A stretch of DNA of 35,758 nt from Trichosphaerium sp. ATCC 40318 (taxonomy: Eukaryota; Protista; Tubulinea): contig JALMLS010000629.1 in assembly GCA_038496445.1 (NCBI GenBank), positions 1 through 35,758 on the forward strand, in the 5' to 3' direction. Positions 1-35,758 of this stretch are shown here, in pieces. Within the stretch, counting starts at the first letter, position 1. Each line of letters opens with the position of its first letter. The notes under the pieces are model-generated. The model did not search any database. It worked only from the letters and a program-made list of their open reading frames with translations, and was not told the DNA's origin. A program made the position numbers and the translations under genes.

Positions 1-537
1 ATACAATACATCATTTTTGGCTGTTTGGGATGTTGCATAAGTTAGAAAGAGGAAAAAAACTGTAGACTTTTTTTGAAAAAGGGCACTACAACAAATGAAA
101 AGCGGTTAGCTCGGTTTTGTATCGCTAATCAAGAGCAATAAGCTGAACTTGACGTTTTTTGCGGAGCCACGACTAACGTTTTAGTGTGCACACTCAGGGT
201 CGATGCACTACTACTCTTTATACACTTTCTAGGTATAAATGATGAACAAAAAAGAACCTAGCTAGAAGATTTTCACATTTTACAATAACGTCATACCTTA
301 AAAACAGTAAAACGTATTTATTTTTTCTCACGGCTACAGGTTTATATTAAACTCTCATACTTACTGTGTAGATTCAAAGCATGCAGTGCTTACACCACAG
401 CACATTCAACTGCTTAGCGAAAAATTCTCTATTTGGGCTTTACGGCAAGAACAATCTTATAAAAACTGTACTGATAGACAGGAACGACTTTTAAAAACAG
501 ACAAATTTATGGAAGGGAAGCTTGGTACTTTATTGAC

Positions 538-1090
538 TAGTCTGCTTGACAACAGTATCGGACTTTCATATCGGGGCGCCTATAGCCATTTCTACCATTT
601 CACTTCTAATACATTCCAGTCCTCCAGTAGGTTTACATGGTACTCTATAAGTCACGCGTGGAATGTTAGACCAATTTTGTTCACTTGCAACAGATAAATT
701 GAGCACCTGTAGGAGGCTTTGTATTGTAGCTATTTGGGCATACTTTTCCTCCATGGAATCGCTTGTGGTTATATGTAGATTTATGTTCGCCACGGCCATA
801 TGGACGGTCGTCATCGTACCTTAAAAGAAGTTGTAAAGAGCTGACAAATCAGTTTTGAAAAAAACAAAGTACCACTTTCCATTGCAAGGAACAGGTTCGC
901 AACAGTATCTCAGTTTCATATCTGGACACGTCTCCGAATTATCACTATTCTTGCACTGTAATCCGCCTGCCAATGTACATCAGGCTCTGAAAACATAGTC
1001 TGTGTGCCAATCTGTTCCAGAAGAAACTTGTACACATTGAACGTTTGTGGCTTTGTAACCATTCGGACCTTTCAATGTCTGCGTATTCAA
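538..1090 (-). pseudogene. Degenerate gene with tandem WxxW (mucin/CILP-type Cys-rich) domains
   Basis: Minus-strand exons read PNGYKATNVQCVQVSSGTDWHTDYVFRA*CTLAGGLQCKNSDNSETCPDMKLRYCCEPVPCNGKW | intron | YDDDRPYGRGEHKSTYNHKRFHGGKVCPNSY...PCKPTGGLECIRSE...PDMKVRYCCQAD*. This matches the WxxW pattern (W.DxDxPxGxG...C...C...GLxCxN...CxDxxVRYCC). There is an in-frame TGA at 980-982 and frameshifts in the last exon. Confidence 0.7.
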
Positions 1091-1934
1091 AGGTACCCGT
1101 GTCATTTTGAAAAATAGCTCATCACAAACCCCTTTGAATGGTATCTTGATCACTGCTAGCTTTTGGATCCTAATACACTATCCACATGAAAAAGGTATTG
1201 TAAGCGTGTCTTGTAAGTATCAATGTATTTGAGTAAACTTAACCAGTTTTAAAAGACTTGTCTTCATTTTGTGATAAGCTATGACATTCTGTTGAAGAAA
1301 ATTCCAAATTCTTATGAGCTCAATCTCAGCTGTCCAAACTGTCGCTGTCAAAGGGAGTACAATTCCTTTAGGGTATTTTTCCGATTTTCCAAAGGTACAT
1401 GGGCTTTGAGGTACCAGGTAATTTTGTTACATTACTAAGAAGGCTATTAATGTAATACACTCAGACAGAATTCTCAACTCGTTCCTGTTTAGCATGAGGT
1501 CAAAGACAAGCACCAGATTTTGTTTATTGTTGTAGAATATTGTCTGTTGTAGTCAAGCAACAATGCTTTGATTTGAATTTGTTACTTACAAGCATGAGTC
1601 TAAATGAACAACTGCTAGAAGAAAAACAATCGACAAGCGATATACAGTATCAAACATCACAGGCGCTCTTGTTAGAACAGCTAATCAAAATTCTGCTTAT
1701 ACAGACGTAAAGAGCATTGTGCAGTCAACAAACAAACACTTTCGTACTGTTGCTTCTGCTATGGTATGTGGTAAGAGATGTTTTAAAGGGTATCTATGTA
1801 CTCGAAGCAATCCATAAAAACAAAGAAATTAAACAATCACGCACGTGCTACTAGAATTTCATTGACAAAGGAATAAAAGAGTCGTTGTGGTACATGGTGT
1901 ATCACACATTATATGTTGTACATTTCAAAAACAG

Positions 1935-4900
1935 CTATGAGCTATCGTTACTCTCAAGACTTGCAATTCGGGCTAGTAGTTTAGCAATTTGATTGCATTG
2001 GTTGGCATTTTCTTCGTTCAGTTTAGCATTGTCTTCCTCCAGTTTAGTGATTCTGGTATTTGATTCCTCAATGATAGTTGTGTTTTCTTGTTTGAGCTTT
2101 GTGACTTCTTGTTTTAGTGATAGTACACGCTGGTCTTGTATACATGGCTCATCAGGTTGATCCAGCGTTGCGGCTGCCCATAATTTTCTTCACAGTAAAT
2201 AAGTAAGACATTTAGTATTGTGTAGTCTTACCGTTTAGTGATAAATGAGTCTTCATCAAACAGCTCTTCTGACTCGCTATCATATTCTGATTTTGAAAAC
2301 TCTTTGCTTTCTATGTTTTCTACAATTTCACTTCCAATTGGTTTGATAATCTTGGCCTTCTTTGGTTTGTTTGATTTCTTCTTTTTTCCTTCACTTTTTT
2401 TCTGAGCCACCCGTTTTCTTGGCTTTTTTACAACACTTATGATATATCGTGCCACAGCTTGTACATCTAAATTAAACAATTAAAAAATACTTTGTTACAC
2501 CTCATGGTATTATTTACCTTGAGCCACAACCAACTCGTCCCATTTGCATTTATCAATATTGTCACTTACAGCTTCTCCCTTTTTGTTTACCACTGCATAA
2601 TGACTTTGGTACCCAGGTTTAATAGGCTTACCCTGAAAGTTGATAACATCACTAGGTTTTTCAATTACCTACCAATATTGTAAATAAACATAGAACCCAT
2701 GTGTGTGTACAGGATACACATTGCCAGGTGTAACTAAACTCAAAATCAGAATTTTGTCACCTTTAGCGGTGGTATCATAAGAACAAGCATATTCAAGACT
2801 ACTCTACAATAACATATTAGAACAAATGCAAAGTGATGATTAAATAGTACTGTAAAATAGATTCCTTGTCCATAATATCCAGCATCCAATGCACTTACAG
2901 TTCCAAATCCAGCTTTTACAATGCTGTGTGCTGCTTCAGCACGTGTTCCATGTGCCATTAACACAACAGGTAACTGAAAATTAGTCACAAGTTATTATTA
3001 TTACTACAATGTACCTCTGTGCTGTTGGTTGATCTGGGTATCAAAGATAAAAACTTATCAAAAACACTTGTCCGTTGATCATGGCTCCAATCATTCTTAC
3101 AAAATAACTTTGGTAGTTCTCTAGGTAACAATCAATATTTCCTAAAACATGTGCATGTACTGTGTACGTACTGGTGCCTATGCTTCAGTATTGTGTTGTA
3201 CATCCCAAAGTTCTGAAGCAAGACATCATTGCAAACAAGATATGCTGATTTAACAGTGACTTGATCATATCCATGCATTTTAGACATCTGTTCATGAAGA
3301 AACTTTAATTCTCTTTTGGCTACAGTGTCAGTCTCATCAAAAAGGTCCAATGTTCTGTAATGGGTTGCTTTTTCAATAAAACTTCCAAAATGGTTAATGA
3401 TTAAAGGCACTAAAACTCAACTTGTTGTTTGATCTATACTGTGCATACTCTAATCGTGGTTTAAGTCCCATGATGTCTTACTTGTTTAACCCTTGTTAAA
3501 ATAAACTGGTTGGTAAAAACGGTATTGTACCAACATTAGTGCCATTAATAGTGTATTTGGTCTAATGGGCTGAATAGCATATGTACCATGTTTACATTCG
3601 AGATGTACGTCATCAATAAGTTTCTACCACAAGTTAAAAAAGATTAAACAAACTGACATGCAATATGTTCTTTATCTTTGTTTTCAGAACAATAGCTGCA
3701 TATGTAATGCTCTGTAAACCCTATACAACAATAAACAACAATATTCACTATTAGCACTTACGCTTTGGGTTATCTGGTTGAATAGAGTTTATACACCACC
3801 CTTCTTCTGTGCACATTTGATAAATGGTCTGAATTTGGCTTGTTTTTTTACTCCACATATCATCTGGTAAATCGTACAAAATACCTTCCATTAGTCCTCC
3901 TTGCTCAACCCAAAATCTCTATTGATGAAATTAGCACTTGAACTTAAAAATGTATTGGTACCGGGGATTGTACAAATATGCGATTGTAAGTACAAATTAA
4001 AGTGCAAATACCTTTTTGCATTGCAAGCTTAAAATAAGAGCGTGTTGGCTTGGTGTAGAATTAGTCAACACTTTGAATAAAAGCTGTACCAAGTACTGTA
4101 ACCATTTTGCAAGCTTATATTTCCATCCATGACTTTTTATATATGTCCATGATAGCCACAGCTGTTGTTGATTTGTTGGAAAGTGTGCCAAAAGAGTTTC
4201 AAACACTTTGGTGTATGCAGGATCATTATCAACCACCTTTTTTGCTACAGATTTAAAATCAAAGTTATGTCCTCTCATGGTCTGAGAAAAAACAAAACTT
4301 GCTTTTGATAAGATGAGAAACACTTCAGCATTTCTATGTTGAGCTACTAATAGTCAGGTTCTTTGTGTTTTGGTAATGTAATTTAGTGTTAAACTTGCAC
4401 ACCTGCATAAAATAAAGGCGTCCATCCTTTATTGTCTACTGCTTCAATATTAGCACCCGAAAACAGTAATTGTCTAGCTGTTTTGCTGTCACCATATTCA
4501 ACTAGCAAGTGTAAGATAATTTTAAACTCCAAGATGTTATGACCAGCAATATGTAAAGAGGTGTGTCCATATTTATCAGTAGCATTGACATTTGCTTTCA
4601 CATTGATTAATAACATAATAGTATTAGTGTGCCCATGGCATACTGGAAAGTGTGAGAACATATATTTCATATATACACCATAATACCTGCTTTGTGTAAA
4701 GCTGTCTGGCCACAGGTATCTCTAGCATTGACATTTGCATTTGCGTTGAGCAATAAATTGACTATATTGTTGTGTCCACAGCATACTGAAAAGTGAGAGA
4801 ACGTATTTCACATTTATAACAATACCTGCTTTGTGTAAAGCTGTCTCTCCATCTTTGTCTGTATCATTGACATTTGCATTTGCAAAGAGCAATAATTTAG

Positions 4901-5605
4901 CAACATCATTGTGTCCACAAAATGCTGTAAAGTGAGACCATGTACATTATATATTTACAATATTGTACCTGCTTTGTGTAAAGCTGTCTCTCCATATGTA
5001 TCTCTAGCATTGACATTTGCATTTGCATTTATCAATAAATTAACGACAATGTAGTGTCCACAGTATGCTGCACAGTGTTAAAATACTTTGTATATTTACA
5101 TCAGGTACCTGTTAAATGTAAAGCTGTCTGTTCATGTTTATTTGTAGCATTGATGTTTACACCAGCATTTATCAAGAACATAGCGGTCTGAAAGTCTCCA
5201 CAACATGCTGTAAAAAGTCAGAATGTACATTTGATATTTATAAATACACTGAGTGAAAAACATTTACAGTACCTGCTTTATGTAAGGCTCCATTTTTACT
5301 ATCTGTGTCTGTAGTATCATTGTGTCCATGGCATGCTGAAAAATGTTAGAACATATGTTGTATACTTACTATACAATACCTGCTTTGTGTAAAGCTGTTT
5401 GTCCATACTTATCTGTAGCATTGACATTTGATCCAAGGTTCTTCAGTTTGGCTAGGTATTATTATTAATAGCGATACCTTTTAAGTCTCTAATATTCTCT
5501 TGGCCTTACGTATCATGATATGTAACCGCAGATGCTATACTTCTTGGTTTTCCGTTTTCCGCACTTTGCTAAAAAAGGCGTTAATCTAACTACCTCCCCA
5601 CTCAT
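1935..5605 (-). CDS. Multi-exon ankyrin-repeat protein with a PARP-like (H-Y-E) ADP-ribosyltransferase domain, Lys-rich/acidic linker and C-terminal coiled coil
   Basis: About 7 ankyrin repeats (e.g. GHNDVAKLLLFANANVNDTDKDGETALHKA) at ~4400-5450. ART core VVLMAHGTRAEAAHSIVKAGFG...GYYGQGIYFT (~2850-2990), then GKPIKPGYQSHYAVV and WDELVVAQ (~2520-2630). Coiled coil LKQEVTKLKQE...ITKLEEDNAKLNEE ends in TAG at 1935. Putative ATG at 5605 (MSGE). GT-AG introns throughout. Confidence 0.82.
4400..5452 (-). repeat. Tandem exon+intron units (~140-bp period), one ankyrin repeat per 99-nt phase-1 exon
   Basis: Exons end in ...TALHKA-g|gt (or the equivalent position). The introns resemble each other (gtattgt...aaat...gttctc(t/a)cacttttcag). 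One exon is shortened in frame to about 63 nt. Confidence 0.85.
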
Positions 5606-6384
5606 CACAACTTAAATTTGCTTCTTGAAACATTGGCAACAGGCTTTACACAGCAAACTACAGTGTTGGAAGTACATTCAATCTGTTCCTAGATGCCACA
5701 AGGAGTTTGGAGATTAAGTCTCAAGAAGAAAAAGAAAAGACAATGCGCTTAAAATATTGTTATTTGTTGTGTGGTGCTCGCTGCCAAAGTTTTAGGTGGG
5801 CAGTTTAAGTTATATGAGTCTGGGTCCTCCGCTATATGACGGAGGTAGTCTAAATACATTTCTTTGATCGAAAATGATGTTATGGTTTTTTCAAGCGCAT
5901 TTGTTCATGTTCCGTTAGCGCTCAACGTGCCAACGTATACGACAGCTTTTTACGTGCCTTTTTGGCTTTTTTATCACGTGATCGCTCTACAACGTTTGTT
6001 TTAGCAAATTGGTACGTAATTTTGAGATGACGTACTGCGTCGGTAGTTACAGTGTTTTTTTAAAGGTCATCTTTTTTCGAACAGGTCTTGGTTTTTTCGA
6101 ACATTTGTATGTGTACCTTATTTCAAACTCAGAGCTTCACGAATAGAGTCTCTTCAAAGAGTGTAGAATCACCATAATTGGCAAGGTACTATGTAACGAG
6201 AATTGACCGATTTTGATGACGTTACTTGTCAGACAAGGAATAATATTGTCACATGACCCAAATGGATATTATGTTTTGGGTAAAGAAATGGGTACCCGAA
6301 ACGCCGCATGTGCGAGGCGAAGGAAAAACAGCGAAAACAGGTTTTACCAAGTTCACGGGGAATATTGGATCCGTATTTCGCTCC

Positions 6385-6700
6385 AAAACTGATTTGTCAG
6401 CTCTGTACAACTTCTTATCTTCTTTTGAGGTACAATGACGACCGTCCAGATGGCCGTGGCGAGTTTGAATCTACATATAACCACAAGCGATTCCATGGAG
6501 GAAAAGTATGCCCAAATAACTACAATCCTACAGCGCAATGTTTGTCCGTTGCACATGGAGAAAATTGGTCTGACATTCCACGACATGAAAGTCCGCTACT
6601 CCTGTCAAGCCGACTAGTCAATAAAGTACTAAGCTTCCCTTCAATAAGTTTGTCTTGCTGTTGTTAAAAGTCGTTCCTGTCTCTATCAGTAAAGTTGTTA
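6385..6700 (+). pseudogene. Inverted duplicate of the last WxxW exon and its 3' flank, with an internal deletion
   Basis: Reverse-complement match to ~460-860. Reads YNDDRPDGRGEFESTYNHKRFHGGKVCPNNYNPTAQCLSVAHGENWSDIP, then jumps to DMKVRYSCQAD; the PCKPTGGLEC segment is missing. Confidence 0.8.
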
Positions 6701-6738
6701 CAAGATGGGTTTAGTAATAAAAAAAAAAGAAGTGAAAG

Positions 6739-7102
6739 TAACGCCCTTCCGTTATGAATACAAGCAATATTCATATTCATTGTCCCGTAAGCCATATTCA
6801 TTAATATTCATTCATGAATATTCATGGGCGTTTGGTGAGTCAGGATGTTGAGGAGCTTTTGGTTTGTAGCACCTAGCGATGTTCCAAATGGATAGATTCA
6901 ACAAGTTGCATTTGAAAACCGAATCGGAATAGTCAACAGAACACCAAAACCCACAAATCCAGTCAAAATCAGCCATCAAATTGCACAATTTTCGGCCTTT
7001 TACTGTGTGCATGAATAATGAATGAATTTTTTTAGTCGTGAATTTGTGAATGTAGGCTGTATTTGAATATTCAAATTATTCATCCATAACGGAAGAGCGT
7101 TA
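6739..7102. mobile_element. Non-autonomous hAT-type MITE (364 bp)
   Basis: TIRs TAACGCCCTTCCGTTATG (6739-6756) and CATAACGGAAGAGCGTTA (7085-7102) match at 17/18. Perfect 8-bp TSD AGTGAAAG at 6731-6738 and 7103-7110. Subterminal ATTCAT motifs cluster on the left and TGAAT motifs on the right. No transposase ORF. Confidence 0.9.
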
Positions 7103-7662
7103 AGTGAAAGTTCAAGCGGGTTTTCTTTGATTGCTTTATTTGCATCTCAGTGCGCTTGGCAAACACAACCAACAGTATGGAGCACTGTTGGTAAATTTGT
7201 TCTTTACAAAATAGATCAACCACACACGTGACACCACTTTTCACCTGTTTCACCTTATGCGACAAAAAGACTCATTTTTCTTACTTTTAGTCCTACTTCT
7301 ACTCGTATTTTGACGAGCACTCAAATTGTGCTACTGTTAAATTTCGACCCTTTTAGAGGTACTGATGATTGGTCTGACTTGCGTTCTATTTAGGGGAATG
7401 ATTGGCGCCTTTATGTACAACTAGGACCTGATGCCAGCGTTTCTCCAACATCACAAATCACAAGTGCTGTAAGCGCAGATATCAGATCTTTTGTTTCATT
7501 CCTTCACCTTCATCCTTTCTTTCCAAATTTACCAGGTGACATTGCTGGAACATGCATCCCAAGCGATCCTGACTTGGGTACATTCAAGAACTTCATGCAA
7601 AACGAGGACATCTCACCGCAAGCAACACGGCTCAGGTCAATGCCTTCAACAATACCAATAAA
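7103..7662 (+). pseudogene. Pseudogene copy of the secreted JAB-like protein family
   Basis: Homologous to 11546-12654 (CAWQTQPTVW; GNDWRLYVQLGPDASVSPTSQITS; FLHLHPFFPNLPGDIAGTCIPSDPDLGTFK). The start is changed to GTG, exons 2-3 are largely deleted, there are further deletions, and the MITE sits at the start. Confidence 0.88.
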
Positions 7663-7664
7663 TA

Positions 7665-8325
7665 CTTGCCTTAATATTAAGAAGCTCCTGTCGGAAATGC
7701 CATTTCAAGAATATCCACCCAATACCTAGATTCTATTATACACTTTAGTGGTAACTTAAACAGCCAGTGGAAAAAAGAATACAACCATTGAAAACAATCA
7801 ATCACTAAAGCCAAGGATAGTAGGTGAAACGTACTACATAGACAAATTTTCTGTTGCTCAATGACATTTGTGACCGATATTATTCATGCAACGTGTATTA
7901 AGTATTCTGGTTTTAATATGTTAATGTTCTATGACAGTGCTTATGGTATCAATGACAATGATCTCATAGCTATATCGAAATAAATAGTATAAACACCCTT
8001 GAGTGCTTTGATACTTCACTGTAACATTTGAACAATTGTTTAGGATACTTTCATGTAATTTAAGTTGATACCCTCATCTGTCACATAGTATTTATCTCAA
8101 AGAGTGTAAGAACCAGTGGTACAACAAATTGGACTCAGACAACACAATGTCTGATACACAACAGGTCTAGCATCTATTAGTTAACTTACTTTATTTGGAT
8201 TCCATGTAATGCCTAACGTTTCAACAGCTTCCTTTGTAATTGCTGTGTTTTCTCCATTAATGTGTATTGATTTGAGAAACTACCCAAAATCTATGGTATG
8301 AACGCCAAAAAGGCGTGATATGTCA
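7665..8325 (-). pseudogene. Inverted, deleted remnant of the F-box/LRR gene and its 3' flank
   Basis: ~8085-8281 is the reverse complement of ~29675-29865 (FLKSIHINGENTAITKEAVETLGITWNPK). ~8282-8325 is the reverse complement of ~29198-29242. ~7680-7860 is the reverse complement of ~29985-30240. Confidence 0.85.
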
Positions 8326-8760
8326 ACTTGTTGTCTTTCAAGGGCGGTTGAGGTTCAAGGTCATCCAAGTTCTGAAGCAAGTCATTGTATGCGTAGTCGC
8401 TTATAAACGTATGACCAGTTTTTGTGGTCAAGGTACTGTCAGTATCCTGGTTCCCAGCTACTGTCTTGTTGAATTTTTCTAAGTTTTTCTTATTTTCTCG
8501 GTATCAGCATTAGGTAACGGCTGTAAATATTTTTCGTTTCTTTGAACTCCGTGTTAGTATTAATTCCTTCTTCCTCTTCTTCCCCTTCTATTATTTGCGC
8601 TAGCTTTTTTGCATCGATTTGTTGTTTTTGTTCCAGTACGTATCTTGTAGAGCTGGTCTTTGACTTCTTCTTGGTTCTCTTGTAGTAGCCGCTTTCGGCT
8701 TGATATTACAAGGTGCGCTCCTAAAGAAAAGAAGTAAGAACAAGAGAGCCACGTACCGTC
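8326..8760 (-). pseudogene. Possible degraded coding fragment (charged, Glu/Lys-rich)
   Basis: A pyrimidine-rich acceptor-like site near 8722 is followed by YYKRTKKKSKTSSTRYVLEQKQQIDAKKLAQIIEGEEEEEG... and ...ISDYAYNDLLQNLDDLEPQPPLKD, interrupted by stops and frameshifts. No family recognised. Confidence 0.3.
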
Positions 8761-10076
8761 AATTGTGAAAAAGGTGAAGCAATGTGTTAGAGATATACAC
8801 GTGCTTATATTGATAAGAAATGTTATCTATTACTAGTAGTTATGTAATATTCAGAAATTCATAAAAACGACGGATTTGTTTATAACGGTTCTGGAAAACC
8901 CTTTTGAAGAACAGGAGTTTTAATTAGTTCTTTTTTTTTCTAAAGTACCATTCTTCGTGCTGTAGTTCCGCCTTCCTGGCTGTGCCGACGCACAACTTAT
9001 CGTACCAAGGTAGTTTGTAATCACTGCTGGAACTATTGAGCAAGATCTTGCAACAATACTTCTCTTTTTTCGCGGCAGCAACTTTTAATTTGTGATGTCA
9101 GTTCACTAGAAAGTAGTTTTGTACCATATTTAGTAACCTAAAGATATCGTACAACCTAACATGAAAGAATTTGAACTGGCACCGGTCTATTTTCCCTAGC
9201 GTTGTACTTCCTCACTCTGATGTTTACTATCTCTTACCCTACACTCTAACCGTTGGGGGTAGCACCTTACACCATGGATTACGGTAGTATCCTACGCTCG
9301 TATAAAAAACCCTCGACAAGCTGCAAATGCTTCAAACACTAATTAGACGCCTAACCTATCACGTATGGTATCCTAACGCTCTTTGACGCTAGTTAAAGCT
9401 AGATGGGGTAACAACGGCCAAAAAAAGCAACGACTTGCGACAAAACGCCTTTGAGCTTTTTTTTTTTTGCTCAACTAACACCGTAGCAACCTCAGCACGC
9501 CTGTGTGATTATAAATACAAAAAAAACTTCTAGTTCTGCAATATAACTCAACGCAACCTCAACACTTTATAGGCGTGACCTTGAGCGTTGCAACCTCAAA
9601 ACAAAGTAGTACATATTAACAAGTGGTTTTGAGCGAGAGCCTTAAAAGAAGGATCACTTGGTGCTGTCTAGTTATGAGCGCTGCTACTGACAAAGATAAG
9701 AAGTTGCGCAAGAAATTAAATTTGGGTTACCTTTATGTTTCTATACACCATGTAGTATTGCGAGAGTACAGGTGATGGAGAAAAGACCAAAAACCACAAC
9801 AGAGCTGCACGAGGTAACAGTAAACCCTTATCACCTACGAATGGGATACCTCTACAATAAAAGCTAAACAGAGTTTAAGCCAATACTCCTATGTTGTTGC
9901 AGCTTCAGGTCTTACTCCACAAGAAGCAAAGTCATGACTTCCTTAATGGTAGTTTTTTTTATGGTTTTCGTTAGTTGTAGATTACACGTTGCATTAGTGG
10001 TATTATCATGTTGTGTGCCGTTTAAACTTGGTTGAACAAGGTACGACTCTCTTTGTTTCAAAAGGCGAACCAACGC

Positions 10077-10209
10077 TACCATAGCATCACCTACGCACAG
10101 CGATGCTAAAAATAAAGGTTTTTGTCCTGTTTTTTGAGCATGCGAAACTTCTTTGGCGGATTTACCATAGCATCACCTACGCACAGCGATGAAAAATAAA
10201 GGTTTTTGT
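10077..10209. repeat. Two-copy direct repeat (~47-49 bp) with a 37-bp spacer
   Basis: TACCATAGCATCACCTACGCACAGCGATG(CT)AAAAATAAAGGTTTTTGT at 10077-10125 and 10163-10209. Confidence 0.9.
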
Positions 10210-10219
10210 AATCTTTTTT

Positions 10220-11180
10220 TACTGATAATCGGGTAAATTCCGGTTTGACCTGTTTCCTTCGACCAGTGGTGGAAACGTAGTTGGTAAGCTTGTCGTTGGT
10301 GCTTTCGTAGTAAGAGTCACAGTTGGCTAATGTTGTGGAGTAAGGGTTGGTGGCGTAGGGAGTTGATCTATAGATCTTTAGTTAAAAGATATGAAATGGA
10401 GTTTTAAGGGTACCAATAAAACCATCACAGCTGAGAAAACATGTACTCAAGGATGTTACAACGGTAACAAGCAAATATAAACATTGTAGTGTTATTGATT
10501 TTTTTTCTTTTTGTAGCACAAGGGTTGAAGTATTCGCTTTCGTCAGTAATACCTAATAAAGATGTTAGACAAGCTTAAATCAACCGCGAACCTTGGACAG
10601 TAGTCTTGTTTGACTGAAAATTCAGCAAATGACGTTCAACCAAAAACTGGTGAACACGTTATCCTTTGTTGTAGAACAGTTTTGATTGCTTGCGCTATGT
10701 TTTGATGGCATAACACCTCAAAGAAGGTCTTTAGGCCTAATGTGCATCAATTTTACAGATAGACTGCGCTTTCAGTAATGACTAAAAAACACTAACAACA
10801 ATTGGGAATCCGAGTATGAGTTCCAACGGCCTAAAGAATTAACAACTTACTACCTTTCACCATAACATTGTACGATATTTAAAGTCAAACTAAAAGCTAC
10901 AAATGTTCAATGTTACATTAACCTCCAGATATGGAGAAACATACCCGAACCTGGCAGGCATTACAAAGAATAGCGAAATTTGCTTGTCCACATAAAAAGA
11001 TACTGTTGTCAATATTGGCAATGGATAACTGATCAATGTACTCGGGCCCAAACTAAAGATTCTGATACAACTCGTATTGCTTTTGGGTAAATGACGAAAT
11101 CCAGGGCACGGGAAGCTTTTGAATGCACAGTTGGAAGATACTTGTTTTGCACTGAAAATTCTTGTGACAACTATAAACAT
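10220..11180 (-). pseudogene. Probable degenerate surface-protein gene with a Pro/Thr-rich segment
   Basis: ORF 10890-11180 plus downstream exon-like pieces ending in QLPTPPTLTPQH*PTVTLTTKAPTTSLPTTFPP (in-frame TAG). The style resembles the PT-rich genes at 24984 and 34237. Confidence 0.35.
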
Positions 11181-11357
11181 TCGCTACACCAACAAATATG
11201 ATGTACAACGCTTTGATTATTGGCATTTTATGTTGTATTTCCGTTCAGCATCTTGTACTTTCACAAAGTGAGTGATGGTTGTAAACGTATTCCCTCCAAT
11301 AACCTTTCTTTAGGTTATCCTACTCCTTTCTGCGCATCTGAATACTGGTCAAAATGG

Positions 11358-11460
11358 TACTAAGCTTCCCTTCAATAAGTTTGTCTTGCTGTTTTTAAAA
11401 GTCGTTCCTGTCTCTATCAGTAAAGTTTTTATCAGATTATTGGCGTAAAGCCCAAATATT
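11358..11460 (+). repeat. Third copy of the WxxW-gene 3' flank, upstream of the intact JAB-like gene
   Basis: GTACTAAGCTTCCCTTCAATAAGTTTGTCTTGCTG...AAAAGTCGTTCCTGTCTCTATCAGTAAAGTT is also at ~6627-6697 and, inverted and more diverged, at ~430-530. Confidence 0.85.
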
Positions 11461-11545
11461 AAAAAGCATAACAATCCCACAACGTCAATACCTAAAAAGT
11501 CTTGGTTTAGTCAAAAAAAAAGCAGCTAAAAAGTTTCAATTGAAA

Positions 11546-12654
11546 ATGAAAGTTCAAGCCGCTTTTCTTCTCTTTTGCTCTTTGATTGCGCTATCTGCAT
11601 CTCAGTGCGCTTGGCAAACACAACCAACAGTATGGAACACTGTTGGTAAATTCGTTCTTTACAAAATAGATCAACCAAACACGCACGTGACACCACTTTT
11701 CACCTATTTCACCTTTTGCGACAAAAAGACTCATTTTTCTTACTTTTAGTCCTACTCTTCTCTCAACACAGTTGAGTCCTCCAGCAACACCGACATCATA
11801 CAATAACTGGAAGAGTTGGGTACTGAAGACTTTTTCATCTGCAGTTGACCCTCTTGACCAACGAGCACTTCTCGAAGTACGTAAACGCCAAACGTACAAA
11901 GAAAGTAAAACGCTAACTTGAAAAAAACAGAGACAACGTAAAATTTTCTCTGGTGCTGGATTCTCGACTCACAATTTTGACGTTATTTTGAATGGAAAAG
12001 TAGGAACAATATCAAACATCACATGCCTGGAGTATCTGTTGTACAACCTCCAAAATGAAAGATTTCCATTAGATAAGAATCCTTCTGAGTTTGGCACATG
12101 GGTTCTTCAAAAGGCACGTGTAAAAACGTAATTACTCATCATTTGACGTGGCACGTGCACCATTAAATTTCTAACCTTTTGGGCATTAAAGTTTGCGTAC
12201 TGATGATTGGTCTAACTTGCGTTCTATTTAGGGGAATGATTGGCGCCTTTATGTACAACTAGGACCTGATGCCAGTGTTTCTCCAACATCACAAATTACA
12301 AGTGCTGTAAGCGCAGATATCAGATCAGGATACACTTTTGTTTCATTCCTTCACCTTCATCCTTTCTTTCCAAACTTACCTGGTGACATCGCTGGAACAT
12401 GCATCCCAAGCGATCCTGACTTGGGTACATTCAAGAACTTCATGCAAAACGAGAACATGAAAAACGCATGGATCTGTAACGGCGTTTCAAGCTTCAAGTT
12501 CCCTATGACTCAATTGAATGTCTTCCAAATCGGCTCTTTGACTGGAGCAAATACCACCAATGGATGTCTTGATTGTTTCCCAGACGGTAACACTATAATC
12601 GATCTCACCACCAGCAATATTGCTCAGGTCGATGCCCTTCAACAAAAACAATAA
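11546..12654 (+). CDS. Secreted protein with a JAMM/MPN+ (JAB)-like metal-binding motif, ~289 aa (intact copy)
   Basis: Exons 11546-11682, 11750-11876, 11931-12113 and 12232-12654 join into one open frame using two GC-AG introns. Signal peptide MKVQAAFLLFCSLIALSASQ. Motif PSEFGTWVL ... FLHLHPFF ... CIPSDPDL. Confidence 0.8.
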
Positions 12655-12936
12655 AAATATGCTAAACCTTTTAGTTCTTTTTCGAATTAATAGTTGTTTT
12701 CTTAAGATACATTCAAGTCCGCTATGAGAAGTAGTATTGAATAAAAAAATCACGTGTTTGTAAGCTTTCTTTTTAGTGAAATGATTTTATTAACAAGGTT
12801 CGGCTTCATTAGCTCTAGTTGGTAACCTTAAAACTTGTATTCTTCATTTCGATTTTGTTATCAAAATTTATTTAAAACAGGTGTTATAGTACAGACTTTG
12901 GGTTTTTTTTTGTTTTCATATATTATTATAATACGC

Positions 12937-15550
12937 TTAAGCTTTACTATCATCGTTGTCATCTTCATGACCAGATAGATTAGGGGGTACATCCCAGTTC
13001 ATTTTTTCTACAAAAAAAGTTAACAACGACAAAAGTAAGACAAGTATTTGTTCAGGTTTCGCACCTGAAGATGTCTGTGCTGATCCAGATTCTTCATCAC
13101 CTACAGTTGTAGTAATACGCTCTTGCTTATTGATACCTGGAATAAGTCCAGCATATCTGGAAGGAGCTCTTCTGAATTCCCTCTTTGTAGTTTTTGTTCT
13201 ACAAAAAAATAAGCAAAAGACAAATATAACTGTTAACGCAAAAGCTTTGAACACAGGTTACAAACCTTACAAGAAAAAAGGCGAGAAATGGTGACACGTA
13301 CATATATTTGTTGATAGTTTTCTTGTAGGTTTTTCTACCATAAGGGTAGAGCCAACTGAGCACCCATACGAAAAATAGACTTCCAGCGCCAACAAAACAC
13401 AGTAAGTAACGCAATAGTAGTTTAACTTCCTCTGGTTGAGATTGTCCAGCCACTAGGTCAGTAATATATCCCTCACGTTCCAAAAAGAAACCGATAAGAT
13501 ATAAAGCAACAGCCTAAACGAACAGATTAGAACAAATAAAAAAGCAAGAATAAAACAAGAAAATAGTTTTAACACGTGCCTGCAAAATAGACTGGAATAC
13601 CTCCATCATGGAGAACATAAATCCCTCTGTGCGGCTTTTCAGGCGCATGTAAGCAAGATCGCATACATCAGCCATTAAAGCATTCGGAAGCGTAAAATTA
13701 ATCGCAAGTCTATTCACACTTAGGAACCACAAAAAGTGTACCAAAAATAATCATTAAGAACGCACGTGATACCAAAAGCTCCAGCAAGAGGATACGAAAG
13801 CCAACGCAACTTATCATCGTCTACACTTTAGTTAGCACAACGTTCTACGGTACAAAAAACTAGCACCCTGGATGGGGATCGAACCCACAACCTTTGGCTT
13901 AGGAGGCCAATGCTCTACCATTGAGCCACCAGGGTTTAGTGTGTTGGCAAGGTAGCAACTCTGAAGGTACCCAACGAGAGAAAGCTATTTGCTAGAGAGT
14001 TCAATCTAGATTAATCGTACCTGGTACAAAGTACAGACATATGAAAACAATCAATCCCCAAGCAGCTCCCAAATTTATCAGTAACCACTTGTCAAAGTAT
14101 CGAGTTAGTTTCATTAGTATGAAAACTGTTATAACTGTAACACCCATCATGCATACTGCCATCTATACGATTTCGTTAGGAATCCCATGTCTTGTGCTTA
14201 TATATTCCTTACGTGTGTAAAATTAACAATCTCAAAACCTAGTGCGTGAACAGCATAGAGAGGTAGAACAGAAAATGTTACTGCCTAGTCAAAAATAAGC
14301 ACTTTAAATAAATACTGTGAATAACATTACACGTACTTGTGTTAGCATACTTAGTGCATAGATTAATACCACAACAACGAAAGATCGCATGGTGAATGCG
14401 CTGCAACATGTTTTGCAGCAACCAATATCCTCGTCTTGCTATTGCAACTTGTTATTATACAAGATAGAGAAAAAACACGCCATACCAAAATTGGCAAATA
14501 GTTCGTACCTCTTCTGGTATTTTTTCCTTTGTTGTAAAGAAACATACTACACTCAATATTAACACCATACCTGCAGGTATAGCAGCCAAATACGCCTAAC
14601 ACACTATTTAATAAACAACGATTAAGGTGAGAACTTTGAGGCGGATTCTTACGTATGTCCATGTTCCATTTGCATCTAGCAAACTCAAAAGAAGCCACGA
14701 ACCAGCAACAAGGAGTAGCATGCCAACAAATGAAAATATTGATCTTGAACTACTCAGATGCAACCGAGTTTTGAAATTCTTAACATAAGAGTAAGGGCCA
14801 CAGCATTCACATAAAAAAATAGCGAAGTGTTCAGGTTTTTTTTTTGTGCTTACTTTTGTTAGCGCTGGTGCAAGTGCTGAGTGTGGTACAGATACGACTG
14901 TGAATAGAGCCATGAATGTAGATAGTAATACGAAGTAGTAAGCCACTCGTCCGACATCAGAACTAGTTGATGTGTAAGCGAAAAAAACAGTTAGGATTAA
15001 ACGAAAATCGAGGTTGGTTTTCTGATTTTTTTTTTTGGCTTAAAACGTGTTGTAGGTGATATTTGAATTATTCAGCGAGCGTACAAAGAGTTTTTGTAGA
15101 ATGCGGCAACGATTGCAAAAGGAAATAATAAACCACCGGCTATTACAAACGGACGTCGCTTGTGGCGTCCAGGTATTGCGTCAGATATCTTTTATAAAGA
15201 GTTAGGCACAAATAACCTAATTTACAAATTGGCGTACAAAGCCAATAGAGAATGAGCCTACTATTTGCACAACTTGCCCGACAGCAAGTAAAATACCCGC
15301 TAATGACGGCTCGATCTAAAATAACAATCAAAATACGCTTTTCAACGCGTTTATACTACCGGGTGCGTACCTGTGCGATATCAAGAAGAAACTGCAAGTA
15401 AAACATGTTTACTATCAAATCGGCTCCTTGTAGACCCATAGATAACGACCCGTATCCCAAAATCGTATACATGGGTAACTTGTCATTTTTTTGTGGTACT
15501 GTCCTCTTTGGATGATTCGTTGTTAGACCAGTCGCATCATTTTCAGACAT
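12937..15550 (-). CDS. MFS transporter, glycoside-pentoside-hexuronide (MFS_2 / MelB / MFSD2-like) family
   Basis: KLPMYTILGYGSLSMG...MFYLQFLLDIAQ; VVSVPHSALAPALT...RLHLSSSRSIFS; LPNALMADVCDLAYMRLKSRTEGFMFS; many hydrophobic TM exons. Confidence 0.88.
13864..13935 (-). tRNA. trnR-CCT: tRNA-Arg (anticodon CCT)
   Basis: ACCCTGG TGGCTCAATGGTAGAGCA TTGGC-CTCCTAA-GCCAA AGGTT GTGGG-TTCGATC-CCCAT CCAGGGT G folds into a full cloverleaf, with a downstream T-run Pol III terminator. Confidence 0.95.
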
Positions 15551-16007
15551 GGCCTTGTTAGCGTGTGAATGGGTTTTTTAATACACAAATACGGGTTTAA
15601 GGTGGGAAGACTCCGGATGTTTTTGGCTATTTTTTGTAGTTAGTTTTTTTTTGTACAACTTCGTTGACATGTGCCTCAACGGAACGCATTTGAGCTCGAT
15701 TGTTTGTTGGCTCTTTAGAATTAGACAAACATTGTACACACTATCCGATAACAACATACGTCACTACCTCAACCTGCTACCTGTAGTGCAACAGGATTCA
15801 AAAAAAAATCAAGACTTTTTTTCATTGCACTGCAATGTTTAAAATACAGGGTTTGTTTTATTTGTTATTGTTAAAAAATATCTTCAAGACAGAAAAAAAA
15901 AACACAGGTGTTGTCTTGGAACTTTTCACGTTTTTTCGGTAAAAAAAAGAATTCGCTTGGTTTTTGGGAGATTTCTCGTTATCATTTTGATTGATGCTTT
16001 TGTCAGT

Positions 16008-18827
16008 CTACCAGATAAGGTGTTCGTATACGCCTTCTTCTAACACCAATTCTTCTTGGTCTGTCTCTTGGTAGATCAAGTCTTCTTTGCTGGTTTGGTT
16101 CAACATACTAAAAATGAATAAGGAAAAGGTTCTCTGACTATTAATCGCAGTCACGCGCTTTTCTGTGCAATGGAGGCAAGACACAAACGACTTGGTATTT
16201 CTTATGGATATTTACGTTAAATTCAATCAAAAGAGAACGTACCCACATGCCCATACCAGGAAGAGATGTAAGTGGTAATTCTGGGTTAAGTTTCCTACGT
16301 TTACTTCTTCGTGGCTTATCTAAAACAAACGGATTAGCTCCATCCACGAAGCAGCTACAAAATGTGAAGAATCACTAGGACAATAACATAAAATGTAATT
16401 GAAAGTGTTATAGTAGGCTTAAGTTGGCGTTTTTGGAATGTACAAAACAGAGAAATGTGTTGGGTTTTTTTCTGTTCTTTCATTCAAAGACTCACCTCGA
16501 TATTCATCAAAATTATGAGCCAGTAAACCGTTTAGTAGATAATCTTTAAAATGAGGAGATTGTTTGAGCTCTTCATACTCGCCTGTATGATCTCTCAATT
16601 TCTTAATTTCTCGTTGTGTAAATCGTGAAAACCTAAACAAGAATTACTAGGTTTGAACACTTGATATATCATTACTGCTCGATGTTCATAACAAGGAAAC
16701 AGGGCCACGTACCTTACAAGTTTTAATAGATCTTCTCTCTTCTCAGCATCATTCTCTTTAATCCATCTACATATCGCAGCGAGGATTTGAATCTCACTTT
16801 CCACCTAAGATAATTTAACCAAAAAAACAACACTGTGGTCTTTAAACTCTTTGTTTAAAAAGACGCAAGTGTCGCATTTAGATAGACACCAATGGTTACG
16901 CACTCATATATGATAACAGAACAATTTTTAACTATCAAGTTGTTTTCCAAAAAAAAAAAAAAGAAAATGTAGAACCAGGTTACGAACCTCTAGATTATCA
17001 TCCTGGAGTATATCACATAGTAAATTATATTCTAGTTTTACAAATTTATCAGAGCTTATAGCTGTATCAAAGTGCTTGCAAATATATTGTTTACAAGCAT
17101 CCTTTATACTCTTCAAAGAGTAAAAGTCGCCGAACTAAAAAAAAATGTCAAAAAAAAAACAAAAAAAAAACATTATTAGGTCACTACTCTCTTCTGAACG
17201 ATTGATTCAATGCTCACATATATACAGTCATTATCATACATATGTGATATATTAAAGAGCTGGTAAAGATTACTGTACCAACCAGAACCAATGTCAAGAA
17301 AATTATTTTTGTCGAAAAAAAAGAAAAAAAGTTCTTGAACCAATGCTATACACCAAGGTGTTACATGGTGATATCATCTATTACATATGTATAAATAAGG
17401 TACCTGTAATATCTCGAAACAATTCTCACCTTAAAACACAATAAGAAAGGGAAGTAAATGAAGAAAACAAGTCAAGATTTTTTGTTCATTTTAGGAAATC
17501 GGAACTACTCTTGTGCTCAACTTTTTTCTTCCAACAAAAACAAATTTTCGACGTACTACTAAGCCTCGATATAACACTGTCAACGCATTGGTCAACGAGT
17601 TCTTCTACATCATACATATGCGCTAGGTGTAGTACTTCAAGTATATCATCTACGCTAGTTGATGCTTGCGTTTTAAGTTGACCTACGCATTTTTTTTTAG
17701 AAAGGCGAGAACTTCGAAAAAAAAAGAAAAAAAAATAAAACGAAGCGCATTGCGAGTCGTACAGCTATAGCACCACTCCAAAAATATCTTAAACGTGCTC
17801 GCATTTACTTCATTGAGCGTTATTTCTGTTTGGTTAGACTCCTTCAATGCTCTAAACGGAGATTTTCAGATTAGAATGCCAGTGCGTTTTTGAATTTTTT
17901 CAAGAAGAAAAAACAATAACTAAAGGTTTACCCTGAGAACATCTTTTTGAAATATGGACTCCACATTGATAATATCGCCTATTCAAAGGGTTAGAGACAA
18001 GAAAAGAAAGAAAAAAATCAAAGAGCAATTTTAGGTGTACTTTATGTGCCGAAATCTTTTCATCTTCAACGTGCAATATAATATCAGCTACATTGATAAA
18101 AATCAGTTGAAAACCCGGTACTATTAGCAACTGAAGGACAAAAAAAAATTGAGATTTGCGAAGTGGGTTTTTTTTGATTTCATGTTTTTCAAACCCACGG
18201 TTATCTGAGCTACTTATACAATGCGCGTACAAAACGACATGTCCCCGTAGAGTTTTCTTAACTACGTAAAAGTAAGCAAAGCGTTGGTTGAGCCGAGAAT
18301 AAAAGCGTTTTGTCGTTAAAGGATAGAACATTGGGCCAGTAATTATGTTGTTTTGGCGAACGCGTGGCTTTTTGAAAAAATGGAATTACATCTACGTACT
18401 TTCGAAGATAAGATGCGGTCACCTCTTGTTGAGTTGCTTCGAGCGTCAGACGTACGTCTAGCACCTAGGTAAAAAGATTACACATCAACCGTCGTTGATA
18501 CGATGACAAATTGGTAATGAGTTATCACAATTGGCGATCAATGGCCTTGCGAAACTGTGGCGCAGTTTTGTCAACCGATAAATGGAATTACCTTTGGTAG
18601 CTGCTGTTGGAGCACCGTAGAGATCATGTAAGGTACCCCAGCGTGAGTAAGGCATCCTTGGGATAAGGTGCTCATTTTCGTCGTCATCTATACCGTTTCC
18701 CAGTCGGTGTGGGGGGCGTCGACCCACTACAGGTCCCACAACAGGTGGAAATGCAAGCTCCTACAATGCATTTGAGTTTTATTAGGCCAAGCAAATACGA
18801 TAGTACGTCTCCAGTTAAATCAAGCAT
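16008..18827 (-). CDS. BTB/POZ + BACK domain protein (putative Cullin-3 adaptor)
   Basis: ADIILHVEDEKISAHK|AILSMWSPYFKKMFS...EITLNEVNASTFKIFLEWCYS; LEVLHLAHMYDVEEL; CKQYICKHFDTAISSDKFVKLEYNLLCDILQDDNLE|VESEIQILAAICRWI. The start position is uncertain. Confidence 0.85.
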
Positions 18828-18943
18828 CTGTGACGCGTTGTTTGAATACACCCTCGCACACGTAAGAATCCTGGCAGCTAAAACCAACGTTGACTTGTGA
18901 TTTTTTACTTATTGTTTAGAACAGCCGTAATCATTAGAGCCTC

Positions 18944-21447
<2,504 letters not shown>

Positions 21448-21778
21448 TATTACCAAAACGAATGCGAAGACGCTGACGTTTCTGCAATTTTTTTTCGAGA
21501 TAAGCCTAAATAAATGTTATGTTTTAGTGCATCGTTCTACCTACTGAAGTAATTTATTCTCAAAAAAACATAGCTAGTACATTAACAAGAACCTTATAGA
21601 GCAATATCGCGTTTTTATTGCGTATTTACAAAATACCAGTTTGGCTGTCAAACTTGTACCATTCAGTGAATATTTTTTATTGTAAGATTGAAACGGTTTA
21701 TGTAAATTATTCAAAATTCTGATTTTATCACGAAGTTGACAACTGCTCCTATTACTTACCTTTTGGCCGACAGTAAAC

Positions 21779-24456
21779 ATGGACGGAGAAGTAATAACAG
21801 CGAATATTGAACCAAGTTCCACTATACCCAACGAGCTATGGTTTATGATGTTTAACGTGCGTTTGACACGCGTAATACAAAACCGTTTACAAGATAGCAA
21901 TTTCGTAGCGCTTTCAATCAGTTCCAACTAAACCATCACTAGGAGGTTCCTGATACCTGCTTACGCTATATAGCATGTGTTTGCGTACGTTTACCTAATT
22001 CTACAAGTTTAACAACTTACAATCGGTTTAGCGCCAGTGGTACCACATTAGTCGCGATTTTAAATGGTACAAAGAGCGTTACAATATTGTTTGAGCCTTT
22101 TCTGTCCTGCTATGTCCCGTTTTTTCACCAAGTACTTTAGGGTCGTTTTGACTACTTATGTCTTACGTCAGTACTCAAAACAAAGCATTGCATACTTCTT
22201 GAAGCTCAAAACCGAGCGGGTTTTCAAGCATGTTAAAATAAGTGAGAATTCAGATGCACACAAAATTCTTGAAGCAATGCGTATGCATCCGGAACTTCTC
22301 AAGTATTCTCTTAAGAAAACTAAGAGTGAAGACCTGGGTATTGTTTTTCATATTAACAGGAAGCTGTACGTTTTTTAGTTATGAGTTTGAACAAAGACAA
22401 TCAAAAACTCCGAACTGGTGTCTTTCAGAAAACTAATTGTTTTCGTTTTTTTTCTTAGGTTGGAACAGATGATTTATGATGGAGAACCTTCTGTACCATT
22501 TGTTGTTCAAGTACTTCATAAATACCTTACGGCTGATTTGAAATACTTCTACGACCTTAAATACACGGAGGTAAGCGAGAAATTTTCTTCAAAAACACTG
22601 ACTAGTTTGATTAAAGGTTGTTGATGTTCACTCAACTTTCTGGTCACAGTACAATCAAGACCTTAAAAAAAAAGTATCACAGGACTACTATTTGCCAATG
22701 GTACAGTTACATAGCTTACTACATATATGATGACATAGATCTTAGGTGGCTTCTAGTACATTAGAGAAACCGGCTGCATTAAAATTGAATCTTCACAAGC
22801 ATCAATATGATGCTATTTCTTGGATGGCGCATAGTGAAGATAACTTTCATAAGGGTAAGACGAATTTACTTTTGATTTGATTTAACGTTGTTCATTTTGA
22901 TGTAGAGTTTTCGTATTGTACTCTTGCTCAATGGCCTAAACTTCGGTTGAATGCTTTCTATGACCTTGGTAAAAAACAGTTTGTTCCAGAACCAGAAAAG
23001 ATGTACAAAGTCTCATTTGAAGGTACAACAAAATCAACTATGTTGACAACCTCAAACAAATATTGTAGGTGGTGTTCTGGCAGCTAAAGATGCGCTTGGT
23101 ACAAAAATGAAAGGTAAACAGATGCGCTGATAAATGAAACTAACTTGTGTCTACACTAGTGCTGGGTTTGATTCTTTCTAAGCCAGCACCTAAATGGGAA
23201 GATGATTATTTCAAGCTAGATAATAAAAAGTTGGAGCCTCTTTGGAAGACAAAAGCAACTCTTATAATAACACAAAGTCATTCGTCTAGTTACTGGTTTG
23301 AAGTATTTAGTAGTCACATAAAGGAGGACTATGGACTAAAAATTGTACTTGTGACAACAGCAAAACAGTACAAGAATTACACACAAAAAGATATTTTGGA
23401 TGCAGGTATGAAAAGCAAGCTTGGAAGATTGTTAGTTTTCTGATTTTATTCCAGATGTTGTGATCATATCCCACACGTTTTTGCGTAACCCAAGTTACAT
23501 AAATGTTGGTATGACAAGTGTTGCAACTTGTATTGCTACAAAGAAGCCGTTTGTAAGAATAAGAAGGATGCTCACAAATCGTCAACGTATGTCTAGAACA
23601 AGTAAACTGAGCAACATGAGGAAGGTAAGTGGGTTTAAATGAATTCAAAAAGTCATGCCTTCAAGCCATTTTATCTATCATTTTAACATTGTTGTTAAGG
23701 AAGCAAATGAACGTGAAGATGGAGGATCTTGTTTCCCTTTTGTCTTGAATAATTTTTACTGGCATCGTATCATCCTTGATGAAGGACATAACGTCCTTGA
23801 GAAACAAGACCATTTCTACTTTGAAGAATTGTGTTCGTTTGAAGGAAGATCAAGGTGGGTTGCAAACGAAACACGTTTTCCAAACTGGTACGGTATCATT
23901 TCTATCTGTTCTTTCTTCTACTTTCGTTTTAGGTGAACCAGACCCTATTTACTCTTCTTTTTAGGCTTACGATCAGTGGTACAATGAAATTCTTACGAGT
24001 CAAATCTGATGATCCGAAGTTTAAAATCTATAACAGTCCAAACACACAAGAACAAGCATACTCAAAGTTCGTCTTTTTTTTTCTACGGTTTTTTTTTTGT
24101 AAAATCAAATGTTGTATTGACTAACTTATTACTGTAGCTATGTTATTGCTGATAAGCTATTCTCTAACCTCTATTGGTAAGAAACTACTTATTTTATACT
24201 CAAGTGTGAACTTACCAGTTAATGTTTCTGTAGGAGATGTAACACAAAACTAAGTACTAAAAACGAAATCCGTCTTGTAAATTTCAACATCAAGGAGCGC
24301 TCAACCACTGGACGTAGAATCCTTCGTCCAAAGACTCGCCGGAGATCAATGGTAAGTAATGGAGACAAGATGATGGCAAATAATTTTGCAGCCATGAATA
24401 TTATGAAGGCCTATAGGTATACTGTTGATCGTAGTAAAAAGCACTTTGAACATTAA
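21779..24456 (+). CDS. SNF2-family (Rad5/16-like) N-terminal ATPase-lobe protein, truncated or degenerate
   Basis: LHKHQYDAISWM (Q motif); GGVLAAKDALGTKMK (degenerate motif I); KATLII (Ia); DVVIISHTFL; FYWHRIILDEGH (motif II). Ends near 24456 with no HELICc lobe. The 5' end is uncertain. Confidence 0.7.
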
Positions 24457-24508
24457 AACCACGTGATACGTTAAAGTCTCAAAAATAAAAAAATAAGTTG
24501 AAAGCAAA

Positions 24509-24620
24509 ATGAAAGTCCAAGTTGCTTTTCTTCTCTTCTCCTCTCTTATGGTGTTAGCTGCATATCAGTGCGCTTACCAAACACTACCGAAAATAAGAAA
24601 CAATACTGTACATCAATGAA
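24509..24620 (+). pseudogene. Exon-1 remnant of the secreted JAB-like family
   Basis: MKVQVAFLLFSSLMVLAAYQCAYQT, with upstream AAAAATAAAAAAATAAGTTGAAA matching the 5' flank of the 34172 copy. Confidence 0.8.
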
Positions 24621-24983
24621 AAACCAAGGCCTTAAGACAATGTCATTTCCACCTAGAGCACGCTTCCGACTATCACTGTAGTTTTTCCACTGTACAAATT
24701 CCTACCTAGTACTCGGTAAAACTGCAGTATACACTTGAGATACAAATCGTTGCTCGCTGAGAAATGTTAAAACCGCCGAAATCCAGCAGCTATGTACTCT
24801 AGCGCTGGTTTTAGATGTCAATGTTGGCTGTAAACACTGGAAAACTTGTTTGGTGGACTCAGTATTGTGGTCATCGATGCTTTCGTTTACAGCGTCCAAG
24901 AATCCTTTCATATGTCTTACAAGTATAAAATTAATGAGAGGCCGTTAAGAAAACAACAAACGTAATACAAAAACGACAAATAT

Positions 24984-27843
24984 TTATTGGAGAAAACAGA
25001 ACAAACCAAGAAGAATTAACATATTGAACAGTATGTAGAGTTTTGTTGTTGTAGAACTTGATGTTACTGACACGAATGTTGGGGTTGTTGTAGGGTTTGA
25101 AGGCTGTGTTGGTATTCCAGCTGTAGGTGTTGTAGTAGTTGGCGGTAGCGTTGTTGGTATTGATGTAGTTGTTGGACTTTGTGGAACTGTCGGTGGAGGT
25201 GTATTTGCTAAGGCTGTTGGTGATGCTGTTGAGGGAGTACTTGTAGTTGGTGCAATACTTGTAGGTGGTAGGGTTGTTGGAGTCTCTCCGGTAGGTGATT
25301 CCGTTGTCGGTGGGAGTGTGCCTGGTTGTAGCGTAGTTGGTGGCATAGTCGTTGGAGCAAGAGCTGGTGCTGCTGTTGTTGGTGGTAGCGTTGTTGGATT
25401 CGTTGTGGTGGGCGATGCTGTTGTTGGAGATAATGTTGTTGGATTCGCTGTGGTAGGCGATGCTGTTGTTGGAGGTAGAGTCGTTGGAGGTAGAGTCGTT
25501 GGAGGTAGTGTTGTTGGAGGTAGAGTAGTTGGAGGCAGTGTTGTTGGGGTCTCTGTGGTAGGCGATGCCGTTGTTGGAGGTAGAGTTGTTGGAGGTAGAG
25601 TCGTTGGAGGTAGTGTTGTTGGAGGCAAAGTTGTAGGTGGTGGCTGAGTAGTTGGCGGTGGAGGAGGGTTGTATTTGAAAGCAGAGATTCCCAAACTGAC
25701 AGTAACATTCTCTTCTGTTTTGATGACAGACAGTGTTGTAGCGTTGATGTGTACTAAGTTGCCATTTCTACAAGAGCCAACAAGAACATCACTTGATATT
25801 GGTGTGATACCTTTTAAGGTAATTGTAAGTTTGAGAACGTAAAAAAAAATGATTGATTGACGTACCTGCCATTTCACAATTGGGGATTGATGCTGAAGTA
25901 TTGGGCAAACATGAACCAGCCATAAAATTAGTTGCTTGAGTTACTTGGTTAGTACCAGCAATATACAGAACGTCACCGATAATTGTACCTAACACAATTT
26001 AGCAAAAAAAGCTTTTTGTAACTAATAGTTGTAGTGTACCACCAGACGCTAGTGTTGTTTGGTCGTTGCAATGATGAGAATATTCACAGGTCTCCATATC
26101 AATTTCTAGGATGACAGGGCCTAAACTCTCACCAAAAATCCTTCCACTTTCTGCATCTACCATCAAACCAAATGTATTAGCGACAACAGTGCAAGTCCTA
26201 TCCTATTCAAGGAAGTTAATACATAAACAATTTTTCACTGATCAACAAAATGTTTGCAAAAAAGCAACGTACGATTTCACATGTGTAAGGATCAACCGTG
26301 AATATCCTACTATTTAAATTGATGTATATGACTTTATCGATAGCACTGCTATATGCTAGTGCACTTGGAATACTACCCAGACCTGGTGTAGAACAACCTG
26401 GTAGAAGGATTAATAAATAAGGTAGAAAACAACAGTAACTTACCACCAGCAATAACATTTGTGTTTGAAATCATTCGATAATCAAATCCTGGTTGGTCTT
26501 GTACTGTATCTCCTCTTCCAGTGATAAATACATCTATTACACCTCCATCTGGAGCTATTGTAGGTTGTAGAGTGGGTGCTTCAGTACTAGGTGATGCAGT
26601 AGTAAAAGGAGCGATTGTTGTTGACACATCATAGAACATTGATGTGATTATAAGTCCATTTGATATACTTGTGGAGTAGTCTGATATTGCTCCTGTGTTG
26701 ATATTAAATTTGCTGAAGCCGAAAATAGACGATGTAACCACTTCATCATCTGAAATAAAAGCGAGTGCTAAGAAGAGTAAATCAGAAAAAAAAAAGGAAC
26801 TTAAGACATTACAAACACATACCAACAGGGGGAAAAGGTATTGCGAGAGTGCCTGTTGTAGAAGATGCAATACAATTTGGTGCATTAAAAGAAGGAATAA
26901 CTGATATTAATCCATTAATACTACTTGCTACCAGTGTTGAATCGCTAAACACGACTATAGATTGAAAGCAATTAGTAGTGGAACATAAAAGTACAAATAC
27001 GTTTAACTCTTTTGTAAAGTACGAAAATAAACGAAACGAAAAAAAACGTAGCCGGCAGTTTTCCAACCTGTAGTCTTTCCAAAAAAGGAGATGAGGAATT
27101 TCAGAAAATAAAAAATATTGTTTTGCGAAATACTCGTTTTGTAACGTAGCAAATGTAATCGAGACGCACGCGCTGATCCTGAGGCAGTTAAATTAGCTTC
27201 ACAGGCAAGGGAAAAAGTGATATCAGTCGTATTGCAGGTTGAGTAGTCTATTTCGGTAAAAAACGTAGTTCCGATTTCATTTGCTGCACTACTAATGGCG
27301 TAAAGTATCTCAGTGTTTGGATCTACGCTTATTGAAGAGAACCCGAAGCTCAAATTGCATTCCTCCTATAGTTAGTTTTAGTATTGTGTTTGCTTGAAAC
27401 TGAGGTTACATAGACCAAGGCTATCGCTCTCGGGTAGAATTAGAAAATAAAACACAAATGTAGGAGCGATAGCCGACTTTGAGTATTTGAACGTTGCAAT
27501 TCTCTTGAAAGACGTGCGTACTTGTATTTGACATGTATAAGGGTCCATAATAAGGAGGGTTGAGGCTATTGGGTTTTGTTGAGGTGTTGCAACAAAAAGC
27601 AAGTTTTTAGAAGGCAAGTATGTCATTGTTCTTACCCCTGGGATTGAGCATGCTACGATAATTTGTTAAAAAAATATAAATACTTTTTTTGTGATACGTA
27701 CAGTGTACAACTATGTTATCGTTTGCAATCATGCGTATTTGGATTCCACTGGGATCAGAATTTATAAAGGCGTTAGGGGTTTGTGTTGCGGCCAACCCGA
27801 TAATGATGGCAACGAGAACAAATGCATGTCCACTGTAATTCAT
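24984..27843 (-). CDS. Secreted, probably GPI-anchored mucin-like surface protein: two beta-rich domains and a PTTLP-repeat stalk
   Basis: Signal peptide MNYSGHAFVLVAIIIGLAAT; repeated DPYTC motif; long P/T stalk; C-terminal SSSTTTKLYILFNMLILLGLFCFLQ* with no cytosolic tail. Confidence 0.8.
25370..25660 (-). repeat. 15-bp coding tandem repeat (PTTLP/PTTAS units)
   Basis: (GTTGGAGGTAGAGTC/GTT)n on the + strand, encoding PTTLP x4, PTTAS, PTTET, PTTLP x5, PTTAS... Confidence 0.92.
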
Positions 27844-28299
27844 TGCAAGTTATGCTTTGCTTGTTATGTTGGTACAATTTTGTTTTTGGTTAGCTAAAAC
27901 CTGGTCCAAAAATAGAGTGTGTTCCTAATTATTCTATTATTCAGAAAAAAATTCCACTTGCGTTTTTTTGCATTAAGTTATCATCTGATATCCGGCACAG
28001 CATCAATCATCAATTTGACAACAAACTTTCTTGGATAAAAGTGGCTAGGCCTCATACGCTTATTTACGCGTAGAATAGCGGACCTAGAGTATGTACAAGG
28101 TCGTTTGTGGAGTTTTACCAGAAAGGAGATTTTATAACTTCTTACACGAGTTGCTCCCTTAACATCAATGACAACAGCGACAAAGAGATTTCATATGAAT
28201 AACAAGGTAGTGAAATGAAACAATTCCGGAAAATAAGATTCCGTCTGAGTTTGTGTTGCGTACTAACCACTATGCTATACCAAACGTATTAACGCTCAC

Positions 28300-28850
28300 T
28301 CTGGAGTATGGTGGAACCTGATACGACATTTAGGCCGTGGGTTCTTCAAAAGGCACGTGTAAAAACGTAAATACAGTGTTTGGAAAACGTAGCACAATTT
28401 GACGCAGCACGTGCTCTGTAACAGTTTCGAAAGAGAAAGTCTGGTTGACATATTAGATCTAACTTACGTAATTTTAAATTGCTTTTGTACAACTAGGACC
28501 TGATGCCAGCGTTTCTCCAACATCAGTGCTGTAAGCGCAGATATCAGATCAGGATACACTTTTGTTTCATCTAACTTCACGTTTCTTTCCAAATTTACCA
28601 GGTGCCATTGCTGGAACATGTAGCCCAAGTGGTGGCGATCTGGGTGTATTCAAGATCACAAATCACAAGTGCTGTAACGCAGATATCAGATCAGGTTTCA
28701 CTTTTGACTCTATTGAAAATCGTCCAAATCGGCCATACGTACTTTTATCGGAGAAACTAATACCACCAATGGTTGTTTTGCTTGTTTTCCTGACGGAAAT
28801 CTATTGTCGACATGACTAGTAACACTAATGTCGCTACCCTTCCGCAATAG
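28300..28850 (+). pseudogene. Degenerate 3' half of the secreted JAB-like gene
   Basis: TGGGTTCTTCAAAAG|GCACGTG; GTACAACTAGGACCTGATGCCAGCGTTTCTCC; FFPNLPGAIAGTCSPS; rearranged duplication of AGTGCTGTAA-CGCAGATATCAGATCAGG. The HxH motif is broken. Confidence 0.85.
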
Positions 28851-28859
28851 ACCATTAAA

Positions 28860-29765
28860 ATGTCGGAACATGAAAAGTGCTCAACGTGGGTCAATCTAGT
28901 AAAAAACGAAATAGCTGACCTTATGTCATCAAAACGTCACTTACATGAAATAAAACAAATCAAACCGCTTCAACAGCTTCCGCCAGAGACGTTAACACAT
29001 ATTTTAACCTACTTGGATAAAAAACAGCGTATTAGAGCTTCTACAGTCTCTCATCTATTCAATAACATCATCCGCTACAATATCGGCTTCAAAAGTATTA
29101 AATTGAAATGGATACCTGATTTCTCTGTTCTCAAAGGCAGTCCTTTACTTAAAAACACTAAAATTAATGTTGTTTGGGGTTTGAAGCTATCAAAAAGTGA
29201 CATATCATGCCTTTTTGGCGTTCATACCATAGATTTTGGGTATACAAAGGTTACAGATAGAGATATCGTCTTACTGACACAAGGAGGAAAGCATAATATT
29301 CATAGTATTAGCTTGAGCTCAACAAATGTAACAGACACTTCATTGAAAGCGCTCAGTGGTGTACACACAATAGATGTTTACAACTGTGATAACATTACTG
29401 TTGAAGGGATAAAAGCTCTTAAAGATGTACATACAATAGTGCTTGGTCGAACATATGACGCATGGCTTAGACATCTTGGTAATGTACCTATAGTTCATAT
29501 TTATGTGGGTGCCTCTGTTACAGATGATGGTATTAAATGTTTGACTAAGGTCAAACATCTTGATATAAGTTTTTCTTTTATAACAGACGAAGGGTTAAAG
29601 CAGTTAGTACATCTGGAGCATCTTACACTTTTCAATTGTCCAGGAATAACAAGTGATTGTCTTCCACACTTGAAGTTTCTCAAATCAATACACATCAATG
29701 GAGAAAACACAGCAATTACAAAGGAAGCTGTTGAAGCGTTAGGCATTACATGGAATCCTAAATAA
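28860..29765 (+). CDS. F-box / leucine-rich-repeat protein (intronless, 301 aa)
   Basis: F-box LQQLPPETLTHILTYLDKKQRIRASTVSHLFN followed by LRRs such as VTDTSLKALSGVHTIDVYNCDNITVEGIKALKDVHTI. Confidence 0.9.
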   Translation: MSEHEKCSTWVNLVKNEIADLMSSKRHLHEIKQIKPLQQLPPETLTHILTYLDKKQRIRASTVSHLFNNIIRYNIGFKSIKLKWIPDFSVLKGSPLLKNTKINVVWGLKLSKSDISCLFGVHTIDFGYTKVTDRDIVLLTQGGKHNIHSISLSSTNVTDTSLKALSGVHTIDVYNCDNITVEGIKALKDVHTIVLGRTYDAWLRHLGNVPIVHIYVGASVTDDGIKCLTKVKHLDISFSFITDEGLKQLVHLEHLTLFNCPGITSDCLPHLKFLKSIHINGENTAITKEAVEALGITWNPK

Positions 29766-30346
29766 AGTACAAATTGCAAGTTAACTAAAGATGCTAGTGA
29801 CATTGTGTTGTCTGACCCCAGTTTTGTTGTACCACGGTTCTTACACTCTTTGAGATAAATACTATAAACGCCCTTGAGTGCTTGATACCTTCACTTCTAC
29901 ACAACTGTTTACGATACTTTCGTGTACGCTTTAAGTGCTCATCACATTGTGAATAGCATCGGCCTCCTTTACCATGACATAATCGAGCAACAGTTGTCTT
30001 TGTCACACGTTTCAAGTATTATCCTTTGGCTTTCAGTGTAGGATTGATTGTTTGGGTGGTTGTATTGTTTTTGTTAAATTGGATGTTTTGGTTACAACCA
30101 AAGTGTACCTGCGCTATATTTTAGATGCTTGAGGTTTATGCAACGAAATCTAGACATTAACAATTCTAAGAAAATTTTACTAATACATTCTAGGTATTGG
30201 ATATTCTTTTAATGGTATTTCCTACACAGGAGCCTTAATATATTTAAAAAAGAAAGGGACTTGATTGTTGTGTTAAAGGGTTTTGGTTAGTTCACCACTA
30301 TGGCACACTATCGTTTCACAACGGCTGTGTCCATCATAAATAAAGG

Positions 30347-31125
30347 ATGGCACACTATAAAAAGGTACTGCATTACTAGCTAACTTTACGTAACTAAATC
30401 ACCTCAAATAGACTAGTACCGTCAAGCTTGCTGAGCACTACAGCGTTTTACACCTTCCTGTGGAGCTGCAACTTGATATTATTGATTTGGACAATGAGAT
30501 ATATCTTAAATGGCCTCTAATGTCAAAATATGCGGCGTCTACAACAAGGTTTGATAAGGACTTGAACAAAAATGGTAAGTGGTTGAAGAGAATAGACGGA
30601 GTACTGGCTTGTCAACAGTACTTCAATCATGGTCTACTGCACGGAACAAGCAAGGAGTGGCATACTGGTACTTATTCCGAGAAACTGAAGATGCAGTGCA
30701 AATACAAAGAGGGTAAACTACATGGAGAATACAAGAGGTGGTACATTGATGGCAAAGTAAGGGTGAAGTGTGAGTTTGCAAATGATAAAAGAGAAGGAGA
30801 GTACAAGGAGTGGCATGAAAACGGTAAAATAGCAGCCCTATATCATTATGTAGAGGGTAAAATAGAAGGTGAATACAAGCAATGGCATGAAAATGGCAAC
30901 TTGGCAAAGAAGTATTGTCTAATAAATGGTAAGACTGAAGGAGAATACAAACATTGGCATGAAAATGGTAAATTAAAAGAACAATGCAACTACGTTAACG
31001 GTAGAGTTCACGGTGTACTAAGATATTGGCATACTAATGGACAAATCTGGCAGCGCTGTTATTATATACAAGGTGTACAAGCAGGTGAGCACAGGTTTTG
31101 GGATGGACAAGGCATTAGATACTAA
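30347..31125 (+). CDS. F-box-like N-terminus + MORN-variant (MORN_2/YwqK-like) repeat protein
   Basis: ATG at 30347 (MAHYKK) with a phase-0 intron at 30365-30411 joins in frame to TSTVKLAEHYSVLHLPVELQLDIIDLDNEIYLKWPLMSK. It continues with about 7 24-aa repeats GK.EGEYK.WHENG.L...C.Y.NG. Confidence 0.85.
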
Positions 31126-31338
31126 AAACTAAAAACAAAGCACGTGTGCAACTTTTATAATTAAGCCTTATACTATTGCGTCGTTTAATGTACTTTGCTG
31201 TGTAGACTCGCTAACAACAAGTGCCAAAAAGTGAATCGTTTTGTGGTGTTTTTGTGCTAGGGTCTTGTGTGGACTTCGTTGGACTTTTTTTATTCGCAGC
31301 CTCACTGCATTCTTATTTTTGCATTTAGAACAACTGAA

Positions 31339-32703
31339 ATGGACGATATTGACTCACTAATATCACAATTGGAATCTCCTCGCGTAGAGAAGCAAGAAAA
31401 GGCTGCTCCTGTTGTAAAAGCTGGTTCGGTTTATTATACTTTTGCTTTCTAGTTCTAATCATGCGCCTAAGATGATAGCGACATGATAGAAAACGAACTA
31501 GCGCAACTCGTTGCAGAAATAAGTACTTATGGTGGTAGTATCACTCCACAGGCATCTCCACGCGTTGTTACACCTATTGTGCCTCGTTTAGTACCCAAAA
31601 GTACAGGTGATAGCGCCAGTGTAGGAAATGATCTATCTAAGCTTCTATCCGATATATCTGGAGCTCTTAGCGCCAGAGACGAAGAAGAAATGGCAAAATA
31701 CCGTATTGAATCGCCTCTCAGCGATTTTAGAGGCGTACGCTTTTGGTTTTACTGGTTTTTTAAGAAACGGCAATTGTTTCTCTATTTCTATCGTCTAAAG
31801 TCTATAAAGGAACGTCATTTGTCCTTAATGGGACCTACTGAGATGTTCGTTGGTCAAAAAGCAAGATGGGTTGTACTGTCAAAGGATGAGACGGTAAGAT
31901 ATCCCAAAAAAAAAACGGTTTAAAATCAAAGCAACTTTTTCTGCTGAAAACTGAACCACTGATAGGGAAGGTCTCGAAGGCTACCAGTAGATGAAATAAA
32001 TTGGATTTTTAGTGAACCATCACGTATGCGTATAACACCTTCAGATAATAGAGTACGGCCGTCCGCTTTATCCAACAACTGTTTTTTGCTCTAAGATATT
32101 CTTATTCCTGTGTAGGATTGTTCTTACTCTTTTGAATTTATGCCAACAAAGCCGGTAAAGCACATATTCTCTTTGCTTGTTGGTACAGATACATATTTTC
32201 AAAATGTTGAGGTCAGCTGCTCCGAGAGTACGTTACTTCTATTGAGAAAAAATGTACAACAATTTGCTGACATGAATTCAGTTAAACATGCACATGCTAC
32301 ACATTCCGAAGCTTTCTATTCTAAGCACGCAAAAGCAAATGAACAAGTAACTATAACTATCCAAGTAAAGGATATGAACGGAGCTTCTGTATTGAATGGT
32401 ACAGTTTGGAACAAATTACACAACAATCTATGCAATAGCTCACAATTTGTTTAACCTCAGGTGGTGCTAGTCTTGATGTTGATGGCCAAGGAAATAAACT
32501 CAAAGGTGTTAAACTGAGAGATCATCAAGATGGTACGATAGAATGAAGTTGACCCAAGCAGTAATGTTAATCCTTACAAACAAGGCAATTGCTCAGTTTC
32601 TTTCACACCTACAGAACAAAATTCTGAATACGAAATACGTATTATGATAGGTGGAGAACACGTGAAAAATTCACCTTGTGTTATCACAACAGGAAGGTCA
32701 TAA
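31339..32703 (+). CDS. Protein with paxillin-like LD motifs and a C-terminal filamin (Ig-FLMN) repeat
   Basis: N-terminal MDDIDSLISQLE, ENELAQLVAEI, NDLSKLLSDI. C-terminal ITIQVKDMNG...GGASLDV...LRDHQDGNCSVSFTPTE...YEIRIMIGGEHVKNSPC; TAA at 32701. Confidence 0.75.
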
Positions 32704-33103
32704 AATGTTGGTAACCATCTTGATGTAATCAAGTTGTTTAGACTTTAGTTTTTTCAAAAAAAGATTTCCTTGCGAGAGTACTCTAATCGCAAAAGGAACA
32801 TGTATTTCAATAAATAATTATTAAAAACACCACCTCATCTCATACAAGGGCAATATCAATGTAGCTACTTTCGAATTGAAAGCAGTCTGTCGATTGATTC
32901 TTCCGATTCAGAACCATAAATGTACTAGATATTATGTTGACTTGCCTGAAACAGTATCGTGTGTATTTCAGCTTGAAACTATGTCAGGCCATAGTCAACA
33001 TATGTAAGTTACATTCCCAAAGGTGGTACTTGGTCTGTCAGACGCAGACATCATGTCAAGGTTCAAAATAAGAAAAAAAGTGCCAGCAACGAGTATTTGT
33101 TTA

Positions 33104-34172
33104 TTACAATAGGTCTACATGGCCGTTACTTGCTGTGAGATCTACAATGTTTTGATCGTCTGGAAAACAATCAAGACATCCATTGGTGGTATTCTTTACT
33201 CCCGTCAAAGAACCGGATAGGAAGACATTCAATTGAGTCATTGGAAACTTGAAGCTTGAAACGCCGTTACAGATCCATGCGTTTTTCATGTTCTCGTTTT
33301 GCATGAAGTACTTGAATGTATTCAAGTCAGGATCGCTTGGCACACATGTTCCAGCGATGTCACCTGGTAAATTTGGAAAGAAAGGGTGAAGGTGAAGGAA
33401 TGAAACAAAAGTGTATCCTGATCTGATATCTGCGCTTACAGCACTTGTGATTTGTGATGTTGGAGAAACGCTGGCATCAGGTCCTAGTTGTACATAAAGG
33501 CGCCAATCATTCCCCTAAACATTACGCAAGTCAAATTGTGCTACGTTTTCCAGGCACTTTTTTATTTTGTCACGTGCCTTTTGAAGAACCCATGTGCCAA
33601 ACTCAGACGGATTCTTATCTAATGGAAATCTTTCATTTTGGAGGTTGTACAACAGATATTCAGGCATGTGATGTTTGATATTGTTCCTACTTTTCCGTCC
33701 AACATAACATCCCAATTTTTGGTTGACAATCCAGCACCAGCGAAGATTTTACGTTGTCTCTTTTTTTTCAAGTTAGTGTTTTACTTTCTTTGTACGTTTG
33801 GTGCGTTTGCGTACTTCGAGAAGTGCTCGTTGGTCAAGAGGTCAACTGCAGATGAAAAAGTCTTCAGTACCCAACTCTTCCAGTTATTGTATGATGTTGG
33901 TGTTGCTGGAGGACTCAACTGTGTTGAGAGAAGAGTAGGACTACAGAAATGTAAACAAGTTGTTTAAAAAAGGAGAAAAACAAGCATTAGACACAAAGAG
34001 TGAACAGGTGGTAACAGAGGATCACGTGCGTGTTTGGTTGATCTATTTTGTAAAGAACGAATTTACCAACAGTGTTCCATACTGTTGGTTGTGTTTGCCA
34101 AGCGCATTGAGATGCAGATAAAACGATGAAAGAGGAGAAGAGAAGAAAAGCGGCTTGAACTTTCATTTTCAT
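33104..34172 (-). pseudogene. Full-length paralog of the secreted JAB-like gene carrying two 1-nt deletions
   Basis: Same exon structure and GC donors as 11546-12654, with HLHP...VPSDPD retained. GACCCTCTT becomes GACCTCTT (~33840) and CTGGAGTAT becomes CTGAATAT (~33662), shifting the frame. Either a recent pseudogene or sequencing indels. Confidence 0.75.
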
Positions 34173-34236
34173 TTTCAACTTATTTTTTTATTTTTGACCA
34201 AACAAAGACTTTTTAGGTACTTTACTTCAATATTGT

Positions 34237-35758
34237 TTATATGATAAGGCAGACTAACAAGTATCCACAAAGCAGACCAATGCTACTTTCTAATACAACT
34301 GCACTAGATAGTTGAGTACTATTGTACGGAGGTGTGAATGAATCAGGGCTACTGGTTGTTGGCTCTTCAATAGGAACACCTGCTTGCGCAGGTGAGTTCG
34401 AACTACTGGGTCCTGCAGTTGACGGAGTATGTATTGGATTTGGTGATGGCGTAGTCACTGGATTAGCAATAGATGTTTTCGTTGGCGGTCGTGTAGAAGG
34501 GGGAATTGTAGTGGGTGGATCTGATGGTGGTGGCGCTGTGGGTGGAGGTGGGCATAAGTAAGTTTCATCAGCAAAAAAAATTGACACAGTCGTTGATCCT
34601 TGGGTTACAACCTTATTTATTATTAGAATTAATATGAGTATGGATAACACGTACCACACCTAAACCGCATCTAGTTCCACTCTCGGGTATCCAAGCTAAG
34701 TCCTGAGTTACAGGTTGATAAGGTTCATTTGGTAAGATGTTTGTAATGTGATTGTTTTCACTTGTGATGGAGAACAGAAGTGTCTGTCTACGCCCACTTG
34801 TTCTTATTACAGATGCTATAAATGCTTTACTATCATTTGCAGCCGGAGCTATGACTACGTTGTTAGATTTTGAATCAATTTCTATGTCTGTTGCAATAAC
34901 ATCTTCGTGAACTTTTTTAGGGACTTGTCGCGAATCAAAACAGTCTAGCGTAAGCTGTGTCAGTCGCACTGTATCTAAAAATAAAAATGACAACACAGCA
35001 GCTTGTTTTGAAACAGGGTCATAAGCGACATCACGAAAGAAGTGAGTTGTGACACCTCTATTAGATGTAAGGTCCATCATCTAATCACAAGTTAAAGACA
35101 TGTAAACAAAAGAGCTTTTTTGTTATTTACCTCTGTGTATGGAGAAGTGATTGTCCTTGTTTCGATGTTACTACCCCTGTGAAATAAGAAAAGGAAGCAC
35201 TCATCCATAGCAACAGCTGTTGTGTCTCTGACTGGTAAAGTCATGGAGGGAATAACTAAGTGTTGATTAGTTAAAAGTACCTTAATCAGTTGTTGTAATG
35301 TACAGTTAGTGTTCAGTTTTTTAACTTGCTTGTCCGCATTTACAAAAATAGGAAAATATGATTCTCTCACAATCAAGTAAGTACTCGTAGCTAAAGTGCA
35401 CGTGTTTAGTACTGATAACTTAACAAGTTAAGTCACTTACGTCTTGCAAATGTAAAGCCTAACTGTGCATCATACACTGTTGTCCCAGTATGTAGTTCAA
35501 GAGGATCCGACACCGTCAAATCCTATGCAAAATTAACACTATGGAAGCTTTGCAGCACGTACTCCTCCAGTATAACTAACAAAGCGGAGAAACATTGTAT
35601 ACCTTGAAGTTGCAACTGTATCTCGACTCAAAATCGCAAATTCATCCTTGCCATAAATAACTTGTACAAAAGCTGATCTCGCTGTTATTCTAACTACACT
35701 TGCTGTTCCACCAGATATTTCTACAACTATTTGTTTAATAATAGCCAAAGAGCGAGAA
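34237..35758 (-). CDS. Pro/Thr-rich, probably GPI-anchored surface protein (5' end outside the window)
   Basis: Beta-propeller-like exons (DVAYDPVSKQ, DIEIDSKSNNVVIA, DLAWIPESG), then a PPPPTAPPPSDPPTT stalk and terminal SSAVVLESSIGLLCGYLLVCLII*. Confidence 0.75.

Follow-up and report, generated by a model that had tools for sequence, protein, structure and literature searches.

A spliced and expressed Trichosphaerium gene for a probably exported protein of an unannotated family within the JAB/MPN superfamily

The locus and its transcripts

The window analysed here, i.e. the whole stretch of 35,758 nucleotides from Trichosphaerium sp. ATCC 40318 (assembly GCA_038496445.1, contig JALMLS010000629.1, positions 1 to 35,758, forward strand), contains at 11546-12654 a real, expressed, four-exon eukaryotic nuclear gene whose introns 1 and 3 are of the GC-AG type. 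Its exons, all on the forward strand (11546-11682, 11750-11876, 11931-12113 and 12232-12654), join into an 870-nt CDS encoding 289 amino acids. Exon 1 holds the start codon, a signal-peptide-like leader (residues 1 to about 19) and Cys21 (in CAWQT), and exon 2 a linker followed by the beginning of a conserved DP..LL block. Exon 3 carries RQRKIF, the G..G.I..CLE block with Cys120, and PSEFGTWVL (residues 139-147) with the catalytic-type Glu141 (codon 12087-12089). Exon 4 encodes HLHP (12352-12363, residues 190-193), a GDIAGT loop, SDPD (12409-12420, residues 209-212) and AWICNG, then a lineage-specific C-terminal tail with a CxxC motif, and ends with the stop codon TAA (12652-12654). Intron 1 (11683-11749, + strand, 67 nt) and intron 3 (12114-12231, + strand, 118 nt) run from GC to AG with the donor GCACGTG; intron 2 (11877-11930, + strand, 54 nt) runs from GT to AG with the donor GTACGT.

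Transcript evidence was drawn from the contigs of four public runs (X1-X4) of three studies, placed on positions 11300-13000. All three introns were skipped by contigs in every one of the four runs: junctions 11682>11750 and 11876>11931 were recovered in all of them, and the third junction was reported as 12111>12230, which, with three ambiguous letters, is equivalent to 12113>12232 (GC..AG). Transcript depth was zero in intron 3 and in both flanks, and residual depth was found only in the bins that contain introns 1 and 2. Coverage extends from 11543, where an X1 contig begins, to 12663, and the contigs describe a monocistronic gene with a leader of its own. An earlier note on this DNA, made from the letters alone, had proposed four exons joined across GC-AG introns into about 289 residues; the transcript contigs bore out these exact exons, and their junctions retain in the transcript the Glu, HLHP and SDPD on which that note built its reading. 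It had also described the gene as hidden from the list of open reading frames, and the mechanical list indeed offers only fragments of 47-77 aa over the region, the HLHP codons falling within no listed ORF.

Two other readings of the locus were rejected. A gene model restricted to GT donors (11687 and 12120; 285 aa) is ruled out by the transcript junctions and is also contradicted by paralogue P2 (see below), in which the frame is kept only with the GC donor of intron 3. Contamination by bacterial DNA is ruled out by the three spliced introns, by the placement of the protein in a eukaryotic clade and by a GC content of 37 %, which matches that of the window.

The heptamer GCACGTG was counted 18 times in the whole window versus 2.4 copies expected, and an extra palindromic copy lies inside intron 3 (12151-12158). 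Our observations suggest that the 5' splice-site consensus of the source organism has shifted to G(C/T)ACGT. Gene finders that accept GT-AG introns only may miss genes with GCACGTG introns here, a possible reason for the absence of the protein from the sequence collection searched below.

At the 3' end of the gene, the stop codon sits within an AATAAA hexamer and the transcript contigs stop 4-9 nt downstream of the stop (12650-12663), which may reflect either an extremely short 3' UTR or trimming of the contigs at the poly(A) tail. Further downstream, positions 12903-13000 are covered by a separate X1 contig, so that a neighbouring transcribed gene begins or ends there.

Decayed copies and neighbouring features

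Judged from its sequence, the gene at 11546-12654 is the only intact copy in the window, which holds three or four decayed copies besides. The most complete of these, P2 (33107-34170, - strand), is near full-length and has the exon-intron structure of the target, with two 1-nt deletions opposite target positions 11849 and 12029. Its exons are 86-98 % identical to those of the target, and its introns 1 and 3, apart from the first eight bases and the ends, are 43 % and 31 % identical. Both GCACGTG donors are kept in P2, and the boundaries of conservation between the two copies match the RNA junctions. In-frame codons differ by 13 synonymous and 8 non-synonymous changes. Because of its two deletions, P2 is probably a young pseudogene.

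A truncated paralogue at 7105-7615 (+ strand) has GTG in place of ATG, lacks exons 2-3 and the 3' end, and bears a transposon-like insertion just upstream. This insertion of about 380 nt (within 6725-7615, + strand) has the inverted ends TAACGCCCTTCCGTTATG and CATAACGGAAGAGCGTTA and a repeated AAGTGAAAGT, and would be consistent with a MITE at the start codon of the truncated copy. A third fragment (28200-28810, + strand) is decayed by frameshifts and is devoid of the HxH motif, and a fourth (24509-24601) resembles the leader exon only.

Other features of the window include a tRNA-Arg(CCT) gene at 13863-13935 (- strand), detected with both ARAGORN and Rfam (72.7 bits). Directly after the decayed copy ending at 28810 lies an ORF without introns that encodes an F-box and LRRs (28860-29765, + strand), itself followed by a MORN-repeat ORF (30460-31125, + strand; PF07661, E 1.4e-22).

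The protein, its relatives and its predicted fold

The N-terminus of the protein, MKVQAAFLLFCSLIALSAS, is strongly hydrophobic (Kyte-Doolittle mean up to 2.78 over 11 residues), and QCAWQT comes next; the whole protein has seven cysteines and two N-x-[ST] sites. A hydrophobic leader (i.e. a strongly hydrophobic 9-mer located 12-60 residues before the first conserved Cys) was present in 87 of 112 family members, in agreement with the signal-peptide-like N-terminus read earlier, and the median length ahead of the first conserved Cys was 26 aa, bacterial and eukaryotic leaders being similar. Of 134 homologues, 111 retain Cys21. Together with Cys120 it is found in 107 members, both residues are missing from 7, and 5 members are discordant; the pair co-varies as a disulfide would. 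With the leader and this cysteine pair as support, the protein is probably exported via the secretory pathway.

The spliced translation contains the residues that the earlier note had picked out, i.e. an upstream Glu in PSEFGTWVL (Glu141) and HLHP-x15-SDPD (His190, His192, Ser209 and Asp212), with 15 residues between Pro193 and Ser209. Conservation of these residues among 134 full-length homologues is nearly complete: Glu141, His190 and His192 are found in all 134, Asp212 in 133 and Ser209 in 130. The loop inserted between HxH and Ser is conserved as well (Asp201 in 118, Gly204 in 131, Thr205 in 116 and Pro208 in 129 of the 134), and so are Asn232 and Gly233. The spacer from His192 to Ser209 is 16 residues long in the target and 16-18 in 121 of 135 family rows, which differs from the canonical H-x-H-x7-S-x2-D spacing (7 residues from the second His to Ser). 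The longer spacing put forward in the earlier note therefore holds for the target and its family but is not unique to them, as 13 residues separate HxH from Ser in the DUF4329 tip of E. coli RhsD.

In order to identify relatives, an exhaustive HMMER search with exon 4 was performed against 1.84 billion cluster representatives of a collection of 15 billion proteins (E<=1e-3). It returned 109 relatives, the best of which was 42 % identical (E 8e-16) and none of which scored better than 1e-30, so that the collection contains neither the protein of the window itself nor any sequence at least 50 % identical to it. The relatives mostly measure 220-320 aa, the part matching exon 4 is C-terminal, and their homology to the spliced target is nearly full-length. 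Conserved blocks comprise the Cys that follows the leader, DP..LL.RQR..F, G..G.I..CLE, EF.A.IL, HLHNHPF....GDIAGT.IPS..D and AWITNGF. Most relatives are proteins of about 250 aa with predicted signal peptides, distributed among Bdellovibrionota, Elusimicrobiota and others. A further clade consists of transcripts from marine eukaryotes, and the only name attached to any of the relatives is 'hypothetical protein'. No Pfam match was obtained with any target exon even at E<=10, and no NCBIfam or PADLOC match with exon 4 and six homologues.

When the profile was weighted towards the closest matches in a second search, 47 proteins were recovered from contigs of roughly 1 kb; EukProt, MMETSP and MERC are the sources of several. 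The best matches of the spliced target are eukaryotic transcripts (P0139, 39 % identity over 241 aa, E 9e-58), and the alignment between the target and its eukaryotic homologues is unbroken at the exon junctions. A maximum-likelihood tree of 131 rows placed the target within a set of 33 rows (SH-aLRT 96), all of them eukaryote-like, a label that reflects sources and contig sizes and was inferred for rows that carry no source name. The nearest bacterial rows form the group of P0008, found on bacterial contigs of about 500 kb. Given this position inside a eukaryotic clade, a horizontal or bacterial origin, if any, would be ancient and not particular to the source genome. The horizontal origin suggested earlier is thus plausible, though not as a recent event. 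The likeness to myxobacterial proteins put forward alongside it was only partly borne out: the named bacterial relatives belong mainly to Bdellovibrionota, but one of the structurally nearest ESM-Atlas clusters is mostly Myxococcota and one relative lies in a Myxococcota-labelled MAG.

We examined 14 bacterial loci of the family in reference genomes, which include Bdellovibrionales, Pseudobdellovibrionaceae, Bacteriovoracaceae, Oligoflexia and Pseudobacteriovorax, and also two Elusimicrobiota, Algicola, the Myxococcota-labelled MAG and others. Across these loci no conserved neighbour genes were found, except for synteny between the two Elusimicrobiota, and the neighbourhoods therefore give no hint of a substrate; nor were Ubl or E1/E2-like partner genes found near any of the 14. 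A tblastn search with one bacterial member against plasmid and phage collections returned no match.

Profile comparisons gave faint indications of a JAB affinity. The only Pfam families matched by more than one of 81 members were Prok-JAB (4 members), Toxin-JAB1 (3) and DUF4329 (2), all below threshold. The best JAB-clan score on any relative was 9.7e-4 (Prok-JAB), below gathering, and the best DUF4329 (PF14220) score among relatives was E 0.053, against 7.7e-38 for the RhsD tip used as positive control. A PDB sequence search with two family profiles gave insignificant matches only, the best JAB-like one being 2kks_A (E 0.36), on GW..l..H.HP. With hhalign, the family alignment A1 scored a probability of 1.8 % against E. 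coli YicR (RadC), over 22 columns around HNHP, and of 0.2 % against a shallow alignment of DUF4329 sequences gathered with the tip of RhsD. Neither value is significant, yet the motifs stood in register in both comparisons, and in the DUF4329 one E, HxH and S..D did so over 100 columns. The language-model features of exon 4 lie nearest to the DUF4329 and Toxin-JAB1 clusters (0.93).

Structures were predicted for the two nearest homologues, which share 39-43 % identity with the target and served as its proxies; the target exons were part of the family alignments used as input. The AlphaFold models reached a pLDDT of 84.5 and a pTM of 0.82 for P0001, and of 89.1 and 0.84 for P0139. They were compared by VIA-align, independently of Foldseek, with 48,161 PDB representative chains in an unbiased scan. 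The first 21 (P0001) and the first 30 (P0139) matches were all JAB/MPN, followed by cytidine deaminases and FdhD, with essentially no unrelated fold within the first 45 or so. PfJAMM1 ranked at the top for both (Z 7.8 for P0001 and 7.2 for P0139, about 110 residues aligned at 3.0-3.3 A), and the other matches included Sst2/AMSH, Cap3, a bacterial Ubl-deubiquitinase, RadC, Rpn11, BRCC36, CSN5 and the Prp8 MPN domain. Models that lack a clear match often reach Z scores of 7-8, and the case is therefore built on how uniform the list is, together with the motif. Foldseek with both models concurred on the PDB and returned JAB, MPN and DUF4329 entries among AFDB clusters and in the ESM Atlas. In the P0001 model the Glu begins a strand, helix 104-115 leads into a strand that ends with HxH, and S..D begins the next helix, a placement which we take to be the JAMM arrangement as in AfJAMM and AMSH. 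A JAB/MPN (deaminase-like) fold with a complete JAMM-type residue set is thereby largely supported for the core of the target, through models of its homologues, and the divergent JAB fold supposed in the earlier note finds support in JAMM/MPN ranking first in both Foldseek and VIA-align. The proteins constitute a new, unannotated family within the known JAB/MPN superfamily.

Known systems and candidate activity

The canonical JAMM/MPN+ proteins (Rpn11, CSN5, AMSH/Sst2, BRCC36, PfJAMM1, AfJAMM, Cap3 and Bub) are the best structural matches of the family (Z 7-8 over 110-130 residues) and carry E, HxH and S..D in the order, and on the secondary-structure elements, seen in the family model. They differ by their 7-residue spacer, against 16-18 in the family, and share no significant sequence similarity with it. 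The known JAMM/MPN+ enzymes work on ubiquitin-like tails in the cytosol or nucleus, whereas the present family has leaders and probable disulfides. RadC/YicR (PF04002) has the JAB fold in common (Z 6.7-6.8), and the HNHP of bacterial family members resembles its HNHPSG; unlike the target, however, RadC is cytoplasmic, with an N-terminal HhH/UPF0758 module and a short spacer (HNHPSG-x4-PS..D in YicR).

By language-model features and shape, the nearest named family is DUF4329/Tox-JAB-2 (PF14220), which sets E, HxH, S and D on a deaminase-like JAB fold as the target does, and whose proteins leave the producing cell, as predicted for the target family. DUF4329 domains, with E, H[ST]H, S and D, form the tips of Rhs and other polymorphic toxins, with immunity conferred by an NTF2-like protein (Zhang et al. 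2012, PMC3482391); at the control locus of E. coli, rhsD is followed downstream by ybbC. Several differences separate the two families. The PF14220 model gives no match on the target and matches only 2 of 81 relatives (best E about 0.05), and the HxH motif is H[LN]HP here versus H[ST]H in DUF4329. DUF4329 occurs as an Rhs/PAAR toxin tip with a downstream immunity gene, whereas the present family has a Sec-type leader, an N-terminal hairpin-plus-helix extension, a Cys pair and the GDIAGT.IPS loop, and stands alone, free of any delivery module or conserved neighbour.

The best explanation, which we regard as probable, is that the gene encodes an exported zinc hydrolase of the JAB/MPN fold, made of a signal peptide, an N-terminal extension and a core bearing a JAMM site. 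The signal peptide would be cleaved as the protein enters the secretory pathway, and the N-terminal extension (a beta-hairpin plus helices) would be tied to the core, probably by a Cys21-Cys120 disulfide. His190, His192 and Asp212 would hold Zn2+, Glu141 would activate a water molecule and Ser209 would stabilise the intermediate/oxyanion, with the conserved 16-residue loop (GDIAGT.IP) inserted between HxH and S..D. Zinc-dependent hydrolysis would then take place outside the cytosol, in the medium or in the lumen of a phagosome or lysosome, on an extended substrate. The bond cut would most likely be an amide, either peptide or isopeptide, and the substrate bacterial or otherwise extracellular. 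An amide bond is favoured because its cleavage is, to our knowledge, the only activity demonstrated for JAMM enzymes, and a bacterial or extracellular substrate because of the export signals and the concentration of bacterial members in predatory lineages. We infer this substrate from such indirect indications.

The same fold and metal site could instead serve a nucleic acid or another non-peptide substrate, the protein being an exported toxin or nuclease directed at competitors or prey, which we consider rather unlikely. This reading draws on DUF4329 and Toxin-JAB1 being the nearest named families by features and shape, and on RadC being among the best structural matches (Z 6.7-6.8). The Tox-JAB-1 and Tox-JAB-2 (DUF4329) clades have been argued to lack the tunnel for a Ubl tail and to be possible nucleases (Zhang et al. 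2012, PMC3482391), Aravind and colleagues having proposed cleavage of nucleic acids for these clades and for RadC, and a Salmonella T6SS study includes DUF4329 in its list of tips predicted to be RNases (PMC10469887). That toxin JABs are nucleases is, however, itself a prediction only. Moreover, the leader of the present family is of the Sec type, neither a delivery module (Rhs, PAAR or other) nor a conserved immunity-like neighbour was seen at its 14 bacterial loci, and the conserved cysteine pair would point to work in an oxidising environment and away from delivery into the cytosol of a target.

The leader was read from hydropathy, and the hydrophobic N-terminus might instead be a signal anchor or an organelle-targeting signal; the enzyme would then stay in a membrane, in the ER or in an organelle and not be released. 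This is improbable given that the leader is short, at about 19 aa, has small residues (ALS-AS-Q) at its end directly before the conserved Cys and is alike in length in bacterial and eukaryotic homologues (the median of 26 aa given above), and given that the target sequence shows neither a further hydrophobic segment nor a KDEL-like end nor an amphipathic presequence. As scaffolds without activity are frequent among eukaryotic MPN domains, and several of them appear among the structural matches, a catalytically dead binding module, i.e. a pseudo-enzyme like Rpn8 or CSN6 that keeps the MPN fold for protein recognition, was considered too. It is very hard to reconcile with the five JAMM residues, which are intact in the target and near-invariant in 134 bacterial and eukaryotic homologues, an MPN+ rather than an MPN- signature.

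If the protein is indeed an exported zinc hydrolase, a bolder version of this explanation, which we advance tentatively, would make it a member of the first JAMM-type family to work as a free Sec-secreted enzyme, present in predatory bacteria and in phagotrophic or marine protists, and cutting a bond of the envelope of bacterial prey. As to the bond itself, an isopeptide or stem-peptide link of peptidoglycan or a lipoprotein anchor is a conceivable candidate, put forward with the same reserve. Such an activity would represent a new enzyme class for bacteriolysis, acting during prey killing or digestion. Otherwise, JAB/MPN enzymes are known either from inside the cell, where they act as isopeptidases on ubiquitin-like modifiers, or as predicted tips of toxins. 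The range of the superfamily would therefore be widened by a family whose proteins stand alone, bear a leader, probably contain a disulfide bond and keep the metal-site residues intact. The family spans Bdellovibrio-like predators to protists and possesses neither a Pfam or NCBIfam model nor a named member. At about 250 aa, its proteins offer a tractable enzyme for substrate discovery, with a possible bearing on how bacteria are dismantled by predators and grazers.

One further gene arrangement was noted in the eukaryote-like clade. On a Tara Oceans contig (L018:915-2663), the family member P0085 (342 aa) adjoins a gene with a Ricin-B lectin match and weak Somatomedin-B matches, and both are uninterrupted ORFs.
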